Assembly: GCA_963727895.1 (NCBI GenBank)
Contig: CAVSHT010000008.1
Coordinates: 227,580-291,579, forward strand
Length of the DNA stretch: 64,000 nt
From: an uncultured Methanosarcinaceae archaeon
GTDB taxonomy: Archaea; Halobacteriota; Methanosarcinia; Methanosarcinales; Methanosarcinaceae
Reading direction: 5' to 3'
Shown here: positions 1 to 64,000 of the stretch, piece by piece
Layout of the letters: every line of letters begins with the position of its first letter
Position numbering within the stretch: position 1 is the first letter of the stretch
Translations under genes and position numbers: made by a program
The notes under the pieces: model-generated
Seen by the model: only the letters and a program-made list of their open reading frames with translations
Databases searched by the model: none
Told to the model about the DNA's origin: nothing

Positions 1-1139
1 TAGAATCAAATAGAGTTACAATTAGTGGATTTAAAATACTGGAAGCAAAAAAAGGTCATTCAGGGATCTATATGTACCAGTGCAAAAACTGCACTATCGA
101 AAATAATAGATTGCTGAATAATACTTATGGAATATATCTGAAAAATTCAGATTACAATATGATCCTTAACAACTTGATTGGAAAAGGCGATAAGGGAATT
201 GTTTCTGAGCAGTCTACATATAACACGATCTCCGGAAACAGAGCTTCAAAAAACAGGTATGGACTCGAAGATTCTAATTCTGAAGGAAATCTAATATCAA
301 ATAATACGCTTTCGGAAAACAACGAATACGGAATCTCACTTTCAACTGACGTAGATACCACTCTCTCAGGAAATAATGCTTCTAGTAATGGTAGGGGCAT
401 CCATCTGGGCAATTCAGATAGTAACAAGATCTTAGACAATACTATTGTTTCAAATAAGGTTTATGGGCTTTTTATCTGTCCAAAAAGTGACAAGAATAGT
501 GTTCTTAATAATTACTTCAATAACAATGTTAATGCTATACCTAACAACGGAACCGGTAATATCTATAATATAGAAAAAATCGCAGACATAAACATTGTCG
601 GTGGGCCTTACCTTGCAGGAAATTACTGGGCAAGTCCTAAAGGTACTGGATTTTCCCAAACCGCAAATGATACAGATGGAGACGGCATTGCTGACGATGT
701 ATATAGGATTAACAGCGAATACGTTGATCGGCTTCCTCTTGTAGTCGCTAAGGTTAAGGATCCAATCCTTCCTGTTGCAAACTTCAGTACTAATACAACT
801 AGTGGTCATCCTCCTCTTTCAGTCCAGTTTACCGATCTTTCTGAAAATGAAATCAATCGGAGCTGGGATTTTGAATACGATGGGGAGATTGATTCTACAG
901 ATAAAAATCCGGTTCATACTTACATGACTCCCGGAATTTATAATGTTACTCTTGCTGCAGGTAACGAAAATGGGACTGCTTCTAAAAATCTAACAATAAC
1001 TGTGATTGAAGGAGATGAGACTGGGGATTCTGGGCAGAATATGATCACGATGCAGAATATGATAAAGAGTTTACCAGGTTTTGAATTGATTTATGGGATA
1101 TTTGGTTTGTTTGCAGTCTACCTTTATAGGAAAAGATAA
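1..1139 (+). CDS. Cell-surface protein with NosD/CASH beta-helix repeats, PKD domain and PGF-CTERM anchor (5'-partial)
   Basis: Frame is open from position 3 (ESNRVTISGFKI...). It has N-x-I-x-x-N/YGIYL repeats, GGPYLAGNYW, the PKD motif PVANF...VQFTDLS...WDF...NPVHTY, and C-terminal LPGFE + TM + RKR. Confidence 0.85.
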   Translation, partial: ESNRVTISGFKILEAKKGHSGIYMYQCKNCTIENNRLLNNTYGIYLKNSDYNMILNNLIGKGDKGIVSEQSTYNTISGNRASKNRYGLEDSNSEGNLISNNTLSENNEYGISLSTDVDTTLSGNNASSNGRGIHLGNSDSNKILDNTIVSNKVYGLFICPKSDKNSVLNNYFNNNVNAIPNNGTGNIYNIEKIADINIVGGPYLAGNYWASPKGTGFSQTANDTDGDGIADDVYRINSEYVDRLPLVVAKVKDPILPVANFSTNTTSGHPPLSVQFTDLSENEINRSWDFEYDGEIDSTDKNPVHTYMTPGIYNVTLAAGNENGTASKNLTITVIEGDETGDSGQNMITMQNMIKSLPGFELIYGIFGLFAVYLYRKR

Positions 1140-1436
1140 AACAATTTGAAAAATGAGTTTTATTAGAACTAAGTATTTCATAAAAAATTGGAAAATGTAC
1201 TTAAAACAATCCCCCTAATTAGAGAACGGTCAAAAAATAAGCAAAGTTAAGGAAGAATGAATTGATTAGAAATGGGAGTGGCGGGTTAATGGGGTCATGG
1301 AAGAGCTTTGAGATATATGCAGAAGAATATGACTCATGTACGAGAAATATAAACCTGCATATATATTGAAAAATCTTGATTCCTGAAAAGTAGCACAAAC
1401 AGGATGGTTTTCAGTGCTTTCTGCTAGAGAACATCT

Positions 1437-1757
1437 TTAAAATCCAGAAAATAAGGATTTATTGATATTTTCTGGCTCGAATTTTCTTGAGTTTTTTTTT
1501 CCGGCATCTACAATTAGCATCAGTTTGGAATAGGCATTTTCTGAGAGTTCATTATCCTGAGTGAGTGAAAAAAGCTTTTTTCCATCAGAATACAGAAAAA
1601 CACCATTCCAGGCTGCAAAATGAGAACCTGCAAGGTATTCACAGGGCAATTCCCACCTTGAGTCCACATTTTCAAAACCTTCAAAGCGGTAAAAAATATT
1701 CCCATTTTTCAGAATCTTTGTAAATTTTAAAAGTACATCAGCCATGATTTCGTCCAA
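1437..1757 (-). CDS. Hypothetical protein
   Basis: 106-aa ORF with natural composition, downstream of fwdD on the same strand. Confidence 0.5.
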   Translation of the reverse strand: MDEIMADVLLKFTKILKNGNIFYRFEGFENVDSRWELPCEYLAGSHFAAWNGVFLYSDGKKLFSLTQDNELSENAYSKLMLIVDAGKKNSRKFEPENINKSLFSGF

Positions 1758-1862
1758 TCTACAGTTAAAAAGTCGTGAAAATGGAAAATAAAAATATTTT
1801 CCGTTTTTTAGGAAACATCTAATACGACTAGGAATTTGTTAACTTTAATGGGAAAGCATTTA

Positions 1863-2258
1863 TTACATAATTTCAGTAACTTTTTCCCCTTTTGCACTTG
1901 TAACAGTTATGGAAATATCTTTGAATTTAGGTACCCCTGTACCTCCAGTTTCGTCGGAAACCAGAATATTAGACCAGGGACTTTTGGGCATATAAGCGAT
2001 ACCTCTATGAGGAATATCATATTCAGATTCCTCAGCCTTTACCACGACTTTTCCAAAGGAATTTTTTAAAATTACAGTATCGCCTTTTTTCACGTTCAAC
2101 TGTTTGAGATCTGCAGAGTCCAGCTTTATGACTGCAGATAAATCTTTATATTTTTCTCCAAAGCGGTTTTCCAGCATAGCTTTATCCTGAAAGATATTCC
2201 TGTAAGTTATGACCTTGACTTTTATTTCAGGAGATGTAAGAAAAGATCCGAAATCCAT
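1863..2258 (-). CDS. fwdD: Formylmethanofuran dehydrogenase subunit D (molybdopterin dinucleotide-binding)
   Basis: ITYRNIFQ...GDTVILKNSFGKVVVKA...GIAYMPKSPWSN...TGGTGVPKFK; overlaps the stop of fwdB. Confidence 0.85.
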   Translation of the reverse strand: MDFGSFLTSPEIKVKVITYRNIFQDKAMLENRFGEKYKDLSAVIKLDSADLKQLNVKKGDTVILKNSFGKVVVKAEESEYDIPHRGIAYMPKSPWSNILVSDETGGTGVPKFKDISITVTSAKGEKVTEIM

Positions 2259-3506
2259 CAGAGGACCTCCATTATTTTCTTAAGAACTTCTTCCTCAGAC
2301 GGGTAATTTGTCTCAATAACAGACTCAAAATTCACTTTAACCCCGTCCATGCGTATGGCACTTCCCCCTGAATCTACTCCACTTATTGCGCTATTGATGT
2401 AAATTTTTGCATGCTTTGATGTCATAGTTTCACAATGATCCACAGAGATAACAGGAATCTCCAGCATGTTCTTTGCAATAGATCCTGGAAGGATTAAAAG
2501 AGGATCAGAACCGATTATAAGAGCTGCATCCACCGTTTTTGCTTTAAGAGATTCAACAATTGAGTATTCGGGTCCATGCTTTACAGTTCCGTTTTCGAAC
2601 TTTATGCTGTTTACATATCCTGTTTCTGCAAAAAGGTTTTTATTAAAGCCCAATGTATTACAATTTCTTATCATTGGTATTAAGTGGAAATTTGCTTTTT
2701 CATTCAGGATTTTCATAAGCTTGAAAAGGGGTTCAAGGTCTTCAAGCGAGTAAATAAGCCCGCTTCCTGCAAAAATCACTCCGAACTTTGCCCCTTTGAT
2801 AATGTTTGCCAGCTCAAGGAGTTTCTTAAGAGGGTAATTATAGGAGGTTTTTGGAAGCTTTCCTGAAATCCCTGCAATCAGGGCATCTATAAATTCTGCA
2901 TCTCCTTTTGGAGGAATCTGGAAGAAATAGTTCCCGCAGATCTTTGCAGTATGAGACTTTCGGACATCGATTGCAATTGCTGTCCTTTCTTCTTCCCAGC
3001 CTCTCTGCTTTTCGCTTCCTCGTGGGAAATAAGAATACTTTGAAAGCTGGCGAGGATGAGAGTCCGATGGATCTGTCCCCCAATATATGATAACATCAGC
3101 TTTATTTCTTACATCGTCAAGAGTGCAGGTTTTAAGTTTATCCTGAATGAGAGCTTCAACCAAAGAGCCCAGACAGAAAGAGGAGGTATCGTCTAGAGTA
3201 GCGTTGATTTTCTTTGCAAGCTCAATTGCTATTTTTTGGGTTTCATTGGTAGAAGTTCCAAGCCCGAAGATCAGAGGATTTTTGGCGTTTTTAAGGATTG
3301 ATGCAGCCTCATTGATTGCAGTTGCCTCATCTACAGGATTATTATCAACCCGGAAGTTTACTTCGCCCTTTCTTGTCCTCTTTCATATGGGCTACCCCTA
3401 CTCTGCAGGCTGTATAAACTTTATTTACTACGTTCTTTTCGGACTCAACCTCAATATCGTCACAAAGGAGTCCGCAGCCTGTACATACATGATAGTTGTT
3501 CTCCAT
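2258..3506 (-). CDS. fwdB: Formylmethanofuran dehydrogenase subunit B, with a +1 frameshift near 3368 (error or pseudogene)
   Basis: ATG at 3506 gives MENNYHVCTGCGLLCDDI...ACRVG. Removing one G from AAAGGG joins it to ...KNPLIFG...DDTSSFCLG...ADVIIYWGTDPSDSHPR...GSAIRMDGV. Confidence 0.85.
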
Positions 3507-3516
3507 ATCCGCTTCC

Positions 3517-3981
3517 TCACACAAACTCGATTGCCTCTACAGGGCAGGTTACTATACAGCCATTACAGAGAATTTTGTTTTTTCCGAAACGACGACATTC
3601 CCCTAAGTTCTGAGCTTTTACAATGCCGTCTTCTACGGTCAGGACCAGCTTATTAACATTCTTGGGGGCATTTCCCGAGCCTACTCCATGGGGATCATTT
3701 GCTACATTAGGAGGACAGGCAACCACACAGTTTCCGCAGCCAAAACACAGATCTTCATGCACTATAAGCCCTGTTTCGGTTGCGCCTTCAGACGGTTTGA
3801 AAAGTTCGTTTATCTTTTCATAATTTTCTTTATACTTTGATTCTTCCTTGAGGGGTGGACAGTCTTCGGGTATGAGCTCGTGGGCCATGAGCGCTACTGC
3901 AAACGCCATACAGGAAGTTTTTCCGCATTTTTTGCAGTTCGTCTTTGGAAGCATCTGATAGAGTTCCATTGCATTTGTCAT
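3517..3981 (-). CDS. fwdG: FwdG-like ferredoxin with an N-terminal Fe-S domain
   Basis: LPKTNCKKCGKTSCMAFA...CP, CFGCGNCVVACP and CNGCIVTCP; first gene of a G-B-D operon. Confidence 0.8.
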   Translation of the reverse strand: MTNAMELYQMLPKTNCKKCGKTSCMAFAVALMAHELIPEDCPPLKEESKYKENYEKINELFKPSEGATETGLIVHEDLCFGCGNCVVACPPNVANDPHGVGSGNAPKNVNKLVLTVEDGIVKAQNLGECRRFGKNKILCNGCIVTCPVEAIEFV

Positions 3982-4354
3982 TATAGATCACCCTTGAGTC
4001 AAATTTTTAAGTCAGTTTTCATTAAAGAGTATGCAGGTCAAATATATTATTAAAAAGCAAAATTAAGCGTACCACTGAAAACGATACCAAATAACTTTTA
4101 ATCAAATATATTTAAGTAATCGTCCTTAAACTCTCGCTTTTTAGTTTTCAGTGTTATTTTCAGGTTGCAGTGGTAAATGTCTTGCAAGTCTTTTTGATAA
4201 GGCTAGTATTAAGATTTTGTTACCGGTAAGCACGAAGCTCTTGTTTTTGCAGCTTACAATACTGAAAAGTCTTGCAAATCAATTACCTGTCTATTAATTT
4301 TCTGGATATCAGAAACAAACTAATTAAATCTCTTTAAAGGAAAAACGGATAAAA

Positions 4355-4645
4355 TTAATTCAATTCTTTATCTTTGAAGAAAAGTTCGCAGTGGCAGTTT
4401 CCGTCTCTTTCAACTTCTTCTTTATGGTAAATGCAGGGACATACGATCTTCCTATCTTCCTTTTCGTCTCCAGTGACTATTCTGCAGGGACAATATCGCT
4501 TTCCAAATTTCTCAAGCTTAACTGTAAGTCCATCAAGCACATAGTCAAGAGCTTCTTTATCTGGGTTAAGCCTGTAACCTGCTTTGTCTGCATATTTCTG
4601 AGTCCACTCATACATTTTTTGTTTTAATTCGTTATGATCAGCCAT
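4355..4645 (-). CDS. Ferredoxin:thioredoxin reductase catalytic (beta)-like subunit
   Basis: YCPCR...VCPC...GNCHCELF motif set. Confidence 0.9.
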   Translation of the reverse strand: MADHNELKQKMYEWTQKYADKAGYRLNPDKEALDYVLDGLTVKLEKFGKRYCPCRIVTGDEKEDRKIVCPCIYHKEEVERDGNCHCELFFKDKELN

Positions 4646-5717
4646 ATAAAGAACTCCTTCACTTTAAATTGAAGAAATCCTGAACCTGGATGAGAAGAAA
4701 CATGTGGATCCTATGTGAATCCTATGTGCATCTACATGAGCCATTTATGGAACAGGATATTAAGTATACTAGAATCAGGTATACTGAAGATTTATAATTT
4801 GTATGAAGCACTTATGGGGAATAACCTGAGTATTTGGCATAAACTTCATTTAGAACATTATTAACTTTTAATTTTGTTAAGTTATTTATAGAAACAACTT
4901 GTCCTGCAAGAATTTAGTGATTCAGCACAGTATTACTAATATGTATAACTAATATTTCTTACTCATGTCCATATGATCAATTAATCTTGTTCACACTAAT
5001 ACACTCAATTTTATCCCACCAGTGCCTATATTTTTTATTACGATTTCTCTTAAATTCTTCGTTTGAAATTGGTTTCTTAATTACGAACTAAGGTCTCAAA
5101 CTATAAATCAATTAGTTAAGCGTAGATAATAAGACCTGCTTCAATAATAAGACATAATTAATGATGTTAAGTTTTTATTCATTAGGTTTCAGTCAAATTG
5201 TGTATACGGCAAAGTGAGTCAATATCCTGAGGTTAAACTATAAAGTTAAATTTCGATTAATTCTTTGACTTGGAACGATACGAAAGTTTATATTTATAAA
5301 TATAAATTGTAATATATAAATAAACTGTTAAGCATTGGCAAGTAATTAAACTGTGGAATTTTAGTCCTTAGTCCAATTTCGACAAATTTGGAAAATCCTT
5401 ATGAAATAAAGGTTTTGATTTTGTACAAAACAACTATGTTTTTATTTAGTTCAAAAGAAAAAGTATAGGGATATGTAAAGGTAATAGGTTAATAAATTCG
5501 TCATAAAACGGTTTCAGTTTAAAAAAGTCTTTGTTGATCAGCTCTACCAACCTGACTTTTCTATATGACAAAGTTCTCTTAGTATATACAGTTCTGAGTG
5601 ATATGTTTCAGGAGTTCATTGAACTTATAACTTTCAAGTTATATATTATATGTTAAAACTGAATCACGATCTAAGTTAATATTCAACACTAAAAACACAT
5701 ATATGGAGTTATCAATT

Positions 5718-8096
5718 ATGCGAATCGGAGTCTATGTTTGCCACTGTGGGCTGAATATCGCGGGAGTAATAGATGTATCAGCTCTTCAGGAAATGGCATC
5801 TAAACTGGAAGATGTGGTGCTCGCCCGGGAAGTACAGTTTTTATGTTCCGATTCCGGACAGGAAGGCATCATTAAAGATATAAAAGAAAACAAAATCGAT
5901 AGGGTCGTAATAGCTGCATGTTCCCCAAGGCTGCACGAAAAAACCTTCAGACACGTGATGGAAAAAGCCGGATTGAACCCTTACTTAATGGAAATGGTAA
6001 ACATAAGAGAACAGTGCTCCTGGGTGCACGCCGATGACCCCCAGATGGCTACTCAGAAAGCCTTTGATCTCATAAGGATGGGAGTTGCAAAGGCAAAATT
6101 CCTCAGAGAACTGAGTGCAACAAGTTCCAAAGCCAGCAGAAATGTCCTTGTCATAGGAGGAGGAGTTGCCGGAATTGAAGCAGCCTTGAATCTTGCAGAA
6201 GCCGGTTTTCCAGTCACAATGGTGGAAAGGGAATCCACAATTGGAGGAAAAATGGCTCTGATGAATGAGGTATTTCCTACAAATGATTGCTCAATCTGTG
6301 TGCTTGCCCCTAAAATGACAGAAGTTCAAAACCATCCGAATATTACCCTCTACACTTATTCTGAGGTTACCGATATTTCCGGGTCTGTCGGTAAATTCCA
6401 TGTAACAGTCAAACGTAAACCCAGGTTCATAATTGAAGACAAATGCAAAGGCTGTGTTGACCTTTGCTCTGCAGTCTGTCCCGTAGAAATCGAGAATCCT
6501 ATGAATTACGGGGTTGGAAAGACCAGAGCCATATATATGCCAATCCCTCAGTCCGTTCCGCAGGTAGTGCTCATAGACCCTGATCACTGTGTCGGCTGCG
6601 GGCTGTGTTTACAGGCTTGCCCTGCCGATGCTGTGGATTACGAGCAAAAACCTGAAGAAATTGAATTTGAAGCTGGAGCAGTTATTGTTTCAACAGGTTA
6701 CCAGCTCTTTGATGCATCCAGGAAAAAGGAGTACGGGTTTGGTAAATATCCTGATGTTATAACAAATATGCAGCTTGAGCGCATGCTTAACTCTGCAGGG
6801 CCTACAGGCGGAAGAGTCCTTGTGCCTTCCACAGGCAAACCCCCAAAAAGTGTTGCATTTATCCAGTGTGTCGGGTCAAGGGATAAAACCGTTGGCAATG
6901 AATACTGCTCAAGAGTTTGCTGCATGGCTGCACTTAAGAATTCCCAGATGGTTAAGGAACGCTATCCTGATACTGAGATCACAATTCATTACATCGATAT
7001 CCGGGCCGCAGGGGAGATGTACGAGGAATATTATATAAGGACACAGGCTATGGGTGTTGATTTCATACGGGGAAAAGTTGCCGAAATTTACGCAGGTGAA
7101 GACGGAAGACCTGTACTCCGTTATGAAAACACTCTGGAATCCCAGGTAGAAGAAGAGGCATGTGACCTTGCTGTGCTTTCAACCGGTTACGAGCCCAGTA
7201 AAGCAGCAGAAGGAATAGGCAGGATGTTAAATCTTGCCAGAAGACCGGACAGATTCTTTGCAAGTGCCCATCCAAAAATGCGCCCTGTAGATGCTCCGGT
7301 CAGCGGTGTTTTCCTTGCAGGATGTGCTTCAGGACCTAAAGAGATTCAGGTCTCGATTGCCCAGGGAAGTGCGTGCGCATCCAAAGTTATGCAACTCCTC
7401 GGGACGGGAGAACTTGAAGCTGATCCGATGGGAGCCCATGTAGATCCAGAAAAATGCATAGGGTGCAGGACCTGTCTTGAAGTCTGTAAATTCGGGAAAA
7501 TCAAAATGGAAAATAAAAAAGCTGTAGTCGACGAGGTTTCATGTTACGGCTGCGGAGATTGCAGTGCTGCATGCCCTGAAGGAGCAATCCAGATGCGAAA
7601 CTTCGAAAACGAACAGCTTCTTGCCCAGGTAAGGGAAGCAACTGCTCACAAGTCACAGAGTCCTTTCGTAGTGGCTTTCCTCTGCAACTGGTGCAGTTAT
7701 GCCTGCGCAGATCTGACCGGGATGTCAAGACTACATTACCCAACAAACATCAGGGTTATCCGTACAATGTGCTCGGCAAGAGTAAATCCGGAATTTGTGC
7801 TTGAAGCCTTAAAAGGCGGAGCTGATGGAGTTCTTGTTGCTGGCTGCAGGATGGACGAGTGCCACTACATTCACGGGAATTTTGATGCAAAACAGAGGAT
7901 GGATGTCTTAAAGGAAATTATAAAGGAAATCGGGCTTGATCCTAGACGGCTGAGGACTCTCTGGATCTCGGCTGCCGAAGGAGAACGTTTCTCAAACACG
8001 ATTACCGAATTTGTAAAGGAACTTGAAGAAATCGGACCCATAGGAACGGAGCTTAAGCTTGACGAAACCGGAACCGAACTTGAGGAGGTGGCATAA
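5718..8096 (+). CDS. hdrA: Heterodisulfide reductase subunit A fused to an MvhD domain (HdrA2 type)
   Basis: MRIGVYVCHCG, ACSPRLHE, VIGGGVAG FAD site, IQCVGSRD...YCSRVCC, and C-terminal MvhD FLCNWCSYA...MCSARV...GCRMDECHY. GGAG precedes ATG 5718. Confidence 0.95.
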   Translation: MRIGVYVCHCGLNIAGVIDVSALQEMASKLEDVVLAREVQFLCSDSGQEGIIKDIKENKIDRVVIAACSPRLHEKTFRHVMEKAGLNPYLMEMVNIREQCSWVHADDPQMATQKAFDLIRMGVAKAKFLRELSATSSKASRNVLVIGGGVAGIEAALNLAEAGFPVTMVERESTIGGKMALMNEVFPTNDCSICVLAPKMTEVQNHPNITLYTYSEVTDISGSVGKFHVTVKRKPRFIIEDKCKGCVDLCSAVCPVEIENPMNYGVGKTRAIYMPIPQSVPQVVLIDPDHCVGCGLCLQACPADAVDYEQKPEEIEFEAGAVIVSTGYQLFDASRKKEYGFGKYPDVITNMQLERMLNSAGPTGGRVLVPSTGKPPKSVAFIQCVGSRDKTVGNEYCSRVCCMAALKNSQMVKERYPDTEITIHYIDIRAAGEMYEEYYIRTQAMGVDFIRGKVAEIYAGEDGRPVLRYENTLESQVEEEACDLAVLSTGYEPSKAAEGIGRMLNLARRPDRFFASAHPKMRPVDAPVSGVFLAGCASGPKEIQVSIAQGSACASKVMQLLGTGELEADPMGAHVDPEKCIGCRTCLEVCKFGKIKMENKKAVVDEVSCYGCGDCSAACPEGAIQMRNFENEQLLAQVREATAHKSQSPFVVAFLCNWCSYACADLTGMSRLHYPTNIRVIRTMCSARVNPEFVLEALKGGADGVLVAGCRMDECHYIHGNFDAKQRMDVLKEIIKEIGLDPRRLRTLWISAAEGERFSNTITEFVKELEEIGPIGTELKLDETGTELEEVA

Positions 8097-9554
8097 TGAG
8101 TGAGGAACACACCGAACAGGAAACTCATGTTTGCAGGGGCTGTTGCGGGACTGATGAAAATGAAGTTCCAGATTCTGAGGTCGGATTTGAAGCAGAGGAA
8201 TTCGAAGCCGAAGATCTCGAAGCTGAAGCTCCCGAAACTGCTAAGGGTGAAGCCCCAGGAAAAAATCACGGTTACCACCAGCATGGATATTCAGGGATCC
8301 CATTTTCTCTATACTCAGACTACTGAAAAATCCATCAAAACTCTGGATTATGATTACAAACGCTGTAATGGCTGTGGGATCTGTGCAGAAATATGTCCCA
8401 CAAAAGCTCTTGAAATGGGTCCACTTCATGAGATTGCAACAGGGCTTGATGCGCCTGCGGTAATGATGGACCTTGATAAATGCACTTTCTGCAGAATGTG
8501 TTCAAATCTCTGCCCTGTACATGCTATTACTTTTGAGTCTGTGGGAGAAGTTCCTGATGAAAAACAGTATCCTAAGTATGATACTTTTGTTAAGATCAAC
8601 GAAAAGTGTCTCCCCTGTGCACTATGTGAAGGAGCCTGCCCTCAGGATGCAATAGAAGTTGAGTTCACCTTTCCGAAAAAAGAAGAGATTGCGCCTTTAA
8701 AGGAAGGGGCAGAAGGCGAGATCGAAATTGACACAGAAAAGTGTAATTTCTGTGGTATATGTGCTCGGTTCTGTGATGCCTTCATCCTGCTTGAGCGTGA
8801 ACCCACGCCTGATAATCTCGTGCCTTTTGAGCAGATTCTTGTGGATGAGGATAAATGCGATTATTGTGTACTCTGTCAGGATCTCTGTCCTGAAGAAGCA
8901 ATAAAGGTAAAAGGGGAACGTCCCTGCGAAGCTCCGAAAGTTGAAGGAAATGTTAAGGTCGACGAGCTGAAGTGTACTCAGTGTGCTCGCTGTAAGACTG
9001 TCTGTCCTTATGAAGCCATAGACCTGCAAAAGCCTATGGAAGGAGAATTGAACCTTATTGAAACTAACCTGAAGGAATGTGATCCTCAGGGCTGTCGCGG
9101 TTGTTTTAATGTTTGTCCTTCCAACCTCTGGTATGTGCCTACAGATCCTGAAGATCCGAGAAAAATTGCTTTTGCAGAAGATTTCTGTACCTATTGCGGA
9201 GCCTGCGTGAAAGCATGTCACCTGGACGCTATCGAAGTGGAAAGGACCGATGTTCACCACACTGAAATTCCTGATACTCCCTGGGCTGCACAGTGGAGGG
9301 ATGCAATCGAGTCCCTGAAAACAGGAGTACGAAAAGGAGTTGACCGTGCAGTAGCAAGGGAAACCGAGACTCTTAAGGCCCAGAAATTCATGGGTATAGA
9401 GCCCCCAGATGTTGATGAGATAATGCTTGCAGCCGTTCAGGAAAAGCTCGAGGCTTTAATGCCAGTCCTCCGAAGTGCTAAAGTCAGGAAACTCTGGGAA
9501 ACCGATTCTCCGCAAAATGCAGCTGCAGTCGTAAAAAAGAAAATTGAAGGGTGA
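8096..9554 (+). CDS. Polyferredoxin (partner of HdrA2), with a probable +1 frameshift near 8245
   Basis: Many CxxCxxCxxxCP motifs. The ATG overlaps the hdrA stop (TAATG) and gives an acidic N-terminus; deleting one G in AAGGGTG fuses it to VKPQEKITV. Confidence 0.88.
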
Positions 9555-9963
9555 AGAATAGAAACAAGATAAGAGTGAGAATAAAAATAAATACTCCCAT
9601 ATTATTAAATCATTTTTGTTATTGGAAAAGACCTCAACAGAAAAGCCTAAAATCTTAATTAATATACATGCGTCTTCGGTTAAGTGAGGAATCATGATAA
9701 ATTGCCTCCATTCACACAACAGTTGTTATAAATTTTAACATATTGTGGACTGGAACAAGGTATCAATTTCATGTAAAAGGTTCAAAGTTTAATCGGAATT
9801 AAGGAGCAAAATCGATAGCTTTCAGGCAAGAAAATCCCTTAACCGATGACCAATGAATTAATATATTGTTTGAGGTCTGTCTATTTTAAATTAATAAACT
9901 CATAAACTTATTATCTTGAAAAAGTACTTACTCTTCAATATTTCTTAAAAATTGGTGATAAAC

Positions 9964-10179
9964 ATGCAGGAGAACATGAACTTAAAAATAGGAGAAGCTG
10001 CAGGAGTGCTGTATCGCAAGCTGGAAGAAGGTGAATGCAGCTTGAACCAGGTAAAGATTCACCTGAGTGCCAATGGCTTTGATTCTCAAATGACTTTGAT
10101 GTCTATTGGATGGCTTGCCAGGGAGGACAAGATCAGCCTTGATAAAGAATCCAATCGCTGGTATCTTCGATTAAAGTAA
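9964..10179 (+). CDS. Small winged-helix protein (DUF2582-like)
   Basis: KIGEAAGVLYRKL...MSIGWLAREDKI signature. Confidence 0.75.
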   Translation: MQENMNLKIGEAAGVLYRKLEEGECSLNQVKIHLSANGFDSQMTLMSIGWLAREDKISLDKESNRWYLRLK

Positions 10180-10236
10180 CTCTTTTGAATTTTTAGATTT
10201 TTGTTGTACACAAAATGATCTTCCATTATATTTTCT

Positions 10237-10728
10237 TTAGCTTGCTTTTCCTTCAGGGCTCTTTTTTTCTCTTACAACCATAAAAGGCACTTTTGAGTGA
10301 CGGATAACATTTTCGGCAACGCTGCCTAAAAGTAGCCGCTCAATTCTTGTCCTGCCAAGAGTACCCATAACAATGAGATCCATTTCTTCTTCTTCTTCAG
10401 CGTATCGGATTATTTCAGAAGCAGGGTGACCTTCAAGCAAGATAGATTTTACATTGACATTTTCCAGCTTTCCTGTTTCTTTTACATAATCTAAAGCTTT
10501 TCATCCTTCTCTCTTCAGTTCTTCGCTCATCTTTTCCCAGTAAAAATATACAGCCATCGAAGAAAAATATTCAGTGGATACTACATAAACTGCGTAAACT
10601 GTTCCTCCACTTAACCTGGCAAGTTCTATCCCTTTATTGGCAGCAACCCTTGAGCAAACCGAGCCGTCAGTTGCAATCATTATTTTCTTAAAAGTATCGT
10701 TCTCTATACAGGACTCCCACTTATTCAT
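10237..10728 (-). pseudogene. Universal stress protein interrupted by an in-frame TGA (10501-10503)
   Basis: FKKIMIATDGS N-half and LEGHPASEII...DLIVMGTLGRT...LLGSVAENVIRHS C-half are in the same frame across the TGA. Confidence 0.85.
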
Positions 10729-10937
10729 TCACCTGTTAGAAATATAACGCCATCGGATAATCTTATCAGATTTCAGAAAGTGAAGATGCCAGGTGCTATT
10801 TTCACCTTATGTATACTATATGTACATTAAAATTTCATGCTCATATGTAAGTTTAGAAAATAGATGCAGAGTTAACTCAATGTGCTCTAAGAAGAAATAT
10901 CAACCAGCTAAAAGTGTACGACTTAAATTTGCTTGTA

Positions 10938-11288
10938 TCAAGTAAATAAAGCAATATATGTTCCTAATGTAAAATTTACTAACCATAAAACTAAAAGAAC
11001 ACGCATGTTAACTTTAGTTTTCCATCTTCTTTTGATTTTCCAGCTTCTCCTATTAATCATAACTACAAACCCAAGAACTAAAATTACAAGTCCTATAACA
11101 GAATGAATTAAAATTATAGGAGAAACTGTTTGCGAGATTATGGCATCATATGTGAAATTAATCATATACGGAACGGACAAGATTACTAGCAAATATCCTA
11201 ATGTAGATACCACATCGTGTTTGTTTAATTTTCCCTTACTTAATTTACCTGTTCTTAATATGATAAAACCGATAATAACAAGGATCAA
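10938..11288 (-). CDS. Small 4-TM membrane protein (DUF420-like), start uncertain
   Basis: Hydrophobic helices with KH and IHS motifs; the reading frame extends upstream to about 11350. Confidence 0.5.
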   Translation of the reverse strand: MILVIIGFIILRTGKLSKGKLNKHDVVSTLGYLLVILSVPYMINFTYDAIISQTVSPIILIHSVIGLVILVLGFVVMINRRSWKIKRRWKTKVNMRVLLVLWLVNFTLGTYIALFT

Positions 11289-11455
11289 GGCTATTTTTTG
11301 TAAATCAAATGAAATTGATATAAATTCGTCCGTATCTATACCTGATATTCATGCCGCCTCCATATAAAATAAATTATAAGTAATAAAAATAATTGTAATT
11401 ATAAAAATTGCTTAATGATATAAGCACAGTTTTGTATCTCAGTTTTTTCTCCATT

Positions 11456-11692
11456 TCAATAGGTTTTTCCATATTTCAGTACATCTTGAACTTTTTTCAA
11501 GTTAGCTATCATCTTCTTCTTCATTTCAATAGTATTTTCCATATCTTTAATTCTCTTTTCAAAAAATAATATTTTCATGTCTATGTACATAACTGCAAGT
11601 TCCTTTTTTTGTTCTGCAGTTAATTCTTTTAACACATCAATAGGTAACCTACAACTCCCTGAAGTGTGTTCCATTGTTTGTTCTTCGTGCAT
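11456..11692 (-). CDS. Hypothetical coiled-coil protein
   Basis: 78-aa ORF preceded by an AGGAGG ribosome-binding site. Confidence 0.6.
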   Translation of the reverse strand: MHEEQTMEHTSGSCRLPIDVLKELTAEQKKELAVMYIDMKILFFEKRIKDMENTIEMKKKMIANLKKVQDVLKYGKTY

Positions 11693-12160
11693 TTAACTGC
11701 CTCCTTTTATAAGCACTGAGCAAAGGTTTGTTTTTGATAATACAATTGATTGTTTTTAGAGACTTTGACTTTTCTGAAGTCACTAAACTTTGCCATTTAC
11801 TTTACTTATCATTGATTAAAATCAATCAAAACCCAGAAATTACAGAAAGTCTCAATTTCAAATTGTATTACTAAAAATTAATATAAAAACTATATAATAT
11901 TAATAGAATTATAAATAAGGAACAAATATTAAAAGGGATTAAATTCATATCATGCCTACAATCCAAAGAAATAAAGCTTCTCAAAGCTCATGTTGTGATA
12001 AACTTTTGATCAGAAACTTAATTTCCAAATATATATTATTTTATTCATTTATAATAATTATTAGATAAGCAGCATATAGATCAAAGAGATCAAAATGAAT
12101 TTAACCGAATTAGAGGGTAAATATTATGTCAGCAGTTTTAAAGTTATCACCGTCTATTTG

Positions 12161-13032
12161 GGTTCCGTTGCAAAAAATCTTAGAATAAAAAATCTTAGAA
12201 TAAGCCTGTAAATCTATGAATAATGAATAAAAGTTAAAATATTCAAAAAGATATGTCAATATTATAGAACTATTCCAAATAATTGATTAATATATTTAGC
12301 TTCATTAAAGCCAGAGTAATTTAAGTTCTTGATTTGTCCTTTTTTAATCATATTCATAGCTTCAATTCCTTTTAAAGTTTTAATGGCTGTATGAAAAGAC
12401 TGAAATCCTAACATTGGATTAACTATTCGTTTAATGGATCTATGATCCTGTTCTATAATGTTATTCAAATATTTGATTTGTCGAATGCCTACGTTTATAG
12501 GTAGTATTTTATCATTTTTCAGTTTATCTATAGCAGGTGGATAAGCTGGATTTTTGTCAACTGTGATTACTCTTGGAATTTGATTATGATTAGAGTTCAA
12601 AGCTTTCTTAAAGAAACGTTTTGCTGCTTTTTTATTTCGTTTTGCACTTAACATGAAATCAATTGTATCTCCATTTGAGTCAACTGCTCGGTAAAAATAT
12701 TTCCATTCACCTTTAACTCTGATATAAGTTTCATCAACTCTCCAAGAGTCGTTTGTTGGTCTTAAATGCCTTCTGACCTTCTTTTCGATTTCAGGTGAAT
12801 ATTGATGTACCCATCTCATAATGGTTGTATGGTTGACTATTATCCCTCTTTCTGCCATCATTTCCTTTAAATTTCTATAACTAAGTGGGTATTTTAAGTA
12901 CCATCTAACATTCAATAAAATAATTTCACCAACAAAGTGCTTCCATTTAAAGGAATTAGATAGCATATCACTATCTTTGATTTCATTTTTATTTTAATTA
13001 TATCCTTAGCAGATATTTTTTGCAACGGAACC
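12161..13032 (-). mobile_element. IS6-family insertion sequence, copy 1 (transposase 12262-12966)
   Basis: IRs GGTTCCGTTGCAAAAAAT; 234-aa DDE transposase FKWKHF...WRVDETY...YRAVD...LNNIIEQDHR. A 15-bp internal tandem duplication lies next to one IR. No flanking target duplication. Confidence 0.95.
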
Positions 13033-14953
<1,921 letters not shown>

Positions 14954-15436
14954 AATATCGTATGCTTTTCAAGTATTGCATAAAGCAATTTTATGATTGC
15001 ATAAAGTAATAATGTATATGAAAAGCAGATGATATTAGATTAGATATTAAAAGGCAGTCTTTCAGTTACTATAAAACTGCCAAACTTTTTTAATAGGATA
15101 TGTCACGTAGAAGGTATACCTGAAATAAATAATATTTCCGCAGCTTGGCACTATAATTCTGATCTTCATGTTTCATTTTCTTGGTGCTAAAATTAATTAA
15201 TTTTTTTTAATTGTGAAGGTCTACACTGATTTTGTAACAAAGCCACAGGTTTTTTGCACCACAACTGGAAATACTATGTTTAATTTGTTAATCAACATCA
15301 TACTTAATTTGTCAATCAATATAATGGGATTATTTAAATAATTATAATAAGAATTTGTAGCTACTATAATTCGTTGTTGGATTACGTATTTGGTTTGTCT
15401 ACTTATCTCACAACATATTTCTAAGGGATCTAAAAA

Positions 15437-16714
15437 ATGAAAATATTTTTCGCTATCGTTCCTTTCGTCCTATTTATTTTATTGTTACCTGGAATAGCTG
15501 GAGCAGCAAACCAAAATGATATTAACCAGGAGCTTCAGCAGGGGGGTATAATTCACCTTCCTGCTGGAACTTATGTTTTGACAGATTCAATAATTCTTCA
15601 ATCTAACACTGTTCTAGTAGGTGAGCCTGGAACTGTAATTACAATTCCAGATCATGCTGGATGGCCTGCATGGAAACCGTTAATTTCAGGAAATTGTGTT
15701 CAAAATGTCACAATTCGAAATTTAGACATTAATGCAAACAGTGATGAGAATTCAGAAACTCCACACGGTGCAGGGTATTATAACTGCATCCATGTAATCA
15801 ATTGCAGTAATGTACAGGTTTATAACTGCACTTTTCACAATAGTCTTGGCGATGGCCTGAGAACTAAAAAAAGTAAAGATATTAAATTTTATAATAATCT
15901 TGTTTACAGACTTGGACATGAAGGCTTCTTTGGCATTGAGAGTCAGTATATTGAATGTTTCAATAATCGAATAACTACAAGAACAAATAGTGGTCTCAGG
16001 ATCTGGAACTCTGCAAATGTCAGTTTACATGACAATGTCATAGATGCTCAATTGGATGCTAGTGGGGGTAATGCTGGCATCCAGATAGAAGATTCCAAAA
16101 GCAATGTAAGTAATGTGGAGATCTGTAATAATGTCCTTAATAGAACATGGGGAGCAGGTATCTGGTTAACTGCCTATGATGCAGGAGTATCAGACATTCA
16201 GAAAGTTCGAATTCATCACAATTTGTTCTATGAAACAGGACAGAGTTATAATATTCAATATACAGGAGGCATAGTTAATGATGGATTCAAAAACACCCAG
16301 ATTTATAACAATATTTTTGATGGGGTGAAAAATAATGCCTTTAGAAATCAAGCTGGAGGGCAAGGTACAGTAATAAAAGATAATGTTTTTACAAATATAA
16401 TTCAGCATACTATACTTTCTCAGACGGGAACAGGGTATGCGATTGCTGATCTTGTAGGAGCAAACATTTCTATAAATAACAATTCTTTTTACAATAATGA
16501 AAATGGAGATGTATATCATACAAGTTCTTCTAATGCCAATTTTACAGATCCTAAAACTCATCAGACTTCTTCAGGTTGGTTCTGGACAGGCTCAACATGG
16601 ACATGTAAGTTTGTAAAACCAATGGAATTAGGCTCTATTCCACTTACTACAACTATTAAGTTACGAATAATGGCAATAATATACAGAATATGGTTCCGTT
16701 GCAAAAAATCTTAG
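15437..16714 (+). CDS. Secreted right-handed parallel beta-helix protein, 3'-truncated by IS6
   Basis: Signal peptide, IHLPAGTYVLTDSI and repeated beta-helix turns. The last residues (WFRCKKS) are read from the IS6 inverted repeat. Confidence 0.8.
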   Translation: MKIFFAIVPFVLFILLLPGIAGAANQNDINQELQQGGIIHLPAGTYVLTDSIILQSNTVLVGEPGTVITIPDHAGWPAWKPLISGNCVQNVTIRNLDINANSDENSETPHGAGYYNCIHVINCSNVQVYNCTFHNSLGDGLRTKKSKDIKFYNNLVYRLGHEGFFGIESQYIECFNNRITTRTNSGLRIWNSANVSLHDNVIDAQLDASGGNAGIQIEDSKSNVSNVEICNNVLNRTWGAGIWLTAYDAGVSDIQKVRIHHNLFYETGQSYNIQYTGGIVNDGFKNTQIYNNIFDGVKNNAFRNQAGGQGTVIKDNVFTNIIQHTILSQTGTGYAIADLVGANISINNNSFYNNENGDVYHTSSSNANFTDPKTHQTSSGWFWTGSTWTCKFVKPMELGSIPLTTTIKLRIMAIIYRIWFRCKKS

Positions 16715-17548
16715 AATAAGCCTGCAAATCTATGAATAATGAATAAAAGTTAAAATATTCAAAAAGATATGTCAATATTATAGAACTATTCCAAATAATT
16801 GATTAATATATTTAGCTTCATTAAAGCCAGAGTAATTTAAGTTCTTGATTTGTCCTTTTTTAATCATATTCATAGCTTCAATTCCTTTTAAAGTTTTAGT
16901 GGCTGTATGAAAAGACTGAAATCCTAACATTGGATTAACTATTCGTTTAATGGATCTATGATCTTGTTCTATAATGTTATTCAAATATTTGATTTGTCGA
17001 ATGCCTACGTTTATAGGTAGTATTTTATCATTTTTCAGTTTATCTATAGCAGGTGGATAAGCTGGATTTTTGTCAACTGTGATTACTCTTGGAATTTGAT
17101 TATGATTAGAGTTCAAAGCTTTTTTGAAGAATCTGTTCGCTGCTTTTTGGTTTCGTTTTGCACTTAACATGAAATCAATTGTATCTCCATTTGAGTCAAC
17201 TGCTCGGTAAAAATATTTCCATTCACCTTTAACTCTGATATAAGTTTCATCAACTCTCCAAGAATCGTTTGTTGGTCTTAAATGCCTTCTGACCTTCTTT
17301 TCGATTTCAGGTGAATATTGATGTACCCATCTCATAATGGTTGTATGGTTGACTATTATCCCTCTTTCTGCCATCATTTCCTTTAAATTTCTATAACTAA
17401 GTGGGTATTTTAAGTACCATCTAACATTCAATAAAATAATTTCACCAACAAAGTGCTTCCATTTAAAGGAATTAGATAGCATATCACTATCTTTGATTTC
17501 ATTTTTATTTTAATTATATCCTTAGCAGATATTTTTTGCAACGGAACC
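16692..17548 (-). mobile_element. IS6-family insertion sequence, copy 2 (transposase 16778-17482)
   Basis: Near-identical to copy 1, with the same IRs and orientation. Confidence 0.95.
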
Positions 17549-17963
17549 GTAAAACTCCTGATATTGCAAGCAAAAAAGGAAGCAGCCCTTTGCTATTTAT
17601 TCTTTCGCCAAGAATTGAGGGCGCAAACAAATTAACATATACAGGAGCTGTGTATAGCAGAAGGACGGCAACTGAAACTCCACTGTATCGAATAGATAAA
17701 AAGTAACAGGTACCTGTTATTGTGTTTAAAAGACCCAGAAATAAGAGGTATATTTTTTTATTTTTTGGCTTAAGCTGTGCAAGTTTTTGATTAAAAAACA
17801 GATAAATAAAAATTATGCAGAAACCAAAAAATAACCTGGAAAAGAGGATCGATCCTGCGGACATATCTTTAATTTTATTGAGGAAAATTCCAATTGTCCC
17901 ATAAATTATGCTGCCAGCTACAACTTCATAATAAGGTTTTAAAGAATTTTCCTGCGCAGGCAT
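17549..17963 (-). pseudogene. EamA/DMT transporter truncated by IS6
   Basis: Paralog of the adjacent EamA gene (IIYGTIGIF...LLLYTAPVY); only the first half remains before the IS end. Confidence 0.85.
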
Positions 17964-18110
17964 GGTCGGGAATTAAAAGCTTGTGAATATATATTTTTTG
18001 GGTGTGAATAACAATGATTCAGAAACTTTACTACAACATTTTACCTCAAAAATAATCTAAAAAATGTCAACTCAAAAAGATAAAAGTAAAAATTGGTTGA
18101 GAAACAGGTT

Positions 18111-19076
18111 TTATTTATTTGTAGTTCCTAAAACCTTCTTTTTCCTGAAAAAAGACCTTTTACCAAAGTTTGTTTTATCCCATATAATTAATTTTTTCAG
18201 GAAAACCGCCTCATCCAGGCTGATTACAATTGCTGCAGCAAGGATGAAAATACAGCCAATGAACATTCCGCTATGAATTGGACTTCCAAGTACCGTATAG
18301 TCAAAGAATATACAGGAAACCGGCTCAAGTAAGGTAAGGACGCTGCCAGTAATTGCGCTTACGCCTGCTACACCTCTTATGTAAAACACTGCTCCAATTC
18401 CGGTAATCAGTACTCCAAAGAGCATAAGCACTGGAAGGTTTTCGGCAAGAATATGCCGTGGAACTGAAACTGCAAAAGGTGAAAGAAAGAACAAGCTGAT
18501 AGCGCTTTGCCAGAAAAGCTGAGTAAGCCCATTATATTCATCTCTCAAGTAGCGAACAGAGATTATTACCCCACTGCTGAAAAGGCCCCCCGTAAGTCCA
18601 AACAACACTCCTTTTAGATAATAGCTCCCAAAATCAAGTTGTTCAAAACCTCCTTCAGGCCTTGTTACATAGAAGACACCTATTAAGCCAAGGAAAAGAG
18701 CAAAAATGGTTTTTTCGGTATTTTTTTCTCCCAGCAGAAGGGGGGCAAGAATGGTTAGATAAATAGGATCTGTATAAAGAAGAAGGACAGCTGAAGAAGC
18801 TCCCAAATAACGAATTGCCGAATAATAGGAAAACATTTGCAAAACGTACAGGATTCCCAAAAGAAGGAGATAATTTTTTTTCCCTTTTAGAGCGAGCTGA
18901 CCTAAATTTCCAGTAATTGCAAGATAAAATGAAATTGCAGAAAGTCCAAAGAGAATTCTGTAGAAAATAATTGATCCTACAGACATATCATCTAACCATT
19001 GCATATAAATGCCGACAGTACCGTAAATTACGCAAGCAACCAATAGTTCAAAATGAGGTTTAAGAGCCACAGTCAT
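18111..19076 (-). CDS. EamA/DMT family transporter
   Basis: About 10 TM helices in two repeats; LLLYTDPIY and LTLLEPVS motifs. Confidence 0.88.
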   Translation of the reverse strand: MTVALKPHFELLVACVIYGTVGIYMQWLDDMSVGSIIFYRILFGLSAISFYLAITGNLGQLALKGKKNYLLLLGILYVLQMFSYYSAIRYLGASSAVLLLYTDPIYLTILAPLLLGEKNTEKTIFALFLGLIGVFYVTRPEGGFEQLDFGSYYLKGVLFGLTGGLFSSGVIISVRYLRDEYNGLTQLFWQSAISLFFLSPFAVSVPRHILAENLPVLMLFGVLITGIGAVFYIRGVAGVSAITGSVLTLLEPVSCIFFDYTVLGSPIHSGMFIGCIFILAAAIVISLDEAVFLKKLIIWDKTNFGKRSFFRKKKVLGTTNK

Positions 19077-19224
19077 AAATTATTTTAAGTTTTTAAATGT
19101 ATATATATTTTTAGTAAGATAGTACATTATAAATTTAATTTAACAGTTTTGAAACATATCGTTTTTTAAATTATACGTTTAATTTTAAGATTGGAAGTTA
19201 TTTTTATATGTCGTGGGTTCAGTT

Positions 19225-20926
19225 TTAAAACTTTTCCAAACTAAGTACCACATGCTGTCGGCTTCCCATCCTGTAGATAGTAAGCCCTTTAAGTCCATGT
19301 TTCCAGGCATAAATCAAAGCCTGTTTGATATCTTCTTTTTCCGCAGAAAAAGGCATATTAATAGTTTTCGAAATTCCTGCATGACAATGACGTTGAAACG
19401 CCGCCTGGACATCAATGTGAGCCTTCCAATCAATATCAAGCGCTGATCTGAATAGGCATTTTTCGTCTTCGCTTACGAGCTTTTGATCTTCCACATTCTG
19501 TACAGTACCATACTTATAGACGTGTTCAAGTAACCGGTTATATTCAGTTTCTGATAATTTTGACTTGAAATGGTCCCTAAAAATGGGATGAACAAGCATA
19601 AACTCCTGACCTATAGTCTGAGTCCGCCTGTATACCCAGCTGAAAACAGGCTCGATTCCTGCCGAACAACCTGCAAGAATACTTATTGTACCTGTTGGGG
19701 CAACTGCAGTTAGTGCAGCATTTCTCATAGGAAGCTCCCAGGTTGAATTTTCATATTCAGGAAAAGGCCCTTTTTCTACAGCAAGTTTTCTTGATTCCCT
19801 AATTGCAGCCCAGTTAATTTGTTCCATAAGTTTTTCCACAAGTTCAAGGGCTTCTTGAGAGTCATAGGGAAGTCCAAACTTCAAAAGCATATCGTGAAGA
19901 CCCATTACTCCAAGCCCCACTTTCCGAGTTTTCTTAGTTGCAGCCTCAATCTCTGGAATAGGATATATATTTTTATCAATTTCGTTATCCAGAAAACGGA
20001 TAGCTTTTCCGGCTACTTTCCTGAGAAAGTCCCAGTTTACTTTTCCATCCATAACGAAAAGAGAAAGGTTTATGCTTCCCAGATTGCAAGCTTCAAAAGG
20101 CAAAAGAGGTTCTTCTCCACAAGGGTTCGTGGCTGAGATATCACCAAGAGCAGGCGTGAAATTATCCCTATTTATTCGGTCATAAAAAAGAACGCCTGGT
20201 TCACCGGTTCTCCAGATTCCCGCAATAATTTCTGAAAATATGCGCTCAACCGTTACACCCGTTTGCTTGTTCCAGACCTTTTCGGTCTTATTAGCTTCAA
20301 TGAGTTCCATGAAGGCATCAGGAACCATAACCGATATATTGAAATTATTCAGCTCTCCTTCAACACTTTTTGCTTGAATAAAAGAAAGGACATCGTTATG
20401 AGAAATATCAAGAATGCCAATATTAGCTCCCCTCCGTCTTCCAAAGTGCTTTACGATTTCAGTTGCTTCATTAAAAAGTTTCATGATAGCTACAGGGCCG
20501 CTTGTCGAGTTATCGTCACATAAACTTATGTCACATGAATTGGTAGAGTCTCTAGAGCATATTTTTGAAAAATCAAAACCTGTTCCTCCTCCGGTTTTCT
20601 GGATCAGGGCTGCGGTTTTTATTGAATCAAAAATATCCTCGACACTATATTCTACAGGGATTACAAAACAGGCTGCAAGCTGTCCTAATTCAGTACCAGC
20701 ATTCATAAGCGTAGGTGAACTTGGAAGAAAAATCTTTCTGACCATGAGGTCTTTAAATTCCAGATATTCTTCTTCAGTTACTGCAACTGCCTTTGCAACT
20801 CTCTCGCAGACCTTCCTCCCAATCTTTTTCTCCCTCATGTAGATATCTAGTTTTGAGAGTTTCACTGACCAGAAAATCCAATCCTTCTTCTGTACCCAAC
20901 ACAAAAATCTGTTCTCCTGTAAACAT
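19225..20926 (-). CDS. nrdJ: Class II (AdoCbl-dependent) ribonucleotide reductase, with a probable +1 frameshift near 20812
   Basis: FLPSSPTLMNAG, QLAACFV, TNPCGEEPL, ACNLGSINL, VAPTGTIS, ISKTIN, KGLTIYR. The N-terminus (LKTRYLHEGEKDWEE) is in another frame and joins VCERVAKA if one G is removed. Confidence 0.88.
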
Positions 20927-21252
20927 TCCGCAGGCTTTAGTTTGTTAAAAGAAGTTATCTTCTTATTAAATGGGCTTTTTTATTATTGTATCCGAAAATG
21001 CGATTCGAAATTATAATCAGGAAGAATATAGTTCAGAAATAACAGTTTAAATTGGTCTTATTTATTTCCGAGTAAATACTTTTATATATTTTATTTATTG
21101 AATAATTAATAATCTATGAGATAAATAACACGGCGAAGAAGGTAGAAATAAATCAAACATCAACATAGAAACACTGATAGAAAAACAGATAGAACTGACA
21201 GACCGTCGAGCCTTTCGTTTCAAAGAGTTATTTGATAGAGTGGAGAAATCAT

Positions 21253-21519
21253 ATGAGCGTTATAGATGAAGATATTGTTGATCAGAGCAAGTATATTGTC
21301 GATGTCGCTTTGAAGCTGCGAAATCTCGATCTTGAAATTGCCAAAAATCCAAACTGCTATGAGCTCAAGTCGAGGCGGTTTAAGGTATTGGAAGACCTCC
21401 ACGATAAAACTCGCTCAGAGTTGGTGCAAGCCGCAGCTGAGCTTCGTAGATGTAAAGATAGAGAAGGTAATCATTGCGCTGATTGCATGAGATGTGATTT
21501 ATATAAGGAGTTTATTTAA
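21253..21519 (+). CDS. Hypothetical protein with a C-terminal Cys cluster
   Basis: GGAG ribosome-binding site; CKD...HCADCMRC. Confidence 0.6.
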   Translation: MSVIDEDIVDQSKYIVDVALKLRNLDLEIAKNPNCYELKSRRFKVLEDLHDKTRSELVQAAAELRRCKDREGNHCADCMRCDLYKEFI

Positions 21520-21585
21520 GTTAAAACTGTAACACTAAATCCTGATAGTAATGCAGTCAGTGAAAAATATACTAGATATTATTTT

Positions 21586-22325
21586 GGTATTGTTAACTAA
21601 AAATAGTTAACTCTTTATTTCTTTATTTCATCAATATAATAACCGAGTACTTTAGCATTTCAAGACTTTTTTATAACACTTTGTCTTTCTTCTCAACCTT
21701 GCCAAAAAGTGCCTCAATATGCTGTTATATCCTTCAGCAGTATACGTTTCTGCTTTGGATTGAGTATGGATCTTTTCTGGACGAAACTCTGCATATGCTC
21801 TCCAGTGATCTGTCATCACTTCTCCAATCTCTTTTTTCTTCAATTTTTCCCAGAGTAGTTTTCCAGTTTCTGTTCCTCTGATGCCAAAAGAGCAGTTGAT
21901 GAACTTTTTCCCAACTCTATCAACAGCAATCCAGATACAGCAATATTTTTTTTTGTTACCGATGTAAGTGTGCATCTCATCCATTTCAACAATAGATATC
22001 TCATTTTCACTTTTTAGGTCCTCTAACTCCTGACCAAATTTCTTGATCCATTTTTGGACAGAAACATGACTTACCCCTAAAACTCTTCCTATTGAGCGAA
22101 AGCCCAATCCTTCAAGATAGAGTTGTAAAGCCTGTCTTTTTACAGAAGCGGAAAAAGCAGTTGATTTTAGCTCTACTGTATAGTTATAGCCACAATCAGA
22201 GCATTTGTACCGTTGACGCTCGCCAACTATACCATTATTTTTGTGACTGAAACTATTACATTTTGGGCAGTTCATGAAGAAATATATGGTATAAGCATAT
22301 ATATCTATTTTTGTGTACCAATGCC
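21586..22325 (-). mobile_element. IS1-family element, copy 1 (InsA/InsB fused in frame, C-terminal frameshift)
   Basis: IRs GGTATTG/GGCATTG; CPKC...YKCSDC zinc ribbon, HTH, EMDEMHTY, MTDHW, EGYNSILRH. Confidence 0.93.
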
Positions 22326-22616
22326 AAAAAAAACTAGAAAACGTCGAGATTTTTTAACAATGTTCATCAAAATTTATACAAAGTACTTTCTTTGCTGTCC
22401 TTTTTGTGATAATAGGAAAAAAGAGAAATTCATTAGCTTGGAATCATTTTTGATTGTATAATATTATTTTGAATAAAAATAAATCTGAGAATTGAACTTT
22501 TTCCTTGCCTATGTGCCAGTGAACTCAATCATTACATAGTTTGTAGGAATATAGTGATTCTCTTCGATGACATCGACTTTAACAGATAAAAATAGGGAGA
22601 AACATATAGTCAATTG

Positions 22617-23472
22617 GGTTCCGTTGCAAAAAATCTTAGAATAAGCCTGTAAATCTATGAATAATGAATAAAAGTTAAAATATTCAAAAAGATATGTCAA
22701 TATTATAGAACTATTCCAAATAATTGATTAATATATTTAGCTTCATTAAAGCCAGAGTAATTTAAGTTCTTGATTTGTCCTTTTTTAATCATATTCATAG
22801 CTTCAATTCCTTTTAAAGTTTTAATGGCTGTATGAAAAGACTGAAATCCTAACATTGGATTAACTATTCGTTTAATGGATCTATGATCCTGTTCTATAAT
22901 GTTATTCAAATATTTGATTTGTCGAATGCCTACGTTTATAGGTAGTATTTTATCATTTTTCAGTTTATCTATAGCAGGTGGATAAGCTGGATTTTTGTCA
23001 ACTGTGATTACTCTTGGAATTTGATTATGATTAGAGTTCAAAGCTTTCTTAAAGAAACGTTTTGCTGCTTTTTGGTCTCGTTTTGCACTTAACATGAAAT
23101 CAATTGTATCTCCATTTGAGTCAACTGCTCGGTAAAAATATTTCCATTTACCTCTCACTTTTATATAGGTTTCATCAACTCTCCAAGAGTTATTAGTTGG
23201 TCTTAAATATCTACGTACCTTCTTTTCGATTTCAGGTGAATATTGATGTATCCATCTCATAATGGTTGTATGGTTGACTATTATCCCTCTTTCTGCCATC
23301 ATTTCCTTTAAATTTCGATAACTTAATGGATATTTTAAGTACCATCTAACATTCAATAAAATAATTTCACCCACAAAATGCTTCCATTTAAAGGGATTAG
23401 ATAGCATGTCATTATCCTTTACTTCCCTTTTATTTGATTATATCCTTAACAGATATTTTTTGCAACGGAACC
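22617..23472 (-). mobile_element. IS6-family insertion sequence, copy 3 (transposase 22703-23407)
   Basis: Same IRs; the 5' part has diverged from copies 1 and 2. Confidence 0.95.
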
Positions 23473-23516
23473 CTTTGACTTTTGTTTATCATACATATAT
23501 TACGTGCTTATTCTGA

Positions 23517-23534
23517 TTTTTTTGCAACGGAACC
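23517..23534. mobile_element. Orphan IS6 terminal inverted repeat
   Basis: TTTTTTGCAACGGAACC about 60 bp beyond copy 3. Confidence 0.8.
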
Positions 23535-24165
23535 GTTAAGGTTAATTGTTTTAACCACGTCCTCAATAATTAGAAGGCCCTTTTCCAACTAAGCCTTTTT
23601 AATGTTTAGAGCAGGGAATATCCTGATTCCGTTACCCTGTGTTTGAGTGACAAATAAACCTCTTTTCAAGCATTTATTTTTGACATATGTAGCTATGCCT
23701 TCGCTTTGGAATTCGACCATGATAAGAAGTCCTTTTCCCCTTATGTCGACAATGACATTTTCATAAATTTTTGGCCACAAACTCATTTTTTTCAGGGCAA
23801 AATAGCCCATTTCTTCTACATTTCTGGAAATATTGTTATCTATCAGGTATTTTATCACTGCATAGGAAACTGCACAACCAAGAGGATTACCATAATATGT
23901 ACCTCCATGATCGCCGATCTCGAGCTTCTTTGCAATGTCCTCGGATAAGGTGAAAGCACCAAATGGAAAACCACCTGCAATTCCTTTTGCCATTGTCATA
24001 AAGTCTGCTTTTACACCACAGGAACTTGTAACAAAAGACGGTCCTGTTCTAAAAAAGCCAGTTTGGATTTCATCCATAATTAGAAGGCTACCATTTTTAT
24101 TACACAGGTTATCCAATTCTCTCAGGTATCCTTCAGAAGGTATATGAACTCCACCTTCTCCCTGA
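23535..24165 (-). pseudogene. Class III (acetylornithine-type) aminotransferase, C-terminal fragment
   Basis: QGEGGVH...LLIMDEIQTGFFRTG...MAKGIAGGFP...HGGTYYGNP...RGKGLLI. The N-terminal half is missing and there is an in-frame TAG at 23589. Confidence 0.85.
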
Positions 24166-24239
24166 GTAAGTTTACCTATAAATTAACATATCCTCTTTTT
24201 CACTTAAACCTTTTCAGATTAATAAATATAGACTAGTTA

Positions 24240-25240
24240 AAAAGCCGGACGCAAGCAAGATTTTCAGAAAGAGTTTTTTAAAAAAGTAATGAAAATTATA
24301 TTTGTGAACGGCTGTGAGTAAACAACAGAGGAAATGAGCGCCGTTCACATTTTGCGGGACAAGAGCAACCCGCAAGGCAATTTATTGTAGCGTGTAAAGC
24401 ACGCACGCTTTTCATAAGGAGGTTGAAAGGGGCGCTGTTACCCGCCCCCAATTGTGTATCTTCACCAGCTCAGTGAAGTTCCGTTTTTCAAGTGATTTAT
24501 AAGTATATATTAGCTTTCAAAGTATATAAATGTATGTGTTTTTATCATCGACATTATATACATGATATTAGTATATATTTATATATAAAATACATACTTC
24601 TAATATATAGACCAGTCTGCCTAGACCAATTGGTCTAGTACAATAAACTAGGTACTGTATTATTCTGTAGACCGGTCAATCTAGTCAAAACGCAGGCAAC
24701 GCAGATAAACGCAAGTAAGAACGCTCAAAATGCACATTTTTCAAAAAACTTTAAGCATCAATTGACATGAAACGTGTCAAAACGACGCACATTCACGCGC
24801 GCAAGTCCACTATTAATTAACTTAAAGGCTCCTCAAATTTTTTGGCTTTTTTCTAAAGGATTAGACGCCAAAACGCCAAAAAACGCAAGTATTTTTTGCA
24901 CCCTCAATTGTGTAGCTACGAACGAAGTGAAAGCAAAATAGAACGAAGTCAAAACCAGTTAAAACGAAATAATATATAAACAGTGCCCGTAGCAGCTGCC
25001 ACTAAAAAGGTCAAAACGAAGAAAGCGCCCGCGTGCAAGTCTACTATTAACTAACTTAAAGGGGCTTCCAAAAAATCTTCGTTTTTCTGGCGGATTAGAC
25101 GCCAAAACGAAAACAAAACGAAAAATGAAGAAATCCTTTTGAATTGCGCAGCATAGCAAAGAACAACAAGTATTTTGAATGCAAATGTGATCCTGCAACA
25201 GGCGGGATTTTGTATGTACCTTTGAACAGGGGAGGGGTAT
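24240..25240. repeat. Non-coding repeat-rich region resembling a plasmid replication origin
   Basis: 80-bp imperfect direct repeat at 24796-24875 and 25030-25109; perfect 18-bp palindrome CTAGACCAATTGGTCTAG at 24621-24638; AT-rich tract at about 24495-24610; clustered AACGCA(A/G) motifs. Confidence 0.55.
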
Positions 25241-25242
25241 AA

Positions 25243-26265
25243 GTGGATTTGAAAATAGATCAAGAGTTTAAAGAATTGATTCCTCCTCTCTCAGCTGAGG
25301 AGCTTACAAATCTTGAGCAGAGCCTATTAACTGAAGGCTGCAGGGACGCTATTCTCACTTGGAATGACTGCATTATTGACGGTCATAATAGGTTTTCCCT
25401 GTGCACTAAGAACAATATACCTTTTAGGGTTGAGGCTAAAGAGTTTGAATCACGAAATGACGTTTGTATATGGATGATTCAAAACCAATTTGGTAGAAGG
25501 AATTTGGGTAATTATACTAAAAGTAGTTTGAGCCTAAAACTTGAGGAGTATTTTAGGGAGAAAGCTAAGGAAAATCTTATAAAGTCCGCTGAAATGACAA
25601 ATACAAAGATAGGAAATTCAACGGGTTGTCAGAAATCTGACAACCCGTTGATTGAGAAGATAGATACTAAAAAAGAACTCTCTAAAATAGCAGGTGTCTC
25701 ATATGATACTATTTACAAAGTCAAAGAAATCCAATCTCAAACACCTGAAACACTCCTCCCTGAATTGGAGCGTCTGATAAATTCAAATGCAGTAAGCATA
25801 AATCAAGCTCATAAATTTATCCGTGCAATAAAAGCACTTCAAGGAAAAGTACCTGATGAGGTCACAGTTGCAAATAAAATTCTTAGTGAGTTCAATCAGA
25901 ATCCTTCTGTTTCCCTTGAAAGTAAGACAAAAGACGTAATACGTGAAACTCAGCGTGCAGAAAGAGACAGGCAATTGAGAGAAGCTGAAGAAAAGAAAAG
26001 ACTCGCTGCAGAGCAGGCTAGACAAGAAAGAGAAGAAAAGGAAAGACTAGAAAGAGAAAGACTCAGGCTTGAAAGAGAAGTAATAGAAAAAGCTGAGCGT
26101 GAACGTCTTGAAAAAGAAAGATTAGAACGGGAGCGCATTAGGCAAGAACAGCTTGAGAAAGAAAGATTAAGACGAGAGCAGTTGGAAAAAGAAAGAGCTG
26201 AAAAAGAGCTCATTCGAAAAGAAAAAGCTGAGCAGGAAAGAATAAAAAGAGAAAAAAAACGTTGA
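25243..26265 (+). CDS. ParB/Srx-like N-terminal domain + HTH + E/R/K-rich helical tail (mobile-element protein)
   Basis: IDQEFKELIPPLS...EGCRDAI..W...IIDGHNR...NQFGRRNL; HTH TKKELSKIAGVSYDTIYK; GGGGAGG before the GTG start. Confidence 0.75.
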   Translation: MDLKIDQEFKELIPPLSAEELTNLEQSLLTEGCRDAILTWNDCIIDGHNRFSLCTKNNIPFRVEAKEFESRNDVCIWMIQNQFGRRNLGNYTKSSLSLKLEEYFREKAKENLIKSAEMTNTKIGNSTGCQKSDNPLIEKIDTKKELSKIAGVSYDTIYKVKEIQSQTPETLLPELERLINSNAVSINQAHKFIRAIKALQGKVPDEVTVANKILSEFNQNPSVSLESKTKDVIRETQRAERDRQLREAEEKKRLAAEQARQEREEKERLERERLRLEREVIEKAERERLEKERLERERIRQEQLEKERLRREQLEKERAEKELIRKEKAEQERIKREKKR

Positions 26266-26394
26266 ATATTTAGAAAAGAGTAAACCATTAATAGATTACG
26301 TAATTACGTTAAAAAATCCGCATAAAAAATAAAAAAAGCACGAAAAGAAAAAATAAAGCAACTTTTGTATAGTTAAAATTCAATAATAATACCC

Positions 26395-27360
26395 ATGACA
26401 TATAAAAAATGTTTTATTATTATGCCAGTTTCCACTCCACCAGAATTAGTTTCTGTTTATAAAGAAGATAGTGATCATTTCCTACATGTCATAGAGCATT
26501 TGTTTATACCTGCAATTAAGGAAGCTGGATTTGAACCAATTAAACCAATAACCGAAGGTTCTGACATTATTCACAGTCATATTATTTCTAATCTTGAGTC
26601 TTCAGACTTAGTACTGTGCGATATGTCTACAAATAATCCGAATGTCTTTTTTGAATTTGGGATTCGTACTGCATTAAATAAACCCGTTTGCGTAGTAAGA
26701 GATTGTTTTGAGGGAAAAGTACCTTTCGATGTCGTTTCAATTAATTATCATATATATTCATCAGATTGGTCTCCATGGAAATTAGAAAATGAAATTGACA
26801 AATTAGCTAAACATATAAAAAATAGTTTTAGTGAAAATGACAACTGTAATCAATTATGGAAATACTTTGGGGCAAAGACACAATCCAAAGAAGATACAGC
26901 CAAAGAAACCAATGGATTAATAAATCCCACTAGATTTAAGAAACTAGAAGGTATTATAGTTGATATAAATCATGGATTAATAAAACGTTGTCCAGAATGT
27001 AAAGAAATATTACAACTAGGAAAATGTTCATCTCATGGAAGAGTTAAGGGTGAATATGACATTTATTTAGAAGCCATACTTTATAATGAATTTTTTGAAT
27101 GTAGCTTGAAAATTAACAGACCAGTTTTAGAGAAATATTTTGAAGTGAGTGTAGCTTCATGTATTGCACTGGCAGCAGATCATTTAGATCCTAGCGTAGT
27201 CAAAGATTTATTTTGGCAACAGCTGATTGGTAAATGGTTTTTGCTGAAAGGACATTATTCCCATATGAGCTTCGATGTTGAGAGCATGGAAATAAATGAT
27301 AATTTCAATCATGTTGACTTCCTCAGATATTACAACAAATGGAAAACCGGAAGAGAATGA
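26395..27360 (+). CDS. Nucleoside 2-deoxyribosyltransferase/N-glycosidase-like domain fused to an RPA-type OB-fold/CCCH zinc-finger domain
   Basis: N-terminal CFIIMP...SDLVLCDMSTNNPNVFFEFGIRTALNKPV...PFDV; C-terminal GIIVDINHGLIKRCPECx8CSSHGRVKGEYDIYLEAIL. Confidence 0.72.
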   Translation: MTYKKCFIIMPVSTPPELVSVYKEDSDHFLHVIEHLFIPAIKEAGFEPIKPITEGSDIIHSHIISNLESSDLVLCDMSTNNPNVFFEFGIRTALNKPVCVVRDCFEGKVPFDVVSINYHIYSSDWSPWKLENEIDKLAKHIKNSFSENDNCNQLWKYFGAKTQSKEDTAKETNGLINPTRFKKLEGIIVDINHGLIKRCPECKEILQLGKCSSHGRVKGEYDIYLEAILYNEFFECSLKINRPVLEKYFEVSVASCIALAADHLDPSVVKDLFWQQLIGKWFLLKGHYSHMSFDVESMEINDNFNHVDFLRYYNKWKTGRE

Positions 27361-27574
27361 ATCAAAAATTGAAATTTTCTCTTTATCTGTGACTTCACCT
27401 TTGATTTCAGCTTTATTCCGATTAACCCCCCGTCACCGCTCTAAGATAGTAGAAAAAGCAAGAAAGCTGAAGTATTTGCTTGTACCTGCAAAAAGAGAAG
27501 AAAACTCGACGTTGTAGCGAAAAGCGACTTAAATGCCCGAAAATAAGTAACTGGTTAAAATAAACACAAATTAA

Positions 27575-27623
27575 GGTTCCGTTGCAAAAAATATCTGCTA
27601 AGGATATAATTAAAATAAAAATG
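27575..27623 (+). mobile_element. IS6 left-end remnant cut by IS1
   Basis: 49 bp identical to the reverse complement of the copy 1/2 left end, immediately followed by an IS1 IR. Confidence 0.88.
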
Positions 27624-28363
27624 GGCTTTGATACTTAAACATAGTTATATACTATTAGAAAGTATATTTCTTCATTAACTGCCCCAGATGCAATAGTTCC
27701 AGTCACAAAAAGAACGGTATAGTTGGCGGGCGTCAACGGTACAAATGCTCTGATTGTGGCTATAACTATACAGTAGAGCTAAAATCAACTGCTTTTTCCG
27801 CTTTTGTAAAAAGACAGGCTTTACAACTCTATCTTGAAGGATTAGGCTTTCGCTCAATAGGAAGAGTTTTAGGGGTGAGTCATGTTTCTGTCCAAAGATG
27901 GATAAAGAAATTTGGTCAGGAGTTAGAGGACCTAAAAAGTGAAAATGAGATATCTATTGTTGAAATGGATGAAATGCACACTTACATCGGTAACAAAAAA
28001 AATATTGCTGGATCTGGATTGCTGTTGATAGAGTTGGGAAAAAGTTCATCAACTGCTCTTTTGGTAGCAGAGGAACAGAAACTGGAAAACTACTCTGGGA
28101 AAAAGTGAAGAAAAAAGAGATTGGAGAAGTAATGACAGATCACTGGAGAGCATATGCAGAGTTTCTTCCAGAAAAGAGTCATACTCAATCAAAAGCAGAA
28201 ACATTTACAGTTGAGGGATATAACAGCATATTGAGGCATTTTCTAGCAAGATTGAGAAGAAAGACAAAGTGTTATACAAAAAGTCTTGAAATGCTAAAGT
28301 ACTCGGTTATTCTATTGATGAAATACAGAAATAAAGAGTTAACTATGTTTAATTAACAATGCC
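27624..28363 (+). mobile_element. IS1-family element, copy 2 (start codon ATG>ATT)
   Basis: GGCTTTGAT...AACAATGCC ends; insA/insB with an A8 slippery site. Confidence 0.93.
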
Positions 28364-28729
28364 TAAATTTTATATTTGTAATGATTCAGCCTAGATAAAA
28401 TAACATCAATATCTATATTTAATAATAATCAATAGACAAATTTCTGTAAATTAATTTTCTTTGATTATTATCAATTGACTACGTTTTTTATTGTTCTGGA
28501 GTTCTTCCTCATACATAAATGGATTATTACTGTTGCCATTGTAACAATATGTAGTTTCCTAAAAGTTATTCTCTTATCAAATGTCCTAATAATAACGATT
28601 TTCTGGCTCCATATTTTCTGAATGTTCAGTTTCTTGAACTTTTCATTTTTTCTATAATCAGGAAGAGACAACCGACGCAACGGTTGTTCCAAAAACCTAA
28701 TATAGAACTGTTTCAATCTAAAAGCTTCG

Positions 28730-29335
28730 ATGACGGTAAAGATTGCATTGCTGGTTTCTGGAAGGGGCTCCAATCTCCAGGCAATTATAGACAGTATTGA
28801 AAAGGGTTATATTAAGAACGCGACAATTAACGTGGTTATATCCAATAAAGCGAATGCTTATGCTCTTGAACGTGCAAGAACTTGTGGAATAAATGTTGTT
28901 TTTCTTGATCCAACCAAGTACGAATGTGAAGAATACGATAAGGCAATCTTGGACGTTTTAAACCAGTACAATACGGATCTTCTTCTGCTTGCAGGTTATT
29001 TCCGGATATTAGGAAGCGAGATAATTGGGGCCTATAGAAACAGGATTATGAATATCCATCCTTCTCTTCTTCCAGCTTTTAGAGGACTTCACGCCCAAAA
29101 ACAAGCCTTTGAATATGGAGTAAAAGTTGCAGGTTGTACAGTGCACTTTGTAGACGAAGGACTGGACTCAGGACCAATAATCATCCAGAAGTGTGTGCCT
29201 GTACTTCCCTGGGATACGGAAGAAACTCTTACTGCCAGAATCCTGGAACAGGAACATATTATCTATCCCGAGGCAGTCAGACTCTTTACCGAGGGTAAAC
29301 TTAAAATTGAGGGTAGAAATGTAGTAACCGAGTGA
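28730..29335 (+). CDS. purN: Phosphoribosylglycinamide formyltransferase
   Basis: VSGRGSNLQA, NIHPSLLPAF, GCTVHFVDEGLDSGPII. Confidence 0.96.
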   Translation: MTVKIALLVSGRGSNLQAIIDSIEKGYIKNATINVVISNKANAYALERARTCGINVVFLDPTKYECEEYDKAILDVLNQYNTDLLLLAGYFRILGSEIIGAYRNRIMNIHPSLLPAFRGLHAQKQAFEYGVKVAGCTVHFVDEGLDSGPIIIQKCVPVLPWDTEETLTARILEQEHIIYPEAVRLFTEGKLKIEGRNVVTE

Positions 29336-29743
29336 TTTGAATAATTAACTATAATTGCTTAAAACCGGAACAGATTTTACCGACTAATAACCTCACTAGT
29401 TTAGTAGTTATTTATATATCTCAAACTTATAGGTATTTCCACGAAATCTTATAGCTATACGGCTTTTTAGATTTCGAAATTTCTTATCATCAAGATTTAG
29501 GAGCTTTTACAAAGAGTATTGAAATTTTAGAATAAAAAAATCCATTAGGAAGGTTTAGAACCTGTTTAACTACACTTCCCTTATTCGGTGGTTCCTATCG
29601 CTGAATGTTGACCTCTTGAGTAACTGTCCAACATGGAAGGCAACTCTTCTATATGTGCATGTTAGCATTGATCAACTCTCTATCCAAACAACAAATGTTT
29701 TTGATTTTAAATGATTTTAAATGAACACTTACAGGTGACATTA

Positions 29744-30982
29744 ATGTCTTATATTGAAAAAATTGACCCGGAATTGTCTGAAGCTATAAAAAAAGAATCC
29801 GAACGCCAGGAATATAAATTGAATCTCATCGCATCTGAAAATTATGCGAGCAAAGCTGTTATGGAAGCTCAGGGATCTATCCTGACCAACAAATATGCCG
29901 AAGGATATTCTGGCAAAAGATACTATGGTGGCTGCGATTTCGTAGACGTTGCTGAAGATCTTGCGATTTCCAGGGCAAAGAAAATCTTTAATGCCAATTA
30001 CGTAAACGTCCAGCCTCATTCAGGTTCAGGAGCAAATATGGCTGTCTATTTCTCGGTTTTACATCCCGGAGACACCATTATGTCCATGGACCTCTCACAC
30101 GGCGGACACCTTTCTCACGGCAGCCCGGTGAGTTTTTCTGGAAAGCTCTTCAATATTGTGCCTTACGGAGTCAGTAAAGATACTGAAACGCTGGATTATT
30201 CCGACCTTCTGAAAAAGGCAAAGGAATTTAAACCAAAAATGATTGTTTGTGGAGCTTCAGCTTATCCTCGAGAACTCGATTTCAAGCAATTTAGAGAGAT
30301 TGCTGATGAGGTTGGGGCTTATATGCTTGCGGATATTGCCCATATTGCAGGGCTTGTAGTTGCAGGTGTGCACCAAAGTCCTGTGCCCTATGCAGATTTT
30401 GTTACCAGCACAACCCATAAAACTCTCCGTGGTCCAAGAGGCGGAATGATTATTTCTAAGACTGAAGAACTTGCTACTGGAATTAACAAAGCAGTTTTCC
30501 CTGGACTTCAGGGTGGGCCTCTCATGCATGTTATAGCTGGAAAGGCGGTAGCTTTTAAAGAAGCAATGGGTGATAAGTTCAAGCAGGACCAGGTTCAGAC
30601 TGTAAAGAATGCAGCAACTCTCTGCAAATGCCTGAAAGAAAAAGGATTTGATATTGTTTCTGGCGGCACGGACAACCATCTTATGCTTGTCAATCTGAAC
30701 AATATGGATATAACAGGCAAGGATGCAGAAGCTGCCATGAGCAAGGCTGGAATTATTGCAAACAAAAATACAGTGCCTTTTGAGACCCGCAGTCCATTTA
30801 TCACAAGTGGTGTAAGGCTTGGAACTCCTGCCTGTACTACAAGGGGCATGAAGGAAGCGGAAATGGAATTAATTGCCGACTATATTGAAACAGCAATCAA
30901 GAATGCAGATAACGATAATATCTTATCGGAAACAAGTGGCAAGATCAAAGAACTCTGTTCAAGGTTCCCGGTTTATCTCTAA
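29744..30982 (+). CDS. glyA: Serine hydroxymethyltransferase
   Basis: [41 protein letters not shown]. Confidence 0.97.
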
Positions 30983-31006
30983 TTTAAAAGGTCAGGTGCT
31001 CTACCG

Positions 31007-31870
31007 ATGTTAACTGAAGGCTATGAATCAAGAATCATAGACGGGAAAGGTCTTGCACAGCGCATCGAAGAAGAAGTAAGATCAGGAGTTGAAGCTCTGA
31101 AGAGTAAGCGAGAGGTTACACCTGGGCTTGCTACAATCCTTGTAGGTGACGATCCTGCTTCAAAAATGTATGTCCGCCTGAAGCACAAAGCTTGTGAACG
31201 TGTGGGAATCCGGGCAGAAGATCATTTTCTTCCGGAAGAAACCAGTCAGGAGGAACTTCTCTCTCTTATCACAACTCTTAACAGCGATAAGAATGTTCAT
31301 GGAATTCTGCTTCAGCTTCCGCTTCCTAAACACCTTATCCCTCAGGAAGCGATGGAGGCTATAACTCCTGAGAAAGATGCGGATGGTTTTCATCCCTATA
31401 ATATGGGAAAATTAATGATAGGGGACGAAGGACTTGTTCCCTGTACTCCGCATGGGGTTATTCGGGCGCTTGAAAAATATAATGTACCTGTAAAGGGCAA
31501 AAATGTAGTTGTTGTAGGACACAGTAACGTTGTCGGAAAACCTCTGGCAGCAATGTTCCTTAACCGGAATGCAACAGTTTCGGTTTGCCATGTATTTACA
31601 GATGACCTTCAAAAATATACTCTCGGTGCAGACATTTTAGTGGCAGCGGCTGGAGTTAAACACCTTATTAAAGCTGACATGGTAAAAGAAGGAGTAGTAA
31701 TCTTTGATGTGGGCATTACCAAGGAAGAAGATGGTGTATATGGAGATGTAGACTTCGAAAATGTTGTCAAGAAAGCGTCTCTTATTACGCCTGTCCCTGG
31801 TGGTGTAGGTCCTCTTACAATTGCTATGCTTATGCAGCATGTTCTTAAATGTGCAGAAAATGTTTTTTGA
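31007..31870 (+). CDS. folD: Methylenetetrahydrofolate dehydrogenase/cyclohydrolase
   Basis: [39 protein letters not shown]. Confidence 0.97.
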
Positions 31871-32282
31871 AGTTTCATTATAAAAATTTTTTACCTAACC
31901 TTTTAATTTTTCTTTTTAAATTTTTGAACTGGTTCTTATCTTTATGCTGTTTTACTGTCTTTTGTGGCTTCTATAAGTAAAATATCCTCTTCATTTCTAG
32001 AACCACTAAATGATAGTTATCACTCACAGATAGTTTGGAGAAACTTTGTTAAATAGAGCAATTTATCGTTTTTCACCTGATCAAGTATGTAAAAAACTTA
32101 ACTTCCAAATTTAAAGAGTAAATCAAAAACCGATTCATTTTAGAAAAACGCTAATTATATCCTGAATATAGACTCCTTACTTATTTCATACTAAAGCAAG
32201 GAAAGTTATCTTGCCTATTTGTGTCAGACTTGGAAATTCAATTTATTATATTTTTCTTGCATATTTATGACAATTGTATTTT

Positions 32283-33043
32283 GGTATTATTAACTAAACA
32301 TAGTTAACTCTTTATTTCTGTATTTCATCAATAGAATAACCGAGTACTTTAGCATTTCAAGACTTTTTGTATCACACTTTGTCTTTCTTCTCAACCTTGC
32401 TAGAAAGTGCCTCAATATGCTGTTATATCTCCCTCAACTGTAAATGTTTCTGCTTTTGATTGAGTATGGATCTTTTCTGGAAGAAACTCTGCATATGCTC
32501 TCCAGTGATCTGTCATCATTTCTCCAATTTATTTTTTCTTCAATTTTTCCCAGAGTAGTTTTCCAGTTTCCGTTCCTCTGATGCCAAAAGAGCAGTTGAT
32601 GAACTTTTTCCCAACTCTATCAACAGCAATCCAGATCCAGCAATATTTTTTTTGTTACCGATGTAAGTGTGCATCTCATCCATTTCAACAATAGATATCT
32701 CACTTTCACTTTTTAGGTTCTCTCACTCTTGACCAAATTTCTTGATCCATTTTTGGACAGAAACATGACTTACCCCTAAAACTCTTCCTATTGAGCGAAA
32801 GCCTAATCCTTCAAGATAGAGTTGTAAAGCCTGTCTTTTTACAGAAGCGGAAAAAGCAGTTGATTTTAGCTCTACTGTATAGTTATAGCCACAATCAGAG
32901 CATTTGTACCGTTGACGTCCGCCAACTATACCATTCTTTTTGTAATTAGAACTATTGCATCTGGGGCAGTTTGAAGAAATATATGTTATAAGTATATATA
33001 TGTTATAAGCATATATATATATATATTTTTGATTACCAATGCC
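32283..33043 (-). mobile_element. IS1-family element, copy 3 (degenerate)
   Basis: IR ends; start codon lost, internal frameshifts, AT duplication at the left end. Confidence 0.9.
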
Positions 33044-33351
33044 CAAAATTAAAGTTAGAAATCTACTAGCTCAAAGCTTTGGAGTTTTCTAAAAGAATAC
33101 AAATTAACATTTGAGTTCAGACATAATAAAGAAGTTATGACAATTAAAATTTTTGATGTCTTGTTTTCTTCTAAATTATCTAATATTTCAAACTTTACAT
33201 GCATCTTTTTTTGGGATTATGTACAAAACAGGATAAATACAACAATTTTTGATGTATCGGAATGTATAAATAGATTTACTCATATGGGGGAAAAGAGAGT
33301 TAAGAATTGTTGGATATAGATTCTTACAAAGGAAACAGAGGGAGTAAAAGA

Positions 33352-33758
33352 ATGAAAATCTGTATAACAGCTAGCGGTGAAGGACTTGAGTCTGAAGTGG
33401 ATCCCAGGTTTGGAAGATGCGGCTACTTTATAATTTATGATCCTGAAACCAGATCTGTAAAGTCCATATCAAACGCTAGCACAGCAGCTGCTGGTGGTGC
33501 AAGTGTGTCAAGGCAGCCGAAATAATTGCAAATGAAGGAGTCAATGTACTCTTAACAGGCAGTGTAGGTCCCAATGCATTTTCTATTTTTTCAGAGCTTG
33601 GTATCGACATTCAGACAGGGGTAAAGGGAACAATTAGAGAAGCTATCAGGCAATATGAAGCTGGAGAACTTCAATCAATATGCAGTCCCAATGGCACTCC
33701 TGGTTATGGCATGAGAAATAGAGGTGGTATGGGGAGACAAATGGGCAGAGGCACGTAA
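33352..33758 (+). pseudogene. NifB/NifX (dinitrogenase FeMo-cofactor-binding family) protein, frameshifted near 33505
   Basis: MKICITA...VDPRFGRCGYF, then in another frame AAEIIANEGVNVLLTGSVGPNA; extra GT in GTGTGT. Confidence 0.8.
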
Positions 33759-33938
33759 GTACTATTTTGATAAAATTAAATAAAAAACCTATAAAGCATA
33801 CACATTCCTCCGTGTATAAAAACGGCATAATTCTTTCTATTTAAAAATATTTAATAGTTGAATATTCTCGAAAATATGATCAATGCAACTCATAGATGTC
33901 TACTAATTAACATAAATTAGATAAATAAAGGTGATAGA

Positions 33939-34313
33939 ATGAAAGTAAATATTCCTACAAGAGATGAAAATGGTCTGGACGGTATTGTTGAACAGCATTT
34001 TGGGAAAGCTCCCACCTACACCATAATAGACACAGAAACCAATCAAGTCACTGTAATTCCTAACACCAGTGAACACATGGGCGGCATTGGACTACCTCCC
34101 GAATACCTTCATCAAAATGGTGTGGACATTATGCTCTGTGCCGGGCTTGGGTTCAAAGCCGTTAACATGTTCGAATCCTATGGAATTAAGGTTTTTGTAG
34201 GGGCTGGCGGCACAGTAAGAGATACATTTGAAGCCTGGAAAGCAGGAAAGCTCCAGATAGCATGTGCTGAAAATTCATGTACTGAACATGGGCACGAAGA
34301 GCATCATCACTAA
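33939..34313 (+). CDS. NifB/NifX-family protein with a His-rich tail
   Basis: VEQHFGKAPTYTIID...GVDIMLCAGLG...HGHEEHHH. Confidence 0.85.
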   Translation: MKVNIPTRDENGLDGIVEQHFGKAPTYTIIDTETNQVTVIPNTSEHMGGIGLPPEYLHQNGVDIMLCAGLGFKAVNMFESYGIKVFVGAGGTVRDTFEAWKAGKLQIACAENSCTEHGHEEHHH

Positions 34314-34420
34314 AATAACAAGTAACAATGCCAGAAAGTGTCAGCAATATTTCAATTTTCTAAAGATTTAATATTCTAACTTGTAAAATGAATTGATGAC
34401 TCTTCTTTAAAGATCTTTAA

Positions 34421-35565
34421 ATGATTGCAAAGGACAACCTGAAACTCGGAATTAAAGCATCAAGAAATGCAACTCTGGCACTTGCATTCCTTACTTTTCT
34501 TAAAGGTGGACTTAAGATAAGCCTTAAAAACAGTGGTAAGCATTTTCCTTATGGATACTACAAAGCAGAGAATATCATAGCTCTTTTTGTTTCTCTATTA
34601 ATCCTGTTTTCTGGCGTTGAATTGTTAAATGAAAGTTTTTCAGATTTAAATGCCACTTCCCAGATTGAGTTTCAAGGGCTTGCTTTTGTAACAGCTGTTT
34701 TTTCAGTAGTTACAATCTATGGCCTTTCTTTATACAAACGAAATGTAGGAGCAAGGATCAATTCTCAGTCCTTGATAGCTGACGCAGTACATTCTTATAC
34801 GGATGTCTTTTCTTCGATGATAGTGGTTGTGGCAATCCTTGGTTCTATGTTGGGGATCTCGAAACTTGACATTTTAGGTACTATTATAATTTCTCTTTTG
34901 ATCTTCAAAATGGGAATCGAAAGTGCCAGAGATGCAGTGCTAATCCTAATGGACGCCTGGCTCGATGAGGAATAAAGTGAGAATAGTTAAAAAACATACT
35001 CAATATTCCAGGTTTGATAGAGCTTGAAGACCTGAAACTACGAAAATCCGGACTTGTAGTTTTCGGGGAAGCCACAGTTAAAGTGGAAGGAGAAATCGAC
35101 CTTAAGAAAGCGGAGCTAATTTAAGAGGAAGTCAAGACAGCCGTTGGAAAAGAAGTAGAAAACCTGGAACACATTGTTGTTAATTTAAAATCAGGACATA
35201 GTGAACATTTAAAGCTGGCTCTTCCTGTTTCCGATAGGAATGGATTTCAGGCAAAGATTTCCGAACATATTGGAAAAGCCTCTTATTTTCTATTTGTAGA
35301 AATAGAAGAGGGCAAGGGTGGAGATTATCAAATTCTTGAAAATCGATTTTCCAATTCTGAAAAAAAAGCAGGTATGAAAGCTGTAGACTTAATCATCCAG
35401 GAAAAAGCAAACGTCCTTGCGGTAAGGACTGTGGGTGAAGGTCCCTACTACATGCTTCGGGATAATTTTATAAGAATCTTGCAAATTCCTCTGGAGGCAG
35501 ACAATGCTAGAGACGTTCTCGCCAGGTTTCAGGACCTTGAAGAAATCACAGCTCCTATGAAATAA
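34421..35565 (+). pseudogene. Cation diffusion facilitator with a C-terminal NifB/NifX domain, degraded
   Basis: HFPYGYYKAE, LIADAVHSYTD, LRKSG and SEHIGKASYF; an internal deletion and stops near 34973 and 35121. Confidence 0.8.
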
Positions 35566-35579
35566 CACGGAGGTAGAAA

Positions 35580-36301
35580 ATGAAAATTGCAATTGCAAGC
35601 GGAAAAGGAGGAACTGGTAAGACCACGGTTTCTTTAAATCTTGCCCTTGCGCTCTCAGATGTACAGCTTTTTGACTGCGACGTGGAAGAGCCTAACTGTA
35701 ATCTTTTTCTTGGTTTTGACCTTGAGAAAGTAGAAGATGTCATTTGCTTGGCACCTGTAATCAATTCAGAAAAATGCAGTATTTGCAGGCGATGTTCGGA
35801 TTTCTGCCGTTATAATGCCCTGGCAGCCCTTCCTACCAGAGTTTTGTTTTTCCCTTCTCTCTGTCATGGATGCGGAGGTTGTACTATTCTCTGCCCTGAG
35901 GAGCAATCCAGGAATCTCAAAGATCTCTTGGAGTAATTGAAAAAGCAAAAGGAAAGGATTCTCTGGAATTTTATAGAGGGCTATTAAACACTGGGGAAAC
36001 GATGACATCGGCTGTTATCAAAACGCTCAAGAAACATATCGATGACCAGAAAACTGCAATTCTCGATACTCCCCCAGGAACTGCCTGCCCGGTAATTGCT
36101 TAGATTAGAGATGTAGATTACTGCGTGCTTGTGACTGAATCAACTCCTTTTGGTCTACATGACCTCAAGCTTGCCGTAGACGTTGTAAAAACGCTTAAAA
36201 TTCCCTTTGTTCGAGAAATGCCGGAATGGAATGAGAAGTTTCTCGGGATTTTTGAAGCGATAAAACTCCAGATTGAGGGCAGAGAGGAAGCGAGAACATG
36301 A
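35580..36301 (+). pseudogene. MinD-like P-loop ATPase with 4Fe-4S insertion, degraded
   Basis: IASGKGGTGKTT, DCDVEEPN and Cys clusters; frameshift near 35905, TAG at 36101, and a deletion before the end. Confidence 0.8.
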
Positions 36302-37230
36302 AGCAACTTACTGTGATCAGTGGAAAAGGTGGGACTGGAAAAACAACCCTTACAGCAGCTTTTGCCTCGCTTGCGAAAAACGCTGTCATTGCCGATTGCG
36401 ATGTGGATGCAGCTGACATGCACCTTATTCTAAAACCCAGGGTTATGGAAAAAGAAGACTACTGTGGCCTTGAGGTTGCCAGAATTGACCCGAACCTCTG
36501 TATTGAATGCGGAAAATGCAGAGAATTTTGCAGGTATGAGGCAATAAATGAAAATTTTGAAATTGACCCTTACGGATGTGAGGGATGTGCTGTCTGCACT
36601 ATTGTTTGTCCAGAAGATGCAGTCTCCATGGAAAAAAGAGTTTCAGGTCAGGCTTTCTTTTCAGAAACCCGTTTTGGACCTATGGCTCATGCAAAACTTG
36701 GTATCGGAGAAGAAACAAGTGGAAAACTTGTAAGCGCTGTTCGAAGCAACGCGAAAAAGCTTGCAGAGAAATATAGTAAAGATTTAATTATAATCGATGG
36801 ACCTCCTGGAACAGGCTGTTCCGCGATTGCAGCTATTACAGGTGCAGATCTGGTTCTGGTGGTAAGCGAACCAACAGTTTCCGGAATCCATGACTTGAAA
36901 AGAGTTATTGAACTCACTGCACAATTTATGATCCCGACTGTTGTCTGCATAAACAAATATAACATAAATGAAGAAAATACGCACTTGATTGAAACATTTT
37001 GTACTGAGCAGGAAATTCCAGTAGTAGGCAGGCTTCCTTATAACGATATTGCAACAAAAGCCATGATTAAGGAACAAACTTTAATAGAATACGCTAAAAA
37101 CAGCGAGTATATAAGTGAAAGTGAGTTTGCAGACCTAGTTTTTCAGCTCTGGACTCGGGTAGAAAATATACTTCTGGATGTTCAGGATAAACAGAATGGA
37201 ATTAAAACACTTGAAATGAAAAAATTATAA
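36298..37230 (+). CDS. MinD-like P-loop ATPase with inserted ferredoxin domains
   Basis: ISGKGGTGKTT, DCDVDAAD, CIECGKC, CEGCAVC, DGPPGTGC, EPTVSGIHDL. Confidence 0.9.
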   Translation: MKQLTVISGKGGTGKTTLTAAFASLAKNAVIADCDVDAADMHLILKPRVMEKEDYCGLEVARIDPNLCIECGKCREFCRYEAINENFEIDPYGCEGCAVCTIVCPEDAVSMEKRVSGQAFFSETRFGPMAHAKLGIGEETSGKLVSAVRSNAKKLAEKYSKDLIIIDGPPGTGCSAIAAITGADLVLVVSEPTVSGIHDLKRVIELTAQFMIPTVVCINKYNINEENTHLIETFCTEQEIPVVGRLPYNDIATKAMIKEQTLIEYAKNSEYISESEFADLVFQLWTRVENILLDVQDKQNGIKTLEMKKL

Positions 37231-37496
37231 GCTTTTCAAATACTGAAGCAAAACCAGGATATTTCTGGAAAAATATCTCAAGTGAAAATATAGACTTTTA
37301 TTTTTCAACTAACTTTTACTTTTCAACTAGATTTTTGCGTACTTTTATACTTAGTCACTTTAAATTTTGGATCTTGATACTCTTTTTTAAGAACTATTCA
37401 TTTATATGATTCTACACATATAACTTCAAAGGCTAATGATCTTAAATAGGCTAATGATCTCAAACCTTAATTTTTGATGACCAACTTTTTGCCTGT

Positions 37497-38210
37497 ATGT
37501 CTTTAACGGAGATTGAATTTTTAGAAATTGAGTTTTCAAATTCAGGAGGTTTAGCGTTGAAAGACGTTTCTGTCGGAACCTGTGTACAAATGTTATCTCA
37601 GATGAATGATAAAGCTCTTGAAGAATTCTGGAGAGAAACCTCTGCAGGCAAATTTCCAATAGTCGATTCTCATGGAAATATGAGTTATTCTCTGTTAAGT
37701 GAAGATGATATATTATTCATCAGCAACGATTTTACCTCCCAGAGTGATGAGCAGTTTGAAATGGTTTTTGGGGACATATTTCTTCCAGATACGATTCAAG
37801 AACTCCTTTTTGAAGACAAAGTGTTGCTTTTGATGGTTTGCAGGAAGGATACTCCAAACTTTTTATTGTCTGAACTGCATATGGATGTCAACTTCATGCT
37901 CGACCTTCCGCATGGACAATACTTCTTTTTCGTATTTCTTCTGGATGCAGGAGCTGAATTTTTGTTAAATTCCACGATTCACGCCATAGGTTTTCCATCC
38001 AGGATGCATTTGAATAGTCCGGAGCTTGAGACTTTTTATGTTAAGCATCCTGCTGAGATCTGGGAGTTCGTAGATCCTTCTTCTTCTATAGAAATTCAGC
38101 GCAGAGGACCTTTCCATATTAATCTGATTATGGTAAACATTGAACAGATTCCAGGCTGTTCCCTGCTTTTTTCCGAACTTTTGCAGGAAGACAAATCCCA
38201 TCTTCTTTGA
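37497..38210 (+). CDS. Hypothetical protein
   Basis: 237-aa ORF; the true start may be the TTG at about 37557 after GGAGG. Confidence 0.6.
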   Translation: MSLTEIEFLEIEFSNSGGLALKDVSVGTCVQMLSQMNDKALEEFWRETSAGKFPIVDSHGNMSYSLLSEDDILFISNDFTSQSDEQFEMVFGDIFLPDTIQELLFEDKVLLLMVCRKDTPNFLLSELHMDVNFMLDLPHGQYFFFVFLLDAGAEFLLNSTIHAIGFPSRMHLNSPELETFYVKHPAEIWEFVDPSSSIEIQRRGPFHINLIMVNIEQIPGCSLLFSELLQEDKSHLL

Positions 38211-38395
38211 AATATTCTCTCTTAAATAGGATTTGCATCTAAAATTCTATTTTCTCTCTACTTCAGATTTTATACATCAGGTGCAGATTGAGAATTTGAG
38301 GTGCAAGTGTAAAATTAGTATAATTTTTCAGTTCCATAAGTTCAAAAATAGTAAAACTAAGGTGAAAGATATTATAATGATATCTGATAAGAAAC

Positions 38396-38728
38396 TCAAT
38401 TTCTCACAGTAATTATTTGATGAACTGCAAGGATATCAAATAATGTAATTACTCCAGCAACGAAGAAAACTACTGAAGGTATTGTGCTATGAATAATCGA
38501 ACCTCCTGTAGCTAACGAATATAAAAAGTAAAGCGCGTATAATGGACCTACAATTAAAATAACCCATATAACGTATGTGAACGCATCCTTACTAACATTT
38601 TTGCTATTGAGATTTTCACTATTGATATCTGGTTTTTTATTTGGTTTCAGATTTTCACTATTGATATCTGGTTTTTTATTTGATTTCAGATTTTCACTAT
38701 TGGTATCTGATTTTTTATTTGGTTTCAT
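38396..38728 (-). CDS. Small 2-TM membrane protein with a 13-aa N-terminal tandem repeat
   Basis: K(P/S)NKK(S/P)D(T/I)NSENL x3 (39-bp unit), then two hydrophobic helices. Confidence 0.65.
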   Translation of the reverse strand: MKPNKKSDTNSENLKSNKKPDINSENLKPNKKPDINSENLNSKNVSKDAFTYVIWVILIVGPLYALYFLYSLATGGSIIHSTIPSVVFFVAGVITLFDILAVHQIITVRN

Positions 38729-38910
38729 ATTTTCATACTCCGAGTATCATTATTCACCAAGTAGTCTCTTAATATTAATTAATAATGTATATCATCTATA
38801 ATAATTTGAGCCTAGGGTAGATTTGCAAGAAAAATTCCAGATCAGATAGTTTAGGTTCACAGTCTCTCGATGAAAAAATAGTTATAATCTGCAATTTCCA
38901 GTAGTTTACA

Positions 38911-39277
38911 ATGCAGTTCTTTACCAGATACGAAGAAATAGAACCTTACATAACGAAAAGACGGTTCAATTATCCGCGAACTCATGCATCCGTCGGTCCA
39001 CGGCAATTCAAACCAGAGCCTTGCCGAAGCTACCGTGCCAGCCGGCGGAAAAACTCTTCTTCACAAACACCACCTGACCGAAGAAATCTATCACATTACA
39101 GACGGCAGCGGAATAATGACTCTTGGATCTGAAGAATTCAAGGTCAAAAAAGGGGATACAGTTTGTATTTCGCCCGGCACTCCGCACAGAATTCAAAACA
39201 CAGGAAATACGCCGCTGAAAATTCTCTGCTGCTGTGCGCCGGCTTATTCGCATGAGGATACGGAATTGCTGGAATGA
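38911..39277 (+). CDS. Cupin-domain protein, with a +1 frameshift near 38957
   Basis: EPYITK then DGSIIRELMHP after removing one A; LHKHHLTEEIYHITDGSG...PGTPHRIQN. Confidence 0.85.
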
Positions 39278-39299
39278 GTGAATAAAGTCACAAAATCAG

Positions 39300-42138
39300 A
39301 GTTTTTAGAATTTTTCGTCTTTAAATAAAACGACTTTCGATTTCTCTTCTTTTTCGATTTCATAGAGGATTTCAAATGCCGTGTTAGCTGAAAATTCATG
39401 ATCTGATTTTAGTAGTTCTTCCAGTTGTTTTTGTTTTTGACAGTACAAATTTTTCCTAAGTGCCTCTGCCGCACTCCCCGCACATTTTCATTTTCATCTT
39501 TCAGTGCGTTGATTAGTGGCTGCACGGCTTTATCAGATCTTTATATTTCCAAGTGCATTTGCAGCACTCATTCGAAGATACTTCATCTTCATTTTATCTT
39601 TCAGCGCATTTATTAATGGTGCACAGCTGCCTTCGATTTTGTATTTCCAAGTGTAAGTGCCGCTTTCGCCGCAGATTCTGATCTTCATCTTCATCTTCAT
39701 CTTTATATTTCAACCATCTTAATAGTAGCTCTACTGACTGCTTCCGCCTTTATACTTTCAAGTGACACTGCCACTGAATATCGTATATCTTTATCTTCAT
39801 GTTCATCTTTCAGTGCACTGATAAGGGGCTCTACTGAGCTCGTCTCGCTTTTATATTCTCCAAGTGCATTTACACGCTCTCTTCGCACATCTTTATCTTC
39901 ATCATTTCAGTGCTTGATAGTGGTTGTACTGCTGCTTCGATTTTATTTTTCCAAGCGCATATGCCACAGTTGCCTTTACATCTTTATCTTCATCTTTCAG
40001 TGCGTTTATTAGTGGCTGCACTGCTGTCTCAGATTTTATATTTCCAAGTGACTCTGCCGCATTTCCACCGCACATTTTAATCTTCATCTTTCAACGCGTT
40101 GATTAGAGGCTCTACTGCTCTTCCGATTTTATATCTCCAAGTGCCTGTGCTGCACTCCCACCTTACATATTTGTTTTCATCTTTCAGTGCGTTGATTAGT
40201 GGCTGCACAGCTGTATCAGTCTTTATATTTCCAAGTGCCTCTGCCGCGATCCACCGCACTTATCTGCATTTTCATCTTTCAGTGCGTTGATTAATGGCTG
40301 CACTGCTTCATCAGACTTTATATATTCCAAGGGCCTCTGACCCCTATCTCACATATTCTTTTTCATCTTCATCTTTCAGTGCGCTGATTAGTAGCTGCTA
40401 CTGCCTGTATCTGACTTTATTTTCCAAGTGCCTATGCCGCGATCACCGTACATCTTCATCTTCATCTTTCAGTGCGTTGATTAGGGGCTCTACTGGCTGT
40501 CTCATTTTATATTTCCAAGTGCATATATTGCACTCCCCGCACATCTTCATCTTTATCTTTCAGTGCGTTAATTAGTGGCTGCACTGCTGTCTCAGATTTG
40601 ATATTTCCAAGTGCCTCTGCCGCGCTCCATCGCACATCTGAATCTTCATCTTTCAGTGCGTTGATTAATGGCTGCACTGCTATCATCGATTTTATATTTC
40701 CAAGTGCATCTGCTGCACTCAACCGCACATCTTTCATCTTCATCTTTCAGTGCGTTGATTAGAGCTGCACAGCTGTTTCAGATTTTATATTTCCAAGTGC
40801 TTCTACCGCACTCCACCTCACAGACTTCACTTTCATCTTTTAGAGCTTCGAATAATTATACTGCATTCCCATCAGTTCCAATCCTTCCCAGACTTTCAAT
40901 AGAATTTATTTTTTCTAGTTTATACTTGGAATCCATTTTATCGGCAAGTAAAGCACACAGTTTTTCCTTTGTTTTATCACTTGCTTTATTTACACACTTT
41001 GAAGCCAGGAAAAGTTCGCCTTTTGAAAGCATTGAATCGATAAATTCGTCAATTGAATCCGAATCCAGCATTTCAGAGGTGAATATCACGACTTCTTCCC
41101 ATTTTGGATGACTGAAAGCTTCTGATATATCATATCCACTTTCAAAAAGCTCTTTTAGCTTTATAGCTGCAAAATATTCCTGAAAAGACTGGTGGATTCC
41201 ATATGATACATAAGTATCATTTTTATTAAGTATTCCAAGGTTGAAGCAGTCTTCAAGAATTAACTGCGGGGTAATTTTTTTAAATATAGGATCTTCAGAG
41301 CTTTTTTGGACAAATTTGAGAGCTTCATAATATTTACATGAAACTTCATTTCTGCACTGAAGATTAAAATACAGATCAGTAAGAGCATTTTCAATTTGTA
41401 TTCTGTCTGCGTGAAGACTTTTTCCTCTTTTCTTTCTGATGATTAAAAAGAGTAGAAATAAAAGCTTCGTACAGTTCAGAACGGTTTGAAGGAAGTAAGT
41501 CATCAGGACTTGTCTTTTCTTCCCATTGCAACTTTGATGGCGATGTAAAGCATCATTGGGTTTGAGAGTATAGATTTTAGCTGTTGATTGCTAAGGATTT
41601 TCTCTTTGAGAGTATCTGCTAGTTCTTCATTTGAAACGTAGCGATTTATGAATATCTCTATTTTTTCGTCAGTGAGTTTTTCCAATTCCGAGACTTTGAA
41701 ATTGCTTTTTATACTCTCAAAAAAGCCTGGTCTTGAAGAAATAACAAATCTGCAATTGCTGTATTCAGAAATAAAATTAGAAATCTGGTCATAGGGACGG
41801 AACTCATCGGTAGGTGAAAGTAAGTCAAAACCATCAATGAGAATGATAGCTTTTCCTTTCAGTATTGTTTTTAGGATTTCCTCTGAAATTCCGTTTTGAT
41901 TTGCTTTTATCTTGACATAATCGTAAAAAGTAGAACCCTTCTTATTGATGTAAGTATTTAATTCTACGTATAAAGGAATAGTCCTTTCGTTTTTTCCATC
42001 AAGGTAATCTGTTGCAAGATGAAATTTAACCATTTAAGTGTAGTCGTTTTTCCTGATCCTGATTCCCCGGAAATAATGAGTTTATCTTCTTTTTCAACAA
42101 GCTCAAGAACCTCATATTCTTGTGGTATATCATTTTCC
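39300..42138 (-). pseudogene. NACHT NTPase with about 15 C-terminal HEAT (PBS-lyase-type) repeats; N-terminus disrupted by IS1, many frameshifts
   Basis: Walker A IISGESGSGKTT (about 42045-42075), Walker B ILIDGFD, ISSRP, SNPMML, IHQSFQEYFAA, WEEVVIF, then 93-bp repeats [25 protein letters not shown]. Confidence 0.88.
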
Positions 42139-44129
42139 GGCATTGATACTTAAACATAGTTATATACTATTAGAAAGTATATTTCTTCATGAACTGCCCC
42201 AGATGCAATAGTTCTAATTACAAAAATAATGGTATAGTTGGCGGGCGTCAACGGTACAAATGCTCTGATTGTGGCTATAACTATACAGTAGAGCTAAAAT
42301 CAACTGCTTTTTCCGTCTCTGTAAAAAGACAGGCTTTACAACTCTATCTTGAAGGATTAGGGTTCATGTCCACAGACCTCTTGCAGTAAATTTGATTTGA
42401 ATCTTCTGACATATTTGTAAAAACAAATCAACATCTATAGTCAATAGGCTAAATACTACAACTTTATTGAGATACAAAATGTTATTTTTTGCAGCAATTA
42501 TGGGCGTTACTATATGTCTGAAATATACGTTTATAAATGGGAGGATATCCAAAAATATTTTCCACCTGAAAGAGTGGCAGAAATTCGAGCCAAAATCCTT
42601 GAACTGCGAAAATCTGGAAAATATACCGATAGAGAACTGTGGGAAATGTATGGAATGAGCGAACGTACTTTCTATTATCTTGTTGAAAGAGCAAAAGACG
42701 GAAGTAGAGCAGAAGACTTGAAGGACACGCCTTCGAAGCCTAAAAATCCATATCGAAAGCTAACGGATGAAGATAAAGCTGAAATAATAAATCTCTATTT
42801 GAATAATACAAACAAAATCGAATCATCTAAACATGCGTTTGTTGATGCAATGGAAAAAACAGACCATGTCTTAAAATCAGAGAGAGTACAGCAATTGACG
42901 GGATTAATGGATAAAGCTGTGAAGGGAGTTCGAAGAATTGCAGCTTCATTCAATAAAAAAAAAGAGAACAAAGAAAGCTCAGTTTGTGTTGGCAAATCAT
43001 GGGTTCATCATATTCTTGCTATTGCTGGGCTTACTGGAAAACAGAAGACGGCTATAAGTTCCAAACATCTTCAACGCCCTCAAGAACCATTGAGCTCTTT
43101 CAATATGGACTATACTCAACGGAGAATTGGAAATGGTGAGACTGCGTATGTTTTTGGTGTACTTGATATTTTTAACAGTGGTATTGTAATCCTTGATGCC
43201 CATAAGACAAAATCAGGTGCGAATGTGGTAGAATCTCTTCACCAATTACGCAAAATAGTACCAAAAGATGTTGTAATCGAGATTCGATCTGATGGAGGTT
43301 TGGAGTTTAATAATGCGACTGTGCGTGAATATTGTAATAAAAATAATATTATACATCATATTCTTCCAAAGGCACATCCGTGGTTGAACGCTTTCATTGA
43401 ACGAGCAATAGAGACTTTGCAATATGAATTCATAAATTTACAATACCATGCAACGTTTAATGATTTTCAGAAATTTCTTGTGATTACTAAAAATGGATAC
43501 AATTTACGTGAGCATTCATCATTCAACTATCGAAGTCCAGTGGAAATATGGAATTCTTCGGAAGTTTCATTGAGTGTTACTGCAAGAGGTCTGTGGACAT
43601 GAACATTAGGCTTTCGCTCAATAGGAAGAGTTTTAGGGGTAAGTCATGTTTCTGTCCAAAAATGGATCAAGAAATTTGGTCAAGAGTTAGAGGATCTAAA
43701 AAGTGAAAGTGAGATATCTATTGTTGAAATGGATGAGATGCACACTTACATCGGTAACAAAAAAAATATTGCTGGATCTGGATTGCTGTTGATAGAGTTG
43801 GGAAAAAGTTCATCAACTGCTCTTTTGGCATCAGAGGAACGGAAACTGGAAAACTACTCTGGGAAAAATTGAAGAAAAAAGAGATTGGAGAAGTGATGAC
43901 AGATCACTGGAGAGCATATGCAGAGTTTATTCCAGAAAAGAGTCATACTCAATCCAAAGCAGAAACATTTACAGTTGAGGGAGATATAACAGCATATTGA
44001 GGCACTTTCTAGCAAGGTTGAGAAGAAAGACAAAGTGTGATACAAAAAGTCTTGAAATGCTAAAGTACTCGGTTATTCTATTGATGAAATACAGAAATAA
44101 AGAACTAGATATATTTAAGTAACAATGCC
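42139..44129 (+). mobile_element. IS1-family element, copy 4, interrupted by a nested IS; 8-bp TSD CATTTTCC
   Basis: TSD at 42131-42138 and 44130-44137; IRs GGCATTG...CAATGCC. Confidence 0.93.
42362..43604 (+). mobile_element. IS481-like (rve/DDE) insertion sequence, transposase 42514-43602
   Basis: Perfect 28-bp IRs GTTCATGTCCACAGACCTCTTGCAGTAA; 6-bp TSD ATTAGG; N-terminal HTH and DDE motifs NMDYT...RSDGGLEF...NAFIER. Confidence 0.88.
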
Positions 44130-44147
44130 CATTTTCCTTCTCACGGG

Positions 44148-44887
44148 GGTATTGTTACTTAATTATATCTAGTTCTTTATTTCTGTATTTCATCAATATA
44201 ATAACCGAGTACTTTAGCATTTCAAGACTCTTCGTATAACACTTTGTCTTTCTTCTCAACCTTGCCAGAAAATACCTCAATATGCTGTTATATCCCTCAA
44301 CTGTAAATGTTTCTGCTTTTGATTGAGTATGAATCGTTTAAGGAATAAACTCTGCATATGCTCTCCAGTGATCTGTCATCATTTCTCCAATTTATTTTTT
44401 CTTCAATTTTTCCCAGAGTAGTTTTCCAGTTTCCGTTCCTCTGATGCCAAAAGAGCAGTTGATGAACTTTTTCCCAACTCTATCAACAGCAATCCAGATC
44501 CAGCAATATTTTTTTTGTTACCAATGTAAGTGTTCATTTCATCCATTTCAACAATAGATATCTCATTTTCACTTTTTAGATCCTCTAACTCCTGACCAAA
44601 TTTCGTTATCCATTTTTGGACAGAAACATGACTCACCCCTAAAACTCTTCCTATTGAGCGAAAGCCCAATCCTTCAAGATAGAGTTGTAAAGCCTGTTTT
44701 TTGACATAAGTGAAAAAAGCAGTTGATTTTAGCTCTACTGTATAGTTATATCCACAATCATGGCATTTGTAGCGTTGACGACCACCAACTATACCATTCT
44801 TTTTGTGACTGGAACTATTGCATCTGGGGCAGTTAATGAAGAAATAGAGGTTCTCATAATAAATAACTATAGTTAATTAGCAAAGCC
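44148..44887 (-). mobile_element. IS1-family element, copy 5 (start ATG>ATT, degenerate)
   Basis: IRs; tail-to-tail with copy 4, 18 bp apart; no matching TSD. Confidence 0.92.
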
Positions 44888-45082
44888 CTTTTACTAAAAT
44901 AGAATATGAGTAAGATTCAACCGCAAAAATCAATAAAACAAGAAGAAAAGAATATCAGAAGAGCAAAAGAGCAGGAACAAAAACTGAGAAGAAGATTTTT
45001 ATTTCCATAATGGTCGAATTCTAGATATAAAGTGTAAACCATTATGGAACAAATCATATTTGATAGTGCCTTTTGACAGTTT

Positions 45083-45478
45083 TTATTTGGGAGCTAAAGG
45101 CATCTTTTTACTCATGACTTTTAGCTTTTTAATTGCCGATATGGTCGCTTGAGATTCTTTGTAAATTTTGTCTTCATAATAACTTATAATCTCGTCAACT
45201 GGAGCTGCAAGAGCATATATCTTTATTGGACGCCCCTTACCAGGTTTTTTTTCAGACCGAACACTAACCCAAGACTGGTTGCGCATCAGCCTCATTGCAA
45301 GACTTACTTCAGGCTGTCTTAGTCCTGTACTGATTTCAATTTCACGGGATGAAGCCTCGTCAACATTCATAAGATATGCCATAGTTGTGGCAACATTTCT
45401 GGACATACCTAAGTTCCGTAACGTTTCAATAAAAATGTGGTCATTTTCGTCCAGCACTTTTACTTCATAGTCTTTCAT
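45083..45478 (-). CDS. Winged-helix transcriptional regulator (Methanosarcina ArsR/TrmB-like family)
   Basis: SSREIEISTGLRQPEVSLAMR...KPGKGRPIKIY. Confidence 0.85.
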   Translation of the reverse strand: MKDYEVKVLDENDHIFIETLRNLGMSRNVATTMAYLMNVDEASSREIEISTGLRQPEVSLAMRLMRNQSWVSVRSEKKPGKGRPIKIYALAAPVDEIISYYEDKIYKESQATISAIKKLKVMSKKMPLAPK

Positions 45479-46729
45479 GATAACCCCTTTCATATTTATA
45501 GTTCAATAGATAAGTTTGTCAGTAAAAATATCTCAAGATAATTATGTTTAGATCGTTAAATAATGCTGATACAATTATCTTTTAAAGCTGACAACAGTTT
45601 CTAAATATATACACAGAAGATATATTTATACTGTAACGTATTTCGTTTTGAAATATTAAAGATGATAAAAAACGTTTTTACGTGATATAGCGGATTGTTT
45701 TCGTTTTAAGTCCAACAACCGGTTATTAAAAACAAAAATAATATGTTTATAACCGACTACCAGAGCCCCGTTTTATGAGATTAATGAGAAGGGCCATACA
45801 GATTAAACAATTAAACCTGTATACGTATATAATTAGAAGGTTATTCTTCTCTAACAATTAATAATGTACTCATACTATTTAAAGTTGTATATATTAAAAA
45901 GGAATTGAAAAACTTTCAATTACCCTAACAGTAGAGAACTAATTGTAAAAAATTAAATACTAAATTCACTATAATACCCTGATTTAAGTAAAAGTCTTCA
46001 AATCAGATAGTAAAAATATTATAATTCAACTGATACACAATTTGGATTACTTTGCAAGGAAAAATACAAATAAGTAATAAATCAAAAATTTAATGTTTTA
46101 AATTAAACTGAGGAAAAATAACAGTATATTGATAATAAGTCAGACTATTTTATGTAATATAGATGTTTCTCTAAAAAGATATGCAAATAAAAAAGGAAAG
46201 AAATAAAAAATTGTTATAAATACAACATCTTTGACTTTAGGAACGAAAACTAAAAAAACTGAGAGTTATACTTCAAAAGAAAAACTGAATATGTATCCTC
46301 TTATGAATTTACTCCTGTTATTAACTTATTTTCTATTATTAGCTTTATTTCAGTTATTAGCTTATTTTAGGAGTTATTTACTGGAAAACATATTAAAGAT
46401 AACAATGATATGAAGAAGCGTTAAGAAACAAAAATTAAGACTAAACAAATATAGAAATAGAATTAAATAGGGTCAATAGCTACATAAACCCTTTAATTAA
46501 GTGCACTGAGCCTTCATTTAATCTAACTGTTAAGTAAACTCCAAAATTCGTTTTTAAACCAATTAATAATAAAAATATTTTAAGATTAAAATAAAAAAAT
46601 AAGCATGAATAATATGAATATTCTTCAAGCAACCACATAGATAAACAAACGGTTAAATAATAAAAATTAAGTTGAGTTCCCCTCAAGAAAAAAACACCAA
46701 ATGTATAAAGAGCTGATATCACGATTGAA

Positions 46730-47281
46730 TTGATAATTAAAGCATTCTGGCTGATGATTCCAGCATACCTTCCCAATCCATTTGCAGCTGTTTTTGGTGG
46801 TGGTAAACCAATTGATGGGGGAAGGACTTTAAAAGACGGGAGAAGAATTATAGGGGATGGAAAAACCTACAGAGGTTTTTTTTCAGGCGTTTTTTTTGGA
46901 GTACTTGCAGGTAGCATCCAGATATGGTTGAGTTCTAGAGGCTTTGAAATTCTGGGAACCGAGATGCCAGCCTTTGGTTTGACATATACTGAAGCTTTTA
47001 AAGTAGTTCTTGCCCTTGCTTGCGGCTCTCTTTTTGGAGACATGTTCAAAAGCTTTTTCAAGCGTAGAATGGGCATGAAGAGAGGAGCTCCACTTCCATT
47101 AGTAGATCAGCTGGATTTTGTAATTGGATCATGGGTTTTTGCATATATTATGTCCTCAGAATGGTTCGTGAGCAATTTTACACTTACTATAATGGTAATT
47201 ATCCTTATAACAACGCCTCTGCTACATCTAACAACAAATATAATTGGATACTTCACAGGCATAAAGAAAGAACCGTGGTAA
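46730..47281 (+). CDS. carS: CDP-archaeol synthase
   Basis: PAYLPNPFA...GGGKPIDGG...GDGKTYRG...GDMFKSFFKRR...LVDQLDF...KKEPW. Confidence 0.93.
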   Translation: MIIKAFWLMIPAYLPNPFAAVFGGGKPIDGGRTLKDGRRIIGDGKTYRGFFSGVFFGVLAGSIQIWLSSRGFEILGTEMPAFGLTYTEAFKVVLALACGSLFGDMFKSFFKRRMGMKRGAPLPLVDQLDFVIGSWVFAYIMSSEWFVSNFTLTIMVIILITTPLLHLTTNIIGYFTGIKKEPW

Positions 47282-47413
47282 GTTAGAAACTTGGGTAGTA
47301 TACATTATAATAAAATGTAAAATTAATAAAATGTAAAATTAGTCATAATTCAATAAATTTATTCGGTAACATTTAATAGAAAATAGCGAATAAGGCTGCA
47401 AACAGGTGAGATA

Positions 47414-47971
47414 ATGAACAAATCGGAAACCGAAAATGAATTAGAGACGCAGAAACAAGAACTAATTGCAGCTCTCAAAGACTGTGGAGCTATCCGCTAC
47501 GGGGACTTCACGCTTGCCTCGGGAAAGAAAAGCAAATATTATATAGACATTAAAAAAGCCAGTACTGACCCTAAAACCCTAAAACTTATAGCACGTCAGG
47601 CAGCTTTCAGGATAAAACAGATAGATGTGAGTATAATAGCAGGAGTGGAACTTGGAGGTGTGCCGCTGGCAACCGCAGTTTCTATGGAAACCGAACTTCC
47701 CTTGCTGATAGTCCGGAAAGCTGTGAAAGACTACGGTACAAAAAGCAGGTTTGTGGGTGATGTTAAACCTGAAGACAGGCTTGTAATGCTCGAAGATGTA
47801 ACGACAAGTGGAGGTTCAGTCAGAAACGCAATTGAGGTTGTCAGAGAAACCGGAGCAAAAGTAAAATACGTAATCAGTGTAGTGGATAGGGGAGAAGGAG
47901 CCATAGAAAACTTAAAAGAGGCAGGTACTGAACTTATTCCTCTCGTTAGTGCCAGCGATCTCTTGAAGTAA
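47414..47971 (+). CDS. pyrE: Orotate phosphoribosyltransferase
   Basis: FTLASGKKSKYYID, VRKAVKDYG, LEDVTTSGGS. Confidence 0.96.
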   Translation: MNKSETENELETQKQELIAALKDCGAIRYGDFTLASGKKSKYYIDIKKASTDPKTLKLIARQAAFRIKQIDVSIIAGVELGGVPLATAVSMETELPLLIVRKAVKDYGTKSRFVGDVKPEDRLVMLEDVTTSGGSVRNAIEVVRETGAKVKYVISVVDRGEGAIENLKEAGTELIPLVSASDLLK

Positions 47972-48005
47972 AGAAAATGAGAAAGCATCTTTCAATTGAA
48001 GTTTT

Positions 48006-48318
48006 TCAGATATTACTCTCAAATCCATCAATCGCTGCAGGAAGACACTCAAGAACTTTGGCAAAACCCGAGTGATGAAGGTTCAATACTACTGCAGCAA
48101 TAACTTCTTCACGAGCTGCACCCTCATCTTTTGCCATCTTTGCATGCATCTGTACGCCCAGTGGATTTCGGTTAGCAGTTTGTATGGCTATATTGATCAA
48201 CTGCTTTGGTTTTAGCATCAAGTCCTTTAAGCGCTTTTTGCGCTTCAATAAGGTCATTAAAACGTGCTGCAACTTCCGGACACTCTTTTTGGAAAATTTC
48301 ATATGGATTTTGATTCAT
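48006..48318 (-). CDS. Carboxymuconolactone decarboxylase/AhpD-like protein, with a +1 frameshift near 48205
   Basis: MNQNPYEIFQKECPEVA...GLDAKTK joins QLINIAI...HAKMAKDEGAAREEV after removing one A. Confidence 0.8.
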
Positions 48319-48741
48319 ATATTTCTTATCTCCTGTAAAAAGCCTACTCATTTTACTTAATAAAACTTAGTTTTTCTCAGGAAAAAAGAAGAATTTTTTA
48401 CTCTGAAAACCTGGCATCCAGCAAAAGAAAAAGAATTTCGATCACTGGAAAAGAATGGAGCAAAAATCTGAAATATACCTGAAAAAGAAATATTTTTAGT
48501 TAATTTTAAAGCCTGACAATGAGAAGATATTTATTAGAAGAAATAGAGAACTAGGAAGTCCTTCAGTATTACCTGATCAAAAAGCACTGTCAACAAATTG
48601 GCAATAAAATATAACTGTAATGAAAAATTGAAAGGTTTTGAGGACTAAAAAATTCATTACCTTTTCTTATCTCATCTTAGATCACCATATTAAAATTAGA
48701 GTTAAACCTAAAATTATCTTTTTAAAACTAGGAGAACAAAA

Positions 48742-50043
48742 ATGAAAATTTTGCTTATCGGCGGAGGTGGAAGGGAACATGCAATCGCCGAAGGAATCAA
48801 AAAAAGCAAGCAGAATCCTTCTCTTTATGCATTAATGGCGAAAAAAAATCCAGGAATTGCCACTCTTTGTGAGGATTTTCTCCTTGAGAAGGAAACAGAA
48901 ACTGAAAAAGTAGTTGAATACGCAAAATTCAGAAACATCGAAATGGCTTTTATAGGACCTGAAGCCCCTCTTGCAGCAGGAGTTGCAGATGCGCTATGGG
49001 AAGCCGGAATTCCGGTAGTTGGACCTAAAAAAGCCTGTGCAATCATAGAATTCAACAAAGCCTGGGCAAGAAATTTCATGAAAAAATATGGAATTGAAGG
49101 CTGCCCTGAATATGAAGTTTTCACAGAAGAAAAACCTGCACATGCATTCATTGAAAAATTGGGTGATGTAGCGATCAAGCCTTCAGGTCTTACAGGAGGT
49201 AAAGGCGTAAAAGTTATGGGAGACCAGCTACCTGACCTTGAAGCTGCCAAAGCTTACACAAGTGAACTCCTGGAAAAGGGATCTGTGGTTATTGAAGAAC
49301 GCTTTATAGGTGAAGAATTTACACTTCAGGCTTTTGTAGACGGAAAAAACCTTGCCTTCTTCCCTGCTGTACAGGATCATAAAAGAGCTTATGAAGGAGA
49401 TCTTGGACCCAATACAGGTGGCATGGGTTCATACACTGATTCAAAAGAAATTTTGCCTTTTATGTTCCCTGAAGATATAGATACAACAAAGAAGATTATG
49501 CAGAACACCGTAAAGGCACTTTCTGAAGAAACAGGGATAGAGTATCAAGGGATTCTCTATGGACAGTTTATCCTTACATCTAGCGGTCCTAAAGTAGTTG
49601 AATTCAATGCTAGATTTGGCGACCCCGAAGCCGTGAACGTGATTCCACTTCTTGAAACAGACTTTGTGGAAATCATGTCTGCAGTAGTAAAAGGAACACT
49701 TGGAAACTTACCTGTAAACTTTAAAAATAAGGCAACTGTGTGTAAATATGCAGTTCCTGCGGGTTACCCTGAAAAACCTGAAAAAGACAGTGAAGTAACT
49801 GTAGGAGATATAGGGGAAGCTTCCATTTATTACGCAAGCGTCTACGAGAAAGAAGGAAAAGTTTACACAACCAGTTCACGTGCAATTGCAGTTGTTGGAA
49901 TTGCAGAAAATATAAACGCAGCCGAAAAAATTGCTCAGAACGCCCTTGAAAATATCCAGGGTAAACTGTTTTTCCGGAAAGACATTGGAACTGCCGCTCT
50001 CATTCAGAAGAGAATTGACCATATGAAAGAACTTCGAAGCTAA
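48742..50043 (+). CDS. purD: Phosphoribosylamine-glycine ligase
   Basis: [44 protein letters not shown]. Confidence 0.97.
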
Positions 50044-50212
50044 ATGACTAAAACAAAGCCAACAGCCTGATGTTCTGCAAAAATACAGCGTGAAAATAAG
50101 TACTATGCAGTAATATAAAGTTTAAGACAGCCAGAATAAGATAAACTTAGTTAGAATAGATTAAATTGGCTAGAACGGAGTGAATAAAGAGAGTAAAATC
50201 GGGGTTGAAGCG

Positions 50213-51121
50213 ATGAAGAAGGATATACTTTCAATAACTGACCTGTCCAAAGAGGAGATCTACGAACTCCTGGAATTGGCAACTGACCTGAAAGAAAAAC
50301 GTAAAGCAGGAGAACCTACAGAATTTCTGAAGAATAAAAGCCTGGGAATGATTTTTGAGAAATCTTCCACAAGGACAAGGGTATCCTTTGAGGTTGCAAT
50401 GACTGATTTTGGAGGACACGCTCTTTACCTGAATTCAAGAGATATCCAGATCGGAAGAGGAGAGACTATTGAAGACACTGCCAGAACTCTCTCAGGCTAC
50501 CTTCATGGAATAATGGCCAGAGTTATGAGTCACGAAACCGTAGAGAAATTGGCTAAATACTCAACTATACCTGTGATAAACGCACTTTCGGATAGAGAGC
50601 ACCCCTGTCAGATCCTTGGTGATTTTCTGACTATACTGGAGTACAAGCACAAGTTCGAAGGCTTGAAGTTCGCCTGGGTAGGAGATGGAAACAACGTATG
50701 CAATTCAGCCTTGCTAGGTTCAGCTATCATGGGAATGGAATTTGTCATTGCCTGCCCGAAAGGATATGAGCCTGAAGATGAGTTTATTGAAAAAGCAAAA
50801 GCTCTTGGAGGAAAGTTCACAATTACGGATGATCCGAAAATTGCTGCAAAAGGTGCGGATGTTATTTATACGGATGTCTGGGTCTCTATGGGCGATGAAG
50901 CCGAACAGGAGAAACGCCTGAAGGACTTTGCTGCTTTCCAGGTAAATTCCGAACTCCTTGAAGCTGCAAAACCAGACGTAATAGTTATGCACTGTCTGCC
51001 AGCCCGTCGAGGCCTTGAGATTACGGATGAAGTTATGGACGGTAAAAATTCCGTAATATTTGATGAGGCTGAAAACCGCCTGCATGCACAAAAAGCTCTT
51101 ATCCTGAAATTGATGAGATGA
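50213..51121 (+). CDS. argF: Ornithine carbamoyltransferase
   Basis: [38 protein letters not shown]. Confidence 0.97.
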
Positions 51122-51348
51122 AAATTTCATCAATTCCAATCTATTTTAATACCTTAGGAATAATTATTGATTTTTGGTTTATGTGGTTTTAGGCATCAGT
51201 TAAAAAGTTAAAACTCTCTTAAACTCGGTTTCAAAAAAGAAAATTATTAAATGAGTTTTTGTGAATTTCGTCCACCGAACAGGCTTTCAAGGAAAAAGTA
51301 TAAGAACAAAGAACGCTAGTATTGCTCCTGTAACATAAGCTACATCGT

Positions 51349-51433
51349 GCGAGAGTTGCCCAGCCAGGTCAAAGGCGATAGGTTCAGAGCCTATTCTCGT
51401 AGGAGTTCGTGCGTTCGAATCGCACCTCTCGCA
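51349..51433 (+). tRNA. tRNA-Leu(CAG)
   Basis: Acceptor stem GCGAGAG/CTCTCGC; anticodon arm ATAGG-TTCAGAG-CCTAT; long variable arm; T-loop TTCGAAT; no encoded CCA. Confidence 0.95.
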
Positions 51434-51503
51434 CTAAATTTTTAATTAACTCTTATTTTCACTTAAATTATCTAATTCTATTTCATGAGTCTTTGGTTAA
51501 GTG

Positions 51504-51521
51504 GGTTCTGTTGCAAAAAAT
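51504..51521. mobile_element. Orphan IS6-type inverted repeat
   Basis: GGTTCTGTTGCAAAAAAT, one mismatch to the IS6 IR. Confidence 0.65.
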
Positions 51522-51573
51522 CATAATATAGAAGTAAAAATTTAGTTTCACAGCAAATAACATAAAAAACAGA

Positions 51574-52313
51574 GGCATTGATACTTAAACATAGTTATAT
51601 GCTATTAGAAAGTATATTTCTTCATTAACTGCCCCAGATGCAATAGTTCCAGTCACAAAAAGAATGGTATAGTTGGTGGTCGTCAACGGTACAAATGCCA
51701 TGATTGTGGATATAACTATACAGTAGAGCTAAAATCAACTGCTTTTTCCGCTTCTGTAAAAAGACAGGCTTTACAACTTTACCTTGAAGGATTGGGCTTT
51801 CGCTCAATAGGAAGAGTTTTAGGGGTGAGTCATGTTTCTGTCCAAAAATGGATCACGAAATTTGGTCAGGAGTTAGAGGACCTAAAAAGTGAAAATGAGA
51901 TATCTATTGTTGAAATGGATGAAATGAACACTTACATTGGTAACAAAAAAAATATTGCTGGATCTGGATTGCTGTTGATAGAGTTGGGAAAAAGTTCATC
52001 AACTGCTCTTTTGGTAGCAGAAAAACAGAAACTGGAAAACTACTCTGGGAAAAATTGAAGAAAAAAGACATTGGAGAAGTGATGACCGATCACTGGAGAG
52101 CATATGCAGAGTTTCGTCCTTAAACGATTCATACTCAATCAAAAGCAGAAACATTTACAGTTGAGGGATATAACAGCATATTAAGGTATTTTCTGGCAAG
52201 GTTGAGAAGAAAGACAAAGTGTTATACAAAAAGTCTTGAAATGCTAAAGTACTCGGTTATTCTATTGATGAAATACAGAAATAAAGAACTAGATATAATT
52301 AAGTAACAATGCC
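51574..52313 (+). mobile_element. IS1-family element, copy 6 (start ATG>ATT, premature stop)
   Basis: IRs GGCATTG...CAATGCC; insA/insB homology. Confidence 0.92.
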
Positions 52314-52409
52314 AAATTTTGAAATGATTAAATATGCTCAACCTGAACCAGACGCTGTTAAACTATATCGTAAAATAGTATGGGTAAAATGACTGTCGAT
52401 AGTCTGCTA

Positions 52410-54021
52410 TCATCTCATGACGGGAACTTGATCCAACCATACGTGCCCGAAAGTATTACCAACGGCTGGTTGGGTTCCCGCAGCAGCACTTACGGTCCAC
52501 CCGACATGAGGCTCTTGAGAGCTTGTAGGTAAGGGATTGTCTGAATCAATAACGAATGTCCAAGTTTTTCTTGGGTTTCCCTGAGTTTCCCTGATTACCT
52601 TCGATCCAAATACACTCCCACTCCGCAGCTTCGGTGGACTTGCCTGCCCCCAAAAGTGTGGGTCCCCGGCGAGTAACATGGAAGTCGTCCAAGGTCAATG
52701 CATTGAGTGATTGGATAGATTGTTGGTTGACACTCTGTACCGCGAGATTTTTGATCATTGTTAGCGCCCGATCCTTAGCATCGCGGAATTTCTGCCGGAC
52801 CTTGTCATTTAGCTTAAAGCTCGAAAGATTGGCGTAAGCATCAATTCCAGCTCCTGGATCGTTCTCCCGAAGATCGTGATCTTGTGGAGTGTTCTGCCGG
52901 ATAATGGTGTAATTCGCTGTCGCCCATTGCAGATGCACCGTGTTGTTCGGTCGGCGCCAGATTGTGATTTGGGAATTTCCGAGTGCTGATGCTGTTACAG
53001 TCCAGATTTGTCCCAAGTACCTGAGTTGGCTGTTTGGATCAGGTCGGTGCCCAGCATGCTGTATGGCGTGACTGTCAATGCCTGATACGGTGTAATGTCT
53101 TGGCGTTTGCACCTCACCTCTTTTTCCCACATGTTGCAACGCCTTCTCTCCCATTATATCCGCTTCATGCTCCAGCCCCTCATCATCATTGATCGGGATC
53201 CTGTCCTTCAACTGCATAGTCGGCTTTACCCTACCCTGAGCCTGCTGAACCACATACCACGCCTCATGCGGCAAATGCCCCTCCTGCCCCGGAGATACGT
53301 GAATATTTGTTCCTTGAGTATATGCCAGCGCCCCTACCTCAGCAGGCTTTGATGAATTATAATGCACCCTCACATCATTCATATCAATTCTAGACAAACT
53401 CTCCACGCCAGCCTTGAGGTTATCAGGCATCCCTGTATTATTTTCCCTCTTTGTTTGAAGAGGGTCTTCTTCAGGGATTTCTTGACGTTGGATGGTTCCT
53501 ATCATTTTTCCTTGAAGTGGTTCCTCTTCCTCTGGGATTTCCTGCCTTTGCACTAGAGGAACTGCAAAACACGAAGGGCAGGCAATTTCAGGCTTATCTT
53601 CAAATTTGCCTTGTAACGGTTCTTCTTCCTCAGAAATTTCCTGACGCTGGATAGTTCCTATCATTTTACCTTGAAGAGTCTCCTCTTCTTCTGGAATCTC
53701 CTGCCTTTGGACAGTTTCAATCATCTTTCCTTGCAGAGGCTCTTCTTCCTCCGAAATTTCCTGCCGCTGAACTGTTGCCTGCTGAGCTATGGAAGAGTTT
53801 ACAATACCTGATAACAACTGTGCAACAGCCCGGTTTCCAATGGTTCTTTGTAGCCGCATTACATCAGCATGGGTGAGGGATTTCGGGTTGATTTTGGCAC
53901 GCTGGATGATGGAATAAGGATTAGATAAGGGTGTCTGGATAACGGGGGTCGCTTGCTTTTGAAAAATATTATTCGTTTTTTTGGATTGCTGGATTTGCTG
54001 GTGCTCGGGCATGGGGGACAT
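52410..54021 (-). pseudogene. DUF4157 (eCIS core) protein with QRQE-acidic repeats and an Ntox47-like C-terminal toxin, frameshifted by a 10-bp duplication
   Basis: LQRTIGNRAV; NNTGMPDNLKAGVE...VRVHYNSSKP...AYTQG...LPHEAW...LEHEAD; tip FHVTRRG...GKS..AEW / VID...PHVGW...GHVWLDQVPVMR. Confidence 0.8.
53452..53770 (-). repeat. Five QRQEI(S/P)EEE(E)PLQ(G/T)K coding repeats (60-bp unit)
   Basis: Visible in the translation and in the DNA. Confidence 0.85.
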
Positions 54022-54389
54022 CCCTGTGAAAGTTGGATGACTGTGGAATACTTCAAAAAATTAATGAAATATGACTCCGTTACAGTATAAAAACATTCCA
54101 TTTCTGATAAAATTTTTTCGATTTAAAACCCCATTCTGGCTCTGAACACACTGCTGCCCTGAAGTCTTAATCCTTTTACCACCTGCTTCTACATGAGCAA
54201 CTTGCCTGCATTCAGGCTCTCTCCTGATTATTTTGTCAGAAAAATTTCATCTTCAGCTATTTCTGGAAAAAGCCTGATTTTTCAGCCATCTCGGAAAGGT
54301 CATTAAGAAGAACTATAATTCCTGATACACACAAAAAAAATGCCCATTAAATAAGGCACTGTTTGAATATGTCTCAATATCACTAACTA

Positions 54390-54460
54390 AGGTTCAGAGC
54401 CTGGTCTTGTAGGAGTTCGTGCGTTCGAATTGCACCTCTCGCACTAAACTTTTTTAATTA
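54390..54460 (+). repeat. Duplicated 3' two-thirds of tRNA-Leu (attR-like)
   Basis: AGGTTCAGAGCCT...GTTCGTGCGTTCGAAT.GCACCTCTCGCACTAAA matches 51380-51438 with about 4 mismatches. Confidence 0.9.
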
Positions 54461-54648
54461 CATCAAATAAAAACGATTTTGTCATTTATTGGCGGTTATT
54501 GGGAGATTATAAACCTTTTTATTAACACTTTTGTGATTTGGGATAAAAGTAATCCATATTTTACAGAGATTGAGTATGATTATCTTTATCCACATGAACC
54601 TCTGTTCAGATTTCGAAGAATCAGATCATATTATTGTAAAAAGTTAAT

Positions 54649-56136
54649 ATGAGAAAAGTTATATCCAAGCCTCACGTTTACGAAACCATGAAAAAAACAT
54701 TTTTCAATAAAATTCTTATTATTGGCTATGGTTCAGTTTCACAATGTACTCTACCCCTTTTACTGGATAAACTCGATGTTCCGCTAGAAAACATTACCTT
54801 AATTGATTTTGAAGACAAATCAAAAGCCCTGAAAAAATATACTAATCAGGGATTAAGATTTGTCTGTGAAAAAATTACTCCAAAAAATTTGAATCAAGTT
54901 TTATCACAATACATGGAAAATGAAGGCTTGATCATTGATCTTTCATGGAATATCGATGCCAATGACATCATTAAATGGTGCCATGATCACAATGTATTGT
55001 ATGTTAACACTTCAGTTGAAGAATGGAATCCTACTGAAGAATTTATGACTAGAAGTCTATTAGAAAAATCGCTTTATTTACGGCAAATGAAATTGCTTGA
55101 ACTTTCCCGTGATTGGAAAGATTCCCCTACTGCTGTTGTTGATCATGGCGCAAATCCTGGCTTGATAACTCATTTTGTAAAGCAAGGTTTGCTAGATATT
55201 GCCGCCCGCACCTGTGCTGATAATAAAGTATCTCCCGAAGATGAAGAAGAAATTTATCTCCTTGCAAAAAATAGAGATTTTGCTCGTCTGGCTAAGAAAT
55301 TAGGAGTCAAAGTGATCCATTGTAGCGAGAGAGATACTCAGGTCGCAAACAGGGCAAAGGAAGTTAATGAATTTGTAGGAACATGGAGCATTGAAGGATT
55401 AAGGGAAGAAGGAACGGCTCCTGTTGAAATAGCCTGGGGAACGCATGAAAGCAAATTGCCATCTATGGCATATATACCTCCATACGGACCGAAAAATGTG
55501 ATTCTCGTGCCCCAGATGGGCATTAATAAATGGATCAGATCGTGGATACCTGATGAAGAAATTGTAGGTATGGCGATTCGTCATGGTGAATCATATGGAC
55601 TTTCAAAACTGTTAACTGTATGGGAAGAGGAAAAAGCAATCTATCGACCTACAGTACATTATGCTTATATGCCCTGTCATGATACGCTTTCTTCTCTTTG
55701 CGAAATGAGAGGAAGGAATTATGAGCTTCAACCCAAACTCAGGATTATGACAAATGAAATAACTTCTGGCGAGGACATTATGGGAGCACTCTTGATGGGT
55801 CATTCTTATAATTCCTGGTGGACTGGAAGCGCATTGAGCATTGAAGAGACCAGATCCCTTGCTCCCGGACAGAATGCCACCACACTTCAGGTAGCTGCGG
55901 GAATTGTTGCCGCTATACTCTGGATGCTTGAAAACCCGCGAGAAGGTATCAAAACACCTGAGGACTTGCCTCATGATTTTGTCCTGGATATTGCCAAACC
56001 ATATCTTGGTAAATTTATTTCCACACCTTCAGACTGGACACCACTTAAAAATCGTAAAATCTTTTTCAAAGAAAATACATCCATAAAATCCAGTCCTGAT
56101 CCATGGCAATTTGAAAATTTCCTTTTCATAGGTTAA
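54649..56136 (+). CDS. hss: Homospermidine synthase
   Basis: ILIIGYGSV, YVNTSVEEW, DHGANPGL, IHCSERDTQ, TWSIEG, RPTVHYAY, QNATTLQV, WQFENF. Confidence 0.9.
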   Translation: MRKVISKPHVYETMKKTFFNKILIIGYGSVSQCTLPLLLDKLDVPLENITLIDFEDKSKALKKYTNQGLRFVCEKITPKNLNQVLSQYMENEGLIIDLSWNIDANDIIKWCHDHNVLYVNTSVEEWNPTEEFMTRSLLEKSLYLRQMKLLELSRDWKDSPTAVVDHGANPGLITHFVKQGLLDIAARTCADNKVSPEDEEEIYLLAKNRDFARLAKKLGVKVIHCSERDTQVANRAKEVNEFVGTWSIEGLREEGTAPVEIAWGTHESKLPSMAYIPPYGPKNVILVPQMGINKWIRSWIPDEEIVGMAIRHGESYGLSKLLTVWEEEKAIYRPTVHYAYMPCHDTLSSLCEMRGRNYELQPKLRIMTNEITSGEDIMGALLMGHSYNSWWTGSALSIEETRSLAPGQNATTLQVAAGIVAAILWMLENPREGIKTPEDLPHDFVLDIAKPYLGKFISTPSDWTPLKNRKIFFKENTSIKSSPDPWQFENFLFIG

Positions 56137-56343
56137 TCCTGAGTAAACTACCCTCTAAGACAGGCTGATATAAGTCAAGGAAGGTATCTTTGTGTCTCTG
56201 CATTAAATAAGGAAGCGGGAACAAAAATCATAATAGAAAGAGAAATAAAGGAACGCTAGAAAAATTTCAGTCAAAATCTTTTGAATTATAACTAGCGTTT
56301 CCATTGAGTTTTAAACTGTTGTTTTATTTATTATTATCGAGTT

Positions 56344-57083
56344 GGCTTTGATAATTAACTATAGTTATATACTATTAGAAAGTATATTTCTTCATGAACT
56401 GCCCCAGATGCAATAGTTCCAGTCACAAAAAGAACGGTATAGTTGGTGGGCGTCAACGGTACAAATGCCATGATTGTGGATATAACTATACAGTAGAGCT
56501 AAAATCAACTGCTTTTTCCGCCTCTGTTAAAAGACAGGCTTTACAACTTTACCTTGAAAGATTGGGCTTTCGCTCAATAGGAAGAGTTTTAGGGGTGAGT
56601 CATGTTTCTGTCCAAAGATGGATCAAGAAATTTGGTCAGGAGTTAGAGGACCTAAAAAGTGAAAATGAGATATCTATTGTTGAAATGGATGAAATGCACA
56701 CTTACATCGGTAACAAACAAAATATTTCTGGATCTGGATTGCTGTTGATAGAGTTGGGAAAAAGTTCATCAACTGCTCTTTTGGTAGCAGAGGAACGGAA
56801 ACTGGAAAACTACTCTGGGAAAAAGTGAAGAAAAAAGAGATTGGAGAAGTGATGACAGATCACTGGAGGGCATATGCAGAGTTTCTTCCTGAAAAGAGTC
56901 ATACTCAATCAAAAGCAGAAACATTTACAGTTGAGGGATATAACAGCATATTGAGGCATTTCCTGGCAAGATTGAGAAGAAAGACAAAGTGTTATACGAA
57001 GAGTCTTGAAATGCTAAAGTACTCGGTTATTCTATTGATGAAATACAGAAATAAAGAACTAGATATAGTTAAGTAACAGTACC
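56344..57083 (+). mobile_element. IS1-family element, copy 7; 8-bp TSD ATCGAGTT
   Basis: TSD at 56336-56343 and 57084-57091; intact insA (56394-56828) and insB frames; slippery run changed to AAACAAAA. Confidence 0.95.
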
Positions 57084-57091
57084 ATCGAGTT

Positions 57092-57858
57092 TTATGATAA
57101 ATTCCCAAATAATATACACCGCATGGAAATAGTTGCATAAACTATTTCTTCACAAAAAAAAGCTGATACTTTCATTTTTGTTTGTTGAGCCAAGAGAATA
57201 GATTAAAGGAATATAATGTTCAGCGGAGTTAACAGATAGCAATGCGTCTTCTCCAATTAACTTATAATTTACTAGTTTTAGATCATCACGGATTGTGACA
57301 AACTTTTTCATCAAAACTTATTGCCCATTTATAAGGACTTCCGGACATATTTGCCATCATAAGATTATGCACAACATTGCCAGTGCAGAAAATAAGAATT
57401 CCTTCTTCTGTTAATTCAGAAAGTTTCGTTCCCAGTTCATAATGTTGCTGCATACTAAGATTTCGATTTATACTCAGTTCAACTAAAGGAATCTCAGCAT
57501 TTGGATACATTTTAGAAAGTACACACCATACTCCATGATCAATGCCCCACTTAGAGTCGATATTAACATCTTCAATTAGGTCTTTTATTTTAATAACAAG
57601 TTCCTGTGAATCGGAACAATCATATTTATGCTCATATAATTGTTGAGTAAACCCATAAAAATCGTGAATCGTTTTGAGTATCTTGTTTGAAGTAACGCTA
57701 GTATCCTCTCTTTCAGAATGTGCAGATATGACCAGTATTGCTTTAGGTTTTGGAATTTTTTTGGAAATATTTTCCCAATTTTTTGTAAACGCATTATTTT
57801 CTATAGCATTCATTGGTGAACCATGACCTGAAAATAGTACAGGCATAATTTTTTCCAT
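57092..57858 (-). pseudogene. 4,5-DOPA extradiol dioxygenase (YgiD/LigB-like), frameshifted in the 3' part
   Basis: MPVLFSGHGSPMNA, VISAH, TIHDFYGF, WGIDHGVW, GNVVHNL; EHYIP and ISMR lie in shifted frames. Confidence 0.82.
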
Positions 57859-58050
57859 GAATTTAACTCCGGTATAATTATCTATTAACTGTGAAAGGCT
57901 AAAGCATTTGAGGTAAAAACTCAAGGGAAAGTGTTTCAGTTCTAATATATTTTTTTGAAAATTTATGTTGTGACACTCATGCAATTGATAACTCCATAAA
58001 AGTGTCACTTACCAAGTAAATATTATGGTAACAAAAATCAAACAAAATTC

Positions 58051-59226
58051 TTACAGAAATCTTAAAGGATTGAATAGATTAACAAATTCGTTTTCTTGAC
58101 CATTAATGAGATCAGTAATTAACATAGCGGCAGTGGTACCGTTTGCCACCCCCCAAAATCCAAATCCAGTTGCTACATAAATGTCTTTTTGAGATGTCAT
58201 ACCTATAAAAGGCAGACCATCATCAGTAGCGCAATCTTTATTGGACCACCGATACTCAATAGACTGAACATTAAGGTGCTGACGTGCATAGTTTTCAAGC
58301 CTACCATAGTAAACATTTTTGTCAGCTACATCAACAGGACTGTGTTCTCCAGCAACAATGATCAGTTTACCTTTGTTTGTAGGGGTAGTCCTGTAGGTAT
58401 GCACAGGATTGAAGTCTATAAACATCCCTTCAGGGAAATTTTCCTTAGCATATAATGCTAACACATAGGACCTTGCTAAATGCAAATGTTTGTAAAGTTT
58501 ATCAGGATCATATACTGGTGTATGTGTTGCAACTACTACTCGATCAGCCAATATTGAACCATGATCTGTTACTACTTCTTTGATTTCGCCATCTTTGACA
58601 GTTATGGCAGAAATATTCTCAAAGATATAACTTCCTTTGTCAATTATATGTTCTGAAAGGGACAGGAGATACTTACGTGGATGAAATTGGGCCTGATTCT
58701 CATATTTGACAGCGGGACCAGTTTTAAAAGGTAAAGGCACTTCTTCGGTGTAAGAAACTGGAAGTCCTAAATGTTTTGCAGCTTCAAATTCACCTTTGAT
58801 CTCATCAATTCCCTCATCAGATTCTGTGTAAATGTAAAGAGGAAGGTGTTGAAACTCACAGTCACTGTTCCAATCTCTTATAATATCAGCTATCTTCTCA
58901 ACTACCTTAATATTGGCATTAGCAAAATCCTGGGCTTTTGAAATACCTAATTTTGAAATAAGATTCTTGTAGATCATATTGGGTGCCACACTGATCTTAG
59001 CTGTGGTTCCAACTGTCACTCCTTTTACGATTCGATCTGCTTCTATTAATGCTACTGTACGCCCAGTTTCCACTAACAATGCAGCAGAGGTTATACCTGC
59101 AATGCCTCCCCCCAAAATCACCACGTCGACTTTCAACACTTGGTCAAGTTTAGGGAAATTTGTAGCAGGAGTTGTATCTAGCCAGAATGAAACTTCTTTT
59201 CCAGTGATTTTTTGCTCATTTTCCAT
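58051..59226 (-). CDS. FAD-dependent oxidoreductase (DadA/PuuB/YhfW-like, no Rieske domain)
   Basis: SFWLDT, DVVILGGGIAG, QAQFHPRKY, TDDGLPFIG, ATGFGFWG, FNPLRF. Confidence 0.85.
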   Translation of the reverse strand: MENEQKITGKEVSFWLDTTPATNFPKLDQVLKVDVVILGGGIAGITSAALLVETGRTVALIEADRIVKGVTVGTTAKISVAPNMIYKNLISKLGISKAQDFANANIKVVEKIADIIRDWNSDCEFQHLPLYIYTESDEGIDEIKGEFEAAKHLGLPVSYTEEVPLPFKTGPAVKYENQAQFHPRKYLLSLSEHIIDKGSYIFENISAITVKDGEIKEVVTDHGSILADRVVVATHTPVYDPDKLYKHLHLARSYVLALYAKENFPEGMFIDFNPVHTYRTTPTNKGKLIIVAGEHSPVDVADKNVYYGRLENYARQHLNVQSIEYRWSNKDCATDDGLPFIGMTSQKDIYVATGFGFWGVANGTTAAMLITDLINGQENEFVNLFNPLRFL

Positions 59227-59520
59227 TATCTAACCTCAGTGAGTAATTATCTCTTATTGGATGAAAAACTCGGTAGAAAGACCCACTTAAATTGCTTTAT
59301 AGCTCTTACAATTATATAAGATGAAACAAATAAAAAAGTATTTAAAATCTAATTGTTGTAACTTAAATTTTAGATATATATGGAATTTCAATCAAAGTTA
59401 CGATGATGAATCCTGTTACCAGCAACGGGATATGTTTTTACCATCGCTCTAAAAAAGTGTAATGATTTTTTTGAAAATTTATTTTAGGACCTTTATTATT
59501 GTCGACATTGCAAGATAGCA

Positions 59521-59567
59521 TTTATATACTGATAATTAGGTACCTAAATATATTAGATACCTAAATA
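59521..59567 (+). promoter_or_regulatory. TATA box followed by two palindromic operator sites (probable MarR operators)
   Basis: TTTATATA at 59521-59528; TTAGGTACCTAA at 59536-59547; TTAGATACCTAA at 59553-59564. Confidence 0.6.
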
Positions 59568-59586
59568 ACCTTGTAAAGGTAGTCAA

Positions 59587-64000: not shown

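Follow-up and report, generated by a model that had tools for sequence, protein, structure and literature searches.

Swarozyc is described as a single protein in which a helical stalk connects a TIR-like NADase to an auxiliary domain, its activator being a phage portal (bioRxiv 10.64898/2026.05.01.722283). The fusion gene analysed here, which lies in a 64,000-nucleotide stretch of DNA (the window) from an uncultured Methanosarcinaceae archaeon, resembles Swarozyc in encoding one polypeptide that begins with a putatively Glu-dependent enzyme of the TIR/NDT-like supergroup, continues with a connector and ends in an auxiliary domain, the part that decides activation in Swarozyc, and both are patchily distributed and horizontally spread. 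However, the N-domain of the fusion protein matches PF05014 and not DUF4062 or TIR, its auxiliary domain is a captured RPA DBD-C fold, its host is an archaeon, and its connector is a disordered, low-confidence linker instead of the helical stalk described for Swarozyc. A retron requires a reverse transcriptase and msDNA, whereas no reverse transcriptase domain was found among the Pfam-scanned ORFs around the fusion gene. Also, none of the families of adjacent genes is seen repeatedly across 78 loci (the largest cluster of neighbours holds four proteins from four loci), and hence the fusion gene stands alone, without a conserved partner gene. The likeness to the retron Eco1/Ec86 lies in the combination of an NDT-like effector with a nucleic-acid-related domain; for the effector of this retron, a dimeric mode of action has been proposed, with activation brought about by dimerization of the NDT domain (bioRxiv 10.1101/2023.08.16.553469). 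The archaeal zinc-finger RPA large subunits (MacRPA2/3, HvoRpa1/3; PRK07217/PRK07218) share with the fusion protein the CX2CX8CX2H ribbon, a helical insert and a C-terminal helix, but the fusion protein lacks their N-terminal ssDNA-binding OB folds, residues 1–160 being NDT-like, and differs in its beta2 residues (Tyr/Glu/Tyr), its higher aromatic content and a new signature in the C-terminal helix. Furthermore, both host RPA genes are followed by a gene for an RPA-associated OB protein, whereas none follows the fusion gene. DNPH1/Rcl, MilB/BcmB and the NDTs are the best fold matches of the modelled N-domain (Z 11–13.4 over approximately 115–140 residues) and possess the equivalent E-x-G Glu; yet the N-domain is only 12–17% identical to them, the invariant motifs of its family (CFIIMP, VLCDMS, NPNVFFE.GIRT, PFD and LWKYF) differ from those of these enzymes, and in the fusion protein a sensor-like C-terminal module is attached. 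Plant NLR integrated decoys and CapRel sensor-toxins carry a host-target-like or variable C-terminal domain on an immune executor, and such domains are exchanged between executors; the fusion protein may be likened to them in concept alone, kingdom and domains being different. Within the limited literature collection searched, no paper on an RPA DBD-C fused to effector modules was found.

The fusion of an RPA DBD-C-derived domain to an effector-type enzyme is a rare, mobile archaeal gene. The ORF starts with ATG and encodes 321 residues plus stop (Table 1); its translation carries CFIIMP...LVLCDMSTNNPNVFFEFGIRTALNKPV...VPFD at residues 6–112 and, from residue 186, GIIVDINHGLIKRCPEC-KEILQLGK-CSSH-GRVKGEYDIYLEAIL. 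A sequence-only reading of the window had proposed that an N-glycosidase-type domain is joined here to an RPA zinc OB domain, and this two-domain architecture is borne out by the translation, profile matches and structure models. An assembly chimera is excluded, as the fusion is also found in other assemblies (P0002–P0006, G240 and L006), where full-length homologues are 70–84% identical, and the gene sits in no conserved housekeeping context, which the same reading had regarded as a sign against its proposal. In the model of the whole protein, the arrangement of the N-domain relative to the C-domain is not predicted, the linker having a pLDDT below 50.

Table 1. Features of the fusion gene in window coordinates; residue numbers refer to the translated protein.
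Feature	Position	Strand	Basis
Whole gene: NDT-like N-domain, linker and RPA DBD-C-like C-domain	26395..27360	+	ORF list
N-domain, residues 1–160, NDT/DNPH1-superfamily alpha/beta fold, putative N-glycosidase effector	26395..26874	+	Model pLDDT ~90; fold matches
Glu87 codon in NPNVFFEFG, candidate catalytic nucleophile	26653..26655	+	Rcl alignment and invariance
Linker, residues 161–182, polar, low-confidence, exchange point of C-terminal modules	26875..26940	+	Model pLDDT; P0004/P0009; run X6
C-domain, residues 183–321, zinc-ribbon OB fold of RPA DBD-C type with helical insert and C-terminal helix	26941..27357	+	PRK07217, model, fold matches
Zinc motif C199-x2-C202-x8-C211-x2-H214	26989..27036	+	Read from sequence; alignment
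Beta2 face Y224/E226/Y230, Arg/Lys/Asp in RPAs	27064..27084	+	Column comparison, 14 fusion versus 132 RPA C-domains
C-terminal helix, residues 306–317, fusion-specific L..Y..W signature (W316)	27310..27345	+	Full model, column comparison

The assignment of the N-domain to the NDT/DNPH1 type is weak by sequence and firm by predicted fold. Pfam PF05014 matches it with an E-value of 2.6e-4 and 21.6 bits, under the gathering cut-off of 28.8, and among PDB sequences DNPH1/Rcl is matched at E 0.012. A profile built from alignment A1 gave weak matches only to PDB sequences (Rcl, 0.016); the same profile also matched a stretch of Dicer (5e-4), probably spuriously. The predicted structure superposes on DNPH1 8rps_B with a Z-score of 13.4 and an rmsd of 2.5 Å over 124 residues, followed by MilB (Z 12.7), NDTs (Z 11–12) and the TIR domain of SARM1 (Z 10.9), and in a Foldseek search with the model an NDT ranked first (E 6.7e-5, the matches ranging from 6.7e-5 to 1e-3). 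PF05014 is matched at E≤0.01 by 32 of 34 relatives (best E 1.7e-6), and the N-domain is a divergent branch of the NDT superfamily (PF05014, clan Nribosyltransf) and not a curated member of it. Glu87 aligns with the Glu of 'GYELG' in Rcl/DNPH1, within the E-x-G motif after the central strand, a Glu that serves as the nucleophile in Rcl and the NDTs. It is kept in 34/34 aligned family members, so that the catalytic-type Glu is intact, as had been read from the sequence; D76, N81, N83, R91, T92, D103 and P110-F111-D112 are likewise invariant in this alignment. No TIR or DUF4062 Pfam family is matched by the fusion protein at E≤1 or by the 34 relatives at E≤0.01. In PADLOC-DB v2.0, a library of 2023, PDLC00733 'Effector TIR' matches residues 58–140 weakly (E 4.8e-5), and no system-specific model matches the fusion protein beyond this. 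The N-domain family comprises 873 matches across bacteria, archaea and phages and is represented in PHROGs by phrog_3634 (E 3.1e-26); on phage contigs its gene lies beside terminase genes, between replication and packaging genes. N-domains are 50–60% identical across phyla, a degree of sequence conservation that appears unusually high for a defence gene.

The N-domain is combined with varying C-termini across its family, and the exchange takes place in the linker region, where residues 160–193 have a pLDDT below 50 in the full model. For instance, the N-domains of P0004 and P0009 are identical at 156 of 158 positions, while their tails are unrelated after the linker region, and a metagenome contig (run X6) tracks the N-domain of the window and diverges at 26893. 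Among the matches listed, 8 of 120 N-domain relatives have the RPA tail; in most other family members the enzyme domain is followed, judging from the alignment only, by a conserved segment of helix-like character. A metagenome scan with the single protein yielded 23 N-domain relatives, none of which extends beyond residue 193, and in a scan with alignment A4 for loci with the RPA tail 143 metagenome pattern matches were obtained, 0 of which were confirmed. Matches in the ESM Atlas (best score 0.87) are leads only.

The C-domain is derived from DBD-C, the zinc-bearing OB fold in the large subunit of an archaeal RPA, and the match is far stronger than chance would give. Residues 182–299 match the NCBIfam model PRK07217 'replication factor A' (E 1e-22, profile positions 172–293 of 311), with a score of 80.9 bits versus the family cut-off of 353. 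An HMMER search with this domain against 1.84 billion representatives returned 243 proteins at E≤1e-3, mostly RPAs, and the RPA of the same genome is 45% identical to it (E 4.9e-23); a word-based search with the C-domain alone returned fusions only (six proteins). The predicted structure (pLDDT 95) has the topology beta1, zinc ribbon, beta2, beta3, three helices, beta4, beta5 and helix, and is matched by OB-2 of Pyrococcus abyssi Rpa1 (Z 11.1), OB-C of Teb1 (Z 10.0) and DBD-C of human RPA70 (Z 9.5), while Foldseek ranked 8oej_A first (E 4.2e-6) and 8aas_A second (E 5.3e-6). The proposal that this half of the protein is an RPA zinc OB fold with a CX2CX8CX2H motif thus holds for the position of the motif and, in the models, for a DBD-C-type fold. 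All four zinc ligands, three Cys and one His, are kept throughout an alignment of 23 fusion and RPA sequences, and among 146 C-domain sequences the three Cys residues are invariant and the His nearly so. When a complex of the C-domain with the RPA-associated protein of the host was predicted from alignments A5 and A7, the score was 0.31 against a mark of 0.32, in a run without controls, which speaks neither for binding nor against it.

In a midpoint-rooted tree of these 146 sequences, the 14 fusion-type C-domains form one clade (SH-aLRT 98), located on a long branch (0.74) and with a single sequence as sister (support 77). Seven of the 14 are joined to NDT-like domains, four to transmembrane modules with two predicted TM helices and two to PIN domains (E 7.8e-6 and 1.3e-5); the remaining one, P0124, is a fragment, and P0273, which belongs to the same cluster, is predicted to have two TM helices. 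The NDT and TM types are interleaved inside the clade. Three beta2 columns have been replaced between the RPAs (n=132) and the fusions (n=14), namely R (97%) by Y (79%), K (85%) by E (86%) and D (95%) by Y (79%), and the median aromatic content is 12 in the fusions versus 5 in the RPAs. As the Arg, Lys and Asp, which presumably contact DNA in the DBD-C of RPA, are replaced by Tyr, Glu and Tyr, RPA-like ssDNA binding by the C-domains of this clade appears doubtful from their sequences. Also, MacRPA3 without its DBD-C is reported to bind ssDNA at near-normal levels (PMC8329085). Of the suggestion that the RPA domain senses ssDNA, the RPA-derived fold therefore stands, whereas plain ssDNA sensing is made doubtful by the beta2 switch and by the DBD-C removal in MacRPA3. 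The C-terminal helix has its own signature, W occupying the column of W316 in 100% of the fusions compared with L in 33% of the RPAs; in RPA subunits the equivalent helix builds the trimerization bundle (PMC10122647, PMC8329085). The occurrence of one captured domain on NDT-like, PIN and two-TM modules suggests a swappable sensor for proteins of cell conflict, probably antiviral ones.

Fusion-type matches were recognized in 3 of the 284 genomes of the order and in 2 of the 58 genomes of the genus. In the window, the surroundings are chromosomal genes, RNR, purN, glyA and folD, together with IS6 and IS1 copies, an IS copy directly following the fusion gene, and the description of the locus as a plasmid-like remnant is not upheld. 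Similarity at the DNA level between the window and the G240 copy is limited to 26342–27293 (82.5%), and only the gene itself is common to the two. In G240, the fusion adjoins a gene with an Mrr-type restriction-endonuclease domain near an archaeal phage integrase, and a PIN version of the RPA-tail protein adjoins HicAB; the genomic contexts of RPA-tail proteins that were inspected, three loci, are all in cellular genomes. A neighbouring gene in the window had been called ParB-like, a name for which Pfam, PHROGs and PDB sequences gave no ParB match. As a partner of the fusion gene it was ruled out, since it is multi-copy, with paralogues elsewhere in the genome, and the repeat unit stops before the fusion gene: DNA homology among the paralogues ends at the 3' end of its ORF. 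In G240 only a broken copy is present, on a different contig from the fusion. Defence genes are not enriched near the N-domain family, PADLOC matches (E≤1e-8) among sampled proteins numbering 15 of 150 one or two genes away and 17 of 150 five or more genes away, a far set that may still fall inside islands and is hence an imperfect control; many of the matches are to generic ABC-ATPase models. An expression search returned no run with half of the gene's words. A 151-nt contig from an RNA library spans 27258–27396 with six differences, which is not proof of transcription.

We hypothesize, with a probability of about one half, that the gene encodes a stand-alone, mobile sensor-effector protein of cell conflict, in which ligand-driven clustering via the RPA-derived domain activates the glycosidase. 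The RPA-derived domain would be the input module and bind the trigger, which may be a viral factor whose usual binding partner is host RPA, or else a nucleic-acid or protein complex of an unusual kind. Several copies of the protein would gather on this ligand or via the C-terminal helix; NDT-family enzymes require dimers for activity, and clustered NDT-like domains would therefore pair and act, hydrolysing the N-glycosidic bond of NAD+ or (deoxy)nucleotides and thereby halting growth of the infected cell. Clustering would serve the PIN and membrane versions in the same manner. A role in abortive infection or antiviral defence is most likely, and superinfection exclusion by a mobile element is possible. 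The folds and motifs of both halves, the lack of a recurrent neighbour, the precedents of the Ec86 effector and Swarozyc, and the patchy and mobile distribution, with its IS copies, the gene-only similarity to G240, the Mrr-type, integrase and HicAB neighbours and the N-domains of phages, count for the sensor-effector reading, and this part of the earlier proposal, in contrast to its ssDNA trigger, gained support from the joining of the captured domain to PIN and two-TM modules and of the N-domain to other C-termini. Counted against it are the lack of defence-gene enrichment around the N-domain family, the lack of a PADLOC model apart from the weak TIR-effector match, the conservation of the N-domain across phyla, and phage NDT-domain proteins, which can instead remodel nucleotide pools (bioRxiv 10.1101/2025.10.22.683976).

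A more tentative proposal, to which we give clearly lower odds, is that of an integrated decoy, a variant also named in the sequence-only reading: the RPA-derived domain would lure viral proteins whose action is to displace the RPA of the host or to hijack it. Mobile elements of the Methanosarcinales would have copied the DBD-C of host RPA, and the DNA-contacting Arg and Lys would have been removed so that host ssDNA gives no trigger. Capture of the bait would then cluster the attached executor, be it the NDT-like glycosidase, the PIN nuclease or the membrane module, and kill the infected cell.

An accessory housekeeping function appears unlikely. Here, the protein would be a glycosidase that acts on nucleotides or DNA bases in replication or repair; tethered by its RPA domain to ssDNA or to an RPA partner, it would remove odd nucleotides or bases at forks, as DNPH1 clears hmdUMP. 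The nearest folds, DNPH1 and MilB, are indeed nucleotide N-glycosidases, the N-domain is strongly conserved, defence genes are not enriched around its family, and the equivalent RPA domain lies on ssDNA and binds an RPA2-like partner (PMC10122647, PMC8329085). However, a housekeeping enzyme would hardly be expected in so few genomes of the genus and order, in an IS-flanked gene that has nothing else in common between genomes and no conserved neighbour; the Arg and Lys conserved on beta2 of RPAs are lost, and a role in repair is hard to reconcile with the attachment of the captured domain to a PIN domain of toxin type and to a protein with two TM helices. We regard as similarly improbable a fused toxin-antitoxin or addiction module, in which the C-domain would restrain the NDT-like toxin in cis and the protein would stabilize its carrier element rather than sense viruses. 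Such a module would agree with the single-gene architecture, with a constant enzyme bearing exchangeable C-termini, with PIN being a classic toxin domain and with the mobile setting (IS copies, an island that carries an integrase, and HicAB as neighbour of the PIN version), but neither a labile-antitoxin feature nor an autoregulatory operator was identified, the window gene lies outside any recognizable element, the repeat unit of the ParB-like gene stopping before it, and inhibition in cis leaves unexplained why one host-derived domain is found on three unrelated effector types. Least probable is a use of the protein by viruses or other mobile elements for attack or counter-defence, in which its RPA-like domain would dock on a host RPA partner or the replisome and deliver a nucleotide-degrading, RNA-cutting or membrane module, resulting in host replication shutdown, nucleotide-pool remodelling or destruction of an immune signal: the N-domain family forms a PHROG and occurs on phage contigs, phage NDT proteins are tied to nucleotide-pool remodelling (bioRxiv 10.1101/2025.10.22.683976), and the C-terminal helix, through which RPA subunits assemble, is retained, albeit with a new signature, but the version with the RPA tail is absent from the viral contigs scanned with A4 (107 pattern matches, 0 confirmed) and all three inspected RPA-tail loci are cellular.

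The sensor-effector reading describes a domain of an essential replication protein that has been copied, remodelled and passed among three types of executor. Apart from CRISPR and restriction, the antiviral immunity of archaea is, to our knowledge, poorly charted, and the single-protein sensor-effectors we know of are mainly from bacteria; the fusion protein offers a candidate, testable way in which archaea might sense that their replication machinery is being disturbed. The N-domain family itself is a large, uncharacterized NDT-like branch; its members number in the hundreds, bear exchangeable C-termini and occur in bacteria, archaea and phages. If its substrate is NAD+ or nucleotides, a widespread executor family would be added to the set formed by TIR, SIR2 and NDT domains, and if the decoy proposal is true, the fusion protein would be an archaeal counterpart of the integrated decoys of plant NLRs, built on a core replication protein.

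The C-terminal half of the fusion protein is a DBD-C-type domain of the archaeal RPA large subunit and not a whole RPA, since profile match, model topology and structural matches agree. NCBIfam PRK07217 ('replication factor A') aligns with residues 182-299 (E 1e-22, profile positions 172-293 of 311), and the genome's own RPA genes show 45% (E 4.9e-23) and 26% identity to the domain. A model built from 146 sequences (pLDDT 95, pTM 0.87) runs beta1, zinc ribbon, beta2, beta3, three helices, beta4, beta5 and C-terminal helix, which two papers describe as the topology of OB-2 in P. abyssi Rpa1 and of eukaryotic DBD-C (PMC10122647; PMC8329085). P. abyssi Rpa1 is its top structural match (Z 11.1 over 131 residues), followed by Teb1 OB-C (Z 10.0), U. 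maydis RPA70 (9.8) and human RPA70 DBD-C (9.5), with generic SSB/PriB OB folds below these RPA-type matches at Z ~8; Foldseek ranks 8oej_A first (E 4.2e-6) and 8aas_A second (E 5.3e-6). The sequence-only reading, which had proposed an RPA zinc OB fold here, is thus borne out, and the sequence features that it quoted were all found in the ORF, including CX2CX8CX2H at 26989-27036.

For the N-domain, the sequence by itself gives weak evidence: PF05014 stays under its cut-off, DNPH1/Rcl matches at E 0.012, and a profile of the N-family, the relatives of this domain, matches PDB sequences no more strongly than the single-protein DNPH1/Rcl match. As modelled, the NDT/DNPH1-type fold is clear, with the domain at pLDDT ~90 in the full-length model and superposing on DNPH1 with Z 13.4 (rmsd 2.5 A, 124 residues); other matches are MilB (Z 12.7), NDTs (11-12) and the SARM1 TIR domain (10.9). 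Glu87 aligns opposite the Glu of the Rcl E-x-G motif and is invariant in 34 relatives, as are D76, N81, N83, R91, T92, D103 and PFD110-112; PF05014 matches 32 of these 34 at E<=0.01, and TIR or DUF4062 none.

An exhaustive HMMER search with residues 176-321 returned 243 representatives at E<=1e-3, mainly RPAs that carry the domain C-terminally, and the closest matches were other fusions, aligned up to the query's very end. Four are TM-type fusions (393-431 aa) with two predicted transmembrane helices (about residues 15-35 and 197-227) separated by ~165 aa, two carry a PIN domain (E 7.8e-6 and 1.3e-5), and one further close match is a fragment that clusters with a 402-aa TM form. A tree built from 146 C-domains (quick search, LG+G4, midpoint root) places 14/14 fusion-type domains in one clade (SH-aLRT 98), inside which NDT and TM forms are intermixed. 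Fusion-type proteins are rare (1-3 sequences per 90% cluster). RPA matches occur in 275 of the 284 genomes of the order, and fusion-type matches were recognised, among the matches listed, in three, namely this genome, G240 (NDT form) and G280 (PIN form). The other listed matches are RPA-like by length and alignment span, and 386 weaker ones lie outside the list. The G240 copy places the fusion beyond this assembly; it has the gene and ~50 bp upstream in common with the window and nothing else (82.5% identity), its neighbours encode a membrane protein with pentapeptide repeats and a protein with an Mrr_cat restriction-endonuclease domain, and an archaeal phage integrase lies ~5 kb or less away. 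The G280 form adjoins genes for a DUF234 ATPase and for a HicAB pair. The inspected contexts of RPA-tail proteins are suggestive but number just three. On the window's own genome, the host RPA most like the captured domain matches near both ends of a ~33-kb contig (C14, 726-1052 and 32665-32991; L002, L003), alongside an IS6 transposase fragment; the double match may come from duplicated contig ends or from a circular contig whose assembly left an overlap.

A word-based search with the fusion protein found 873 proteins at E<=1e-3. Among the best 120 of these 873, 108 carry a closing LWKYF-type motif, the tails form clusters of 82, 8, 6 and 4 plus five singletons, and the RPA tail is confined to the cluster of 8 (P0001-P0008). 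In most members a helix-like conserved stretch leads into a small variable domain, and a few members have HTH or zinc-ribbon tails. This archaeon's N-domain shares 50-60% identity with those of many bacterial phyla; in species-representative genomes 111/132 pattern matches were confirmed and 80 kept (5 archaeal, 75 bacterial). The N-domains of P0004 (RPA tail) and P0009 (another tail) are identical at 156 of 158 positions but their tails are unrelated, so this tail exchange is recent and located at the linker, consistent with a metagenome contig that tracks the N-domain and diverges at nt 26893 (codon 166). Two Methanosarcina-like relatives (P0012 and P0013, 341-342 aa) have a third, Cys-rich tail with several CxxC-like pairs; these tails are 68% identical and the N-domains 98.7%, the tails evolving more quickly than the enzyme. 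The N-domain also matches phrog_3634 (E 3.1e-26) and occurs on six viral contigs, with terminase, portal, methyltransferase or replication genes as its neighbours on the two inspected. Of these two genes (L126, L127), one has a DNA methyltransferase/portal on one side and the large terminase on the other; its counterpart is flanked by the small terminase and by a replication module comprising helicase, resolvase, SSB and primase.

Zinc ligands are retained in the captured domain. From RPAs to the fusion clade, beta2 residues change from Arg (97%) to Tyr (79%), Lys (85%) to Glu (86%) and Asp (95%) to Tyr (79%); a Trp in the C-terminal helix is invariant in the fusion clade, and the median aromatic content of the OB core is 12 in fusions versus 5 in RPAs. 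Conservation and place on the OB face suggest that the Arg, Lys and Asp of RPAs are DNA contacts. Because these residues are switched and MacRPA3 lacking DBD-C is described as binding ssDNA almost normally (PMC8329085), a plain ssDNA-sensor role is less likely than first assumed, and a remodelled ligand surface is the likelier picture.

Chromosomal DNA of a Methanosarcina-like archaeon makes up the window; named relatives, M. spelaei among them, are the basis for the genus label. Near the fusion gene lie ribonucleotide reductase, purN, glyA, folD and Hdr-like genes. IS6 (three copies) and IS1-type elements are scattered across the region, and a multi-copy gene and an IS1-like copy flank the fusion gene. 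The IS1-family element has eight or more copies, whole or partial, in the window (92-95% identical), and the transposase frame of the adjoining one is split (ORFs 27875-28108 and 28105-28356). Between the third IS6 copy and the fusion cassette, a class-III aminotransferase fragment (23589-24116) covers profile positions 218-389 alone and looks like a gene remnant from insertions. The multi-copy gene, repeated from ~100 bp upstream to the ORF's own 3' end, encodes a protein that combines '...IIDGHNR...' in its N-terminal part with a long coiled-coil tail rich in Glu, Arg and Lys; G240 has nothing but a copy full of stop codons. Searches of Pfam, PHROGs and PDB sequences returned nothing for this gene, and its proposed ParB-like identity is unsupported. 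Elsewhere in the genome, a short 84-aa open frame (C4:402328-402525, L005) with 35% identity to N-domain residues 63-129 (E 9.9e-5) may be what is left of a second N-family member.

Coordinates of the fusion gene, its surrounding elements and phage-borne relatives
Feature	Position	Strand	Remark
Fusion gene	26395-27360	+	321 aa, ORF list
Multi-copy neighbour gene	25243-26265	+	ParB-like in the sequence-only reading
Multi-copy gene paralogues, same genome	C9:157116-158081, C9:166062-166737, C11:180903-181196		up to 85% identity
IS1-like copy adjoining fusion gene downstream	27608-28371		seven further copies in window
Further IS1 copies	near 21581-22325, 32278-33012, 42139-42364, 43605-44129, 44148-44892, 51555-52320, 56344-57078		
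IS6/IS240-type transposase genes (three)	12262-12966, 16778-17482, 22703-23407	all -	234 aa
Phage-borne N-family genes (phrog_3634)	L126 5827-6834; L127 5932-6816		IMG/VR contigs

Defence genes near the N-family were sought in 150 proteins sampled from 225 lying one or two genes away and, as a far set, 150 of 314 at a distance of at least five genes, both sets being drawn from ORFs of 100-900 aa. PADLOC models matched 15/150 near and 17/150 far proteins at E<=1e-8, so no local enrichment was seen, with the far set an imperfect background and the test covering the wider N-family rather than the RPA-tail subgroup; many of the matches are to generic ATPase models. The test went against the defence reading, and no neighbour gene recurs in 78 N-family loci.

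One captured host domain with three exchangeable effector-type modules, together with one enzyme with exchangeable C-termini, follows the pattern of modular conflict proteins, and NDT/TIR-like, PIN and membrane modules each belong to classes that serve as executors in conflict systems. We give roughly even odds (about 0.5) that the fusion protein is a stand-alone sensor-effector, in which a ligand bound by the RPA-derived domain would cluster its copies and clustering would switch on the putative NDT-like glycosidase. This reading is favoured because of module exchange on both halves and two analogues: Swarozyc (bioRxiv 10.64898/2026.05.01.722283), the nearest described in logic, and the retron Ec86 effector, nearest to the N-domain in enzyme fold, for whose NDT-like domain dimerisation has been proposed as the active state (bioRxiv 10.1101/2023.08.16.553469). 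A nucleotide or base glycosidase tethered to the replisome is improbable, and so, to the same degree, is an addiction module, kept alive by phage NDT proteins described as remodelling nucleotide pools (bioRxiv 10.1101/2025.10.22.683976). An offensive factor of a mobile element, kept alive by the same phage proteins, is the least probable. For the sensor-effector reading, a single-protein modular design with an NDT/TIR-like executor is already known; new, and not described in the literature searched, are the RPA DBD-C domain as a shared module, its remodelled surface and a large uncharacterised NDT-like branch.
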